Source: a virus. From it: a stretch of DNA of 24,301 nucleotides. The stretch lies in UHGV virus genome UHGV-1420800; one strand, given 5' to 3'. The translations under genes were made by a program, and so were the position numbers. The notes beneath the pieces were generated by a model that searched no databases, was not told where the DNA came from, and saw only the letters and a list, made by a program, of their open reading frames with translations. Position 1 is the first letter of the stretch, and every line of letters begins with the position of its first letter. This document shows, piece after piece, positions 1 to 24,301 of the stretch.

Positions 1-44
1 ATAGCGTAGCGTCTCGTGGGCTCGGAGATGTGTATAAGAGACAG
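1..44. other. Illumina Nextera adapter (end of P7 'AT', 8-nt i7 index AGCGTAGC, GTCTCGTGGGCTCGG, Tn5 mosaic end AGATGTGTATAAGAGACAG); non-biological
   Basis: GTCTCGTGGGCTCGGAGATGTGTATAAGAGACAG reads exactly at 11-44. The 8 nt before it match the Nextera N709 index as I remember it. Confidence 0.93.
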
Positions 45-45
45 C

Positions 46-432
46 TCTAATACTGACGTATTAGAGAGTGCCACAGCAGACAAAAAGTCTGACAAGAAAA
101 AACCTTCCGTTAGCTGTCAGGATGTTGTCGATGCTTACCACGAAATCCTTCCTGAAGCGCCAAGAATCCGCGCACTGAATGACAAGCGTAAAAACCAGAT
201 CCGAACGTTCTGGCGCAAAGCCGGAGTGATAACCCGCCAGCTTGACGGGCATGGGTTCACGATGCAGGACTGGAGAAATTATTTGAGCTACGTAGGCGAA
301 AATTGCCGATGGATGTTCGAAGAGCGTCCAAACCATCAACGCGGAACCGTCTGGCACAAAAAGGGATTTGATTTCCTGCTTAACGACAATACCTACCTGA
401 AAGTTCGTGAGGGTGAACACGATGACCGATAA
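46..432 (+). CDS. Replication initiation protein, C-terminal fragment (P22 gp18-like); 5' end cut off by the contig end and adapter
   Basis: The frame is open from the adapter junction to TAA at 430-432 and lies directly upstream of, and overlapping, the DnaB-type helicase gene, as in P22 18-12. The first ~10 residues of the listed ORF ([10 protein letters not shown]) are adapter-encoded. Confidence 0.6.
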   Translation, partial: SNTDVLESATADKKSDKKKPSVSCQDVVDAYHEILPEAPRIRALNDKRKNQIRTFWRKAGVITRQLDGHGFTMQDWRNYLSYVGENCRWMFEERPNHQRGTVWHKKGFDFLLNDNTYLKVREGEHDDR

Positions 433-1858
433 TTTTTATGCGCCGCCCCATAGCATCGAGGCTGAGCAGGCGGTGATTGGTGGATTGCTTCTGGATGATG
501 ACAGCAGTGAGCGCGTCCAGAAAGTTCTGGCGATGCTGAAGCCTGATTCATTTTACAGCCGACCACACAAAATCCTTTTCGAAGAAATAACCAGAATGCA
601 CCGGGAGCAAAAGCCAGTAGATGGCCTGACGCTTTTCGATGAACTGGAGCGTAAATCGTTAACGGCGTCTGTTGGCGGTTTTGCTTATATCGCTGAGATC
701 GCAAAGAACACGCCAAGCGCCGCAAACATCGTTGCCTATGCAATGCAGGTTCGTGAAACCGCAATGGAACGCTACGCCATTAACCGCATGACTGAAGCGA
801 CGGAATTGCTCTATTCACGCAACGGAATGACTGCAACGCAGAAGTACGAAGCTATTCAGGCGATTTTCACGCAACTGACAGACCATGCAAAAACCGGATC
901 GCGTCGCGGCCTTCGCTCATTTGGTGAGGTCATGGAAGACTGGGTTAGCGACCTTGAGAAGCGATTTGACCCGTCAGGCGAACAACGGGGAATGAGCACA
1001 GGGATCCCATCGCTGGACAGGATGCTGTCGCCGAAAGGTCTGGTGAAAGGCTCTCTGTTTGTCATTGGCGCTCGCCCTAAGATGGGGAAAACGACGCTAT
1101 ACAGCCAGATGGCAATCAACTGCGCAGTGCATGAGAAAAAGCCCGCTCTGATGTTCAGCCTTGAAATGCCAGGTGATCAGATACTGGAAAAACTGGTAGG
1201 ACAGAAGTCAGGTGTTAACCCGAATATTTTTTACCTTCCGGCGACAAATGACGCTGATGACGGCTATCAGGGTGATTACGATGGTGACTTCAACAGGGCG
1301 ATCGAAACAGCCAATCGCTTGAGTGAAATCGACCTGCTTTACATCGACGACACGCCGGGATTATCTCTGGCTCAAATCGTCAGCGAAAGCCGTCGAATCA
1401 AACGAGAAAAAGGATGCGTTGGCATGATTCTGGTCGATTACCTGACGCTAATGACCGCTGAAAAGGCCGATCGTAACGACCTTGCCTACGGCATGATCAC
1501 CAAAGGACTGAAGAACCTTGCCAAAGAGCTTGATTGCGTTGTTGTGCTTCTGACACAGCTTAACCGCGCACTGGAAAGCCGAACCAATAAACGCCCATTA
1601 CCAAGTGACTCACGAGATACAGGGCAGATTGAACAGGATTGCGATTATTGGGTGGGGATCCATCGTGAAGGTGCTTTTGATGACAGTGTTCCACCTGGTG
1701 AAACCGAACTAATCCTTCGTCTCAATCGTCATGGCAATACCGGCACGGTGTATTGCATTCAGGCAAATGGAGCTATTTATGACACAGACCAACAGTCTGC
1801 TGAAATGCGCCGCCGTGAACGCGAGGAACCGCAGTCCAAGAAGAAAGGAGGATTCTGA
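422..1858 (+). CDS. Replicative DNA helicase, DnaB family (P22 gp12-like)
   Basis: DnaB N-terminal signature PPHSIEAEQAVIGGLLLD, Walker A GARPKMGKTT, and RecA-like C-terminal motifs (ILVDYLTLM, VVVLLTQLNR). ATG at 422 is preceded by GAGGGTG. The listed 407 start is a GTG extension. Confidence 0.93.
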   Translation: MTDNFYAPPHSIEAEQAVIGGLLLDDDSSERVQKVLAMLKPDSFYSRPHKILFEEITRMHREQKPVDGLTLFDELERKSLTASVGGFAYIAEIAKNTPSAANIVAYAMQVRETAMERYAINRMTEATELLYSRNGMTATQKYEAIQAIFTQLTDHAKTGSRRGLRSFGEVMEDWVSDLEKRFDPSGEQRGMSTGIPSLDRMLSPKGLVKGSLFVIGARPKMGKTTLYSQMAINCAVHEKKPALMFSLEMPGDQILEKLVGQKSGVNPNIFYLPATNDADDGYQGDYDGDFNRAIETANRLSEIDLLYIDDTPGLSLAQIVSESRRIKREKGCVGMILVDYLTLMTAEKADRNDLAYGMITKGLKNLAKELDCVVVLLTQLNRALESRTNKRPLPSDSRDTGQIEQDCDYWVGIHREGAFDDSVPPGETELILRLNRHGNTGTVYCIQANGAIYDTDQQSAEMRRREREEPQSKKKGGF

Positions 1859-1950
1859 TGACCATCTACATCACTGAGCTAATAACAGGCCTGCTGGTAA
1901 TCGCAGGCCTTTTTATTTGGGGGAGGGTAATTGGAGGCTTTAAGAAATGA
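1858..1950 (+). CDS. 30-aa hydrophobic mini-ORF (MTIYITELITGLLVIAGLFIWGRVIGGFKK); hypothetical
   Basis: AAGGAGG lies 6 nt upstream of ATG 1858. There are ATGA overlaps with the helicase stop (1856-1858) and with the start of the next ORF (1947). It is below the 60-aa ORF-track cutoff and contains the terminator hairpin. Confidence 0.35.
   Translation: MTIYITELITGLLVIAGLFIWGRVIGGFKK
1887..1918 (+). terminator. Rho-independent terminator, lambda tR2-like
   Basis: Perfect 8-bp GC-rich stem AGGCCTGC (1887-1894) / GCAGGCCT (1903-1910), 8-nt loop, then TTTTTATTT. As I recall, the sequence matches the lambda ren-ninB spacer. Confidence 0.8.
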
Positions 1951-2162
1951 GTACGATAGTTGAGCTTGTCCGCGCCGACTTTCAGGAGAACATTGGTCGT
2001 GCAAAGCGGTACTGGTCTGCTTCCAGACTTCCGACTGGTGAGAGACAGAAAAACGCCCCTAAGCCACGTAGCTATCCGCGTGACCGCGTTCTTCGCCGGT
2101 TGGTTAAAATCGATACTGATTTTCAGTGTGACAGAATTATCCGGAACCTGGATTTAAAGTGA
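1947..2162 (+). CDS. Hypothetical protein, 71 aa, basic
   Basis: ATG has GGAGG 9 nt upstream and sits in the ren/ninA-equivalent slot. I recognise no family. Confidence 0.5.
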   Translation: MSTIVELVRADFQENIGRAKRYWSASRLPTGERQKNAPKPRSYPRDRVLRRLVKIDTDFQCDRIIRNLDLK

Positions 2163-2172
2163 AGGAGTGAGC

Positions 2173-2379
2173 ATGACAAATCAGGAGCAAATAGAGTTCA
2201 TCCTTGAGCAGATCCGAAAAATGCGAGAAAAGAACCAGCCAGACATGATGGAAATATGGAGACGCCAGCAGGAAGAATACCGCAAGCATATTTTTGGTGA
2301 GAGAAAACAGGATGAATGGAGCCTATATGACTATGGCACCAGGACAAATAAAAACGGATATAGCCTTTACACATATTGA
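2173..2379 (+). CDS. Hypothetical protein, 68 aa, charged and helical
   Basis: ATG 2173 has AAGGAG 6 nt upstream. The listed 2167 start is GTG. The stop lies just upstream of ninB. I recognise no family. Confidence 0.55.
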   Translation: MTNQEQIEFILEQIRKMREKNQPDMMEIWRRQQEEYRKHIFGERKQDEWSLYDYGTRTNKNGYSLYTY

Positions 2380-2387
2380 GGAATTCC

Positions 2388-2798
2388 ATGAAACAGACAA
2401 TTTTCCTCAGGAGTAAGCAACAACAGCAAGCCGCAATCAACGCCATCCTCGCAACACCACTCGATAAAGACAAGCCAGTCACCATCCGCATTACTGACTA
2501 CAAGCGCAACCTTGACCAGAACGCGAAATTTCACGCGATGCTGGCGGATATCGCTCGTCAGGTTCAATGGTGCGGCAAATGGTTAAAACCAGAACAATGG
2601 AAGGTTTTGTTGATAAGCGGTCATGCAGTGGCAACAAAGCAGGAAGCTGATGTTTTGCCCGGCCTTGAAGGCGAATACGTCAACATTCGCGAAAGCAGCG
2701 CGCAGATGAGCGTGAAGCGTATGGCAAGTCTGATCGAGTACACAACAGCCTGGGCTATTGGTCAGGGTGTCAGATTTACCGACAGGAGGTACGAATGA
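2388..2798 (+). CDS. ninB: NinB (Orf-family recombination mediator)
   Basis: The sequence has the lambda/P22 NinB pattern ([22 protein letters not shown]...W...WK). ATG 2388 has a GAGGAA SD. It sits in the conserved position upstream of ninD. Confidence 0.88.
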
Positions 2799-2971
2799 GA
2801 CGACAGCGACGAAGTATCACCGACATCATCTGCGAAAACTGCAAATACCTTCCAACGAAGCGCTCCAGAAATAAACCCAAGCCAATCCCAAAAGAATCTG
2901 ACGTAAAAACCTTCAACTACACGGCTCACCTGTGGGATATCCGGTGGCTAAGACATCGTGCGAGGAAATGA
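2795..2971 (+). CDS. ninD: NinD (58 aa, Cys-containing small protein)
   Basis: Translation [58 protein letters not shown] is near-identical to lambda NinD as I remember it. It has an ATGA overlap with the ninB stop and is below the ORF-track cutoff. Confidence 0.85.
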
Positions 2972-3333
2972 CAATGGATTATTCACAGTTAAGTGATTTT
3001 GAAATTAACGTGGCGGTATTCGAAGCCATTCATAACGGATCACCGGATTACAAAGAAGGTGAGAATGGCGATATGGTGTTTGTCTCATTTGAGGGAGACA
3101 TTGTAAACGGAGACGCAGTTGAAGTAGAAGTTGAGCGCGGATCCTTTAACCCATGCGCAAACCCAGCAGACGCATGGCCGATTATTGAAAAATACAGGAT
3201 TAGCATTATCAATCTCGATGAAGACGAGTGGGGTGCACGCGGTGTGGCCTACTGTAAATCTAAGCGAGCTATACATGAAAATCCCCTCCGCGCCGCCATG
3301 ATTGTCTTTCTCATGATGCAGAGAATCCAATAA
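2968..3333 (+). CDS. ninX: NinX-like protein (DUF2591 family)
   Basis: [14 protein letters not shown]...[14 protein letters not shown] is typical of DUF2591/NinX. ATG 2968 overlaps the ninD stop (ATGA). The listed 2932 start would run through ninD. Confidence 0.75.
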
Positions 3334-3509
3334 TGCTTAGCCCATCCCAATCCCTTCAATACCAGAAAGAAAGCGTCGAGCGGGCTTTAACGTGCGCTAA
3401 CTGCGGTCAGAAGCTGCATGTGCTGGAAGTTCACGTGTGTGAGCACTGCTGCGCAGAACTGATGAGCGATCCGAATAGCTCAATGTACGAGGAAGAAGAC
3501 GATGGCTAA
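3333..3509 (+). CDS. ninF: NinF (58 aa, CxxC...CxxC)
   Basis: [58 protein letters not shown] matches lambda NinF as I remember it. It has a TAATG junction with ninX and its end overlaps the ninG start. Confidence 0.85.
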
Positions 3510-4113
3510 ACCAGCGCGAAGACGATGTAAAAACGATGAATGTCGGGAATGGTTTCACCCTGCATTCGCTAATCAGTGGTGGTGCTCTCCAGAGTGTGGA
3601 ACCAAGATAGCACTCGAACGACGAAGTAAAGAACGCGAAAAAGCGGAAAAAGCAGCAGAGAAGAAACGACGACGAGAGGATCAGAAACAGAAAGATAAAC
3701 TTAAGATTCGAAAACTCGCCTTAAAGCCCCGCAGTTACTGGATTAAACAAGCCCAACAAGCCGTAAACGCCTTCATCAGAGAAAGAGACCGCGACTTACC
3801 ATGTATCTCGTGCGGAACGCTCACGTCTGCTCAGTGGGATGCCGGGCATTACCGGACAACTGCTGCGGCGCCTCAACTCCGATTTGATGAACGCAATATT
3901 CACAAGCAATGCGTGGTGTGCAACCAGCACAAAAGCGGAAATCTCGTTCCGTATCGCGTCGAACTGATTAATCGCATCGGGCAGGAAGCAGTAGACGAAA
4001 TCGAATCAAACCATAACCGCCATCGCTGGACTGTCGAAGAGTGCAAGGCGATCAAGGCAGAGTACCAACAGAAACTCAAAGACCTGCGAAATAGCAGAAG
4101 TGAGGCCGCATGA
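3502..4113 (+). CDS. ninG: NinG/Rap Holliday-junction and branched-DNA endonuclease
   Basis: 203 aa with a near-lambda NinG sequence: an N-terminal Cys cluster, a basic [17 protein letters not shown] linker, and a C-terminal CISCG...H...CVVCNQHK nuclease motif. Confidence 0.92.
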
Positions 4114-4316
4114 CGTTCTCAGTAAAAACCATTCCAGACATGCTCGTTGAAGCATACGGAAACCAGACAGAAGTAGCACGCAGACTGAAATGTAGTCGCG
4201 GTACGGTCAGAAAATACGTTGATGATAAAGACGGGAAAATGCACGCCATCGTCAACGACGTTCTCATGGTTCATCGCGGATGGAGTGAAAGAGATGCGCT
4301 ATTACGAAAAAATTGA
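4110..4316 (+). CDS. ninH: NinH (small HTH, Fis-like DNA-binding protein)
   Basis: 68 aa, [37 protein letters not shown], matching lambda NinH as I remember it. It has an ATGA overlap with the ninG stop. Confidence 0.88.
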
Positions 4317-4965
4317 TGGCAGCAAATACCGAAATATTTGGGTAGTTGGCGATCTGCACGGATGCTACACGAACCTGATGAAAAAACTGGAGACGATAGG
4401 ATTCGACACCAAAAAAGACCTGCTTATCTCGGTTGGCGATTTGGTCGATCGCGGTACAGAGAACGTCGAATGCCTGGAATTAATCACATTCCCCTGGTTC
4501 AGAGCTGTACGTGGAAACCATGAGCAAATGATGATTGATGGCTTATCAGAGCGCGGAAACGTCAATCACTGGCTGCTTAATGGCGGTGGCTGGTTCTTTA
4601 ATCTCGATTACGACAAAGAAATTCTGGCCAAAGCTCTTGCCCATAAAGCAGATGAACTTCCGTTAATCATCGAACTGGTGAGTAAAGATAAAAAATATGT
4701 CATCTGCCACGCCGATTATCCTTGTGACGAATACGAGTTTGGAAAGCCAGTTGATCATCAGCAGGTAATCTGGAACCGCGAACGAATCAGCAACTCACAA
4801 GACGGGATCGTGAAAGAAATTAAAGGCGCTGACACGTTCATCTTTGGTCATTCGCCAGCAGTGAAACCGCTCAAATTTGCCAACCAGATGTATATCGATA
4901 CCGGCGCAGTGTTCTGCGGAAATCTCACATTGATTCAGGTACAGGGAGAAGGCGCGTGGGCATAA
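4294..4965 (+). CDS. ninI: Ser/Thr protein phosphatase (lambda PPase, NinI)
   Basis: Metallophosphoesterase motifs GDLHG, GDLVDRG, GNHE and [27 protein letters not shown] is the lambda orf221 N-terminus. The listed 4219 start would overlap most of ninH. Confidence 0.92.
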
Positions 4966-5474
4966 GAGAACTAAACCTCACCAAAGAACAGCATGAGTGG
5001 CTGAATGGCTGGCTTGAACTGTGGGGCGCATGGGTTTATTCAGGTCGTCTGGAAAAGCGCATGAGCAGCGTAATAGCGAAGTTCATGGAGAGCGTAGAGC
5101 CGGGAAGAGTTATGACAAGGCCAATGTGCAATGATGATGATGGAATGTTGATTTCTCAGGTCGTTGATTCCGTCATGTACATTGACAAGAAAGCCTTTGG
5201 CATCCTCCTCAGCTACTACGCTCATGGTTCATCTAAGCGAGCAATTGCATCCTACTATCACGCGACTGCAAAGCCACGCAAGATGTGTGGACGTGGTGGC
5301 GAGGGATGGAGAAAACCTTCACTGGCAACCTGTAGAAACGAAATTGACGACATCCTGAAAGCGTCATTATTTGTTTTATACCAGCCAATGCAAAATGCTT
5401 TCAAAATGCGTAAACGTGTTGAGAAAGTTAAGCATGTTGCTGTTAAAAACCTTGACATGCAATTATCCATTTAG
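4956..5474 (+). CDS. Q: Late-gene antiterminator Q (non-lambda Q type; phage 21/82/P22 gp23-like family)
   Basis: It lies immediately downstream of the nin region and upstream of a strong promoter plus terminator and the lysis genes. The W...LE.WG.W motif near the N-terminus is typical of this Q family. It has a GTG start overlapping the ninI end, and there is no in-frame ATG until residue 36. Confidence 0.78.
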
Positions 5475-5481
5475 CCATAAT
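5452..5481 (+). promoter_or_regulatory. Late promoter PR'-like (sigma70)
   Basis: Perfect -35 TTGACA (5452-5457, inside the last Q codons), an 18-bp spacer, and -10 CATAAT (5476-5481). A -10-like TAAGCT at 5489-5494 in the initially transcribed region is a candidate sigma-dependent pause element for Q loading. Confidence 0.65.
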
Positions 5482-5490
5482 TAGAAGGTA

Positions 5491-5536
5491 AGCTGCCGTT
5501 AGTGACTCTTAAGTTGCAACGGTGGCTTTTTTGTTT
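5491..5536 (+). terminator. Rho-independent terminator tR'-like, directly downstream of PR'
   Basis: AGCTGCCGTT (5491-5500) pairs with AACGGTGGCT (5518-5527), giving 10 bp including 2 G-U pairs, and is followed by TTTTTTGTTT. Sequence I recall as lambda-identical (TGCACAACAGGTAAGAGCATTGA) starts right after the T-tract, as it does after lambda tR'. Confidence 0.7.
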
Positions 5537-5915
5537 GCACAACAGGTAAGAGCATTGAACCCGCAGACCTCGCGGAATTGGTGAAAGGTGCCGCGCAGTA
5601 CTCTTATCGTTGTGGTGAATACGCAGGCTGATGCGTTAATCAGGTGAACGAGACACCCGCCGGTCCGTGATATGGCACACCGTGCCGGTCATATCTGCCG
5701 CGGTTAGGTTTACGAGGATTTCGTAAAGCTGGTCTAGGGTGAAGCCGTGAAAGCGGAGGAAGTAAAACGAGGCGTCGGTACACGCCTATCGTCATTAAGT
5801 CGGAGTTCAGCACCGACCGCCACAACCCAACCTGAGCCGTAGCCACTGGCTATCCTGAATTCATCAGTGATAGTTATGCTGCGGCCTTCTACACATGACC
5901 TTCGTGAAAGCGGGT

Positions 5916-5950
5916 GGCATGAGGTTGCGCTAACAACCTCCTGCCGTTTT
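5916..5950 (+). terminator. Second terminator-like hairpin in the late leader (conserved with lambda)
   Basis: GGCATGAGGTTG (5916-5927) pairs with CAACCTCCTGCC (5934-5945), giving 11 of 12 pairs with a T-C mismatch at 5920/5941. The loop is CGCTAA and GTTTT follows. Confidence 0.5.
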
Positions 5951-6050
5951 GCCCGTGCATATCGGTCACGAACAAATCTGATTACTAAACACAGTAGCCT
6001 GGATTTGTTCTATCAGTAATCGACCTTATTCCTAATTAAATAGAGCAAAT

Positions 6051-6079
6051 CCCCTTATTGTGGGTAAGACATGAAGATG
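6051..6079 (+). promoter_or_regulatory. S-gene translational control region (sdi-like hairpin plus dual starts Met1/Met3)
   Basis: CCCCTTATTGTGGGTAAGACATGAAGATG. The two in-frame ATGs at 6071 and 6077, separated by a Lys codon, are the lambda S107/S105 arrangement. Confidence 0.6.
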
Positions 6080-6394
6080 CCAGAAAAACATGACCTGTTA
6101 GCCGCCATTCTCGCGGCAAAGGAACAAGGCATCGGGGCAATCCTTGCGTTTGCAATGGCGTACCTTCGCGGCAGATATAATGGCGGTGCGTTTACAAAAA
6201 CAGTAATCGACGCAACGATGTGCGCCATTATCGCCTGGTTCATTCGTGACCTTCTCGACTTCGCCGGACTAAGTAGCAATCTCGCTTATATAACGAGCGT
6301 GTTCATCGGCTACATCGGTACTGACTCGATTGGTTCGCTTATCAAACGCTTCGCTGCTAAAAAAGCCGGAGTAGAAGATGGTGGAAATCAATAA
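6071..6394 (+). CDS. S: Holin/antiholin, lambda S type (class I, three TMDs)
   Basis: 107 aa, [41 protein letters not shown]..., essentially lambda S as I remember it. Confidence 0.95.
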
Positions 6395-6854
6395 TCAACG
6401 TAAGGCGTTCCTCGATATGCTGGCGTGGTCAGAGGGAACTGATAACGGACGACAGAAAACCAGAAATCATGGTTATGACGTCATTGTTGGCGGAGAGCTA
6501 TTCACTGATTACTCCGATCACCCTCGCAAACTTGTCACGCTAAACCAAAAACTCAAATCAACAGCAGCCGGGCGCTATCAGCTTCTTTCCCGTTGGTGGG
6601 ATGCCTACCGTAAGCAGCTTGGCCTGAAAGACTTCTCTCCCAAAAGTCAGGACGCTGTTGCGCTGCAGCAGATTAAGGAACGTGGCGCTTTGCCGATGAT
6701 TGATCGCGGTGATATCCGTCAGGCAATCGACCGTTGCAGCAATATCTGGGCTTCACTGCCGGGTGCTGGTTATGGTCAGTTTGAGCATAAGGCTGATAGC
6801 CTGATTGCAAAATTCAAAGAAGCAGGCGGAACGGTCAGAGAGATTGAAGTATGA
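6378..6854 (+). CDS. R: Endolysin, lambda R-type lytic transglycosylase
   Basis: 158 aa, [39 protein letters not shown]..., near-identical to lambda R as I remember it. It overlaps the 3' end of S, as in lambda. Confidence 0.95.
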
Positions 6855-7318
6855 GTAGAGTAACCGCGATTATCTCTGCTCTGGTTATCTGCATCATCAT
6901 CTGTCTGTCATGGGCTGTTAATCATTACCGTGATAACGCTATCGCCTACAAAGAGCAGCGCGATAACAAGGCCAGTGAACTGGAGAAGGCGAACGCCACC
7001 ATTACTGACATGCAGCAGCGCCAGCGTGATGCTGATGCACTCGATGCTAAATACACGAAGGAGTTAGCTGATGCGAAAGCTGAAAATGATGCTCTTCGGC
7101 GCAAGCTTGATAATGGTGGCAGGGTGCTCGTCAAAGGAAAATGCCCTGTGCCATCCTCAGACGAAACCTCCAGCGCCTCCGGCATGGGCAATGATGCCAC
7201 CGTCGAACTCTCTCCAGTTGCTGGACGAAACGTTCTCGGTGTCCGGGACGGAATTATCCGCGACCAAACAGCACTGAGAACGCTTCAGGAATACATCAGG
7301 ACGCAATGCCTTCGATGA
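6851..7318 (+). CDS. Rz: i-spanin Rz (inner-membrane subunit)
   Basis: N-terminal TMD ([18 protein letters not shown]), coiled-coil periplasmic domain, and an ATGA overlap with the R stop. The N-terminal ~83 aa are lambda-like and the C-terminal part differs. Confidence 0.9.
7071..7277 (+). CDS. Rz1: o-spanin Rz1 (outer-membrane lipoprotein), embedded in the +1 frame of Rz
   Basis: AAGGAG lies 7 nt upstream of ATG 7071. The signal peptide has the lipobox VAGC (Cys19) and the mature part is proline-rich (KPPAPPAW), as in lambda Rz1. Confidence 0.85.
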
Positions 7319-7452
7319 TAGCGATAATTCTACTCATCATCCTTCACATCTGGCTCTGTAGACAGGGTGGTGATCACTTCTGGAGTGAATCCAGATTAAA
7401 CATCTCATTGCTGATGCTTGAAGTTGAGCATCTGGCGCGCGGTAAGGGGCTG
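7315..7452 (+). CDS. 45-aa hypothetical small membrane protein ([19 protein letters not shown]...)
   Basis: ATG 7315 overlaps the Rz stop (ATGA). It has a hydrophobic N-terminal segment and is below the ORF-track cutoff. There is no other support. Confidence 0.25.
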
Positions 7453-7758
7453 CGTTGAGATAAGAGCCAGTTCATTACAAATCCTATCTACGGGTGGGCT
7501 TGATAATGAAACCGGAGTTAATTTCTGGTCACTAATTAACGGCAGTACAGCGAAACAACCCAAGCCAGTAAGCGGGGAAATAACACTGGCAGCCACTGAA
7601 AGATGAACCTCCTGCCTTATGGCAAAAAAGATTCTTTGTGGTGGCGGACTGATGGAAAGACATCGGATAGAATCAAGCAGTGGCTAGGGTAGTTCCCGAA
7701 AAGCGGACTCGTCACCGCCTGCCACTGAATCTATGGCGAACAACTAGACGAGGTTGTG

Positions 7759-7974
7759 ATGGATGATAACGGAAACCAATGGATCAATGTTGAACACCGG
7801 CTACCAGAAAGCAAAGAAGGGATGTGGTCTAAAGAGGTTATAGCTCTTACTGATACTGGTGACGTGTTCAAACTATCATGTATGGGCTCTTACTGGCAGA
7901 GAACCAAGGCATTCATCGATTCAGGAGCAAGCAAGGTTACACACTGGATGCCGCTTAATTACCCAGATGATTAA
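7759..7974 (+). CDS. DUF551-domain protein
   Basis: The sequence has the W.NVEHRLPE...VIALTD.G...W...VTHWMPL pattern typical of DUF551. ATG 7759 has GAGG 5 nt upstream. Confidence 0.8.
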   Translation: MDDNGNQWINVEHRLPESKEGMWSKEVIALTDTGDVFKLSCMGSYWQRTKAFIDSGASKVTHWMPLNYPDD

Positions 7975-7991
7975 AACGGATGAAAAATGAA

Positions 7992-8016
7992 AGGTCGCTC
8001 AGGCGGCCTTTTTTAT
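7992..8016 (+). terminator. Rho-independent terminator after the DUF551 gene
   Basis: AGGTCGC (7992-7998) pairs with GCGGCCT (8003-8009), giving 7 bp including one G-U pair. The loop is TCAG and TTTTTTATT follows. Confidence 0.75.
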
Positions 8017-8121
8017 TGCCATCACAAAAGCCATTCCCTACAGAGTGGCTTTGATAATGGCTTATACCCTACACGGGATAACTTAACTGATATCCCTTTT
8101 AACGGATAAACTGAGCCAACA

Positions 8122-8364
8122 ATGGCAGAGATTATTCCCATGACTGAAGAACAGAAATTCCAGTTAGAGATTTACAAGCTGGTCATGAACCAGAACGCAG
8201 CCGCAGAAGAAGCATTTCAATTCATTGGCACTGACGAACTGAAGCTTGAGCTATTCAAAATTCACTTCCAGTCAGGCGGCGCTAATTCAGATATCACGAC
8301 CCGCACTATCGAAGCGGTGCGTAAATCGAAGGAAGCGTTAGACCTGTTCACCACCGGAGTGTAA
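8122..8364 (+). CDS. Hypothetical acidic helical protein, 80 aa
   Basis: Clean ATG ORF, tightly packed with the next gene (3-nt gap). It may correspond to P22 'ORF80' by size and position; this is memory only. Confidence 0.6.
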   Translation: MAEIIPMTEEQKFQLEIYKLVMNQNAAAEEAFQFIGTDELKLELFKIHFQSGGANSDITTRTIEAVRKSKEALDLFTTGV

Positions 8365-8367
8365 GAG

Positions 8368-8655
8368 ATGACTGAACAAGAAATGCCGAGATACCAGTGC
8401 CACAAAAAAGTTCGCGCCCTGAAGATTGGCTCTATAGAACATAAGCCAAACCCAGATCAGTCTGGTAAGACTGGCTCTTCTAGTTATGGGGCAATTATTC
8501 ATCCGGATGATAAGAAATACGCAGCATTTGATGTTAGCGCGGAATATATCTGTAAGCACCGACCAATGTCTGGAGGCTATTACGTTGTCTATGAGGATGG
8601 ATATGAATCATATTCTCCTGCTGAGGTATTTGAGTCTGGATATTCAAAATTATAG
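8368..8655 (+). CDS. Hypothetical protein, 95 aa (YQCHKKV...GGYYVVYEDGYESYSPAEVFESGY)
   Basis: ATG ORF with a GGAG-containing upstream sequence. The C-terminal YEDGY.S.SPAE.FE.GY motif recurs in many phage proteins of unknown function. Confidence 0.65.
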   Translation: MTEQEMPRYQCHKKVRALKIGSIEHKPNPDQSGKTGSSSYGAIIHPDDKKYAAFDVSAEYICKHRPMSGGYYVVYEDGYESYSPAEVFESGYSKL

Positions 8656-8664
8656 GAACCCTCT

Positions 8665-8844
8665 ATGACAAGCGTCGTTGATCTTGGTAAGGAGAAGAAA
8701 TTCCCAATTACTCAAGAGCTATACGAGCGGCTTGAAAGCGTCATCCATGATTACGATGGTGAAATCAGTTTATGCGAGGCGATTGGCGCACTCGAATTGC
8801 TGAAGCAGTCACTGATTGAAGGCGCGAAAGAGTCCTTAACCTGA
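8665..8844 (+). CDS. Hypothetical acidic protein, 59 aa
   Basis: ATG 8665 to TGA 8842-8844, encoding MTSVVDLGKEKKFPITQELYERLESVIHDYDGEISLCEAIGALELLKQSLIEGAKESLT. It is below the ORF-track cutoff and fills the gap before terS. Its size and position resemble P22 'ORF59a'; this is memory only. Confidence 0.5.
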   Translation: MTSVVDLGKEKKFPITQELYERLESVIHDYDGEISLCEAIGALELLKQSLIEGAKESLT

Positions 8845-8866
8845 ATAACGATTAAGTGAGATGAAT

Positions 8867-9355
8867 ATGGCAGCACCAAAGGGCAACCGATTTTGGGAGG
8901 CCCGCAGTAGTCATGGGCGAAACCCTAAATTCGAATCGCCTGAGGCGCTGTGGGCTGCTTGTTGTGAATACTTCGAGTGGGTTGAAGCTAACCCGCTATG
9001 GGAGATGAAGGCGTTCTCGTATCAGGGTGAAGTGATACAAGAGCCTATCGCCAAGATGCGAGCGATGACCATTACCGGCCTCACTCTGTTCATTGATGTG
9101 ACGCTTGAAACATGGCGCACATATCGCCTGCGAGAAGATTTATCTGAAGTCGTTACGCGAGCAGAGCAGGTCATCTACGACCAGAAATTCTCTGGCGCAG
9201 CCGCTGACCTTCTCAACGCTAACATCATCGCCCGTGATTTGGGCCTCAAAGAGCAGTCGCAAGTTGAAGACGTGACACCTGATAAGGGAGATCGCGATAA
9301 GCGACGCTCTCGTATCAAGGAGCTATTCAACCGTGGAACTGGACGCGATTCTTGA
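8867..9355 (+). CDS. 3: Terminase small subunit (P22 gp3)
   Basis: 162 aa beginning [48 protein letters not shown], near-identical to P22 gp3 as I remember it. It contains the pac sequence. Confidence 0.93.
9134..9155 (+). promoter_or_regulatory. pac: P22-type pac site (packaging initiation recognition sequence) inside gene 3
   Basis: GAAGATTTATCTGAAGTCGTTA reads at 9134-9155. It matches the 22-bp P22 pac site as I recall it and is at the expected position within gene 3. Confidence 0.65.
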
Positions 9356-10832
9356 TAACCTGAGCGACGAAGAGCAAATCGAATTGCTCGAGCTACTCGA
9401 AGAAGAAGAAAACTACCGGAACACACACCTGCTATATGAATTTACGCCATACAGCAAACAGCGTGAGTTCATCGACGCCGGGCATGACTATCCAGAGCGC
9501 TGCTTTATGGCTGGTAACCAGCTTGGTAAGTCATTTACTGGTGCTGCTGAAGTCGCGTTTCACCTTACCGGGCGTTATCCGGGAACAAAAGGCTATCCGG
9601 CTGATGGTAAATATGGCGGGGAGTGGAAAGGTAAGCGTTTCTATGAGCCTGTTGTCTTCTGGATTGGTGGCGAGACAAACGAGACTGTAACCAAAACGAC
9701 TCAACGCATCCTGTGCGGTCGTATTGAAGAGAATGATGAGCCTGGCTACGGTTCCATACCGAAAGAGGACATCATTAGCTGGAAGAAGTCTCCTTTCTTT
9801 CCGAACCTTGTTGATCATCTTCTGGTTAAGCATCACACGGCTGATGGCGTTGAAGATGGCATTTCAATCTGCTACTTCAAACCATACTCGCAAGGCCGCG
9901 CTCGCTGGCAGGGTGACACAATCCACGGCGTGTGGTTTGACGAAGAGCCACCATACAGCATTTATGGCGAAGGCCTTACCCGTACCAACAAATACGGGCA
10001 ATTCTCAATTCTGACGTTTACCCCGCTGATGGGGATGTCTGACGTTGTTACCAAGTTCCTGAAGAATCCCAGCAAGTCGCAGAAAGTGGTCAACATGACC
10101 ATCTATGACGCTGAGCACTATACCGACGAGCAGAAAGAGCAAATCATCGCATCCTATCCAGAGCATGAGAGAGAGGCTCGAGCTCGAGGTATTCCTACGA
10201 TGGGTAGTGGTCGAATCTTCCAGATACCGGAAGAGACGATTAAGTGTCAGCCGTTCGAGTGTCCTGATCACTTCTACGTAATTGGCGGTATGGATTTCGG
10301 ATGGGATCACCCACAAGCGCAGGTTCAGCTTTGGTGGGATAAGGACGCAGACACAATCTACGTTTCACGCGTGTGGAAGGCGAAAGAAAAAACAGCCGTT
10401 CAGGCATGGGGAGCGGTTAAATCATGGGCGCATAAAGTGCCAACAGCATGGCCTCATGACGGAAACCAGCATGAGAAGGGCGGCGGTGAGCAGCTCAAAG
10501 GGCAGTATGCAGACGCTGGTTTTATGATGTTGCAGGAGCATGCGACATGGCCTGATGGCGGTAATGCTGTGGAGCCTGGCATCACTGAATTGCGCGACAT
10601 GATGCTCGATGGTCGCTTCAAAGTATTCAACACCTGTGAGCCATTCTTTGAGGAGTTCCGCCTCTATCACCGTGATGAAAACGGGAAGATCGTCAAGCTT
10701 AACGACGACGTTCTCTCAGCCGTTCGCTATGCATACATGATGCGCCGCTTCGCAAAAATGATGCGCGACATCAAAAAACCAAAAGAGAAAAAGATACCAG
10801 CCCCAATCAGGCCCATCGCACGGAGAACTTAA
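9333..10832 (+). CDS. 2: Terminase large subunit (P22 gp2)
   Basis: 499 aa with Walker A-like GNQLGKS, WFDEEP (Walker B region) and a C-terminal nuclease domain. The GTG start overlaps gene 3 by 23 nt, as in P22. Confidence 0.93.
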
Positions 10833-12998
10833 ATGGCCGACGAAAACAGACTCAATTCCATTCTGTGTAAGTTTGACGCGGACTGGATGGCGAGCGATGA
10901 AGCCAGAACCGAGGCGACAAATGACCTGTATTTTAGCCGAGTGTCGCAATGGGATGACTGGCTATCAAACTACACGACCCTGCAATATCGCGGACAATTC
11001 GATGTTGTTCGCCCGGTGGTCAGGAAACTGGTCGCAGAGATGCGCCGGAACCCTATCGACGTTCTCTTCCGACCAAAAGACGGCGCTAATCCTGATGCTG
11101 CCGATGTGTTGATGGGAATGTATCGTACCGATATGCGCCATAACACGGCAAAGATTGCCGTTAACGTTGGAGTTCGTGAGCAGATAGAGTCCGGCGTTGG
11201 TGCATGGCGTCTGGTCACCCAGTACGAAGACAACGACCCAACAAGCAACAATCAGGTAATCCGACGCCTTCCAATCCATGAAGCCTGCTCACACGTCATA
11301 TGGGACGCCAACAGCAAGCAGATGGATAAGAGCGACGCTAAGCACTGCACGGTGATTAACGCCTTGTCGCGCAATGGCTGGAAAGAGTTCGCAGAGGATT
11401 ACGGTATTGATCCTGACACCCTGCCATCTTTCCAGAATCCGAACGACACATGGCTGTTTCCGTGGGTATCGAATGATGTCGTCTACGTCGCTGAGTATTA
11501 CGAGGTAGAAGAGAAGAAGGAGAAAGTCTTCATCTACCGCGACCCGCTGACAGGTGAGCCGGTCAGCTATTACCAGCAGGATATCAAAGACGTCATCGAC
11601 GACCTGGCTAATCGTGGATTCATTAAGGTAGCAGAGCGCAAGGTGAAGCGTCGGCGTGTGTATAAGTCGATCATCACCTGCACGCAGATACTGAAAGACC
11701 GCGAGAAGATAGCCGGAGAGCATATTCCAATCGTTCCAGTGTATGGCGAATGGTCATTCGCTGGTGACAAGGAGTGCTACGAAGGAGTGGTAAGGCTGAC
11801 GAAAGACGGTCAGCGCCTTCGTAACATGATCATGTCATTCAACGCCGATATTGTTGCTCGTTCACCGAAGAAGAAACCGACCTTCTTCCCAGAGCAAATC
11901 GAAGGCTACGAATACATGTACGGTGGAAATGATGACTATCCGTACTATTTGCAGAACAAGACCGATGAAAACGGTAACGACCTGCCGATTGGTCCAATCT
12001 CCTACATGGAAAACCCTGAAGTGCCGCAAGCCAACGCTTACATGCTTGAGGCTGCCACCAACGCAGTGAAAGAGGTGGCTAGTCTTGGCGTGGATGCGCA
12101 GGCGGCAAACTCTCAGGTCGCTTTCGATACCGTCAATCAACTGAACATGCGGGCAGACCTTGAGACATACGTGTTTCAGGATAACCTGGCTACCGCAATG
12201 CGACGTGATGGCGAGATTTATGCCTCAATGGTCAATGATATTTATGACGTTCCTCGTCATGTAACGCTGACACTTGAAGATGGAAGCGAGAAAGACGTTC
12301 AACTCTATGCGCAAGTTGTCGATTACCAGTCCGGCAATGTGGTCACACTCAACGACATTCGCGGTCGCTATGAGTGCTATACAGACGTCGGACCATCCTT
12401 CCAGAGCATGAAGGAACAGAACCGCGCAGAGATTCAGGAGTTGCTCACCAAGGTTCCGCAAGGTACTCCAGAGTTCCAGATGCTGATGCTGCAATACTTC
12501 ACGCTGCTTGACGGTAAAGGCGTCGAGATGATGCGAGAGTACGCGAACAAGCAACTGGTGATGATGGGGCTGAAGAAACCAGAAACACCTGAAGAGATGG
12601 AGATGGTACAACAGGCGCAACAGCAGCCGCAGCAGCCATCAGCAGAGCAAATTCAGGCGCAGGGTATCCTTCTGCAAGGTCAGGCTGAATTGCTCAAGGC
12701 AGAGAACCAACAGGCGCAGATTCAGGTTGAAGCTGCCAAGGTTGAAGCACAAAACCAACTCAACGCGGCGAAGATTGCGGAAATCTTCAACAATATGGAC
12801 CTCGACAAGCAGGCAGAACTGCGTGAGTACCTCAAGCTCGTAGGTCAATTCCAGCAACAGCGCAGCAAAGATGCTCGTGCTAACGCTGAGCTGCTTCTTA
12901 AAGATGCAGACCAGACTCATTCACAACGCATGGATTTCGCGAATCTTATGCGTCAAGTTCAAATCCCCTCCGGCGGAGTAGCCGAGACACCTCAATAA
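10833..12998 (+). CDS. 1: Portal protein (P22 gp1) with a C-terminal Gln-rich coiled-coil barrel
   Basis: 721 aa in the position after terL, with a long C-terminal helical Q/A/E-rich segment ([10 protein letters not shown]...[16 protein letters not shown]) like the P22 portal barrel. Confidence 0.92.
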
Positions 12999-13011
12999 GA
13001 GAGAGTTAATC

Positions 13012-13923
13012 ATGGACCAAACCACCGACATTCAGGCTTCTGAAGAATTAACCCTGCCCGGCAATCATGCAGCGGCATCTGCTGATGGCTTAGTTGTCGA
13101 TAATGCCAACGACAACGCAGGTCAGGAAGAAGGCTTCGAGATTGTCCTGAAAGACGATGAGAAACCAAAACAAGACCCGGCAACTAATGCTGAATTTGCC
13201 CGTCGCCGCATCGAACGCAAACGCCAGCGTGAGCTTGAGCAGCAGATGGAAGCAGTTAAGCGTGGAGAGTTGCCGGATCACCTGCGGGTGAACCCTGAGT
13301 TACCAAAACAACCAGACCCTAACGATTATCTTTCCGAAGATGCACTGGCTAAGTACGACTATGACCAGAGCCGCGCACTGGCTGCCTTCCAGCAGGCAAA
13401 CAGTGAATGGCAGATCAAGGCTATGGACGCACGAAGCCAGGCTGTCGCCGAGCAGGGTCGCAAAACTCAGGAGTTCACCCAGCAATCAGCGCAATACGTC
13501 GAGGCAGCCCGTAAGCACTACGACGCAGCGGAAAAGCTCAATATCCCTGACTATCAGGAGAAAGAGGATGCATTCATGCAACTGGTGCCGCCAGCAGTCG
13601 GTGCCGACATCATGCGCCTCTTCCCGGAGAAATCCGCTGCTCTCATGTATCACCTTGGTGCTAATCCTGAGAAAACACGCCAGTTGCTGGCGATGGACTG
13701 GCAATCCGCGCTGATTGAACTCACTCGACTGTCAGAACGTTTAACTCTCAAGCCTCGAGCCAAGCCTGTTTCAGAAGCCCCGTTACCTGATGAACCCATT
13801 CAGGGACACGCTGTTGCTGCAAATATCTCTGCGATTGAAAAGCAGATGGAAGCGGCAGCAAACAAAGGGGATGTAGAGACATACCGCAAGCTCAAGGCGC
13901 AACTGAATAAAGGAATTCGATAA
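13012..13923 (+). CDS. 8: Scaffolding protein (P22 gp8)
   Basis: 303 aa, highly charged and helical, with the C-terminal coat-binding helix-turn-helix [18 protein letters not shown]. Confidence 0.9.
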
Positions 13924-15218
13924 TGGCATTAAATGAAGGTCAACTGGTCACGTATGCTCTGGATGAAATCATCGAAACCGTCCAGAACCTGACGCCAATG
14001 GCGTCCAAAGTGACAAAATACACCCCTCCGGCAGAATCCATGCAGCGTTCAAGCAACACCGTGTGGATGCCTGTTGAGCAGGAAGCGCCAACCCAGACTG
14101 GCTGGGATTTAACTGGCAACGCAACCGGGATTCTGGAACTCTCCGTGAAATGCAACATGGGCGATCCGGATAACGATTTCTTCGAGCTTCGTGCAGATGA
14201 CCTGCGTGATGAGCGTTCTTACCGTCGCCGCATCCAGGCATCCGCCAAAAAACTGGCGAATAACATTGAGTCAGCGATTGCCAAACAGGCAACTGAAATG
14301 GGCTCGCTTGTTGTTCACGATACCCGCGCAATTGGTCCATCTACTGGCCTGTCTGGCTGGGATTTTGTGTCTGATGCAGAGCGCCTGATGTTCTCCCGTG
14401 AGCTAAACCGCGATATGGGCATCAGTTACTTCCTGAACCCTGACGATTACCGCAAAGCAGGCCGCAACCTGGTAGATGGTGACATCTTTGGGCGCGTTAC
14501 TGAAGAAGCGTATCGCAACGGTACTATTCAGCGTCAGATTGCTGGCTTTGATGAAATTCTTCGCTCACCGAAACTTCCGGCAGTTACCAAGTCAACCGCT
14601 ACTGGTGTAACTGTTTCTGGTGCGCAGAAGTTTAAGCCGCAGGCATACACCCTTGATACCGATGGTAACAAAGAGAACGTCGATAACCGTGTTGCAACGG
14701 TGACCGTATCCTCCACCACCGGATTTAAGCGCGGCGACAAAATCAGCTTCACTGGTGTGAAATTCCTGTCTCAGATGGCGAAGAACGTGCTGACTGATGA
14801 TGCGACTTTCTCAATCACCCGTGTGATCGATGGTACTCACATCGAAATCACGCCGAAGCCGATTGCGCTGGATGACGCGTCACTGACAAAAGAAGAGAAG
14901 GCTTACGCTAACGTAAACACCTCTCTTGCTGATAGCACTCCGGTAAACGTTCTGAACGTGGCAACAACCACCGCTAACGTGTTCTGGGCTGATGACTCAA
15001 TCCGTCTGCTGTCTCAGCCGATCCCGGTAACCCATGAACTGTTTGCTGGCATGAAAACGTCTTCCTTCAGCATTCCTGGTATTGGTGTTAACGGCATCTT
15101 CGCAACGCAGGGTGATATCAACACTCTGTCTGGTAAGTGCCGTATTGCTGTGTGGTATTCAGCATGTGCTGTACGACCAGAGGCAATTGGTGTTGGTCTG
15201 CCTAACCAGACTGCGTGA
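13923..15218 (+). CDS. 5: Major capsid (coat) protein (P22 gp5, HK97 fold with I-domain)
   Basis: 431 aa, [27 protein letters not shown]...GLPNQTA, collinear with P22 gp5 as I remember it. It has a TAATG junction with gene 8. Confidence 0.95.
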
Positions 15219-15225
15219 TAACCAG

Positions 15226-15249
15226 AGGGAGCTTCGGCTCCCTTTTTTA
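15226..15249 (+). terminator. Rho-independent terminator after the coat gene
   Basis: AGGGAGC (15226-15232) pairs with GCTCCCT (15237-15243), with a TTCG tetraloop, followed by TTTTTTAT. Confidence 0.85.
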
Positions 15250-15262
15250 TCTGGAGACAAGC

Positions 15263-15494
<232 letters not shown>

Positions 15495-15517
<23 letters not shown>

Positions 15518-15995
15518 TTTAGTTCTTGCGGCATTACGTAAGCTCGGTGTGGCATCAAATGCCACGTTAACCGATGTCGAACCGCAGTCTATGGAAGACG
15601 GCGTCAACGACCTTGAAATGATGATGGCGGAATGGCTTGGCGGTGATGCGTCACCAGGTATCAACGTTGGCTACATTTTCGCTGATGCAGATGTCGCTCC
15701 AGATCCGGGCGATGAGCACGGTTTATCAAATAACGCTATCAATGCCGTCATTTTCAACCTTGCCTGCCGCATTGCTCCAGATTATGCGCTGGAAGCTTCT
15801 GCAAAACTTATAACCACTGCCAGATACGGGAAAGAGCGACTCGTCAAACTGTCTGCAATGGACAGAGCAAAAGCCGCTAAATGTAAGTCTGGTTATCCAA
15901 ACCGTATGCCTGTTGGTAGCGGTAATCAGTTGGCGAAGTGGAACGGTTGGAATTACTTCCACCGGAAGGAACCTTGCGATAACGGGAGCGAATAA
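15495..15995 (+). CDS. 4: Tail accessory / portal-closure protein (P22 gp4)
   Basis: 166 aa from ATG 15495, [47 protein letters not shown]..., collinear with P22 gp4 at the same length as I remember it. The listed 15402 start adds a repeat-encoded (SQ)6 extension. Confidence 0.88.
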
Positions 15996-17414
15996 ATGCC
16001 GATTCAGCAACTTCCGCTTATGAAAGGTGTCGGCAAAGACTTTCGAAACGCCGACTATATCGACTATCTGCCAGTGAATATGTTGGCTACACCCAAAGAA
16101 ATCCTGAACAGCAGCGGATATCTTCGCTCATTCCCGGGCATTGCCAAACGTTCTGATGTGAACGGCGTATCGCGCGGCGTCGAGTACAACATGGCGCAGA
16201 GTGCTGTTTATCGCGTGTGTGGTGGCAAGCTCTACAAAGGAGAAAGTGAAGTCGGTGATGTTTCCGGAAGTGGTCGTGTATCAATGGCGCATGGTCGGAC
16301 ATCTCAGGCGGTTGGCGTTAACGGGCAACTGGTCGAGTATCGCTATGATGGCACGGTTAAAACCGTCTCAAACTGGCCTACAGACAGCGGATTCACGCAG
16401 TATGAGTTAGGCTCAGTCCGCGACATTACGCGCTTACGTGGGCGTTATGCGTGGTCAAAAGACGGAACTGATTCATGGTTCATCACTGACCTTGAAGACG
16501 AATCGCATCCTGACCGCTACAGCGCACAATATCGTGCAGAATCGCAGCCTGACGGCATCATTGGCATCGGAACATGGCGAGACTTCATCGTCTGTTTTGG
16601 TTCATCGACGATTGAGTATTTTTCCCTGACGGGTGCAACCACCGTTGGTGCTGCTTTGTATGTCGCACAGCCATCTCTTATGGTGCAGAAAGGCATTGCC
16701 GGAACTTACTGCAAAACGCCATTCGCTGATTCTTATGCGTTCATCAGCAATCCGGCAACGGGTGCACCGTCTGTATACATCATTGGCTCCGGGCAGGTGT
16801 CACCAATCGCCAGCGCGAGCATTGAGAAAATCCTCCGCTCCTACACTGCTAATGAACTGGCTGATGGTGTAATGGAATCGCTGCGATTTGATGCGCATGA
16901 GCTTCTGATTATCCATCTTCCGCGTCACGTCCTTGTGTACGACGCATCTTCAAGCGCCAATGGTCCTCAATGGTGTGTGCTGAAAACAGGGCTGTATGAC
17001 GATGTGTACCGCGCTATCGACTTCATTTACGAAGGCAATCAGATAACGTGCGGCGATAAGCTGGAATCGGTTACCGGCAAATTGCAGTTCGATATCAGCA
17101 GCCAGTACGACAAGCAACAGGAACACCTGCTGTTTACTCCACTGTTCAAAGCGGATAACGCCAGAGTGTTCGACCTTGAGGTTGAATCGTCAACTGGCGT
17201 TGCGCAGTACGCCGACCGCCTGTTCCTCTCTGCAACCACTGACGGCATAAATTACGGTCGTGAGCAGATGATTGAGCAGAATGAACCATTCGTTTACGAC
17301 AAACGCGTTTTGTGGAAGAAAGTAGGGCGCATCAGGAAAAACATTGGTTTCAAATTGCGCGTTATCACGAAGTCACCTGTCACTCTGTCTGGCGCTCAGA
17401 TAAGGATTGAGTAA
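15996..17414 (+). CDS. 10: Tail accessory protein (P22 gp10)
   Basis: 472 aa, the same length and position as P22 gp10, and contiguous with gp4 (TAA then ATG). Confidence 0.88.
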
Positions 17415-18262
17415 TGGCGGATTCGAATCTCAATGTGCCGGTAATCATCCAAGCTACGCGGCTCGATACATCAGTCCTTCCACGCAATATCTTCTCGCAG
17501 TCGTATCTGCTTTACGTTATCGCACAGGGCACTGATGTTGGTAACGTGGCTAACAAGGCCAACGAGGCCGGACAGGGCGCTTATGACGCACAAGTCAGGA
17601 ACGATGAGCAGGATGTGATTCTCGCTGACCATGAGCAGCGAATTTCTGCTGCGGAAGCAACGCTTGTTAATCATGAGGAGCGAATCAGCCAGGCAGAATC
17701 AACTCTTCAGGAACATGAAACACGAATAGCTCAGAATGAAAGCGATATTGCGTCTCTTGATACCAGAGTTCAGTCGCTCGAATCGCAGGTTTCAGACCAT
17801 GAAACGCGCATCGATGCTCTGGAGTATGCCACTACTCGCAAAAAGTCAGAGGTTGTTTACTCTGGCGTATCTGTAACCATCCCGACAGCGCCGACCAACC
17901 TTGTTAGCCTGCTGAAAACGCTCACTCCGTCATCCGGCACGTTGGCACCGTTCTTCGACACCGTTAACAACAAGATGGTTGTGTTCAACGAGAACAAAAC
18001 CTTGTTCTTCAAGCTGTCGATCGTCGGGACGTGGCCCAGCGGAACCGCCAACAGGTCAATGCAGCTAACCTTTTCCGGCTCTGTTCCTGACACACTGGTA
18101 AGCAGTCGCAACTCGGCGACAACAACCGATAACATCTTGTTAGCTATGTTCTTCAGCGTGGATAAAGACGGCTTTCTTGCCACAAATGGCAGCACGTTAA
18201 CCATTCAGTCAAATGGTGCGGCGTTTACTGCCACAACCATCAAGATAATCGCGGAGCAGTAA
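17414..18262 (+). CDS. 26: Tail needle / plug protein (P22 gp26 family) with a C-terminal knob domain (Sf6-like long form)
   Basis: The N-terminus [43 protein letters not shown] matches the gp26 gp10-binding tip. It is followed by a trimeric coiled-coil repeat region and a ~140-aa beta-rich C-terminal domain absent from 233-aa P22 gp26. Confidence 0.88.
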
Positions 18263-18717
18263 TGATTCAGTTCAAACCAACGCGAAACATCGACCTGATC
18301 GAAGCAGTCGGAAATCACCCTGACATTATTGCCGGAAGCAACAATGGTGATGGATACGATTACAAGCCTGAATGCCGTTACTTTGAGGTTAACGTGCACG
18401 GTCAGTTTGGCGGCATTGTTTACTATCAGGAGATTCAGCCGCTGACATTCGATTGCCACGCCATGTACCTGTCAGAGATTCGCGGCTTCAGCAAGGAAAT
18501 CGGGCTGGCGTTCTGGCGATACATTCTGACTAACACCACCGTTCAGTGCGTCACATCGTTCGCTGCGCGCAAATTCCGCCACGGTCAGATGTACTGCGCA
18601 ATGATTGGCCTTAAGCGTGTAGGAACCATCAAGAAATACTTCAAAGGCGTGGATGACGTGACGTTTTACAGCGCCACACGCGAAGAACTAATCGACTTCC
18701 TGAATCACGGGAGATAG
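18262..18717 (+). CDS. 14: P22 gp14-like head-assembly / ejection-protein assembly factor
   Basis: It occupies the position between gp26 and gp7 and has a TAATG junction. The sequence resembles gp14 as I remember it. Confidence 0.75.
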   Translation: MIQFKPTRNIDLIEAVGNHPDIIAGSNNGDGYDYKPECRYFEVNVHGQFGGIVYYQEIQPLTFDCHAMYLSEIRGFSKEIGLAFWRYILTNTTVQCVTSFAARKFRHGQMYCAMIGLKRVGTIKKYFKGVDDVTFYSATREELIDFLNHGR

Positions 18718-18719
18718 CT

Positions 18720-19412
18720 ATGTTATATGCATTTAAGCTGGGCAGAAAACTGCGCGGCGAGGAACCTTATTGCCCTGAAAAAGGCGGGAAAGGTGGCAGC
18801 TCTGATAAAAGCGCAAAGTATGCAGCAGAAGCTCAGAAGTATGCCGCAGACCTGCAAAATCAGCAGTGGCAGACGATCATGAAAAACCTTGCTCCGTTCA
18901 CGCCGCTTGCGGAGCAGTATGTTAACCAGCTTCAGAATCTTTCCAGTTTAGAAGGTCAGGGGCAGGCACTTAATCAGTATTACAACTCTCAGCAGTATAA
19001 AGACCTTGCAGGTCAGGCGCGTTACCAGAGTCTTGCTGCTGCGGAGGCGACGGGTGGACTTGGTTCGACAGCCACAAGCAATCAACTGGCTACGATCGCG
19101 CCGACACTCGGTCAGTCTTGGTTATCAAATCAGATGAGCAATTACAACAATCTGGCAAACGTTGGGCTTGGTGCGCTGCAAGGTCAGGCAAACGCCGGGC
19201 AGACGTACGCCAACAACATGAGCAGCATTGCACAGCAAAGCGCAGCACTTGCCGCTGCTAATGCCAATAAACCATCAAGTCTTCAGACTGCAATTAGCGG
19301 CGGCACGTCTGGTGCGATTGCCGGTGCAGGTCTTGCCAGCCTTTTGGGAACATCAACGCCTTGGGGCGCTGGCATTGGTGCTGGTATCGGATTGCTTGGC
19401 TCGTTGTTTTAA
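18720..19412 (+). CDS. 7: Ejection (internal virion) protein gp7
   Basis: 230 aa, MLYAFKLGRKLRGEEP...KGGKGGSSDKSAKYAAEAQKYAADLQNQQ, with a Gly/Ala-rich hydrophobic C-terminus (GAGLASLLG...GAGIGLLGSLF), matching P22 gp7 as I remember it. Confidence 0.88.
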   Translation: MLYAFKLGRKLRGEEPYCPEKGGKGGSSDKSAKYAAEAQKYAADLQNQQWQTIMKNLAPFTPLAEQYVNQLQNLSSLEGQGQALNQYYNSQQYKDLAGQARYQSLAAAEATGGLGSTATSNQLATIAPTLGQSWLSNQMSNYNNLANVGLGALQGQANAGQTYANNMSSIAQQSAALAAANANKPSSLQTAISGGTSGAIAGAGLASLLGTSTPWGAGIGAGIGLLGSLF

Positions 19413-19421
19413 GGGGTAATC

Positions 19422-20753
19422 ATGGCTACTTGGCAAGGATCAAATGGCGGATTGTTAGCTGGTATCGGCGGCGTCAACTCAAACGCTCCGAGCGTAAATG
19501 ACATCGGCAATACGCTTCAGCTTATCAGGCAGAACAATGATATTGAGCGTTCAGGCGCTAACAATGTTGGGCTTACTGCTTTGCAAGGCCTTTCAGGCAT
19601 TGCAGGGGTGTTTCAGCAGGAAAAGCAGGCTCAGCGGCAGAAAGAATTTCAGCAGGCGTACGCTAATGCTTATGCGTCTGGTGATCGCGGTGCTTTGCGT
19701 CAGTTGGCTACTCAATATCCAGACCAGATTGAATCCGTCCGTAAAGGCATGGGGTTCATTGATGAAGACCAGCGTAATTCTATCGGCACCTTAGCGGCTG
19801 GCGCACGCCTTGCGTCATCGTCTCCAGAAGCAATGCAATCATGGCTGCAAAACAACGCCGGTGAGTTAGCTCGTGTTGGCGTTAATCCTCAGGACGTCGC
19901 TCAGATGTACCAACAGAACCCGCGGCAGTTCGGCGAATTTGTCGATCACCTGGGGATGAACAGTCTCGGACCCGAAAAATACTTTGACCTACAGGATAAA
20001 ATGCAGGGTCGCCAGGTTACCATGCGCGGTCAGGATCTGGATTCGCAAACCGCCGCTCGGAATCAGGCAATCACAATGCGCGGGCAAGATATCCAGGCGA
20101 ATTTAGGTCAGCAGCGCATTAATCTGGACGCAGAAACAAACCGCATTAACAACGAAAATAAGCGCCTTGACCGGATGCTATCAGCAGAAACTAACGACCT
20201 GAAGCGCCAGGAAATACAGAGCCGCATAGCAGCCAACAACCAGCAGTTGCAGCAGAAGCAGCAAGCGCTAAATGATGGCTACAAAGACGGCATCAACACC
20301 CTCACAACCAGCATGTTCACTCTGAACGATATCGTTAGTTCTCCTTCACTTAAGAGCATTACAGGCTTACGTGGAGTAATCCCCAACGTTCCAGGCTCAC
20401 AGGCTGCAGACACTCAGGCACGACTTGATACCTTTAAATCCCAAGCATACCTGACAGCGGTTCAGGCCATGCGAGGCATGGGCGCACTTTCTGATGCCGA
20501 GGGCAAAAAGCTCGACCAGGCTGTTGGTTCGCTGCAGAACTCGCAGAGCGAGGAGTCCTTTCGTCGCAACGCTGGCGTCATCCTGAACACGCTCAACCAG
20601 AAGCGTAATGAGGCGGTTGGTAAGTACGTTCAGCAAAACGGTATCAAGCGAGTGGAAGCGCCTCAGGCTTCTATAGATTACCTGAAGCAACACCCCGAGC
20701 TGTCAATCGACTTCATTAATCGCTACGGATATCTTCCATCTTTGGGGCAGTAA
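19422..20753 (+). CDS. 20: Ejection (internal virion) protein gp20
   Basis: 443 aa in the position after gp7, with Gln-rich helical repeats. Assigned by synteny with P22 gene 20. Confidence 0.75.
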   Translation: MATWQGSNGGLLAGIGGVNSNAPSVNDIGNTLQLIRQNNDIERSGANNVGLTALQGLSGIAGVFQQEKQAQRQKEFQQAYANAYASGDRGALRQLATQYPDQIESVRKGMGFIDEDQRNSIGTLAAGARLASSSPEAMQSWLQNNAGELARVGVNPQDVAQMYQQNPRQFGEFVDHLGMNSLGPEKYFDLQDKMQGRQVTMRGQDLDSQTAARNQAITMRGQDIQANLGQQRINLDAETNRINNENKRLDRMLSAETNDLKRQEIQSRIAANNQQLQQKQQALNDGYKDGINTLTTSMFTLNDIVSSPSLKSITGLRGVIPNVPGSQAADTQARLDTFKSQAYLTAVQAMRGMGALSDAEGKKLDQAVGSLQNSQSEESFRRNAGVILNTLNQKRNEAVGKYVQQNGIKRVEAPQASIDYLKQHPELSIDFINRYGYLPSLGQ

Positions 20754-23147
20754 ATGGCTAATTACCGTGATTTGTTAGAGCAGGCTGGCGCACGTTACGG
20801 TGTGCCAGAAGGGTTGATGACTGCACTGGGTGCCAAGGAGTCTTCTTACAACCCTGCCGCAGTAAGCTCCGCCGGGGCTGTAGGATTGACTCAGGTCATG
20901 CCTGGGACATGGCGTGATATGGGTTATACCGATGAGCAAATGCAAAACCCCGAATATCAGGCTGACGCTGGCGCGCGCTATCTGGCAAAGATGTACCAGC
21001 AGTTTGGTAACTGGCGTGACGCTCTTCAGGCTTATCACGACGGTCCCGGCAACGTTATGAAGGCAAAGCGTGGTGAATATACGCCAGGGCCTGAAGGCCG
21101 CGGTTACGTTGATGATCGCTTTGCTCAATGGGCGGGTGACCCGGTGACAGACTCAACAGTAGAACAGCGCGCCACCTCTGCAAAGGTACATCCTCAGCAA
21201 GACCCTAACAACCCGTTTGCACAACTGGAAGCACAGTCATCCGAACAAGTATCGGCATCAGGCGTGCAGTCAGACCCAAATAATCCATTTGCTCAGATTG
21301 AGCAGCAGGCAGCCAGTCAGCAGCCACCTCAACCCGTAAGTTCTGTCGCACCGAAACCTGTTCAGCAGCAAGGCGGAATAATGTCTGACCTTGGTAATGG
21401 ACTTGCTGAAACCGGGCGCGGCTTACTACAGGCAGGAATCAACGTAGCGAACATACCTGCTGAACTCACTGATGCTGTAACAAGCGCGGCGGCTTGGGCT
21501 GGCGGTAAACTCGGCATTGGCGATGGTACATATCAACCAGCACCACGAGTAACAACGCAGGGATTAGAGCAGGACTTTGGCCTTCAGCAAGGCGCGCTGA
21601 CTCCACAAACGACAGAGGGAAGGGTATTTGCTGAAGCATTGCCTTACCTCACTCCTGCTGGCGTTGAGAGAGCGGCAGCACAGGCACCAACACTTGCTGG
21701 TCGAATTGCTCAGGGGGCAACTCGCCTTCTCGCAGAAAACGCAGTTGGATCACTTGCTGCAAACAGTGCGAAAGATGATGCGGAAGCACTCGCCACCGAT
21801 TTAGGCGTTGGTGTGCTGGCTGGCGGTGCTATTAACGCTGCCGGACGTGGATTAGGTGCTGCTTATCGTGGTGTTCGTGGTTCGATAGCACCAGAAGCGC
21901 AACAGGCTATCAGATTTGCAGAACGTGAAGGAGTTCCTCTGCACACCACAGACCTGTTACAACCCATTTCCCGCGTCGGAAAAATGGCGCAGACGACAGC
22001 GGAAAATATCCCCCTGGCTGGCACAAGCGGAATGAGAGCAACGCAACAGGAAGCGAGAAGCCAGTTGGTGCAGAGATTTGCTGATAAATTCGGTGAGTAT
22101 GATCCAGCTGTTGTTATTGACAGCCTTAAAGCGAAAACATCAGGAATTCGTCGTGCTGCAGGGAACCGTCTTGAGCAGGTTCAGAATGCTATGGCGGGAA
22201 TAAACATTCAGCCTGCAAGAGCAATTCAGCAGATTGATACAGAAATATCTAACCTGCAGAAGCTTGGTAAGGTTGCTGATAACGAGACTATTTCAAAACT
22301 TCAGTCCTATCGTGATGAGCTTGTTCGCAATGCTGGTCCTGATGGTCCGGTAAATCTGGATTTGAAGCAATTAAGCGATCTGCGCAGCCAGTTCAGAATG
22401 GACGTGAAGGGGGAGCGACCAGTGTTACCAAACCGTTCCGATGCTGCCATTCAGCGCGTTTACAAGGCAATGACCGACGATATCAATGGTGCCATTGGTC
22501 AGAATCTTGGCAACGATACTCTCCGTAAATATCAGCAGGCCAATGCCGTCTACGCTGACGAAGCGGCGAAACTAAAGAATACCAGGCTGAAGAATGTTCT
22601 CATGAAAGGCGACCTGACGCCGGAAGTTGTCAACAACATGCTATTCAGCAAGAACAAATCGGAAATTAAGACGCTGTATAACTCAGTTGGTCGTGTTGGC
22701 AGGGCGCAAATGCGCAATGGCATCATTGGAAAGGCGATGGAGAAATCAGGTGGTTCCCCTGACCAGTTCCTTCGACAGCTTAACATCCTGCAAAACCAGA
22801 CTGGCATCACATTTAAAGGTCAGGAAGCCGCTTATCTGAAAGGATTGAAAAACTACCTGCAATCCACGCAGCAGGCTGCAAAAGCGGCAGTAACAACACC
22901 AACAGGGCAGCAAACCATCCCGTTCATTATCGGATATGGGACAGCAATGAACCCTGCGACAACTGGCGCAGCGGTAAGCTACGGACTTCTTACTCGCGCC
23001 TATGAGAGCGAGCCATTCAGAAATGCAATGCTCCGAATGGCAAACACCCCACGCGGATCAACAGCGTTCGAGAAAGCCATGCAGCAGGCACAAAAGGCCA
23101 TTAACGCCCTGACTCAGGGGGCTAAGTCTGATGCGCTGTCAGAATAG
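20754..23147 (+). CDS. Ejection protein in the gp16 position, carrying an N-terminal soluble lytic transglycosylase (SLT) domain
   Basis: 797 aa. The N-terminal ~125 aa carry SLT family motifs (KESSYNP with catalytic Glu29, GLTQVMPGTW, AYHDGPG). The remainder is Ala/Gly/Gln-rich like E-proteins. It is syntenic with P22 gene 16. Confidence 0.8.
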   Translation: MANYRDLLEQAGARYGVPEGLMTALGAKESSYNPAAVSSAGAVGLTQVMPGTWRDMGYTDEQMQNPEYQADAGARYLAKMYQQFGNWRDALQAYHDGPGNVMKAKRGEYTPGPEGRGYVDDRFAQWAGDPVTDSTVEQRATSAKVHPQQDPNNPFAQLEAQSSEQVSASGVQSDPNNPFAQIEQQAASQQPPQPVSSVAPKPVQQQGGIMSDLGNGLAETGRGLLQAGINVANIPAELTDAVTSAAAWAGGKLGIGDGTYQPAPRVTTQGLEQDFGLQQGALTPQTTEGRVFAEALPYLTPAGVERAAAQAPTLAGRIAQGATRLLAENAVGSLAANSAKDDAEALATDLGVGVLAGGAINAAGRGLGAAYRGVRGSIAPEAQQAIRFAEREGVPLHTTDLLQPISRVGKMAQTTAENIPLAGTSGMRATQQEARSQLVQRFADKFGEYDPAVVIDSLKAKTSGIRRAAGNRLEQVQNAMAGINIQPARAIQQIDTEISNLQKLGKVADNETISKLQSYRDELVRNAGPDGPVNLDLKQLSDLRSQFRMDVKGERPVLPNRSDAAIQRVYKAMTDDINGAIGQNLGNDTLRKYQQANAVYADEAAKLKNTRLKNVLMKGDLTPEVVNNMLFSKNKSEIKTLYNSVGRVGRAQMRNGIIGKAMEKSGGSPDQFLRQLNILQNQTGITFKGQEAAYLKGLKNYLQSTQQAAKAAVTTPTGQQTIPFIIGYGTAMNPATTGAAVSYGLLTRAYESEPFRNAMLRMANTPRGSTAFEKAMQQAQKAINALTQGAKSDALSE

Positions 23148-23236
23148 CTTCGCAAACACCATGAACGTGCAAAAACCAAATATGTAGAACGCAATATTCA
23201 GCATATCTCTGTGCATAAATCCTCCGTAACGGATGG

Positions 23237-23530
23237 TTATCTGCTGTCTTTTTTATATAGCTTCTTGAGCGTATCAAAGACAATTTTCTTAACCATATCA
23301 GATTGTTGTTCTGCCATACGCTCTGCATCGTCAATGTAAACTGATGCAGAGCTTTGTTTATCCAATGATTCCTCAATCGCTGCAATTATCTCTGAGTTCA
23401 GCGACCTGTTATTCATCTTCGCACGCTGCTTAATTTTCGAGTGGAGTTCATGCGGAAGTCTCAAGTGAAACTGCGCCTCGTCGTATTTGCTGTACATCCT
23501 TGATGCCTCACCAGTTGGGTGGAATGGCAT
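23237..23530 (-). CDS. mnt: Mnt-like ribbon-helix-helix repressor (Arc/MetJ superfamily)
   Basis: RHH strand and helices (QFHLRLPHELHSKIKQRAKMNNRSLNSEIIAAIEESL) and a C-terminal tetramerisation helix (DAERMAEQQSDMVKKIVFDTLKKLYKK) parallel P22 Mnt. The internal ATG at 23497 (GAGG 8 nt upstream) would give a P22-sized 86-aa product and may be the true start. Confidence 0.85.
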   Translation of the reverse strand: MPFHPTGEASRMYSKYDEAQFHLRLPHELHSKIKQRAKMNNRSLNSEIIAAIEESLDKQSSASVYIDDAERMAEQQSDMVKKIVFDTLKKLYKKDSR

Positions 23531-23618
23531 CGTAACCTACTGGATAAATACTCAATAGTACCATTTCGGTATGCAATCACATCATGGTTGCATCATATCA
23601 TTCGTCTGGAGCAATGAA

Positions 23619-24276
23619 ATGTCAGATATCACCGCAAATGTTGTGGTAAGCATGCCTTCGCAACTCTTCACTATGGCTCGTTCTTTTAAAGCCGTAGCCA
23701 ATGGCAAAATTTATATCGGTAAAATTGACACTGACCCGGTAAACCCTGAAAACCAGATTCAGGTTTATGTGGAGAACGAAGATGGTTCTCACGTTCCTGT
23801 TTCGCAACCAATCATCATTAACGCTGCTGGATATCCGGTATATAACGGACAGATTGCCAAGTTCGTAACTGTGCAAGGCCATTCTATGGCTGTTTATGAT
23901 GCGTACGGTGTGCAGCAGTTCTATTTTCCGAATGTGCTGAAGTACGACCCTGATCAATTTCGAAGTGAGCTGTCTGAAGAAGATGGTGCAACTAAAATTG
24001 GATACTTGGCCGGTACAGTAGCGGATAGTTTGTCATATTGGGCAACGCCAGAGCAATATGGAGCAATTGGAGATGGTGTAGCTGATGATACAGTGGCGGT
24101 GACTAATGCTATTATGACTGGAAGATGCCTCATGAAGAGAGGTTCCACATATCGTATGGTGATGAATGAGGAAAATGTCATCACTCCCCCAGCTGGTGCA
24201 TATATTGATTTTAACGGTGCTAGAATAACTCATGAGAAAACTGGGTACCTTGTTTTTCTTAACAAAAACCAAGACG
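23619..24276 (+). CDS. 9: Tailspike protein, 5' partial (P22 gp9-type head-binding domain followed by a different receptor-binding domain); truncated by the contig end
   Basis: From ATG 23619 (GGAG 7 nt upstream): [59 protein letters not shown]...YDPDQ, the conserved N-terminal domain. It is followed by ...[25 protein letters not shown], a pectate-lyase-superfamily-type start. It is open to the adapter and absent from the ORF track because it has no stop. Confidence 0.9.
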
Positions 24277-24301
24277 CTGTCTCTTATACACATCTCCGAG
24301 C
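24277..24301. other. Illumina Nextera adapter (reverse complement: CTGTCTCTTATACACATCT + CCGAGC...); non-biological
   Basis: Exact Tn5 mosaic-end reverse complement followed by the start of CCGAGCCCACGAGAC. Confidence 0.93.

What the first reader, a model, noticed from the sequence alone, without database searches (positions are those of the whole stretch)
1858..1950. An SD-driven 30-codon ORF is translationally bridged to both neighbours and has a terminator hairpin inside it
A strong AAGGAGG sits 6 nt upstream of ATG 1858, inside the last helicase codons. The ATG overlaps the helicase stop (TGATG), and the mini-ORF stop overlaps the next ATG (AAATGAG). Codons ~10-21 of the ORF are the 8-bp GC stem and U-tract of the tR2-like terminator, and the encoded peptide is TM-like (ITGLLVIAGLFIW). 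Ribosomes crossing the hairpin could prevent terminator folding, so read-through into the nin region would depend on translation as well as on N antitermination. As I recall, the same hairpin-containing frame is also open and ATGA-bridged in lambda between ren and ninB, even though the downstream gene differs here. That would argue for conservation of the arrangement.
Basis: partly seen in the sequence, partly recalled or inferred. Interest (0 to 1): 0.55.

Follow-up and report, generated by a model that had tools for sequence, protein, structure and literature searches.

The report
Known ninA ORF carrying terminator tR2
The 30-codon ORF is the long-known lambdoid-phage gene ninA, which carries the classic terminator tR2 inside it; published reporter work on lambda shows that translating it weakens termination only modestly, so the finding is real but ordinary.

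Summary

It is not new. The ORF is ninA (P22 record M10074; lambda "Orf26"; phrog_5907). The hairpin is identical to lambda tR2. GenBank records of phages Nil2 and 434 already annotate the terminator inside the ORF.

In 162 copies (108 unique contexts) the upstream stop always overlaps or abuts the ATG. Seven different upstream gene ends all supply an SD. More than 10 different downstream genes start at or near the ninA stop. A second hairpin allele (HK97 type) sits in the same open frame.

Silencing the NinA RBS or AUG raised tR2 efficiency only from 0.72 to 0.86-0.87.

Best reading: tR2 is embedded in a translated relay ORF that keeps the nin-region chain of coupled genes unbroken. Translation has only a minor effect on termination.

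Novelty: already known. Interest is low.

The parts
422..1858 (+). DnaB-like replicative helicase gene (P22 gene 12 analogue). Its last codons contain the SD for ninA and its stop TGA (1856-1858) shares one base with the ninA ATG.
   Evidence: Pfam DnaB and DnaB_C, E 3e-31 and 3e-60; phrog_19; sequence.
1845..1851 (+). Shine-Dalgarno AAGGAGG for ninA, 6 nt before the ATG.
   Evidence: Anti-SD duplex -11.6 kcal/mol, top 0.1% of random window positions.
1858..1950 (+). ninA ORF, 30 codons (MTIYITELITGLLVIAGLFIWGRVIGGFKK).
   Evidence: phrog_5907 E 5e-17. Annotated as ninA in P22 M10074, Nil2 and mEp234, and as a lambda Orf26 homologue in 434.
1858..1925 (+). Conserved 68-nt module core (ninA codons 1-22 including tR2), 91-100% identical across lambdoid phages whatever the flanking genes.
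   Evidence: blastn hit 416 phage records; alignment.
1887..1910 (+). tR2 terminator hairpin (AGGCCTGC / loop TGGTAATC / GCAGGCCT), identical to lambda tR2.
   Evidence: Same sequence as the tR2 oligos in Li et al. Table S2. Annotated as 'tR2 terminator' in Nil2.
1911..1919 (+). U-tract TTTTTATTT of tR2. The expected transcript end lies about 30 nt before the ninA stop, so ribosomes on terminated RNA meet no stop codon.
   Evidence: inference from terminator geometry; non-stop effect reported.
1933..1937 (+). GGAGG, the SD for the downstream gene, inside the ninA tail, 9 nt before ATG 1947.
   Evidence: Read.
1947..2162 (+). Downstream 71-aa gene (DUF7301 / phrog_1785). Its ATG overlaps the ninA stop (ATGA).

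Best explanation
Window 1858-1950 is the lambdoid nin-region gene ninA, with the intrinsic terminator tR2 embedded in its codons 10-21. The primary functional element is tR2. It stops unmodified RNA polymerase after the replication genes, and polymerase modified by the phage N-type antiterminator (gene 24 in P22-like phages) reads through it. ninA is a genuinely translated mini-ORF whose main role is probably the act of translation rather than the peptide. First, it starts exactly where the upstream gene stops. That parks the terminating ribosome 25-28 nt from the hairpin, the distance at which tR2 reaches full efficiency in vivo. Second, ribosomes that initiate or re-initiate at its ATG cross and unfold the hairpin on read-through transcripts. 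They then terminate on or next to the start codon of whatever gene follows, so the nin-region chain of translationally coupled genes stays unbroken across the terminator. Translation of ninA lowers tR2 efficiency only modestly. On transcripts that do end at tR2 it creates non-stop complexes. Shown: the identity, anatomy and conservation of the junctions here; translation of the lambda NinA start site and the size of its effect on termination, by Li et al. Inferred: the relay and spacer roles.
For: Identity: ninA is annotated at the same position in P22, Nil2 and mEp234, and as an Orf26 homologue in 434; tR2 is annotated inside it in Nil2 and 434. The peptide matches phrog_5907 at E 5e-17. The hairpin is identical to lambda tR2.

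Selection for translation, from 162 copies and 108 unique contexts:
- The upstream stop overlaps or abuts the ATG in 104 of 104 resolved cases: ATGA 68, TGATG 24, TAA or TGA directly before the ATG 12.
- Seven distinct upstream 3' ends all carry an SD 6-8 nt upstream. They are two DnaB types, a primase-helicase, Ren, a Ren-like gene and two unknowns. Each is in the top 7.7% of random positions; the joint probability is about 2e-8 if they are independent.
- More than 10 different downstream genes begin at the ninA stop: NTGA overlap, 8-nt overlap, TAAATG, or within about 10 nt.
- The frame stays open through a second, unrelated hairpin allele (HK97 gp56) and a compensatory variant of it.
- In codons 2-10, distinct alleles are 7 synonymous to 5 conservative nonsynonymous, against 23-29% synonymous expected (p 0.009-0.03).
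- P22 differs from the window at 5 nt of the core, 4 of them synonymous and one giving I9V.

Experiment (Li et al. 2016):
- The NinA start is 'not weak'.
- TE is 0.25, 0.53, 0.73, 0.83 and 0.92 for stop-to-hairpin distances of 8, 13, 18, 23 and 28 nt of native sequence. The native distance is 28 nt here and 25 nt in lambda.
- TE is 0.72 with NinA translated, against 0.86-0.87 with its RBS or AUG mutated.
- Upstream reporter expression halves when NinA is translated on terminated RNA.
Against: The relay function has not been tested directly; no experiment measures downstream-gene translation with and without ninA translation. Tight ATGA packing is a general habit of the nin region, so junction conservation is partly expected. 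The core is so conserved at the DNA level (91-100%) that there are few independent substitutions, and the synonymous excess rests on 12 alleles. Sampling used exact-match anchors, which biases towards conserved copies. Some copies break the pattern without obvious harm: W21stop, three frameshifted tails, and the Klebsiella copy, which has about 100 nt of untranslated gap before ninB. The nin region including ninA is dispensable for plaque formation; the nin5 deletion removes it.
Confidence: 0.6

Rival explanations
1. One reading: ninA acts as an attenuator-like device. Ribosomes crossing the hairpin prevent it from folding, so read-through into the nin region is substantially controlled by translation as well as by N.
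For: The geometry is right: the terminator lies inside a translated ORF coupled to the upstream gene. Ribosomes close to tR2 can repress it strongly: TE is 0.25 at 8 nt, and 0.40 when a long ORF runs through it. NinA translation measurably lowers TE from 0.87 to 0.72, which roughly doubles read-through.
Against: The same study shows tR2 keeps most of its efficiency (72-83%) with NinA translated. It explains why: the hairpin is only 29 nt from the AUG, so a newly initiating ribosome cannot catch RNA polymerase. No alternative antiterminator structure or regulatory codons are evident; the fold of 1840-1960 has z = -0.48 and tR2 is the only strong element. From established lambda genetics (my own knowledge, not read here), N-defective phages need nin-type deletions or bypass mutations to grow, so tR2 and the downstream terminators are effective in vivo despite ninA.
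Confidence: 0.15
2. NinA is a functional small membrane protein, and the terminator merely happens to lie within its gene.
For: All variants have a hydrophobic stretch of 17-20 aa followed by basic residues. The N-terminal 9-10 codons are not explained by any known nucleic-acid signal and show synonymous-biased variation. The Klebsiella copy keeps the frame although the terminator has decayed. A PHROG family exists.
Against: Each peptide feature after codon 10 is dictated by overlapping signals (stem, U-tract, next gene's SD). Radical changes are tolerated in many copies: L13Q in the middle of the hydrophobic stretch (at least 9 copies), W21L, W21C and W21stop, and variable or frameshifted tails. 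No phenotype is known; the papers seen here list ninA as a nin-region gene without assigning it a function.
Confidence: 0.15
3. The ORF is incidental. The 68-nt core is conserved only as a terminator plus a recombination linker between mosaic modules, and the open frame has no function.
For: The core is nearly invariant as DNA and lies exactly at a mosaic boundary. The window and its 97%-identical relative IME10 carry different alleles there. Many genome records do not annotate the ORF.
Against: Seven independent upstream gene ends all provide an SD at the right distance. Stop/start overlaps are maintained on both sides with many different partners. The frame is kept in a different hairpin allele. 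Li et al. found the start site actively translated.
Confidence: 0.07

Closest known systems
ninA of phage P22 / Orf26 (NinA) of phage lambda, with terminator tR2
   Same: Same position (between the last replication gene or ren and the nin genes). Same first 23 residues as lambda. The hairpin and U-tract are identical to lambda tR2. ATGA-type overlaps at both ends. Matches phrog_5907.
   Different: The upstream partner is a DnaB-type helicase joined by TGATG rather than ren joined by ATGA. The tail is 4 codons longer (GRVIGGFKK against GRGKS) because the downstream gene is a DUF7301 ORF instead of ninB. One synonymous difference from lambda in the core (ATC against ATT, codon 5).
HK97 gp56 (alternative ninA/terminator allele; also in IME10)
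   Same: Identical first 32 nt. Same frame. A terminator-like hairpin plus U-tract at the same codons. Coupled to its neighbours.
   Different: Unrelated stem sequence (GGGGCTAT...AGTAGCCC) and a different peptide after residue 11 (AIYTVALFYWIKNEGDPDGHR).
pyrBI-type leader peptide attenuator (terminator inside a short translated leader ORF)
   Same: An intrinsic terminator lies inside a short ORF, so a closely following ribosome could physically block hairpin formation.
   Different: pyrBI relies on nucleotide-sensitive pausing to couple the ribosome to RNA polymerase, and its leader is 135 bp (as summarised by Li et al.). Here the hairpin is 29 nt from the AUG, no pause or sensing element is evident, and the measured effect of translation on tR2 is small.
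Chain of interlinked (ATGA-coupled) genes of the lambda ninR region (Kroger & Hobom 1982)
   Same: ninA is one link of that chain, with the same stop/start overlap logic as ninB-ninC-ninD and so on.
   Different: It is the only link seen here that contains a transcription terminator.

Membership tests
NinA (phrog_5907; P22 ninA / lambda Orf26) | Sequence similarity of the peptide to the family profile | tested here: met
   hmmscan E 5.2e-17 over residues 1-26 of a 27-position profile. tblastn shows 100% identity over residues 1-23 to lambda, 434 and others.
NinA (phrog_5907; P22 ninA / lambda Orf26) | Position directly after the last replication gene or ren and before the nin genes, with overlapping stop/start codons | tested here: met
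   Helicase TGATG ninA ATGA DUF7301 gene, then NinB at 2388-2798. Same layout in P22, Nil2, 434 and lambda.
NinA (phrog_5907; P22 ninA / lambda Orf26) | The ORF is actually translated | not testable with these tools
   Supported indirectly: strong SD. For lambda, Li et al. report an active start site and cite ribosome profiling by Liu et al. 2013. Liu et al. could not be read.
Lambda tR2 intrinsic (Rho-independent) terminator | GC-rich hairpin immediately followed by a U-tract, with the tR2 sequence | tested here: met
   Stem 1887-1910 plus TTTTTATTT; about -16 kcal/mol. Identical to the tR2 oligos of Li et al. and to lambda.
Lambda tR2 intrinsic (Rho-independent) terminator | Terminates transcription in vivo and is overridden by N-type antitermination | not testable with these tools
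   TE of about 0.9 was measured for the identical lambda sequence. Not measured in this phage.
Leader-peptide transcription attenuator (trp / pyrBI type) | Alternative antiterminator structure, or a pause element that synchronises ribosome and polymerase | tested here: not met
   The fold of 1840-1960 shows only the terminator hairpin as a strong element; overall z = -0.48. No Rfam leader or attenuator match.
Leader-peptide transcription attenuator (trp / pyrBI type) | Translation of the short ORF strongly changes termination | tested here: not met
   Taken from the literature, not computed here: TE 0.72 against 0.86-0.87 with or without NinA translation.
Translationally coupled nin-region gene chain | Stop of each gene overlaps or abuts the start of the next, conserved across relatives | tested here: met
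   Upstream junction kept in 104 of 104 resolved cases. Downstream junction kept with more than 10 different partner genes.

The most novel reading that the evidence does not exclude
ninA is a purpose-built device that couples transcription termination to mRNA fate. Its stop codon lies beyond the tR2 termination point, so every ribosome that starts on a tR2-terminated (non-antiterminated) early transcript becomes a non-stop complex. That would recruit tmRNA and trigger decay of the replication-gene mRNA, while on antiterminated transcripts the same ORF relays ribosomes into the nin genes. This would make replication-protein dosage depend on N status. It could also relate to the still unexplained dependence of some lambda-P22 hybrid phages on trans-translation. 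Alternatively, NinA could be a functional membrane micro-protein.
Probability: 0.12. Interest if true: 0.5.

Novelty: already known. Interest (0 to 1): 0.18.

Why it matters
As a finding it mainly confirms textbook lambdoid anatomy. tR2 is one of the most used model intrinsic terminators, and ninA has been annotated since the 1980s.

The comparative result does say something useful about small ORFs. What is conserved is the act of translation (start, SD, frame, stop placed on the next start) rather than the peptide. Conservation also holds across two different terminator alleles and many neighbour combinations. That is a clean natural example of a relay ORF bridging a terminator.

It is also a reminder for annotation pipelines: lambda RefSeq and the window's closest relative IME10 leave the ORF unannotated.

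Tried and rejected
I used tblastn against the phage collection instead.
- Liu et al. 2013 (lambda ribosome profiling) is not held in the library under its DOI or PMC id. Ribosome density on ninA therefore rests on Li et al.'s citation and on their own non-stop-mRNA evidence.
- Rfam gave no match in 1600-2300 even at E up to 1.
- The species-representative genome scan gave few genuine extra copies (Escherichia sp. E1V33, E. albertii, Shimwellia). Most hits were lambda control-DNA contamination, so no deep divergence was available for a real dN/dS or covariation test.
- The 'type 4' ninA variant without a hairpin first looked like evidence for a terminator-free NinA peptide. It turned out to be ninA split by an inserted HNH/AP2 endonuclease gene, with tR2 displaced 694 nt downstream. 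I rejected it as evidence for peptide function.
- I considered the tmRNA / lambda-immP22 link. The literature says only that the basis of that phenotype is unknown. Nothing ties it to ninA, and lambda itself carries the same ninA/tR2, so it stays in the speculative case only.
- I did not attempt structure prediction of a 30-aa peptide, which would be uninformative.

Full report
**1. Observation**

- AAGGAGG lies at 1845-1851, followed by a 6-nt spacer and ATG at 1858-1860.
- The upstream DnaB-like helicase (Pfam DnaB and DnaB_C) stops at TGA 1856-1858, giving TGATG.
- ORF 1858..1950 encodes MTIYITELITGLLVIAGLFIWGRVIGGFKK.
- Its TGA (1948-1950) overlaps ATG 1947 of a 71-aa ORF (DUF7301 / phrog_1785).
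- The consensus scan finds an 8-pair stem (6 G-C, loop 8) at 1887-1910 followed by TTTTTATTT. The hairpin alone folds at about -16 kcal/mol.
- The 121-nt region as a whole is not unusually structured (z = -0.48), so tR2 is the only strong element and no competing antiterminator fold is evident.

**2. What it is**

A blastn of 1780-2000 against 50,697 phage records hit 416 records.
- The ORF is annotated 'ninA protein' in the old P22 record M10074, where it is ATGA-bridged between gene 12 and ninB.
- Phage Nil2 annotates 'ninA' with a 'tR2 terminator' feature inside it.
- Phage 434 annotates it as a homologue of 'lambda Orf26', again with a terminator inside the CDS.
- Lambda RefSeq leaves 40571-40643 unannotated, but the ORF is there: 40567-40647, 26 aa, ATGA-bridged to both ren and ninB.
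- The peptide matches phrog_5907 (function unknown) at E 5e-17 and has no Pfam family.
- The hairpin and U-tract are base-for-base the lambda tR2 used as a model terminator (oligos; alignment).
- The window itself is a P22-like E. coli phage about 97% identical to IME10. IME10 does not annotate the ORF and carries a different allele of it.

**3. Literature**

Papers on phage L, epsilon34 and UAB_Phi20 list ninA as a nin-region gene without assigning it a function. The phage L paper also notes the ATGA chain of the nin region, citing Kroger & Hobom 1982.

Most relevant is Li, Zhang, Li & Shi, NAR 2016 (PMC4824070), who used lambda tR2 to measure how translating ribosomes affect termination in vivo. 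With native upstream sequence, termination efficiency (TE) rose with the distance from the upstream stop codon to the hairpin:

| Distance (nt) | 8 | 13 | 18 | 23 | 28 |
|---|---|---|---|---|---|
| TE | 0.25 | 0.53 | 0.73 | 0.83 | 0.92 |

Their W48 construct includes the native NinA RBS and AUG.
- They call the start site 'not weak', because translating it on terminated (non-stop) RNA halved upstream reporter expression.
- TE was 0.721 for W48, against 0.862 with the RBS mutated and 0.870 with the AUG mutated.
- By qPCR, TE was 0.83 for W48 and 0.92 for W28.
- They concluded that a terminator within the first 100 bp of an ORF is hardly repressed, because a newly initiating ribosome cannot catch the polymerase.

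The one caveat is that the upstream stop in W48 is 18 nt before the NinA AUG rather than overlapping it.

**4. Comparative test**

I collected copies from IMG/VR with two independent exact anchors, one on the hairpin and one on the 5' end. I added copies from species-representative genomes found with a back-translated pattern, plus reference phages. This gave 162 copies in 108 unique contexts.

*Upstream junction.* In all 104 resolved contexts the upstream stop overlaps or abuts the ATG: ATGA 68, TGATG 24, and TAA or TGA directly before the ATG 12.

*Upstream genes and SD.* The upstream genes fall into seven classes: two DnaB types with unrelated tails, a roughly 633-aa primase-helicase, Ren, a Ren-like protein and two small unknowns. 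All seven 3' ends contain an SD-like motif 6-8 nt before the ATG. Anti-SD duplex energies are -6.1 to -11.6 kcal/mol, each within the top 7.7% of 4000 random positions. The joint probability is about 2e-8 if they are independent.

*Downstream junction.* More than 10 different genes follow ninA, and the tail changes with the partner so that the stop lands on or next to the next start.
- NTGA overlap: ninB, a 92-aa ORF, DUF7301, a 65-aa ORF and a 60-aa ORF.
- 8-nt overlap (GTGGCTGA or ATGGTTAA): 68-aa and 108-aa ORFs.
- TAAATG: a 90-aa ORF.
- The remainder lie between -23 and +10 nt.

*Frame integrity.* Disruptions are rare: one W21stop, one 1-nt deletion, a frameshifted tail in two copies, one T insertion, and one in-frame fusion.

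*Substitutions in codons 2-10.* In the hairpin-anchored set, where this part is not constrained by the anchor, distinct alleles are 7 synonymous and 5 nonsynonymous. All five are conservative (I>V twice, I>M, T>S, T>A). Only 23-29% synonymous would be expected (binomial p 0.009-0.03). P22 differs from the window at five core positions, four synonymous and one giving I9V, with none in the hairpin.

*Substitutions in the hairpin part.*
- Stem changes are C>T transitions that create G·U wobbles and are also synonymous.
- One loop change gives L13Q in at least 9 copies.
- W21 is replaced by L, C or a stop.

After codon 10 the pattern therefore follows RNA-level rather than peptide-level constraint.

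*A second hairpin allele.* HK97 gp56 (also in IME10) has the sequence GGGGCTATTTACACAGTAGCCC followed by six Ts. It occupies the same codons of the same frame and is called terminator-like. A third variant differs from it by compensatory changes (T-A to C-G, and U·G to C-G).

*A decayed copy.* In Klebsiella phage phiKp_30 the stem has an A·G mismatch and the U-tract is broken. The 27-codon frame is still open, but it is no longer joined to ninB. This is a single case.

**5. Mechanism**

Shown here: tR2 sits inside a small ORF with a selected start site and selected stop placement. Shown by Li et al.: the lambda NinA start site is translated, and silencing it changes TE by about 0.14.

Inferred:
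- The ORF starts exactly at the upstream stop, so the terminating lead ribosome is parked 25 nt (lambda) or 28 nt (this window) from the hairpin. That is where the native-sequence distance series of Li et al. reaches maximal TE, so tR2 stays dependent on the N-type antiterminator instead of being masked by translation of the replication gene.
- On read-through transcripts, ribosomes translating ninA unfold the roughly -16 kcal/mol hairpin and deliver themselves to the next start codon. The SD for that start (GGAGG 1933-1937 here) lies in the ninA tail. This keeps the ATGA chain continuous.
- On transcripts that end at tR2, the ninA stop lies about 30 nt beyond the RNA end, so ribosomes become non-stop complexes. 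Whether the phage exploits this is unknown.

The 'TM-like' peptide is mostly a consequence of overlapping signals: the GC stem gives G/L/A, the U-tract gives L-F-I, and the purine-rich SD gives G-R-G-K. Only the first 9-10 residues show modest independent evidence of protein-level constraint.

**6. Comparison, novelty and verdict**

The element is a member of the NinA / tR2 module, and all testable membership features are met. It resembles a pyrBI-type attenuator in geometry only. There is no alternative structure or pause element, and the measured effect of translation is small, so it should not be filed as an attenuator.

The arrangement and its ATGA links have been known since Kroger & Hobom 1982 and the P22 sequence. 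Public records already annotate the terminator inside the ORF, and the translation-versus-termination question has been addressed experimentally. Novelty is 'already known', and interest is low (0.18).

What remains open is whether the native stop/start-coupled geometry gives a larger effect, whether the non-stop consequence is used, and whether the peptide does anything.

Noticed in passing
window 11-44 and 24277-24301: Both ends of the window carry Illumina Nextera adapter sequence (GTCTCGTGGGCTCGGAGATGTGTATAAGAGACAG at the 5' end; CTGTCTCTTATACACATCTCCGAGC at the 3' end). The contig ends are therefore library artefacts, and the N-terminus of the 'ORF' 16..432 is not real. The match to IME10 starts at base 45.
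   Followed up: partly
L145, L147-L155, L157, L158, L160-L164 (genome-contig hits): The ninA pattern occurs in representative assemblies of Pseudomonas, Shewanella, Oceanobacillus, Neobacillus, Psychrobacter, Pseudoxanthomonas, Nocardioides, Bradyrhizobium and others. The contigs are about 48.4-48.5 kb or about 1 kb with coverage near 1. This looks like phage lambda control-DNA contamination of those public genomes rather than real prophages.
   Followed up: no
L010 6334-7079 (also two sister loci; Stx phages SH2026Stx1 and PA28): An AT-rich 203-aa HNH_3 + AP2 homing-endonuclease-like gene is inserted into ninA after codon 9. The ninA 5' end gains a new 34-aa frame. The endonuclease's TAA stop directly abuts the displaced tR2 hairpin (0 nt). 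By the distance series of Li et al., the terminating ribosome should then largely mask tR2.
   Followed up: partly
window 1858-2162 versus IME10 NC_019501 11629-11691: The closest relative (about 97% identical overall) carries the HK97-type ninA/terminator allele, whereas the window has the lambda-type allele plus a DUF7301 gene. The mosaic exchange boundary therefore lies exactly at ninA, whose first 32 nt are shared by both alleles.
   Followed up: partly
L168 401-484 (Klebsiella phage phiKp_30): This is the most diverged ninA copy. The frame is open (MTIYITELVTGMLVIAGLLFVCKQNRF), but the hairpin has an A·G mismatch and the U-tract is interrupted, so the scan makes no terminator call. About 100 nt of non-coding sequence separates it from ninB.
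   Followed up: partly
window 7677-7739 (+): Rfam hit to int-alpA RNA (RF02996) at 42.3 bits against a gathering score of 35.8. It lies downstream of the lysis-region ORFs and is unrelated to the finding.
   Followed up: no
Li et al. 2016 Tables S4 and S8: For constructs carrying the NinA AUG, fluorescence-based TE is lower than qPCR-based TE (W43: 0.742 against 0.897; W48: 0.721 against 0.828). Part of the extra downstream expression may therefore be translational (ribosome relay) rather than transcriptional read-through.
   Followed up: no

What the first reader, a model, noticed from the sequence alone, without database searches (positions are those of the whole stretch)
5537..5915. The late leader contains a ~380-nt ORF-free, hairpin-dense block with a substituted core between lambda-like flanks
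No + strand ORF of meaningful length exists between tR' and S. The only long ORF (5640-5846, minus strand) is Arg/Pro-rich, GC-driven noise. The flanks (about 5537-5558 and from about 5820 onward) read like the lambda tR'-S leader as I remember it, but the core (about 5560-5820) is different and visibly GC-richer. It is packed with stable local stems. One is CACAAC..TAAGAG (5538-5552) pairing with CTCTTA..GTTGTG (5601-5614); lambda seems to form the equivalent stem using shifted bases. The others are ACGCA/TGCGT (5621-5636), GATATG-GCAC/GTGC-CATATC (5669-5693), TTTACGA/TCGTAAA (5709-5727), CCGT-GAAA-GCGG (a GNRA tetraloop, about 5744-5755), AGGCGT/ACGCCT (5770-5787), GTCGG/CCGAC (5799-5817) and TAGCC/GGCTA (5840-5852). 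Every late transcript must carry this element. It could be a structured cis-regulatory RNA, a processed sRNA, or an RNA-level decoy or anti-defence element.
Basis: partly seen in the sequence, partly recalled or inferred. Interest (0 to 1): 0.62.

Follow-up and report, generated by a model that had tools for sequence, protein, structure and literature searches.

The report
Unannotated tRNA-derived phage RNA family
The hairpin-rich block in this phage's late-gene leader is a real, conserved structured RNA: a tRNA-shaped molecule with two base-pairing loops, belonging to a large family found in many phages (including P1) that no database annotates and whose function is unknown.

Summary
Window 5537-5915 lies between the Q21-type pR'/tR' and holin S of a CUS-3-like P22-type phage.

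The core is two cassettes.
- Module A (5545-5608) is a stem-closed domain.
- Window 5611-5824 (+) is a 214-nt RNA with a 7-bp closing helix, an AAU linker, hairpin H1 (loop GGCUGA), a variable multi-helix insert, and hairpin H2 (loop AGUUCAGCA) stacked directly on the closing helix.

I parsed 218 distinct relatives from more than 400 fetched phage and prophage loci. All three helices covary. The two loops are complementary and covary too (GCUGA:UCAGC, GUCGA:UCGAC, GCCGA:UCGGC).

Phage HK75 carries a canonical tRNA D-arm and T-arm at the H1 and H2 positions, so the family is probably tRNA-derived. Members sit in late-operon leaders, between nutL and N, and inside tRNA arrays; some carry a tRNA in the insert.

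Rfam 15 has no model for it and I found no paper describing it. It is not put RNA, not a known Q-S sRNA, and not a tRNA.

Function is unproven. My best guess is an autonomous tRNA-like RNA cut from the leader transcript.

The parts
5452..5481 (+). Late promoter pR' (TTGACA, 18-nt spacer, CATAAT), phage-21 type
   Evidence: scores it 11 of 12 matches. The equivalent Sf6 feature is annotated 'nearly identical to phage 21 late promoter'.
5491..5535 (+). tR', the late-leader terminator. The stem is GCTGCCGTT/AACGGTGGC followed by T6. It overlaps the qut region.
   Evidence: The sequence is identical to the annotated Sf6 terminator. The stem was read directly.
5538..5543 (+). Upstream CACAAC. It can pair with GTTGTG (5609-5614) as an alternative to P1. 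It is a conserved junction motif (CACAAC-AGGTAAGRGCATT) in lambdoid late leaders and in P1.
   Evidence: centroid structure.
5545..5608 (+). Module A. An 8-bp closing stem (GGTAAGAG 5545-5552 with CTCTTATC 5601-5608) encloses a variable interior that includes the hairpin CCGC-AGACCTC-GCGG (5561-5575).
   Evidence: The closing stem is conserved in lambda, HK75, HK629, P1 and many contigs, while the interior is replaced. P1 copies show a compensatory change: GGTAAGGGTA/TACCCTTACC against GGTAAGGGCA/TGCTCTTACC.
5611..5824 (+). The tRNA-derived kissing-loop cloverleaf RNA (whole element). In this lineage P1 extends to 5609-5826.
   Evidence: cmsearch with model R1 gives 54.7 bits, E = 2.5e-13, over the full model length. 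It is the only significant hit in the window.
5611..5617 (+). P1 5' strand (UGUGGUG). It pairs with 5818-5824 (CGCCACA). This is the acceptor-stem analogue, 7 bp.
   Evidence: Unbiased test: positions 1-7 are 95-98% paired with 2-5 standard pair types each (three or more at the five positions the search pattern does not fix). Pairing falls to 67%, 52% and 30% beyond. All 7 pairs show double changes.
5618..5620 (+). J1 linker AAU
   Evidence: AAU in 196 of 218 members.
5621..5636 (+). H1: ACGCA-GGCUGA-UGCGU. This is the D-arm analogue.
   Evidence: All 5 pairs covary. Variant stems appear in loci found through the 3' motif alone. HK75 has a canonical D-arm at this position.
5637..5798 (+). Variable domain, the anticodon-arm analogue. 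It contains P3 (5643-5651 with 5789-5796), an inner multi-helix part (5655-5755) and the hairpin AGGCG..CGCCU (5770-5787). It ends with AA before H2.
   Evidence: RNAalifold on 9 relatives with the same long insert type predicts 38 pairs, 22 of them with compensatory changes. The window-versus-L044 comparison supports the inner stems. Insert length across the family is 19-327 nt.
5799..5817 (+). H2: GUCGG-AGUUCAGCA-CCGAC. This is the T-arm analogue. It abuts the P1 3' strand with no spacer.
   Evidence: 3 of 5 pairs show double changes. There is no spacer in 209 of 218 members. HK75 has a canonical T-arm GCCGG-UUCGAUU-CCGGC at this position.
5627..5631 (+). H1 loop bases GCUGA. They are complementary to UCAGC at 5807-5811 in the H2 loop (loop-loop pairing).
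   Evidence: The pairing is possible in 98.4% of cells. Compensated variants are GUCGA:UCGAC (L327, L393, L414) and GCCGA:UCGGC (L442).
5818..5824 (+). P1 3' strand (CGCCACA)
5827..6070 (+). Lambda-like remainder of the leader, up to the S start codon. It is annotated in CUS-3 as 'bsq3 boundary sequence'.

Best explanation
What is there (shown). Window 5611-5824 (+) encodes one member of a large, unannotated family of structured phage RNAs. The fold is a four-way junction.
- A 7-bp closing helix P1.
- An AAU linker.
- Hairpin H1: 5 bp, loop GGCUGA.
- A variable domain closed by its own helix.
- Hairpin H2: 5 bp, loop (A)G(A/U)UCAGCA. It abuts the P1 3' strand with no spacer, so P1 plus H2 is taken to form a 12-bp coaxial helix.
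- The H1 and H2 loops base-pair over 5 bp.

Origin (inferred from the HK75 intermediate and from the geometry). The family derives from tRNA: P1 is the acceptor stem, H1 the D-arm, H2 the T-arm, and the insert the anticodon/variable region. The D-loop/T-loop contact has been replaced by a Watson-Crick loop-loop helix.

How it most likely works (inferred, not shown).
1. The RNA is transcribed as part of every Q-antiterminated late transcript.
2. It is cut out by the host tRNA- or leader-processing nucleases.
3. It then acts as an autonomous, stable tRNA-like RNA during lytic growth. The invariant elbow would be the surface read by a conserved cellular partner, and the variable domain would be cargo.

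In this reading it is the functional neighbour of, and an alternative to, the tRNA genes that occupy the same slot in Sf6, phage 21 and P22-like phages. It is not a dedicated regulator of S.
For: Family membership.
- Covariance model R1 hits the window at 54.7 bits, E = 2.5e-13.
- Homologues at 81-85% identity occur in Hafnia and Aeromonas phages.

Structure.
- On 149 sequences, 15 of 22 pairs show double compensatory changes. The covariation score is 0.341 against 0.098 in shuffles (0 of 500 reach it) and 0.02-0.08 when partners are slid.
- In a test with no pairing requirement, P1 is exactly 7 bp.
- The loop-loop pairing covaries in three pair types.
- Many G-U pairs in this orientation point to the + strand as the RNA strand.

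tRNA origin.
- HK75 has the same P1 and flanks, but a canonical D-arm (GCUC-AAUGGC-GAGC) and T-arm (GCCGG-UUCGAUU-CCGGC) at the H1 and H2 positions.
- There is no spacer between H2 and P1 in 209 of 218 members, and the 5' linker is 3 nt.

Autonomy and link to tRNA genes.
- The same late-leader slot holds tRNA-Asn and tRNA-Thr in Sf6 and a short family member in HK629.
- Same-strand tRNA genes lie within -600 to +900 nt in 37 of 305 loci.
- L059 interleaves 4 tRNAs with 2 elements, and in L101 a tRNA-Met starts 6 nt after the element.
- A complete tRNA-Ser is nested in the insert of L103.
- P1 has two clear tandem copies (92.8 and 65.8 bits) and a weak third (21.9 bits, E about 3e-4) after its tRNA genes.
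- In 19 members an intrinsic terminator starts 0-12 nt after P1.
- In Bas80 the element and a tRNA-Met lie on the strand opposite to the surrounding genes.
- One variant is at least 94% identical in lambdoid, N4-like and T1-sized phages.
Against: - There is no expression, processing or stability data for any member. Excision and action in trans are inference.
- No CCA is encoded after P1 (NCCA in 13 of 209).
- ARAGORN and the Rfam tRNA model do not recognise the element. It is not a working tRNA, and recognition by RNase P is unproven.
- 48 of 207 members lie 19-77 nt upstream of a ribosome-binding site and ORF, notably N-like antiterminators. That would also fit a cis role.
- The near-invariance of the loop sequences is unexplained.
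- The HK75 form could be a recombinant with a tRNA gene rather than an evolutionary intermediate.
- My parser required pairing, so the '% paired' figures are inflated. One search is the unbiased control.
Confidence: 0.5

Rival explanations
1. A cis-acting processing or insulator module ('tRNA punctuation'). The tRNA-like fold recruits RNase P, E or III to cut the leader. This would separate the regulatory 5' RNA (qut/tR' here, nutL in the PL leaders) from the mRNA body. The released RNA itself would have no further role.
For: - The element sits between regulatory leader elements and the first gene. In the window it lies between tR' and S. In at least 17 loci it lies about 25 nt after a canonical nutL (boxA + boxB) and about 20 nt before an N-like gene.
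- From my own knowledge, in lambda that position holds the RNase III site that relieves N autorepression.
- In the PL group P1 extends to about 20 bp, which is long enough to be an RNase III substrate.
- Real tRNAs occupy the same slot in Sf6.
Against: - It does not explain the near-invariant loop sequences, the loop-loop pairing, or the conserved long inserts.
- It does not explain copies that end operons with their own terminator, tandem copies in P1, or the opposite-strand unit in Bas80.
Confidence: 0.2
2. A self-assembling RNA, working like GOLLD, ROOL or manA. The complementary H1 and H2 loops pair between molecules rather than within one. This would give dimers, rings or larger assemblies that display or enclose the variable domain.
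For: - Loop complementarity is conserved and covaries. Covariation cannot tell pairing within one molecule from pairing between molecules.
- Two 5-bp hairpins anchored at one junction are awkward partners for a 5-bp helix within one molecule (my own geometric reasoning).
- GOLLD and ROOL are phage RNAs near tRNA islands. GOLLD sometimes has tRNAs in its linker. Both assemble through intermolecular kissing loops (PMC12286853).
- The small phage-associated manA RNA forms a 60-mer (bioRxiv 10.64898/2026.07.01.735769).
- This family shares the tRNA neighbourhood and the nested tRNAs.
Against: - By homology with tRNA, the D-loop and T-loop meet within one molecule at an L-shaped corner, so pairing in cis is the simpler reading.
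- There are no biophysical data.
- Rfam models for GOLLD, ROOL and manA do not match.
Confidence: 0.15
3. A cis-regulatory leader RNA: a riboswitch-like sensor, or a put-like element that modifies RNA polymerase and controls read-through or translation of the downstream operon.
For: - It lies in leaders of operons controlled by antitermination.
- 23% of members lie 19-77 nt from a ribosome-binding site and ORF, and 17% are followed by a terminator.
- An alternative pairing of GUUGUG with the upstream CACAAC competes with P1.
Against: - There is no common expression platform, and downstream genes and distances vary widely.
- In the window, 245 nt separate the element from S.
- A variable 19-327-nt insert that sometimes holds a tRNA is unlike a ligand pocket.
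- HK022 put sites do not match the model, and put RNA is a two-hairpin, 70-nt fold (PMC9378689).
- No Rfam riboswitch matches.
Confidence: 0.07
4. A decaying tRNA relic and recombination boundary with no RNA function. The conserved short sequences merely mark mosaic joints ('boundary sequences') where cassettes are swapped.
For: - The CUS-3 record annotates the flanks as boundary sequences bsq4 and bsq3.
- Lambda keeps P1 and GAAU but has a different, non-matching interior (10.7 bits).
- The slot is plainly mosaic.
Against: - A relic would not keep three helices and a loop-loop pairing through compensatory changes in hundreds of divergent copies spanning alpha-, beta- and gamma-proteobacterial hosts.
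- Nor would it keep 81-85% identity between E. coli, Hafnia and Aeromonas phages.
Confidence: 0.05
5. A small protein gene. The candidates are the 68-aa minus-strand ORF at 5640-5846, which is annotated as hypothetical in phage Huey, and the 31-aa + strand ORF at 5747-5842.
For: - Gene callers annotate the minus ORF in Huey and a comparable ORF in the Hafnia phage.
- Stop-free minus-strand frames of 34-61 codons occur in all 9 relatives that share the window's long insert type.
Against: - Substitutions against L044 fall 11:9:12 over codon positions, and there are two frame-shifting 1-nt indels.
- The minus strand is rich in pyrimidines, so long stop-free frames are expected from base composition alone (my inference).
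- Insert length and sequence are not conserved across the family.
Confidence: 0.02

Closest known systems
tRNA and tRNA-like domains (tmRNA tRNA-like domain, bacterial YrlA Y RNA, viral TLS, mascRNA)
   Same: - It is a four-way junction with a 7-bp terminal helix.
- A 5-bp hairpin abuts that helix with no spacer, which would give a 12-bp acceptor/T-arm-like stack.
- The 5' linker is 2-3 nt, followed by a D-arm-like hairpin.
- The loops of the two hairpins contact each other.
- As in tmRNA, the anticodon arm is replaced by a large variable domain.
- The HK75 version has consensus D-arm and T-arm sequences.
   Different: - The T-loop and D-loop consensus is replaced by AG(A/U)UCAGCA and GGCUGA, which form a 5-bp antiparallel Watson-Crick helix.
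- There is no CCA, no anticodon arm, and no tag ORF.
- ARAGORN and the Rfam tRNA, tmRNA and YrlA models do not detect it.
GOLLD and ROOL RNAs (also manA): phage-encoded ornate RNAs of unknown function
   Same: - They are encoded by phages and prophages and lie next to or inside tRNA islands.
- A conserved core flanks a poorly conserved linker that can hold a tRNA.
- They have conserved kissing-loop complementarity.
- They are probably expressed in lytic growth (PMC12286853).
   Different: - This RNA is 5-10 times smaller: about 85-230 nt, against about 580-800 nt.
- The sequence and fold are unrelated, and it is tRNA-like.
- It occurs mainly in Proteobacteria.
- No oligomerisation has been shown.
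- The Rfam models do not match.
Phage T4 stable RNAs C and D (rnaC, rnaD) in the tRNA gene cluster
   Same: They are small stable RNAs of unknown function, co-transcribed and processed with phage tRNAs (from my own knowledge, not checked here).
   Different: I tested no sequence or structural relationship. The T4 RNAs are restricted to T4-like phages.
HK022 put RNAs and lambda nut sites (leader RNAs that control antitermination)
   Same: They lie in leaders of early-left and late operons, downstream of terminators or nut sites.
   Different: - put is a 70-nt, two-hairpin, V-shaped RNA that binds the RNA polymerase beta' zinc-binding domain (PMC9378689). Model R1 finds nothing at the HK022 put sites.
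- The PL-leader loci have their own canonical boxA/boxB upstream of the element.
Hfq-dependent prophage sRNAs of the Q-to-lysis region (STnc100, AgvB, AsxR, Pas sRNAs, StxS)
   Same: They occupy the same genomic neighbourhood in lambdoid prophages (bioRxiv 10.64898/2026.05.13.724894).
   Different: - Those are about 60-90-nt sRNAs ending in intrinsic terminators, and they are restricted to Escherichia and Shigella.
- The Rfam models RF02076, RF02702 and RF02703 do not hit the window.
- This family is far broader and has no fixed terminator.

Membership tests
Kissing-loop cloverleaf family defined here (model R1) | A full-length, significant match to a covariance model built from 90 members | tested here: met
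   Window 5611-5824 scores 54.7 bits, E = 2.5e-13, over model positions 1-126 of 126. The window sequence was not in the seed alignment A4.
Kissing-loop cloverleaf family defined here (model R1) | A 7-bp P1, an AAU linker, and H2 abutting the P1 3' strand with no spacer | tested here: met
   UGUGGUG/CGCCACA, AAU at 5618-5620, and H2 ending at 5817 with the P1 3' strand starting at 5818.
Kissing-loop cloverleaf family defined here (model R1) | An H1 loop GGCUGA complementary to xUCAGCx in the H2 loop | tested here: met
   GCUGA at 5627-5631 and UCAGC at 5807-5811. Covariation of the loop pair elsewhere in the family is shown.
tRNA (RF00005 / ARAGORN) | Detected by tRNA models, with an anticodon arm and T-loop/D-loop consensus | tested here: not met
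   ARAGORN finds no gene in the window. Rfam gives no tRNA hit in 5400-6100 even at E up to 10.
tRNA-derived / tRNA-like RNA (architecture only) | Helix order and lengths that would allow a 7+5-bp acceptor/T-arm-like coaxial stack, and homologues with canonical D- and T-arms | tested here: met
   Searches give the geometry. HK75 has GCUC-AAUGGC-GAGC and GCCGG-UUCGAUU-CCGGC at the H1 and H2 positions, with the same P1 and flanks.
tRNA-like RNA (function) | A substrate of RNase P, the CCA-adding enzyme or tRNA-modifying enzymes | not testable with these tools
   This needs in vitro cleavage and in vivo end mapping. No CCA is encoded.
tmRNA | A tRNA-like domain plus a tag reading frame and pseudoknots; detected by ARAGORN or RF00023 | tested here: not met
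   There is no tmRNA in the window. Only the HK75 T-arm and acceptor strand give a sub-threshold partial match (12.8 bits against a gathering score of 47).
HK022 put RNA | Two adjacent stem-loops of about 70 nt, just downstream of an early promoter, acting on RNA polymerase | tested here: not met
   The architecture differs (PMC9378689). R1 finds no match at the HK022 put regions. The only hit is a weak one at 33583-33690, in the nin region. I did not align the put sequences directly.
GOLLD / ROOL / manA | A match to the Rfam models | tested here: not met
   There are no hits in the window or in 36 member loci.
GOLLD / ROOL / manA (works like) | Homo-oligomerisation through intermolecular loop contacts | not testable with these tools
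   Loop complementarity and covariation are present, but they cannot tell pairing in cis from pairing in trans.
Known riboswitches and other Rfam families | Any Rfam 15 model at gathering score, or at E up to 10 | tested here: not met
   The only hit is a chance-level SNORA40 match.
Small protein gene | A conserved reading frame with a bias towards synonymous substitutions | tested here: not met
   One search gives the codon-position counts and indels. One search shows that the start codons are lost in lambda.

The most novel reading that the evidence does not exclude
This is a previously undescribed class of phage-borne, tRNA-derived RNAs. The tRNA elbow has been rebuilt as a Watson-Crick loop-loop helix, and the anticodon arm has become a cargo slot. 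The class spreads horizontally between temperate and virulent phages of many bacterial lineages, including the classical models P1 and HK629. It has a specific lytic-cycle function. Two candidates are a decoy or sponge for a conserved tRNA-binding host factor (for example a tRNA-targeting defence nuclease or a processing enzyme), and a self-assembling RNA particle.
Probability: 0.3. Interest if true: 0.9.

Novelty: new variant of a known kind. Interest (0 to 1): 0.78.

Why it matters
- **It is common but unannotated.** If the family is truly undescribed, a conserved structured RNA sits unnoticed in some of the best-studied phages.
  - P1 has two to three copies next to its tRNA genes.
  - The short P1-type form is in 921 of 5426 complete E. 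coli genomes.
  - The window's long form is in 119 of 5426 complete E. coli genomes.
  - Related forms occur in lambdoid, P22-like, N4-like and T1-sized phages.
  - None of these copies carries an RNA annotation in the records examined; a few have only automatically called hypothetical ORFs over them.
- **It bears on an open question.** It would join GOLLD, ROOL and manA as phage RNAs that travel with tRNA genes and have no known function. It is small and lives in genetically tractable E. coli phages. That makes the question of what tRNA-island RNAs do directly testable.
- **It changes how the Q-S gap is read.** The ORF-free space between Q and S in lambdoid phages looks like a swap-in slot for RNA cassettes: tRNAs, tRNA-like RNAs, and their decayed remains in lambda itself.
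- **It gives a concrete example of RNA evolution.** A tRNA fold appears to have changed by replacing a tertiary contact with a helix.

Tried and rejected
- **Rfam 15.** I searched the window at gathering threshold and at E up to 10, and 36 member loci at gathering threshold. Nothing covers the element.
- **tRNA gene or pseudogene.** ARAGORN and the Rfam tRNA model are negative for the window.
- **boxA/boxB (nut) reading.** The conserved 5' flank (C)AGTGCTCTTTCC resembles boxA. I rejected this reading. That strand is the 3' half of the module A stem and covaries with its partner. The true PL-leader loci carry a separate canonical nutL upstream.
- **HK022 put-like antiterminator.** Rejected on architecture (PMC9378689) and because the model finds nothing at the put sites.
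- **Encoded 3' CCA.** What looked like 'CCA' is part of an extended stem in one subgroup. NCCA is present in only 13 of 209 members.
- **integron attC or transposon ends.** Considered, because the closing helix is an inverted repeat. Rejected, because the arms covary instead of being conserved and there is one copy per locus (reasoning).
- **Hammerhead ribozyme in the insert of L129.** A CUGAUGAG...CGAAAC core is visible by eye, but it does not reach the Rfam threshold. I make no claim.
- **Literature.** Sequence-string searches and keyword searches found no description. Pas sRNAs, STnc100, AgvB and AsxR are different RNAs.
- **Loop-variant scans.** Scans with the H1 loop left free returned mostly chance matches in coding DNA. 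Only parsed full-architecture hits were used.
- **Folding energy.** It is not significant on its own.
- **Protein tools.** I ran no protein homology or structure searches, because no ORF passed the coding test.
Full report
**1. Where the finding sits**

The window is essentially the P22-like phage CUS-3: 99.7% identity over 5480-6070.
- The Q gene at 4956-5474 is phage-21-type.
- It is followed by pR' at 5452-5481.
- Then comes the leader terminator tR' at about 5491-5535. Its sequence is identical to the terminator annotated in Sf6 as phage-21-like.
- Holin S starts at 6071.

So 5537-6070 is the transcribed leader of the late operon. Every Q-modified transcript must carry it. That last step is inference from the standard lambdoid late-transcription scheme.

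**2. Checking the observation**

The block is ORF-poor.
- On the + strand there is only a 31-aa ORF and a 50-aa ORF. The start codons of the 50-aa ORF are lost in lambda.
- The 68-aa minus-strand ORF shows no third-position bias against its nearest variant: 11:9:12 over the three codon positions. It is also broken by two 1-nt indels.

GC content is 0.50-0.58 in the core and 0.34-0.40 beside it.

Alignment with lambda, Sf6 and P1 confirms lambda-like flanks. It also shows a lambda-like island in the middle, at about 5596-5620. The 'substituted core' is therefore two substitutions.

Folding energy is not exceptional: z = -1.23 for 5611-5824 and z = -1.82 for the whole block. Chance cannot be excluded from thermodynamics alone. 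The decisive evidence is comparative.

**3. What the core is made of**

A blastn search of 5539-5829 against phage genomes split the core into pieces with different distributions.

One piece, about 5596-5829, recurs as follows:
- at 98% identity in IME10;
- at 81-85% identity in a Hafnia phage, directly upstream of tRNA-Arg and tRNA-Thr and the holin;
- at 81-85% identity in an Aeromonas phage, in an intergenic region before the terminase;
- its first 42 nt recur in P1, just after tRNA-Asn and tRNA-Thr, and in dozens of Klebsiella, Erwinia, Cronobacter and other phages.

The four-way alignment showed a closing helix with compensatory changes. The window has GUGGUG/CGCCAC and P1 has GUGAUG/CAUCAC. 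It also showed two conserved hairpins.

**4. A large family**

I scanned the collections for two exact patterns.

Hosts named include:
- Enterobacterales, Pseudomonas, Burkholderiales, Xanthomonadales and Halomonas;
- several alpha-proteobacteria;
- a few MAGs labelled with other phyla. Those labels should be treated cautiously.

A parser found 218 distinct members. The consensus architecture is:
- P1;
- an AAU linker (196 of 218);
- H1, 5 bp with loop GGCUGA;
- an insert of 19-327 nt (median 78) that ends in AA or AU;
- H2, 5 bp with a loop usually AGAUCAGCA;
- the P1 3' strand, with no spacer after H2 (209 of 218).

**5. Is the structure real?**

On 149 trimmed sequences (alignment A3), 15 of 22 pairs show changes on both sides.
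- The covariation score is 0.341.
- Shuffled partners give 0.098 (0 of 500 shuffles reach the observed value).
- Partners slid by 1-3 columns give 0.02-0.08.

My parser required pairing, so I ran an unbiased control. I took the 86 distinct cases that carry both sequence motifs and read fixed offsets with no pairing condition.
- Positions 1-7 of P1 are 95-98% paired, with 2-5 standard pair types each (three or more at the five positions that the search pattern does not fix).
- Pairing falls to 67%, 52% and 30% at positions 8-10.
- P1 is therefore exactly 7 bp.

H1 stems vary with compensation in loci that were found through the 3' motif alone: GAGCA/UGCUC, GCCCG/CGGGC, GCGUA/UACGC, GUGCA/UGCAC and others.

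Frequent G-U pairs in the + orientation identify the + strand as the RNA strand.

A covariance model built from 90 members hits window 5611-5824 at 54.7 bits, E = 2.5e-13. It hits nothing else in the window.

**6. The loops pair**

The H1 loop bases GCUGA and the H2 loop bases UCAGC are complementary in 98% of sequences, but they are almost invariant.

I therefore looked for members with other H1 loops.
- Three independent members, each with a different P1, have GGUCGA together with an H2 loop containing UCGAC.
- One member has GGCCGA together with UCGGC.
- A few single, uncompensated changes also exist.

The loop-loop helix therefore covaries. Covariation cannot say whether it forms within one molecule or between two.

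**7. The window's own version**

Nine distinct relatives share the window's long insert type. RNAalifold predicts 38 pairs on them, 22 with compensatory changes. These include:
- P3 (5643-5651 with 5789-5796);
- an inner helix;
- the invariant AGGCG/CGCCU hairpin.

The tetraloop stays GNRA (GAAA becomes GUGA).

The MFE fold of the window sequence reproduces P1, H1, P3 and H2.

**8. tRNA ancestry**

The geometry matches a tRNA: a 7-bp terminal helix, a 5-bp hairpin abutting it with no spacer, a 2-3-nt 5' linker, a first hairpin, and then a variable domain closed by its own helix.

HK75 is decisive here. In the same late-leader slot, with the same module A, P1 and flanks, it has:
- GCUC-AAUGGC-GAGC, a consensus D-arm, at the H1 position;
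- GCCGG-UUCGAUU-CCGGC, a consensus T-arm, at the H2 position.

Rfam aligns HK75's T-arm and 3' strand to the tmRNA/tRNA clan at sub-threshold score.

I infer that the family descends from a tRNA whose D-loop/T-loop contact was replaced by a Watson-Crick helix. HK75 could instead be a recombinant with a tRNA gene.

The element is not a tRNA.
- ARAGORN and the Rfam tRNA model do not detect it.
- It has no anticodon arm.
- It encodes no CCA.

**9. Contexts**

The late-leader slot holds different RNA cassettes in different phages:
- tRNA-Asn and tRNA-Thr in Sf6;
- a short family member in HK629, at 72.9 bits;
- the tRNA-like form in HK75;
- a degenerate remnant in lambda, which keeps P1 and GAAU but scores only 10.7 bits.

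Across 305 loci:
- same-strand tRNA genes cluster within a few hundred nt in 37;
- L059 interleaves 4 tRNAs with 2 elements;
- in L101 a tRNA-Met starts 6 nt after the element;
- L103 carries a complete tRNA-Ser inside the insert, and L122 carries a partial tRNA;
- P1 has two clear copies (92.8 and 65.8 bits) and a weak third (21.9 bits, E about 3e-4) between its tRNA genes and tciA.

Neighbouring proteins fall into two groups.
- NinG, RusA and Q lie upstream, with holin, endolysin and Rz downstream. This is the late leader, as in the window.
- A CI-like repressor lies upstream on the same strand, with an N-like antiterminator about 20 nt downstream. In those loci a canonical nutL (boxA TGCTCTTTAACAA plus a P22- or lambda-type boxB) lies about 25 nt upstream of the element. 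So the element is not nutL.

Of 207 members with enough flanking sequence:
- 35 have a terminator within 120 nt downstream, 19 of them starting 0-12 nt after P1;
- 48 have a ribosome-binding site and ORF 19-77 nt downstream.

One variant is at least 94% identical in a lambdoid prophage, the N4-like phage IME11, the 47-kb phages Bas77-80 and several Klebsiella phages. A Pseudomonas phage carries it at 88%. In Bas80 the element and a tRNA-Met lie on the strand opposite to the surrounding genes.

This diversity of settings argues for a self-contained RNA module that moves horizontally. It argues against a regulator built for one gene.

**10. Module A**

Window 5545-5608 is a second stem-closed cassette.
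- The stem is GGTAAGAG/CTCTTATC.
- The flanking motifs are conserved: CACAAC-AGGTAAGRGCATT ... CAGTGCTCTTWCC-GTTGTG.
- The interior is freely replaced. In P1, L049, L055 and L085 it contains T-arm-like GGGTTCGAATCCC sequences.

GTTGTG can pair either with the upstream CACAAC or with the downstream one (P1). The MFE structure uses P1 and the centroid uses the upstream alternative. I cannot tell whether this competition has a function or is a by-product of tandem cassettes.

**11. Known families**

- Rfam 15 has no matching model.
- put RNA differs in architecture and is not hit (PMC9378689).
- The prophage sRNAs of the Q-lysis region are Hfq-type, terminator-ended and restricted to Escherichia (bioRxiv 10.64898/2026.05.13.724894).
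- GOLLD and ROOL share the biology: phage-encoded, near tRNA islands, tRNAs in a linker, kissing loops. They do not share the fold (PMC12286853).
- Sequence-string and keyword literature searches found no description.

The searchable library is incomplete, so prior description elsewhere cannot be excluded.

**12. Mechanism**

Shown: the fold, its conservation, its tRNA-like architecture and its contexts.

Inferred: the RNA is released from the late leader by host processing enzymes and acts as an autonomous tRNA-like RNA in lytic growth. I give this about 0.5.

Rivals:
- a purely cis processing or insulator module, about 0.2;
- a self-assembling RNA through loop pairing in trans, about 0.15 (this does not exclude the main reading);
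- a cis-regulatory sensor or antiterminator, about 0.07;
- a functionless relic or recombination boundary, about 0.05;
- a small protein gene, about 0.02.

The near-invariance of the loop sequences goes beyond what pairing alone needs. It suggests a sequence-specific partner, which remains unidentified.

**13. Prevalence**

- The window's long variant is in 119 of 5426 complete E. coli genomes.
- The P1-type variant is in 921 of 5426, at 732 chromosomal and 304 plasmid places.
- No listed match in either search carries an annotated feature.

Noticed in passing
window 7677-7739 (+): This is the only Rfam hit at gathering score in the window: int-alpA RNA (RF02996), 42.3 bits, downstream of the lysis genes. 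The same family also hits locus L110 (264-330, minus strand).
   Followed up: no
L004 (phage P1, OP279344.1) 1518-1648, 1947-2044, 2208-2328: P1 carries two clear copies (92.8 and 65.8 bits) and one weak copy (21.9 bits) of the element, in tandem. They lie between tRNA-Thr and tciA and are interleaved with module-A-like stems. One annotated 'hypothetical protein' (1676-1849) lies between the copies.
   Followed up: partly
L489 (phage HK75) 773-898: This is a tRNA-like version of the element. It has the same P1 and flanks as the window, but consensus tRNA D-arm and T-arm sequences and a 75-nt insert where the anticodon arm would be. ARAGORN does not call it a tRNA.
   Followed up: partly
L312 (lambda) 1060-1140 = lambda 44859-44939: Lambda's own tR'-S leader keeps module A, the P1 helix (GUUGUGCUG/CAGCACAAC, compensated relative to the window) and GAAU. 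The interior lacks H1 and H2. It looks like a decayed cassette.
   Followed up: partly
L103 7016-7201; L122 3946-4054; L129 3652-3846 (minus strand): The variable domain can carry other RNAs as cargo. L103 has a complete tRNA-Ser (7100-7178). L122 has a D-arm plus T-arm 'elbow' fragment. L129 has a hammerhead-like CUGAUGAG..CGAAAC core that does not reach the Rfam threshold.
   Followed up: partly
L490 (IME11), L491 (Bas80), L492 (Pseudomonas CF23a), each 1496-1621: The same element variant, insert included, is 94-96% identical between a lambdoid prophage contig (L015), N4-like phages, 47-kb siphophages and Klebsiella phages, and 88% identical in a Pseudomonas phage. This suggests recent horizontal transfer of the roughly 125-nt unit. 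In Bas80 it lies on the strand opposite to the annotated CDSs, which overlap it.
   Followed up: partly
L036 3205-3282 (minus strand); L082 73-109 (minus strand): Other Rfam phage RNAs lie nearby. Proteo-phage-1 RNA (RF03044, 76.8 bits) is about 120 nt upstream of the element in L036. An abiF RNA lies in L082.
   Followed up: no
window 5876-6019 (+) and 5640-5846 (-): Phage Huey annotates both as hypothetical proteins. Neither shows evidence of coding: the start codons are absent in lambda, there is no codon-position bias, and indels break the frame. They are probably gene-caller artefacts over RNA.
   Followed up: yes
L493 (HK022) 33583-33690 (+): Model R1 gives a weak hit (18 bits, E about 0.003) in the nin region of HK022, not at the put sites. 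It may be a degenerate relative. I did not examine it.
   Followed up: no
L488 (HK629) 132-644: In HK629 an HNH endonuclease gene lies between pR' and the element. An AP2/HNH-type protein cluster also occurs near the element in 14 loci. This may be a link to homing-endonuclease-mediated mobility.
   Followed up: no
3' flank of the element, family-wide (window 5825-5835: ACCCAACCTGA): The 8 nt after P1 are rich in C and A and poor in G across 209 members. The reason is unknown. It could be an unstructured landing or processing site, or rut-like sequence.
   Followed up: no

Follow-up and report, generated by a model that had tools for sequence, protein, structure and literature searches.

Downstream of the spanin genes in the P22-like prophage genome UHGV-1420800 lies a stretch of about 440 bp (7315-7755) that appears to hold no gene, and the question is what, if anything, it encodes. 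All positions refer to the window, the whole 24,301-nt stretch of DNA analysed here. The stretch is flanked by the holin, lysozyme and Rz/Rz1 genes on one side and by DUF2560, terS and terL on the other, and parts of it are present in 2,490 of 5,426 complete E. coli genomes. An initial annotation, made from the letters of the sequence, found no convincing gene and offered four readings—a frameshift-decayed gene, a set of coupled micro-proteins, a bor-like moron on the opposite strand, or non-coding RNA—that it took to be mutually exclusive.

Comparison with related phages suggests that the 'gene-less' 440 bp is probably where mosaic modules of the prophage's late operon meet, and we likewise favor viewing it as a patchwork of a small conserved open reading frame (orf), a conserved non-coding spacer, and a structured RNA, the int-alpA RNA. 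The joint would consist of four pieces (ORF1, an empty slot, a conserved core, and an int-alpA leader), with modules that can be exchanged. The absence of a convincing gene holds for 7459-7755 but not for ORF1, which is an annotated and recurrent orf. Features are listed in Table 1.

Table 1. Features of the joint between the lysis and packaging genes.
Feature	Position	Strand	Remarks
ORF1	7306-7458	+	50 aa; Sf6 gp65 / epsilon34 gp67 / phrog_11822 family; hydrophobic N-terminus
ORF2	7418-7606	+	TTG start, 62 aa; not a conserved gene
ORF3	7603-7692	+	29 aa; not a conserved gene
Antisense ORF	7596-7405	-	GTG start, 63 aa; not a conserved gene
Empty accessory-gene slot and junction	7473-7540		blastn breakpoints; cassettes annotated in relatives
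Ultra-conserved non-coding core (ACGGCAG...GACATC)	7541-7664	+	common to P22-like and HK97-like phages
-10-like hexamer TAGAAT	7668-7673	+	4 nt upstream of int-alpA outer stem; 5/6 match
int-alpA RNA motif, Rfam RF02996	7677-7739	+	covariance-model match, full length
int-alpA helices	P1 7678-7684/7721-7727; P2 7687-7689/7695-7697; P3 7703-7706/7715-7718
P3 loop ACUCGUCA	7707-7714	+	int-alpA third hairpin
Site 1, UGGCGA	7734-7739	+	end of int-alpA tail; pairs with loop UCGUCA (7709-7714)
Conserved leader with site 2, GACGAG (7747-7752)	7740-7758	+	5' of DUF551 gene
DUF551 gene	7759-7974	+	71 aa from ATG 7759; start in ORF list is GTG 7756
Intrinsic terminator	7989-8018	+	stem 7989-7998/8003-8012, then UUUAUU; closes DUF551 module
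DUF2560 leader, second half of conserved block	8026-8121	+	10-bp hairpin 8027-8052

A scan of 7000-8400 for promoters and terminators returned counts at the level of shuffled sequence; its sole terminator-like site is a weak minus-strand hairpin (7629-7608).

Open reading frames in the joint

The start of ORF1 overlaps the end of Rz (stop codon 7316-7318), as had been seen from the sequence. Two starts are available, ATG 7306 with AGGA 4 nt upstream, giving 50 aa, and the in-frame ATG 7315, giving 47 aa. The initial annotation had placed the end at 7452 (45 aa), but the stop codon is TGA 7456-7458, and the ATGA junction it proposed between ORF1 and ORF2 is absent, the two sharing 41 nt. ORF1 matches the phrog_11822 profile over its full length (positions 1-50 of 50, E = 8.6e-38) and is carried as an annotated CDS in E. 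coli prophages, Sf6, epsilon34 and 611R6; the family is found in enterobacterial prophages only, at 73% identity or more. Of 33 distinct DNA versions, 32 keep the frame open and the other has an internal stop, and there are no indels across 56 hits; frameshift variants of the C-terminus do exist. When omega is compared over all six frames, however, ORF1's own frame (about 0.58) is no better than the other five (0.56-0.93), and no codon-level purifying selection is seen, so that ORF1 may be non-coding as well. It is plausible that ORF1 is translationally coupled to Rz, and its product may be a small membrane peptide.

ORF2, ORF3 and the antisense ORF are all present in the sequence as first described, with the ATG of ORF3 overlapping the stop of ORF2 (ATGA 7603-7606) and an AGGAGG (7613-7608, minus strand) 11 nt upstream of the antisense GTG. 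Comparison with relatives for conservation of frame—the check that the initial annotation had proposed—rules out all three as conserved genes, and none has a Pfam or PHROG match below E = 0.1.

That ORF1, ORF2, ORF3 or the orf starting at ATG 7619 is translated, with the conservation of the core being that of a peptide of 21-29 aa, is very unlikely. ORF1, open in nearly every version and overlapping the Rz stop, is at most the one member of the proposed chain of coupled micro-proteins that the data support, although the first 21 codons of ORF3 are also intact in most relatives. Against this, ORF2 crosses two mosaic breakpoints (7482 and 7529), and ORF3 is broken in 8 of 128 relatives (seven by a stop at codon 6, one by a frameshift) and begins with ATA instead of ATG in some others. 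ATG 7619 is AAG in several relatives, neither 7603 nor 7619 is preceded by a Shine-Dalgarno, conservation of the core extends to all codon positions, and the C-termini of the orfs in the core change with the flanking module. Debris of a gene such as rha, lost to frameshifts or deletion, is a still poorer prospect and highly improbable. Such genes (rha, GIY-YIG or KilA-N) do sit between 7482 and 7529 in relatives, and the final rha codons extend into 7529-7540, but the window retains only their shared 3' junction, and Sf6 and 611R6 have the identical contiguous arrangement. Open core frames of more than 100 codons are few among 133 related loci, which leaves the frameshift-decayed gene unsupported; they include seven minus-strand cases, and the six read in the ATG 7619 frame (118 aa) owe their length to read-through into DUF2560 further downstream. 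That the minus strand encodes a bor-like or pid-like moron at 7596-7405 is scarcely credible. The perfect AGGAGG speaks for it, as does the presence of such a gene, pid, in this region of P22 (PMC8835761), but only the first 19 codons are conserved: the frame is cut there in 47 relatives, and the other tails are unrelated or frameshifted, the latter in P22, 611R6 and others. The AGGAGG itself complements an invariant plus-strand CCUCCU in the core, Pfam gave no hit at E up to 1, to Bor or to any other family, and tblastn found no homologue of P22 Pid in the window. Lambda Bor shares with the antisense ORF only its position downstream of Rz; homology, a lipobox and a conserved orf are all lacking.

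An empty slot

The segment 7473-7540 is the unoccupied form of a cassette slot. It begins with CATTACAAAT at 7473-7482, followed by a hairpin at about 7483-7498, and in cassette-bearing relatives a canonical terminator lies directly 3' of CATTACAAAT. In seven related loci, blastn puts the left breakpoint at 7482 and the right one at 7473 or 7529. The cassettes that relatives carry in this slot are annotated as rha, GIY-YIG, KilA-N or 'anti-CRISPR'.

A conserved non-coding core

The core is near-invariant in 13 reference sequences and 128 viral-contig copies, P22, Sf6, epsilon34 and HK97 included, and it is always upstream of DUF2560 and the terminase genes. Sequence diversity is 0.027 in the core, compared with 0.32 in the DUF2560 gene (at all codon positions) and 0.36 in the left flank; since the core copies were gathered by an exact 24-mer (a 21-mer for the genome scan), conservation is inflated within that word. 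The left edge is sharp in Shimwellia. On the right, at least five unrelated flanks begin at the same base, directly 3' of GACATC, and insertions are found only after the last base of the core and never inside it; all of the right-hand modules then lead to DUF2560 and terS in the same orientation. In most relatives the core runs directly into the leader of the DUF2560-terminase cluster. Indels that are not multiples of three, stops, and lost ATGs among relatives all argue against coding. A search for divergent copies in 185,579 species genomes produced only nine hits, all about 97% identical or more; the core occurs in enterobacterial phages only, with identities of about 90% or more.

The block that follows the core directly in most phages is the DUF2560 leader. 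Its hairpin has a fold z-score of -3.4, and the base of the stem shows paired changes relative to the common allele (GAGA/UCUC to AAAG/CUUU). The core alone has fold z-scores of only about -1.8 on either strand, whereas the uninterrupted block of core plus leader folds far better than shuffled sequences on the plus strand (z = -4.8). Among 75 sequences of core plus leader, one compensatory pair in 42 was found, variation being too low, and one-sided changes in the core preserve pairs and disrupt them with similar frequency. A permissive Rfam search (E up to 10) found no family at threshold over the core; a partial match to 'Proteo-phage-1' (16.8 bits against a threshold of 42) was taken as chance. 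The published BTP1 prophage transcriptome (PMC7067206, supplement) lists no ncRNA over the core: STnc6030, considered as its identity, maps to the tailspike region and was rejected, and the other BTP1 ncRNAs listed miss the core too. The core was also rejected as a promoter or transcript of pid, a minus-strand gene whose transcript stops some 100 bp past the core's right edge.

The core is a non-coding block that stays nearly unchanged while both of its neighbors vary, and the only place that tolerates modules is directly 3' of its last base. Among the readings first proposed, non-coding RNA is the only one left standing for 7541-7664. For the last 80 bp of the stretch that reading is borne out by an Rfam match, described below. 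We infer from these comparisons that the core may act in cis, either on the late transcript or on the DNA of the packaging cluster.

An int-alpA RNA at the head of a DUF551 module

A covariance-model search identifies 7677-7739 as an int-alpA RNA, with 42.3 bits against a gathering score of 35.8 and coverage of model positions 1-71 of 71 (E = 5e-7 in a 1.4-kb search and 8.5e-6 in the whole window); it is the sole above-threshold Rfam hit in the whole window. The three-way junction, an outer stem with two hairpins, is recovered by minimum-free-energy folding of the single sequence, and alignment to the RF02996 model shows the joining bases CUAG, CGAAAAG and CCUG to be present. Compensatory changes occur in 8 of the 14 pairs (27 sequences), with five to nine pair types at P1 positions; the P3 stem was fixed by the search pattern and is uninformative for covariation.

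The short repeats that had been noticed do exist, GCCACTGAA at 7592-7600 and 7721-7729 and GCGGACT at 7644-7650 and 7703-7709, but 7315-7755 contains no excess of repeats relative to shuffles (p = 0.35, 0.20 and 0.30 for 7-, 8- and 9-mers). Aligned locally, 7541-7606 and 7670-7740 show at best a marginal resemblance (p about 0.025). The GCCACTGAA repeat had prompted the idea that 7543-7601 is a decayed second copy of int-alpA; with the alignment marginal and the k-mer repeats at chance level, that idea is unsupported. The long-range pairing suggested between about 7639-7648 and 7716-7726 names the wrong partner, as both 3' segments pair within the int-alpA fold: CCGCC (7715-7719) pairs locally with GCGG (7703-7706), and CCAC (7722-7725) with GTGG (7680-7683).

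The window copy shares with RF02996 the three-way junction, the invariant joining bases, and a 3' tail ending at a loop-complementary segment. The family is named for a context of integrase and alpA, but this copy adjoins neither; its neighbors are Rz, ORF1 and DUF551/DUF2560/terS, and it leads the DUF551 gene in a late operon. Adjacency to integrase or alpA is the typical context of RF02996 and no structural criterion. Rfam types int-alpA as 'Gene; sRNA' with its function listed as unknown, whereas the loop of the copy described here shows covariation with the downstream gene's Shine-Dalgarno as well (see below). The main text of the original description (Weinberg et al. 2017, PMC5737381) does not mention the motif.

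An int-alpA hit is present in every relative with the DUF551 module and in none without it. The int-alpA RNA, the DUF551 gene and the terminator together are a moron-like plus-strand insert located exactly 3' of the core. In relatives the module (7665-8025) is swapped for Sf6 gp66, P22 orf25/pid, a 62-aa ORF, or nothing, and the alternatives all join after GACATC, a precise present/absent junction between conserved genes. The DUF551 gene matches Pfam PF04448 (E = 1e-9), is annotated as a CDS by PGAP in relatives, and has GAGG 5 nt upstream of its ATG. The surroundings of the terminator (51 nt) fold at -18.1 kcal/mol (z = -3.6).

The int-alpA leader (7665-7758) would form the 5' part of this accessory module, contributing a weak -10-like box, the RNA, and the DUF551 ribosome-binding site. 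The TAGAAT hexamer is a possible weak promoter of the module: 9 of 28 int-alpA families have a -10 with at least five matches 3-12 nt before the stem, compared with 2.6% at control positions (p = 3e-8). No -35 for it is visible by eye in the core, and a consensus scan calls no promoter. The DUF551 module may be expressed only by late read-through.

The moron concept reportedly stems from comparison of the HK97 and HK022 genomes. Like the morons of lambdoid phages, the DUF551 module is a single accessory gene with its own terminator at a precise junction. The pid locus of P22 occupies the same slot after the core, but it lies on the minus strand with a mapped promoter and a 174-nt leader (PMC3573128, PMC8835761), whereas the DUF551 module lies on the plus strand with only a -10-like box.

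Proposed pairing of the P3 loop with the Shine-Dalgarno sequence

The Shine-Dalgarno GAGG (7750-7753) lies partly within site 2, which can make six Watson-Crick pairs with loop bases 7708-7713. Across 18-28 int-alpA families—gathered with a fixed P3 stem and junction, and thus a biased and incompletely independent subset—the P3 loop covaries with two downstream sites, one of which is the Shine-Dalgarno of the next gene. Counted from the start codon, the complementary sites of 18 families that differ in loop sequence are at about -25 to -31 and -11 to -17 nt. Pairing is stronger for matched than for mismatched families, both at site 1 (-6.3 vs -2.8 kcal/mol, p = 6e-6) and at the Shine-Dalgarno site 2 (-7.3 vs -4.3 kcal/mol, p = 1e-7), and paired Wilcoxon tests agree (p = 1e-3 and 7e-5, respectively).

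Of about 40 distinct int-alpA elements, all except two are followed at 15-69 nt by the start of an orf on the same strand; for the two exceptions, only a 50-aa TTG ORF was found, 104 nt away. The downstream genes are unrelated (Rha, portal, Dam, HTH_36, HNH, PrimPol and DUF551), and the leader of the window recurs before different genes in phages Tyrion, GF-2 and BIS08P22.

On the basis of these sequence comparisons, int-alpA in this location is a candidate cis-acting leader for translational control. The covariation suggests that the third-hairpin loop CUCGUC would be an anti-Shine-Dalgarno. When paired with site 2 it would cover the Shine-Dalgarno of DUF551 and block initiation; when paired with the decoy site 1, just 3' of the outer stem, it would leave the Shine-Dalgarno free. 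The junction, with its invariant joining bases, would be the likeliest part to be read by a hypothetical factor that sets the balance. Leaders that sequester a Shine-Dalgarno, such as translational riboswitches and RNA thermometers, likewise have an anti-Shine-Dalgarno with an alternative partner and an upstream structured domain; metabolite riboswitches differ from int-alpA, whose downstream genes are functionally unrelated.

Structured RNAs in the leader of the operon they control are known from the c4 antisense RNA of P1/P7 and the CI RNA of P4, whose loops are complementary to two sites on the same transcript, one of them covering a ribosome-binding site. int-alpA resembles these in being a leader RNA with a loop complementary to two sites, one of them over a ribosome-binding site, but it has no sequence or structural similarity to them, no Rfam C4 hit, and one loop rather than two.

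Alternatives for the RNA and the core

The same observations could reflect a stand-alone, trans-acting sRNA, or a processed immunity-type RNA like P1 c4 and P4 CI, which would have its own promoter, end at the outer stem, and use the same loop against the downstream mRNA or against incoming related phages. The Rfam typing, the -10 boxes directly upstream of the stem in one third of the families, the U-run immediately after the outer stem in many families (as fits a short terminated RNA), and the position of two elements next to a tRNA 3' end, a processing site, are all in keeping with this. However, no U-run follows the stem in the window copy or in its enterobacterial relatives, and the complementary sites are always in cis, on the same strand and 5-40 nt away, a geometry that favors intramolecular pairing; we consider both the sRNA and the processed RNA unlikely. 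The core in turn might have no function of its own, being a recombination 'linker' kept uniform because lambdoid module exchange repeatedly passes through it. This is a real possibility, if a doubtful one: the core sits exactly between exchangeable modules with breakpoints clustered at both of its ends, its restriction to enterobacterial phages at about 90% identity or more fits young, often exchanged DNA, and RNA covariation was not found in it. Homogenization alone would nonetheless leave unexplained why insertions are restricted to the position behind the last base and spare the inside of the core, and why diversity is more than 10-fold below that of the adjacent gene in the same genomes, and the plus-strand folding of the uninterrupted block also tells against it. 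Mosaic lambdoid phages also have boundary or linker sequences, annotated as 'bsq' for Sf6, which are likewise conserved stretches at a shared module boundary. At about 125 nt (about 230 nt if the leader is counted) the core is far longer than these, its conservation greatly exceeds that of the flanking genes, and its insertion point is precise to a single base.

Implications

The broadest reading joins two claims: that int-alpA is a widespread phage-borne translational switch that senses a factor, and that the 125-nt core is an unrecognized late or packaging cis element. Taken together these are a long shot. If the switch reading is true, the invariant three-way junction would sense the factor, a small molecule or a protein, the loop would toggle between the decoy and the Shine-Dalgarno of any gene downstream, and int-alpA would be a portable, riboswitch-like cassette that travels with morons.

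For annotation, the comparisons settle a stretch whose treatment by gene callers varies across thousands of E. coli and Salmonella prophages. P22, Sf6, epsilon34 and HK97 are model phages that share the near-unchanged block, and deletion of the core would be easy in them. The orphan int-alpA RNA gains a testable mechanism that a few point mutants can check; the model of loop, decoy and Shine-Dalgarno, if true, would explain why the motif is placed before unrelated phage genes.

Genome setting and mosaic anatomy

The window corresponds to the late region of a prophage of P22-like (Lederbergvirus) type, and its relevant features are listed in the table below. Comparison with annotated relatives shows that the left module, comprising the end of Rz and ORF1, stops at ~7482, and that many relatives carry a cassette located between 7482 and either 7473 or 7529. 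This cassette is rha in P22 and E. coli, a GIY-YIG nuclease in epsilon34 and E. coli, KilA-N in HK97 and BIS08P22, and a gene labelled 'anti-CRISPR' in phage Huey; the cassette-bearing relatives have CATTACAAAT followed by a canonical terminator. The slot is empty in the window, Sf6 and 611R6. The window's exact arrangement is found in no isolated phage of the collection searched and is present in 19 complete E. coli genomes.

The Huey cassette is bounded by near-identical CAT(T/C)ACAAA copies (~1390-1398 and 1968-1976 of its locus, L008), of which the window has a single copy at 7473-7482; these could mark an insertion, or a deletion via short-repeat recombination. The two small orfs between DUF2560 and terS are present in one relative (L002) and missing from the closest one (L001), and constitute another variable slot of the same operon.

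Features of the late region and of the Rz-DUF551 interval (window coordinates)
Feature	Coordinates	Strand	Remarks
Holin	6071-6394
Lysozyme	6378-6854
Rz	6851-7318
Rz1	7071-7277		within Rz
Interval in question	7315-7755		between Rz and DUF551 gene
ORF1	7306-7458	+	50 aa
Antisense ORF	7596-7405	-	63 aa
ORF2	7418-7606	+
Cassette slot	7473-7540
Core	7541-7664		ACGGCAG to GACATC
ORF3	7603-7692	+
int-alpA/DUF551 module	7665-8025
-10-like hexamer	7668-7673		TAGAAT
int-alpA	7677-7739	+	RF02996
P1	7678-7684 with 7721-7727		outer stem
P2	7687-7689 with 7695-7697
P3	7703-7706 with 7715-7718		third hairpin
P3 loop	7707-7714		ACUCGUCA
Site 1	7734-7739		UGGCGA
Site 2	7747-7752		GACGAG; overlaps GAGG 7750-7753, 5 nt before ATG 7759
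DUF551 gene	7756/7759-7974
Intrinsic terminator	7989-8012		strong; followed by U-run
DUF2560 leader	8026-8121		second half of conserved block, upstream of DUF2560
Leader hairpin	8027-8052		10 bp
DUF2560	8122-8364
Small orf	8368-8655		95 aa
Small orf	8665-8844		59 aa
terS	8861-9355
terL	9333-10832

Open reading frames of the interval

The orfs and short repeats described in the initial annotation were found again on re-reading the sequence, with corrected coordinates; mononucleotide-shuffled sequence contains such repeats just as often. ORF1, previously placed at 7315-7452, has its stop codon at 7456-7458, and the ATG at 7306 (AGGA 4 nt upstream), in frame with ATG 7315, is the better start; the proposed ATGA junction with ORF2 is instead a 41-nt overlap. 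The phrog_11822 profile covers ORF1 from end to end (E = 8.6e-38), and the orf, part of an already described ORFan family, has been annotated in Sf6 (gp65), epsilon34 (gp67), 611R6 and E. coli prophages; of 33 distinct DNA versions, 32 keep the frame open, and indels are absent. ORF1 is nonetheless a plausible rather than a proven small gene, because its frame shows no excess of synonymous changes (omega 0.58; other frames 0.56-0.93), the family is restricted to enterobacterial prophages (identity at least 73%), and some versions have frameshifted C-termini.

ORF2 crosses two mosaic breakpoints. ORF3 has a stop at codon 6 in seven relatives, a frameshift in one, and ATA in place of its ATG start in others; ATG 7619 reads AAG in several. 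The antisense ORF had been likened to a bor-type moron, but of the 113 relatives compared, 47 reach a stop after codon 19 and the rest have unrelated tails; it is frameshifted in P22, 611R6 and two more, has no Pfam match, and is not a gene. No homologue of P22 Pid is present in the window. Open frames longer than 100 codons are scarce across the core (133 loci). Seven of these long cases are on the minus strand; the six read individually, in the ATG-7619 frame, are all read-through into the DUF2560 gene. Micro-protein, pseudogene and bor-like interpretations of the interval are thus all poorly supported.

A highly conserved core and its single-base insertion point

The core is almost invariant across P22, Sf6, epsilon34, HK97, Huey, BIS08P22 and E. 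coli prophages, and across 128 viral-contig copies, in a set collected through an exact 24-mer seed (a 21-mer in the genome scan). Among 70 distinct sequences in which the core is joined directly to the DUF2560 leader, nucleotide diversity is 0.027 in the core, 0.084 in the leader, 0.32 in the DUF2560 gene (0.28-0.36 per codon position) and 0.36 in the left flank. Six contigs from MAG bins assigned to Cellvibrionaceae, Nanosynbacter, Bacillota and Collinsella (L211-L213 and L216-L218) hold the enterobacterial phage core at ≥~97% identity, and are probably mis-binned phage contigs.

In 79 of 133 loci GACATC gives way at once to the DUF2560 leader. The Sf6 gp66 type, a 62-aa ORF, the window's int-alpA/DUF551 module and one other, uncharacterised type start at exactly the same place, so that at least five unrelated right flanks share this join. 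Each then leads to DUF2560 and terS, always oriented alike. At this position P22 carries orf25 and, on the minus strand, the pid moron; the core's left edge is just as sharp in Shimwellia.

Indels of lengths other than multiples of three within the core of relatives, together with the failed ORF tests, point to a non-coding sequence. Rfam gives no family above threshold over the core, and no ncRNA is listed over it in the BTP1 prophage transcriptome. Folding of the core alone is modest on either strand (z ~ -1.8 vs shuffles), and its variation is too low for a covariation test; the uninterrupted block of core and leader folds clearly better than shuffles on the plus strand (z = -4.8), and much of this signal appears to stem from the leader hairpin. 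Relative to the common allele, the four basal pairs of that hairpin carry matching substitutions on both sides of the stem (GAGA/UCUC to AAAG/CUUU), and one pair alternates between G-U and A-U (41 vs 32 of 75 relatives), an alternation that fits plus-strand RNA only. The core might be a functionless recombination linker; from its contrast with its neighbours and the single-base insertion point we infer, rather, a role in cis.

An int-alpA element preceding DUF551

The sole above-threshold Rfam match in the window is int-alpA (42.3 bits vs 35.8, full model covered), a member of an already described RNA family, and a single-sequence fold yields the identical junction. The element is present in all relatives carrying the module and in none without it, and searching viral contigs with a pattern in which P3 and the junction were fixed gave 74 additional loci. 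Compensatory changes are seen in 8 of 14 pairs among 27 diverse sequences.

Copies of the motif plus its 3' leader, extending to the start codon, occur in BIS08P22, Tyrion, GF-2 and a Klebsiella phage (77-91% identity), each time before a different gene or gene version. A same-strand ORF begins 15-69 nt past the motif in all but two of ~40 distinct elements, these two having only a 50-aa TTG ORF 104 nt off. The downstream products are unrelated, and include Rha, P22-type portal, Dam methylase, HTH_36, HNH nucleases, primase-polymerase and DUF551. In BIS08P22 (L007, 1404-1760, matching window 7780-8100) the leader precedes an unrelated 89-aa ORF, after which comes the 3' part of the DUF551 gene, the leader staying with whichever gene is first. 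The PGAP start of DUF551 in the closest E. coli relative is an internal ATG (50 aa; window 7822-7974, L001 2073-2225), and in other relatives the upstream ATG preceded by GAGG (71 aa).

The P3 loop varies from family to family and has two complementary segments downstream: site 1, at about -31 to -25 nt relative to the start codon, and site 2, at -17 to -11 nt, which covers the Shine-Dalgarno sequence. Across families that are not fully independent, pairing at site 1 is -6.3 kcal/mol with a family's own loop and -2.8 with other families' loops (p = 6e-6), and at site 2 -7.3 and -4.3 (p = 1e-7); a separate comparison left this picture unchanged.

The main competing explanation is a terminated or processed RNA acting in trans, like P1 c4 or P4 CI. 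The Rfam label 'sRNA' implies this, and it is favoured by the many gut-phage copies (among L136-L209) that have a run of 5-8 U directly 3' of a terminator-like outer stem. Also in its favour, in two elements (L198 and L167) the outer stem begins directly after an apparent tRNA 3' end (GGTTCGAnTCC...), which suggests that tRNA processing could generate the int-alpA 5' end in some phages. The U-run is, however, missing from the window and its enterobacterial relatives, and a cis-acting leader is the best-supported reading of the window's copy. The data show membership of the RNA family, its fold, the way the loop covaries with the two sites, and a position that is constantly ahead of an ORF. As such a leader, the P3 loop would serve as an anti-Shine-Dalgarno sequence, turning expression off when paired with the ribosome-binding site (site 2) and on when paired with the decoy (site 1). 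We infer from computation, as for all functional readings here, that pairing would control translation, and likewise any default state and whatever sets the balance.

In 9 of 28 families a -10-like hexamer (at least 5 matches) precedes P1 by 3-12 nt, vs 2.6% at control positions; in the window it has no -35, and a promoter scan made no call. With its int-alpA leader, hexamer, DUF551 gene and terminator, the unit has the anatomy of a moron, and its structure is that of known lambdoid morons. Both the dual-site anti-Shine-Dalgarno architecture of int-alpA and the near-invariant core with its fixed insertion point, common to P22, Sf6 and HK97, may go beyond the existing record.

What the first reader, a model, noticed from the sequence alone, without database searches (positions are those of the whole stretch)
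8122..8844. Three tightly packed small proteins of unknown function lie immediately upstream of terS
ORFs of 80 aa (acidic, helical), 95 aa (YQCHKK...YEDGYESYSPAEVFESGY) and 59 aa (acidic) are separated by only 3 and 9 nt and precede gene 3. Small acidic phage proteins in variable slots are often inhibitors of host functions (anti-restriction or anti-defence) or packaging modulators. P22 carries similarly sized unnamed ORFs here (I recall ORF80 and ORF59a), so the set may be conserved but uncharacterised. This is the best protein-level candidate region for something new in the window, but I have no positive functional evidence.
Basis: inference. Interest (0 to 1): 0.5.

Follow-up and report, generated by a model that had tools for sequence, protein, structure and literature searches.

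The report
Sponge-linked small gene before phage terS
Of three small genes packed before the DNA-packaging genes of a P22-like phage, two are known families of unknown function, and the third belongs to a huge unnamed family that is repeatedly fused to phage proteins that soak up bacterial immune signals, making it a testable candidate counter-defence gene.

Summary
ORFs of 80, 95 and 59 aa lie at 8122-8364, 8368-8655 and 8665-8844, separated by 3 and 9 nt, just upstream of terS.

- **ORF80** is Pfam DUF2560 (P22 ORF80, Sf6 gp67). It models as a four-helix protein with no informative fold match.
- **ORF59** is the P22 Orf59c / HK620 HkbN / Sf6 gp68 family, which is confined to Enterobacteriaceae.
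- **ORF95** is absent from P22 and is the interesting gene.

ORF95 has no Pfam or NCBIfam model, yet its profile finds 6071 clusters (50% identity).

It is the long form of the N-terminal domain of the Thoeris inhibitor RyR Tad (hhalign 98.3%). [quoted passage not shown]

ORF95 lacks Dec's C-terminal spike and its capsid-contact residues, so a decoration role is unlikely.

Among 145 representatives there are 17 fusions to four signal-sponge families: Sequestin, Acb4, Tad2 and Acb2/Tad1.

In sibling phages the same slot carries Acb4 (20 of 71 loci) or a Tad2 fusion (5 of 71).

My best reading is that ORF95 is a counter-defence module acting on nucleotide immune signalling. This is inferred, not shown.

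ORF95 and ORF59 are in the same frame across a TAG, and rare natural variants fuse them.

The parts
7756..7974 (+). DUF551 ORF (72 aa), a neighbouring accessory gene in the same variable slot
   Evidence: Pfam DUF551 at 9.8e-10. It is present in 7 of 71 sibling slots. DUF551 is fused to the ORF95-type domain in 2 of 145 family representatives.
7989..8018 (+). Intrinsic-terminator-like hairpin with a U-run, between the DUF551 ORF and ORF80
   Evidence: 10-bp stem, -15.6 kcal/mol, z = -2.88, and none of 200 shuffles folds as well. The simple consensus scan did not list it.
8122..8364 (+). ORF80, a DUF2560 family protein (P22 ORF80, Sf6 gp67, HK620 HkbM)
8368..8655 (+). ORF95, a stand-alone long-form member of the unnamed domain family that includes the RyR Tad N-terminal domain; a distant homolog of the Dec OB-fold
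8653..8655 (+). TAG stop of ORF95, in frame with ORF59 (three codons, GAA CCC TCT, lie between)
   Evidence: Translation. Natural variants carry TGG, GAG or CAG and encode 158-aa ORF95::ORF59 fusions. TAG is kept in 28 of 28 IMG/VR copies.
8665..8844 (+). ORF59, P22 Orf59c / HK620 HkbN / Sf6 gp68 family
   Evidence: phrog_3546 at 1.2e-40. DNA matches to P22 orf59c, HK620 hkbN and Sf6 gene 68 begin at window position 8686. 65 clusters, all Enterobacteriaceae and above 70% identity. Present in 36 of 71 sibling slots. No homology to Sequestin, Acb4 or Tad2.
8867..9355 (+). terS (gene 3), the downstream boundary of the slot
   Evidence: Pfam GP3_package at 3.6e-33 and phrog_606 terminase small subunit. 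About 97% identical to P22 gene 3 at the DNA level.

Best explanation
The three ORFs are real, independently assorting accessory genes. They sit in the hypervariable slot between the lysis cassette and terS of a P22-like phage, and in sibling phages that slot carries known inhibitors of bacterial nucleotide-signalling immunity.

ORF95 is a stand-alone, long-form copy of a very widespread beta-rich domain. The short form of this domain is the domain-swapped dimerising N-terminal domain of the Thoeris inhibitor RyR Tad. The domain is also fused again and again to the Sequestin, Acb4, Tad2 and Acb2/Tad1 sponges.

I propose that ORF95 is made late in infection and forms a homodimer or higher oligomer. 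I propose that it helps the phage evade signalling-based defence, either by binding a small (nucleotide-derived) ligand itself or by working with a sponge-type partner. It is evolutionarily related to the OB-fold of the Dec capsid decoration protein but does not work like Dec.

ORF80 (DUF2560) and ORF59 (Orf59c family) are conserved small helical acidic proteins of the same slot. Their activity remains undefined; I assume they are host-directed rather than structural.

Shown here: gene reality, family membership, homology links, fusion and neighbourhood statistics. Inferred: oligomerisation, ligand binding and the counter-defence role.
For: Family size and conservation: 6071 clusters at E <= 1e-3, with invariant or near-invariant Y9, C11, H12, K13, K63, H64, G70, Y71, Y72, Y75, D77, Y79, S81, P84, F88, E89 and Y92.

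Fusion partners among 145 representatives: crAss001_48 / PF21825 in 7, PF13876 in 4, Tad2-like in 4, Acb2_Tad1_hairpin in 2. PF21825 is Sequestin and PF13876 is Acb4 according to bioRxiv 10.1101/2025.07.12.664507 and PMC11722364. The first of these papers discovered Sequestin by exactly this fusion logic.

Same slot in sibling phages: an Acb4-family gene in 20 of 71 loci and a [short ORF95-type]-Tad2 fusion in 5 of 71. Sf6 gp66 is PF13876 at 3.6e-35.

Neighbourhood: a stand-alone homolog lies 10 nt upstream of an Acb2_Tad1_hairpin gene in an unrelated phage (L207). Homologs also occur in nin and replication regions, not only near head genes.
Against: There is no experimental activity for any stand-alone member. 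[quoted passage not shown] The domain may therefore be only a dimerisation scaffold.

ORF95 is near neutral (pI 6.4), whereas known sponge pockets are strongly positive. I could not model oligomers or pockets.

Only 17 of 145 representatives carry recognisable sponge domains, and most extensions are unannotated.

Long-form homologs often lie next to packaging or head genes, which would also fit a morphogenetic role.

Nothing links ORF80 or ORF59 to defence other than their position.
Confidence: 0.45

Rival explanations
1. ORF95 is a Dec-like capsid decoration (cement) protein that binds the mature capsid through its OB-fold, possibly oligomerised through ORF59.
Against: ORF95 ends where the Dec OB domain ends and has no C-terminal spike. 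Dec1-98 (OB domain only) cannot bind P22 virions (PMC11398494). The Dec contact residues K30, Y31, Y49, Y71 and E73 (PMC6449081) map to E24, H25, D55, D77 and Y79 in ORF95, so none is conserved. In Ralstonia phage GP4 the 3.7 A capsid contains only the MCP and an Ig-like cement protein, not the ORF95 homolog gp05. Homologs also occur in replication and nin modules. The short form shows no Dec signal.
Confidence: 0.1
2. The ORF95-type domain is only an oligomerisation or stability scaffold with no ligand of its own. Stand-alone copies such as ORF95 would be remnants, or would act by heterodimerising with (and so modulating) other proteins that carry the domain.
For: In RyR Tad the N-domain forms a domain-swapped dimer and is dispensable for Thoeris inhibition. 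The most conserved N-terminal motif (YQCHKxVxA) probably lies in the swapped beta1 strand; this is an inference.
Against: 56 of the top 150 representatives are stand-alone, and the family is under strong purifying selection with many conserved polar and aromatic residues. That is unexpected for a scaffold without cargo. This window encodes no second protein with the domain.
Confidence: 0.2
3. The three proteins modulate DNA packaging or late gene expression: partners of the small terminase, pac recognition, or regulation of the late operon.
For: They sit immediately upstream of terS in the late operon. ORF80 is nearly universal in this phage group (69 of 71). ORF95-type genes lie one or two genes before terS in several unrelated phages.
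Against: P22 packages without ORF95. ORF59 is missing from about half of the sibling phages that share the identical terS allele. ORF95-type genes accompany three different terS families (GP3_package, Sf6_terminase, Terminase_4) and also occur far from packaging genes. No DNA-binding or terminase-related fold was found.
Confidence: 0.1
4. ORF95 and ORF59 are two halves of one functional unit. Either low-level readthrough of the in-frame TAG yields a 158-aa two-domain protein alongside the 95-aa and 59-aa products, or the two proteins form a non-covalent complex. Either way this would mirror the [ORF95-type]-[small helical sponge] fusions seen elsewhere.
For: The two ORFs share a frame, with only TAG plus 3 codons between them. 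There were at least three independent stop-to-sense changes (TGG, GAG, CAG) in nearly identical DNA. ORF95 is always followed by ORF59 in this lineage (11 of 11). Many relatives carry a helical C-terminal domain of about 60 aa at that position.
Against: TAG is retained in 28 of 28 unselected copies. A shared frame has a prior of one in three. Stop-loss variants are about as frequent as variants at an average codon, so fusion is tolerated, not favoured. ORF59 has its own Shine-Dalgarno sequence (AGGA) and exists alone in P22. The phage Dewey homolog lacks ORF59. The co-occurrence may reflect one recent mosaic module. AF2 gave no confident ORF59 fold or interdomain contact.
Confidence: 0.1

Closest known systems
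N-terminal domain of RyR Tad (Pectobacterium phage vB_PatP_CB1 gp68; bioRxiv 10.64898/2026.06.04.730250)
   Same: It is homologous over the whole domain (hhalign 98.3%, E 1.6e-14) and shares the signature motifs YQ[CS]HKxVxA and GYxVVY...SxSPxxxFxxGY. [quoted passage not shown]
   Different: ORF95 is the long form, with an insertion of about 30 residues, and it is stand-alone with no RyR-like sponge domain. The gp68 N-domain alone showed no anti-Thoeris I activity. Neither the oligomeric state nor any activity of ORF95 is known.
Dec, the capsid decoration protein of phage L and related P22-like Salmonella phages (PDB 6e3c; PMC6449081)
   Different: ORF95 has no C-terminal three-stranded spike, which is essential for capsid binding (PMC11398494). 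None of Dec's five mapped capsid-contact residues is conserved. The Dec family is narrow (Salmonella P22-likes, mostly >= 93% identity), whereas the ORF95 family is very large.
Phage immune-signal sponges Sequestin (PF21825), Acb4 (PF13876), Tad2 (PF11195) and Acb2/Tad1 (PF24729)
   Same: They are short phage proteins, occur in the same variable slots, are frequent fusion partners of the ORF95-type domain, and in one case are an immediate neighbour.
   Different: ORF95 has no sequence or fold homology to any of them. No ligand binding, oligomer or charged pocket has been demonstrated for ORF95, and its net charge is near neutral.
P22 ORF80 (DUF2560) and P22 Orf59c / HK620 HkbN / Sf6 gp68
   Same: ORF80 and ORF59 are direct members of these families.
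   Different: Nothing substantive. The first 7 codons of ORF59 differ from P22 orf59c, because the mosaic junction lies at about window position 8686.

Membership tests
DUF2560 (P22 ORF80 family), for ORF80 | Full-length match to the Pfam PF10834 profile above the gathering score | tested here: met
   147.7 bits against a cut-off of 25, E 1.1e-43, profile positions 1-72 of 72. Matches P22 ORF80.
P22 Orf59c / HK620 HkbN / Sf6 gp68 (phrog_3546), for ORF59 | Full-length profile match, and position immediately upstream of terS | tested here: met
   phrog_3546 at 1.2e-40 over positions 1-59 of 59. DNA is 88-96% identical to P22 orf59c, HK620 hkbN and Sf6 gene 68.
Dec capsid decoration protein, for ORF95 | N-terminal OB-fold domain homologous to Dec residues 12-89 | tested here: met
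Dec capsid decoration protein, for ORF95 | C-terminal spike (residues about 99-134) that trimerises and is required for capsid binding | tested here: not met
   ORF95 ends at the residue aligned to Dec position about 91. The downstream ORF59 is helical and unrelated. Dec1-98 does not bind virions (PMC11398494).
Dec capsid decoration protein, for ORF95 | Capsid-contact residues K30, Y31, Y49, Y71 and E73 | tested here: not met
   Through the alignment these map to E24, H25, D55, D77 and Y79. The residues come from PMC6449081. The alignment is at 27% identity, so individual positions are uncertain.
Dec capsid decoration protein, for ORF95 | Binding to mature capsids at quasi-three-fold sites | not testable with these tools
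   This needs virion proteomics or binding assays. Indirect evidence: the GP4 homolog gp05 is absent from the solved capsid.
RyR Tad N-terminal-domain family (unnamed; the 'ORF95-type domain'), for ORF95 | Profile-level homology across the domain, including both signature motifs | tested here: met
   hmmsearch against CB1 gp68 gave E 1.3e-7 and 1.1e-9 in the 5-sequence search. hhalign 98.3%, E 1.6e-14.
RyR Tad N-terminal-domain family (unnamed; the 'ORF95-type domain'), for ORF95 | Domain-swapped homodimer (beta1 exchanged between protomers) | not testable with these tools
   Only monomer prediction was available. The feature is described in bioRxiv 10.64898/2026.06.04.730250.
Nucleotide-signal sponge proteins (functional class), for ORF95 | Homology to a characterised sponge family (Tad1, Tad2, Acb2, Acb4, Sequestin, Lockin, TadIV-1) | tested here: not met
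Nucleotide-signal sponge proteins (functional class), for ORF95 | Short phage protein found fused to known sponges (the criterion used to discover Sequestin) | tested here: met
   17 sponge-domain fusions among 145 representatives, plus RyR Tad and Tad2 fusions in the same slot.
Nucleotide-signal sponge proteins (functional class), for ORF95 | Homo-oligomer with positively charged inter-protomer pockets, and sequestration of an immune signal | not testable with these tools
   No multimer modelling or biochemistry was available. The pI of 6.4 and the inactive gp68_N are mildly unfavourable.

The most novel reading that the evidence does not exclude
The ORF95-type domain (at least 6000 clusters at 50% identity, no Pfam model) is itself a new, very widespread family of phage immune-signal binders. 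Its stand-alone members, such as ORF95, would neutralise a signalling defence whose messenger is not covered by the Thoeris I assay that gp68_N failed. The Dec decoration protein would then be an exaptation of this counter-defence fold, made by adding a tail-fibre-like spike in the same genomic slot.
Probability: 0.25. Interest if true: 0.8.

Novelty: new variant of a known kind. Interest (0 to 1): 0.58.

Why it matters
If ORF95-type proteins act on immune signalling, a family comparable in size to or larger than Acb4 (about 1,300 members) or Lockin (about 900) has been overlooked. It is present in well-studied P22-like phages and in E. coli prophages (49 of 5426 complete genomes carry this exact module).

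The lysis-terS slot of P22-like phages would then be recognised as a counter-defence island, alongside the Acb4 and Tad2 genes found there.

The analysis also gives an evolutionary origin for Dec's "novel OB-fold", which has had no known relatives. It flags database annotations of ORF95 homologs as "capsid decoration protein" as probably unwarranted.

All of this can be tested directly, because a cultured BASEL-collection phage (Bas106) carries the same ORF95-ORF59 module at 98% identity.

Tried and rejected
1. **ORF59 or ORF80 as divergent Sequestin, Acb4 or Tad2.** hhalign probabilities were below 1%. Rejected.
2. **ORF59 related to ORF80.** hhalign gave no signal.
3. **C-terminal extensions of longer ORF95 homologs as ORF59 homologs.** Only a weak BLAST hit to P0036 (E 0.013). 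The extensions turned out to be Sequestin, Acb4, Tad2 and others.
4. **158-aa fusions as gene-calling artefacts of alternative genetic codes.** Rejected, because the DNA carries real TGG, GAG or CAG codons.
5. **A suppressor tRNA in the window.** None found.
6. **GP4 cement protein as the ORF95 homolog.** Rejected: the cement protein is gp1 (Ig-like), while the homolog is gp05.
7. **ORF95 as Lockin or TadIV-1.** Not supported.
8. **ORF80 fold search.** Only diffuse helical matches.
9. **BFVD fold search with the ORF95::ORF59 model.** Only uncharacterised proteins.
10. **NCBIfam.** No hits.
11. **Literature on DUF2560, orf59c and hkbN.** Nothing functional.
12. **Promoter scan.** No excess of sigma-70-like sites around the cluster, consistent with read-through late transcription.
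13. **AF2 for ORF59.** As part of the fusion model it was low confidence (pLDDT 29-69), so no fold inference was made.

Full report
**Observation**

The window is a P22-like (Lederbergvirus-type) phage segment. Its gene order is holin, endolysin, Rz, a short variable region, terS (gene 3), terL, portal.

terS follows; by homology to P22 gp3 its start is 8867.

ORF80 and ORF59 are acidic (pI 4.7 and 4.5), while ORF95 is near neutral (pI 6.4).

All three match conserved families and evolve under purifying selection, so they are genes, not chance ORFs.

A strong hairpin with a U-run (7989-8018, -15.6 kcal/mol) separates the upstream DUF551 ORF from ORF80. No excess of promoter-like sites is present, which fits read-through late transcription.

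**Identity and assortment**

ORF80 is Pfam DUF2560 (1e-43). It corresponds to P22 ORF80, Sf6 gp67 and HK620 HkbM.

ORF59 is phrog_3546 and corresponds to P22 Orf59c, HK620 HkbN and Sf6 gp68. Homology to P22 begins at about codon 8 of ORF59.

ORF95 is not in P22. In the phage collection the ORF95+ORF59 module is found at 98% identity only in Escherichia phage CurroJimenez_Bas106, which lacks ORF80. A 69%-identical homolog follows an ORF80-like gene in phage Dewey, which lacks ORF59.

The three genes are therefore independent mosaic modules.

In 71 IMG/VR loci anchored on the same terS allele, the counts are:
- ORF80 in 69
- ORF59 in 36
- ORF95 in 11, always in the order ORF80 > ORF95 > ORF59

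Of 5426 complete E. coli genomes, 49 carry the full ORF95+ORF59 module and 159 match at least part of the query, mostly the ORF59 portion only.

**ORF95: family and fold**

ORF95 has no Pfam or NCBIfam hit. It nevertheless has 444 close clusters.

With a profile, the numbers rise to 6071 clusters at 50% identity with E <= 1e-3, of which 3657 have E <= 1e-10.

The family has two strongly conserved motifs, MPxYxCHKxVxALKI and KHxPxxGGYYVVYxDGYxSxSPAxxFExGY, flanking a variable loop.

An AF2 model built on the natural fusion P0002 gives a beta-rich domain for the ORF95 part, with pLDDT about 80-87.

A profile-profile comparison of the ORF95 family with three Dec-like sequences gives 85.6% probability (E 5.6e-6). 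It aligns ORF95 residues 5-95 with Dec residues 9-91, which is the whole OB domain.

Sequence-only tests are weak but consistent: PDB profile search E 0.28, pairwise BLASTP E 0.004, and Dec against phrog_11049 E 0.044.

Synteny agrees as well. In UPF_BP1 and many Salmonella P22-likes the order is DUF2560 > dec > terS, with the same tight spacing.

The Dec family is itself narrow, and its C-terminal part resembles tail-fibre repeats. I conclude that Dec's OB-fold is a distant relative of the long-form ORF95 family. This is homology at moderate confidence.

**ORF95 is unlikely to work like Dec**

- ORF95 stops where the OB domain stops. Dec1-98, which lacks the spike, cannot bind P22 virions (PMC11398494).
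- Dec's mapped contact residues K30, Y31, Y49, Y71 and E73 (PMC6449081) align to E24, H25, D55, D77 and Y79 in ORF95.
- Ralstonia phage GP4 has a 50%-identical homolog (gp05). Its 3.7 A capsid contains only the MCP and an Ig-like cement protein, gp1.
- Homologs also occur in replication and nin modules.

**Link to immune-signal sponges**

Among the top 150 representatives, 56 are stand-alone, 65 have a C-terminal extension of at least 30 aa, and 29 have an N-terminal one.

A Pfam scan of 145 representatives found these partners:

| Partner | Members |
|---|---|
| crAss001_48 (PF21825) | 7 |
| Phage_gp49_66 (PF13876) | 4 |
| Tad2-like (PF11195) | 4 |
| Acb2_Tad1_hairpin (PF24729) | 2 |
| DUF551 | 2 |

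A few other families occurred once each.

According to Tal et al. (bioRxiv 10.1101/2025.07.12.664507) and PMC11722364, PF21825 is Sequestin and PF13876 is Acb4. Sequestin was discovered precisely because it is fused to Tad2 and Acb4.

Their supplementary table contains a Sequestin homolog with an N-terminal YQCHKRVHA...GYLVVY...SWSPKAVFDEGY domain. I found no discussion of that domain in the passages I read.

A 2026 preprint (10.64898/2026.06.04.730250) describes RyR Tad (CB1 gp68). [quoted passage not shown] It forms a domain-swapped dimer, and on its own it has no anti-Thoeris I activity.

I fetched gp68 and found that its N-domain matches the ORF95 HMM. Together with two other short N-domains, it aligns to the ORF95 family at 98.3% probability (E 1.6e-14). 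ORF95 carries an insertion of about 30 residues relative to these.

**The slot as a counter-defence locus**

Sf6 gp66, immediately upstream of the Sf6 homologs of ORF80 and ORF59, is an Acb4-family protein (3.6e-35).

In the 71 terS-anchored loci, an Acb4-family gene occupies the slot in 20. A [short ORF95-type]-Tad2 fusion (Tad2-like at 3.7e-21) occupies it in 5.

Contexts in other phages:
- Stand-alone ORF95-type genes lie between the lysis genes and terS in a Pectobacterium P22-like phage and in a Morganella HK97-type phage.
- They lie one or two genes before terS in two metagenomic phages, one of which has an Acb4-family gene about 5 kb upstream.
- One lies in a nin region.
- One lies 10 nt upstream of a 75-aa Acb2_Tad1_hairpin gene in the replication module of an unrelated phage.

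**ORF80 and ORF59**

Both families are confined to Enterobacteriaceae and are shallow.

Neither shows homology to Sequestin, Acb4 or Tad2, or to the other. No literature on them was found.

ORF80's near-universality (69 of 71) contrasts with the variable presence of its neighbours. Its function remains open.

**In-frame amber**

ORF95 and ORF59 share a reading frame, with TAG plus GAA-CCC-TCT between them.

Five 158-aa proteins in the large protein collection are ORF95::ORF59 fusions with E, Q or W at the stop position. The DNA of five contigs confirms GAG, CAG and TGG in otherwise nearly identical sequence.

The stop is nevertheless retained in 28 of 28 unselected IMG/VR copies. The fusions were ascertained by length. 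Their frequency, against about 275 distinct 95-aa variants, is roughly that of an average codon.

I read this as fusion being tolerated, which would fit the two proteins acting in the same place. It is not evidence for programmed readthrough.

A single ORF80::ORF59 fusion (P0209) also exists.

**Mechanism and rivals**

My best-supported reading (confidence about 0.45) is that ORF95 is a late-expressed, oligomerising counter-defence module aimed at nucleotide-signalling immunity. It would be either a ligand binder in its own right or a partner of sponge-type proteins.

The main caveat is that the only tested relative (gp68_N) was inactive against type I Thoeris.

The rivals are:
- a pure dimerisation scaffold (0.2)
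- Dec-like decoration (0.1)
- packaging or late-regulation modulators (0.1)
- an ORF95-ORF59 functional unit with or without readthrough (0.1), which is not exclusive of the main reading

**Novelty**

ORF80 and ORF59 are already-catalogued families of unknown function.

ORF95 belongs to a large family that has no database model. It has been noted in the literature only in passing, in its short form.

As far as the searched literature shows, three things are new here: the link to Dec's OB-fold, the breadth of the sponge fusions, and the view of the P22-like lysis-terS slot as a counter-defence locus.

The counter-defence function itself is an inference that remains to be tested.

Noticed in passing
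window 8653-8664 (TAG plus GAA CCC TCT); loci L004-L008: ORF95 and ORF59 are in the same frame. Natural variants replace the TAG with TGG, GAG or CAG and encode 158-aa fusions, while 28 of 28 IMG/VR copies keep the TAG.
   Followed up: yes
P0209 (140 aa; from the ORF80 homolog search): A single natural ORF80::ORF59 fusion protein exists (...EALDLLLPEHDVSRVINLGKEKKFPITQ...). It is probably a frameshift or deletion in a P22-type arrangement without ORF95.
   Followed up: no
window 7756-7974 and 7989-8018: A DUF551 ORF followed by a strong terminator-like hairpin lies just upstream of ORF80. DUF551 is fused to the ORF95-type domain in 2 of 145 family representatives, so it may belong to the same functional neighbourhood.
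   Followed up: partly
L120 (Sf6) 1752-2132; 20 of 71 terS-anchored loci L125-L204: Sf6 gene 66 and its relatives in the lysis-terS slot are Acb4-family (PF13876) proteins, that is, members of an anti-CBASS sponge family sitting next to the homologs of ORF80 and ORF59.
   Followed up: yes
L204, 1060 to 581 nt upstream of terS (and 4 similar loci): A 159-aa protein in the same slot is a fusion of a short ORF95-type domain with a Tad2-like domain (PF11195, 3.7e-21).
   Followed up: yes
L207 5001-5522: In an unrelated phage (DNA polymerase A and primase-polymerase module), a stand-alone ORF95 homolog lies 10 nt upstream of a 75-aa Acb2_Tad1_hairpin gene.
   Followed up: partly
L114 1319-1986: An ORF59 homolog (55 aa) overlaps the start of a divergent Dec-like gene (166 aa). 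That gene's C-terminus differs from the Dec spike and ends in a helical-looking segment (...TAVNTIVTKVNSLITKLK).
   Followed up: no
L003 (phage Dewey) 3293-3781; records KR296686-KR296688; several MK9726xx and KU9274xx records: Probable misannotations. The Dewey terS is labelled 'peptidase HslV family protein'. Features labelled 'site-specific recombinase' or 'putative holin' lie under the terS region in phages 22, 25 and 34. Dec is labelled 'tail fibers protein' in several records.
   Followed up: no
MT711888 (Pseudomonas phage Dolphis) 71750-71983; PV565041 (Jeremy); OR820515 (Ralstonia phage AhaGv): ORF95 homologs are annotated as 'capsid decoration protein' or 'head-tail adaptor'. Given the missing spike and the GP4 capsid structure, these names are probably over-interpretations of the Dec similarity.
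   Followed up: partly
window 7306-7458: A 50-aa ORF overlapping the end of Rz is conserved: 39 of 71 sibling loci, annotated as Bas106_0068, and it occupies the position of Sf6 gene 65. It has no family hit.
   Followed up: partly
P0091 and P0103 (ORF95 family members): Some family members carry a Cys-rich insertion (CxGS...C..C..C) in the variable loop, which suggests a zinc-ribbon-like elaboration of the domain.
   Followed up: no
window 8861-8869: the ORF listing starts terS at the ATG at 8861 (MNMAAPK...), but P22 gp3 and its homologs start at [11 protein letters not shown], that is, at 8867. The annotated length should be 162 aa.
   Followed up: partly

Follow-up and report, generated by a model that had tools for sequence, protein, structure and literature searches.

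What does a Mnt repressor regulate in a phage that lacks the arc and ant genes which accompany mnt in P22? The question is raised by a viral sequence of 24,301 nucleotides (UHGV-1420800; the whole stretch analysed is called the window here), in which a mnt-like gene lies within positions 23148-23618, on the opposite strand to the tailspike gene next to it. We examined the gene, its relatives, the intergenic DNA and the selection acting on them, and weighed the targets that such a repressor might have.

The mnt-like gene and its product

The window covers the right-hand part of a P22-like (Lederbergvirus) genome. Nin and lysis genes come first, then those for terminase, portal, coat and ejection proteins, and last the tailspike, of which only the first 219 codons are included at the right end. 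Positions 24277-24301 read CTGTCTCTTATACACATCTCCGAGC, which we take to be the Nextera/Tn5 mosaic-end adapter, so that the contig stops there, and the tailspike gene is cut short, through a library artefact and not for a biological reason. The mnt-like gene occupies 23237-23497 on the minus strand (86 codons and a stop codon). It is convergent with its left neighbour, a gp16-like ejection gene with an SLT domain (20754-23147), across a gap of 89 bp, and divergent from the tailspike gene, whose Shine-Dalgarno sequence GGAG (23608-23611) and start codon (23619-23621) lie on the plus strand and whose product matches Pfam Head_binding at 1.5e-67. A minus-strand ORF at 5640-5846 is not homologous to gp56, the minus-strand gene of phage Sf101, and the first-pass annotation's remark that mnt is the only minus-strand gene is not contradicted.

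The product matched the Pfam families Arc (PF03869, 7.8e-15) and Repressor_Mnt (PF11423, 8.7e-15), the profile of the latter being covered over its full length. Among PDB entries, the N-terminal domain of Mnt (1mnt, 9e-19) aligned with residues 17-89 of the longer, 97-aa form of the protein, and the tetramerisation domain of Mnt (1qey) matched at 6e-08. These matches bear out the earlier identification of a true Mnt homologue with both domains of the family, the N-terminal ribbon-helix-helix (RHH) DNA-binding domain at residues ~7-50 and the C-terminal tetramerisation helix at residues ~57-83. Tetramer formation and sequence-specific DNA binding are traits of the Mnt family that are expected of the window protein by homology, and the 86-aa protein would form a tetramer of two RHH dimers. 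PADLOC gave no match to a defence system.

The 97-aa form corresponds to the longest ORF (23237-23530, minus strand), and the divergent gap to the tailspike start is 88 or 121 bp depending on whether mnt starts there or at 23497. The first-pass annotation had left this choice in doubt. Several lines of sequence evidence favour 23497 and an 86-aa protein, and we treat the question as settled on them. The alignment with P22 Mnt begins at this start, with two extra residues in the window protein. A Shine-Dalgarno sequence, GAGG (23506-23509, minus strand), lies 8 nt ahead of the ATG at 23497 within a conserved block, GTGAGGCATC, that is common to the window-, JEP4- and ST160-type genes. An N-terminal extension is impossible in ST160, where the upstream ATG lies in another frame that meets a stop codon. 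PGAP annotates the 86-aa form in the closest prophage, that of E. coli 90-9281. The few variants within 23498-23530 would all change an amino acid in the frame of the extension (T to I, F or L).

Relatives of the cassette

DNA matching the 471-bp interval was found in 371 of 5426 complete E. coli genomes (~7%). Among phages, the window allele (95-99% amino acid identity) is carried by Sf101 as gp14, by IME10, where it is unannotated, and by ECO26.1. The Sf101 and IME10 genes have the 121-bp spacer and the operator in common with the window. The Sf101 gene differs in being annotated with the long 97-aa start and in the names 'partition protein ATPase' or 'chromosome segregation ATPase'. The first of these labels comes from PHROG 795 and 2685 and stands also on P22 mnt in RefSeq (NC_002371); it is wrong for an RHH repressor of 83-86 aa.

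The first-pass annotation had presented the arrangement as an anomaly. This was overstated, as mnt beside the tailspike gene is common and has been published (PMC2629481; 10.1101/2020.10.05.325894). Mnt-only 'ant morons', with mnt and one ORF only, were described in ST64T, ST104 and Para1 (Villafane et al. 2008, PMC2629481), and a mnt-like gene beside the tailspike without arc or ant was reported in phage L in 2020, with 'another function or remnant' posed for it (10.1101/2020.10.05.325894). In our phage collection, mnt is directly divergent from the tailspike gene in ST160, SE1, Gally, VSe13, JEP4 and the Proteus phage Brookers. Among the loci sampled, mnt beside the tailspike is the rule and not the exception.

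An 'ant moron' is known as a variable, separately transcribed insert between the homologues of gene 16 and gene 9, and the window has an insert of this kind, with mosaic boundaries at ~23237 and ~23633. Like the window, the Mnt-only ant morons of ST64T, ST104, Para1, phage L, SE1 and ST160 have mnt divergent from the tailspike and no arc or ant. They differ in their recognition class (Q-N-R with GACCAC, see below) and usually have one extra ORF, whereas the window cassette is a bare minimum of ~380 bp and of another specificity class. A second set of relatives, the Mnt of JEP4, E. coli HS and VSe13 type, resembles the window in its DNA-binding domain (84-87% identical), in a TACC-N5-GGTA dyad and in its adjacency to the tailspike. 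In contrast to the window, these relatives have a C-terminal helix that is 34% identical, a 135-bp spacer with a CCGTAGCC hairpin, and antirepressor genes behind mnt that are under other repressors. Behind the tailspike-adjacent mnt of JEP4/HS-type loci lies a second immI-like unit (L101 4635-6974; also L106, L108, L109, L111-L114 and others), in which the genes for a 106-aa RHH protein and a 62-aa Arc-like protein diverge; next come a Bro-N/P22AR_C antirepressor, a KilA-like gene and a 73-aa ORF. The spacer between the 106-aa and 62-aa genes holds the perfect palindrome TTGGTTCTAGAACCAA.

Absence of arc, ant and sieA

The window Mnt has the RHH domain and tetramerisation helix of P22 Mnt and lies leftward in the same slot, between genes 16 and 9, with a dyad operator equally far from the start codon and with the same CTCAATAG flank. 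Identity between the two proteins, however, is 49%, the recognition strand is Q-H-R as against H-N-R in P22, and the operator core of P22, GTCCAC-G-GTGGAC, is replaced by TACC-N5-GGTA. Unlike P22 immI, the window has no arc, ant, sar, sieA or recognisable P_ant. Queried by tblastn with Arc, Ant and SieA of P22 and with antirepressors of the Rha, KilA and P22AR types, the 24.3-kb window gave no match besides mnt, in agreement with the first-pass annotation, which had found arc, ant and sieA missing. The sole window match of the P22 Arc query was mnt itself, and the gene divergent from mnt is the tailspike.

A simple rearrangement that placed arc and ant just beyond the tailspike, an outcome that the first-pass annotation had allowed for, was seen neither in Sf101 nor in the prophage of E. 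coli 90-9281. Behind the tailspike lie oac and int in Sf101, and gtr genes, int and tRNA-Arg in the prophage, where the flank past the tailspike contained no antirepressor gene. The Sf101 annotation lists no arc, ant, sieA, kilA or P22AR, and a Rha-like regulator is found elsewhere in that genome. A promoter scan of 23000-23800 called no plus-strand promoter, and the window positions that align with the P_ant hexamers of P22, TTGACA and TATATT, do not keep these sequences. The characteristic traits of P22 immI, namely arc, an antirepressor and a strong P_ant overlapped by O_mnt, were thus all absent from the window. Because arc, ant, sar, sieA and a recognisable P_ant are missing, the known job of P22 Mnt, the shut-off of the antirepressor, has no target in the window.

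A predicted operator and three recognition classes

Then, where does the window Mnt bind? The first-pass annotation had proposed two inverted repeats of the divergent region as operators, ATGCAA-N11-TTGCAT (23571-23593) and CCAGTTGG-N17-CCTACTGG (23511-23543). Both repeats are located where they had been described, but the operator role did not hold. When the 121-bp spacer was shuffled, 8-nt arms with at most one mismatch arose 0.9 times per shuffle, and a 9-nt arm pair with at most one mismatch in 16% of shuffles; neither repeat is above chance in the shuffled spacer. The JEP4, VSe13 and HS spacers are without both repeats even though the DNA-binding domain is so similar, and they keep the TACC-N5-GGTA dyad. 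The ATGCAA/TTGCAT repeat does overlap a weak leftward promoter-like pair, TTGCAT-N17-GAGTAT, which had been suggested as a minus-strand promoter; this pair agrees with the consensus at 6 of 12 positions and was not called in the promoter scan. The same repeat is also a hairpin whose position before the tailspike is conserved even in Sf6, which has no mnt. Binding of Mnt to either repeat, or to both, is in our judgement hardly credible.

The cognate Mnt site is most likely a 17-bp dyad, AGTACCATTTCGGTATG, at 23557-23573 (core TACC-N5-GGTA at 23559-23571, dyad centre 23565), which the first-pass annotation had overlooked and which is predicted from its position and from covariation. It lies ~68 bp upstream of the mnt start codon and aligns, in position and in its CTCAATAG left flank, with the annotated O_mnt of P22 (AGGTCCACGGTGGACCT; the positions of O_mnt, P_mnt and P_ant were taken from the BK000583 annotation). 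The half-site spacing of ~9 bp is the same as in P22. With the spacers oriented alike, every Mnt type has a CAAT(A/C) flank and then a dyad at an equal distance from the start.

Comparison of operators and recognition strands across ~170 loci distinguished three classes. P22 and epsilon34 have the strand H-N-R and the operator AGGTCCACGGTGGACCT, with the core GTCCAC-G-GTGGAC. ST160, Gally and their relatives have Q-N-R and the operator AAGACCACnGTGGTCTT, of the GACCAC class. The window, JEP4, VSe13 and HS have Q-H-R and the operator (A/C)(G/A)TACC(A/G)TTT(C/T/A)GGTA(T/C), in shorter form GTACCrTTTyGGTAT. Over these three Mnt classes, the operator dyad covaries with the outward-facing residues of the beta-strand. 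After the work of Sauer and Susskind, we take these strand positions to be the ones that contact bases, that is, Arg2, His6, Asn8 and Arg10 in Mnt and Gln9, Asn11 and Arg13 in Arc; the Mnt contact residues are said to go back to work by Knight and Sauer in 1989 and by Youderian and colleagues in 1983.

TACC-N5-GGTA was found 60-79 bp upstream of the ATG in 157 window- and JEP4-type loci, with two or three single-base operator variants among the sequences tabulated. The dyad is present as a single copy in the window (0.12 expected by chance) and in the 38.7-kb Sf101 genome. Its core is short (4+4 bases) and by itself arises in 12% of shuffled 24-kb windows. The assignment of the operator rests on position and comparison. 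A dyad operator upstream of its own gene and beside the -35 of P_mnt is a trait of the family, recognised in the window by position and covariation only.

A weak candidate for the P_mnt homologue lies at 23529-23555 on the minus strand, with TTGAGT (23555-23550), a 15-nt spacer and TACGAT (23534-23529). It aligns with TTGAGA-17-TATCAT of P22, TTGTGG-17-TATGAT of ST160 and TTGTTG-17-TACGAT of JEP4. The spacer of the window type is 2 bp shorter than those of its relatives, a poor 15 nt, and a consensus promoter scan called no leftward promoter at this position. As with O_mnt in P22, the predicted operator lies directly against the -35 of the P_mnt homologue.

Selection and mosaic structure

The first-pass annotation had offered an immI remnant as one explanation of the lone gene. 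A functionless, neutrally decaying remnant of a deleted immI region would fit the missing arc, ant and sar as well as the defective 15-nt spacer of the P_mnt homologue, and the phage L paper raises the same possibility for its own mnt-like gene (10.1101/2020.10.05.325894). The pattern of variation argues against it. The 63 distinct haplotypes that have the 121-bp spacer show 31 synonymous versus 28 non-synonymous segregating changes in the mnt coding region, a pN/pS of 0.21, and the ORF is exactly 86 aa in 86 of the 90 loci. The operator core is kept, apart from the two or three single-base variants, and the 121-bp spacer is almost invariant between flanks that are mosaic left of ~23237 and right of ~23633. 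In its pure form the remnant explanation is disfavoured by the low pN/pS, the intact ORFs and the retained operator, and we leave it a very small chance.

Relative to Sf6, whose homology ends near 23222, the cassette is an insertion of ~380 bp. A possible weak terminator hairpin on the minus strand (23218-23238; -7.9 kcal/mol, z -1.4, not significant) overlaps the mnt stop codon and coincides with the left mosaic boundary of the mnt module. The window Mnt is itself a recombinant. Residues 1-45 are 87% identical to JEP4, whereas residues 56-86 are 67-73% identical to P22, epsilon34 and ST160 and 34% identical to JEP4, so that a JEP4/HS-type DNA-binding half is joined to a P22/ST160-type tetramerisation helix, with the junction in the linker at about residues 46-55. 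The DNA-binding domain and the operator-bearing spacer travel together, as would be expected of a working pair.

Another kind of mosaicism was noted at the right-hand boundary. In ~10 relatives (L012, L014, L020, L028, L033, L034, L035, L044, L069 and L077) the tailspike ORF ends after its first 15 nt (ATGTCAGATATCACC), which corresponds to window position 23634, and is followed by a reverse-oriented HNH_3+AP2 endonuclease gene and then by a new tailspike start. At least three sequence types of the inserted endonuclease gene were seen, and the first five codons of the tailspike act as a mosaic boundary.

A probable self-contained repressor-operator unit

With arc, ant, sar, sieA and a recognisable P_ant missing, and with no further copy of the dyad elsewhere in the phage, the cassette can be regarded as a self-contained repressor-operator unit. 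Our preferred explanation, to which we assign a probability of roughly 0.7, is that a functional 86-aa Mnt repressor and its own dyad AGTACCATTTCGGTATG make up this unit, a minimal 'ant moron' whose only evident target in cis is its own control region. The account is based on homology, the presence of both domains, the integrity of the gene, purifying selection, and the position and covariation of the operator. Mnt would bind the dyad beside the -35 of the P_mnt homologue and would autoregulate through its own control region, which lies directly before the tailspike leader. The gene would presumably be expressed from the prophage, and hence in lysogens. Counting against this explanation are the poor spacer of the P_mnt homologue and the lack of a leftward promoter call there. 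Self-regulation alone gives no obvious reason for purifying selection, and a role in trans or one related to the tailspike is probably missing from the account.

A stem-loop in the tailspike leader

What, then, is the repeat at 23571-23593? On the plus strand it is a stem-loop of the tailspike mRNA leader, AUGCAAUCA-CAUCA-UGGUUGCAU, recognised by its folding, its position in relatives and its polymorphisms, and it ends 14 nt ahead of the tailspike Shine-Dalgarno sequence. The predicted fold of the plus strand has -9.4 kcal/mol (z -3.1), as against -6.6 kcal/mol (z -1.6) for the minus strand, and the polymorphisms G23587A and C23574T retain pairing only in plus-strand RNA. Unrelated hairpins lie 13-17 nt before a GGAG Shine-Dalgarno sequence in P22, epsilon34, JEP4, ST160, Brookers, several metagenomic types and the mnt-less Sf6. 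Because pairing is kept in the plus strand and a hairpin is found also in mnt-less Sf6, the repeat belongs to the tailspike leader and not to Mnt. The stem-loop is not an intrinsic terminator, since it has no U run and was not called in the terminator scan.

Stem-loops upstream of the tailspike Shine-Dalgarno sequence are thus present in many P22-like phages and have unrelated sequences (AUGCAAUCA..., CCGUAGC... and CCGGACA...), at 23571-23593 in the window, ~2360-2385 in Sf6 and ~1075-1095 in P22 (positions in the locus extracts for the latter two). Hairpins of the CCGYAGC family have a paired helix in 97% of the cells; covariation is weak, with one double change and the rest wobble. The CCGTAGCC...GCTGCGG hairpin of JEP4 and ST160 type was considered as the ant terminator of P22 and rejected by folding and by the P22 sequence: t_ant of P22 is a different, canonical terminator further upstream, and the CCGTAGCC hairpin is a distinct conserved element that immediately precedes gene 9. 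The positional conservation of a hairpin suggests a conserved RNA-level role in tailspike expression, for example in stability, processing or pausing.

Possible targets beyond mnt

Control of the tailspike had been proposed in the first-pass annotation. The predicted operator at 23557-23573 lies 54 bp ahead of the tailspike ATG, and Mnt bound there could limit the transcription that enters the tailspike gene: it might repress a rightward promoter, or it might stop late or upstream transcripts from reading through. Such a role would fit the position of mnt directly upstream of the tailspike in nearly all ST160-type and window/JEP4-type loci, an adjacency that holds even with a separate mnt2-arc2-antirepressor operon behind, and Villafane et al. 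(PMC2629481) have put forward, as a speculation, that late read-through into gene 9 is modulated by the ant moron and its repressors. The version that works through a promoter found no support, however, as no sigma-70-like rightward promoter was called in the spacer, which does not preserve the P22 hexamers of P_ant. In the ~10 relatives with an HNH gene, more than 600 bp lie between the operator and the working tailspike start, and Sf6 and many other phages express the tailspike without mnt. We consider this role unlikely.

P22 Mnt acts in trans on superinfecting P22. By analogy, the orphan Mnt might repress the antirepressor promoter of superinfecting or co-resident phages that share its operator, as also proposed earlier for Ant-encoding phages; this would give a function to a gene that is under purifying selection in a phage without ant to control, and that is widespread in E. 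coli prophages. The target of such immunity was not found, however. In ~160 loci with this DNA-binding domain, the dyad lies only ever beside mnt itself, and in none of them does the operator have arc or ant behind it. We also looked, without success, for another copy of the dyad at the antirepressor promoter in phages of the JEP4/HS type; their ant promoter has its own RHH pair and the different palindrome TTGGTTCTAGAACCAA, and there too the tailspike-adjacent Mnt does not border it. In P22 and epsilon34, the operator bases that covary with the altered residues are not those of the window dyad. A scan of viral contigs for foreign targets with the pattern GTACCNTTTNGGTATG gave at least 80 loci without mnt, with no arc, ant or antirepressor among the matches listed; those listed look like chance matches in unrelated contigs. 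Immunity in trans is in our view distinctly improbable.

Two further sets of sites were noted in these scans. A JEP4-type 18-nt operator match, GTACCGTTTCGGTATGTA (L181 7579 and 8094; also L188, L225, L241 and L277), occurs in unrelated contigs as two copies 515 bp apart, each ~25 bp upstream of consecutive small leftward genes. By a rough estimate that assumes the size of the collection, these repeats are within chance expectation. A perfect palindrome with the architecture of the predicted Mnt operator, TACCA-TAT-TGGTA, lies inside one allele of gene 16 in 17 JEP4-type loci, 3.6-4.4 kb downstream of mnt (for example L093, L095, L102 and L119), and also in L160 and L169. The gene 16 allele of the window does not have it. 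The palindrome may be a coincidence or a second Mnt site.

The tailspike-adjacent mnt occurs in at least two specificity classes, with or without a separate mnt2-arc2-antirepressor operon. It is conceivable, if doubtful, that tailspike-adjacent Mnt is not chiefly a regulator of antirepressors but an independent repressor-operator module that accompanies the 5' end of the tailspike gene, with the mnt-arc-ant order of P22 as the derived exception, and that it gates the junction of the late operon and the tailspike or acts on another resident element.

Discussion

The cassette is not a new kind of system, and its arrangement is already in the literature. What is modestly new is a third natural specificity class of Mnt with its predicted operator, the purifying selection on an orphan repressor, and mnt next to the tailspike as the rule among the sampled loci. 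A practical point is that several RefSeq phage records wrongly call the gene 'partition protein ATPase'. For E. coli and its prophages, the cassette represents an orphan repressor under purifying selection, with no visible target, whose DNA is found in ~7% of the complete genomes. Mnt and Arc are standard textbook examples of how ribbon-helix-helix proteins recognise DNA, and the three pairs of strand and predicted operator, H-N-R with GTCCAC, Q-N-R with GACCAC and Q-H-R with TACC, would form a natural specificity series within the Mnt family.
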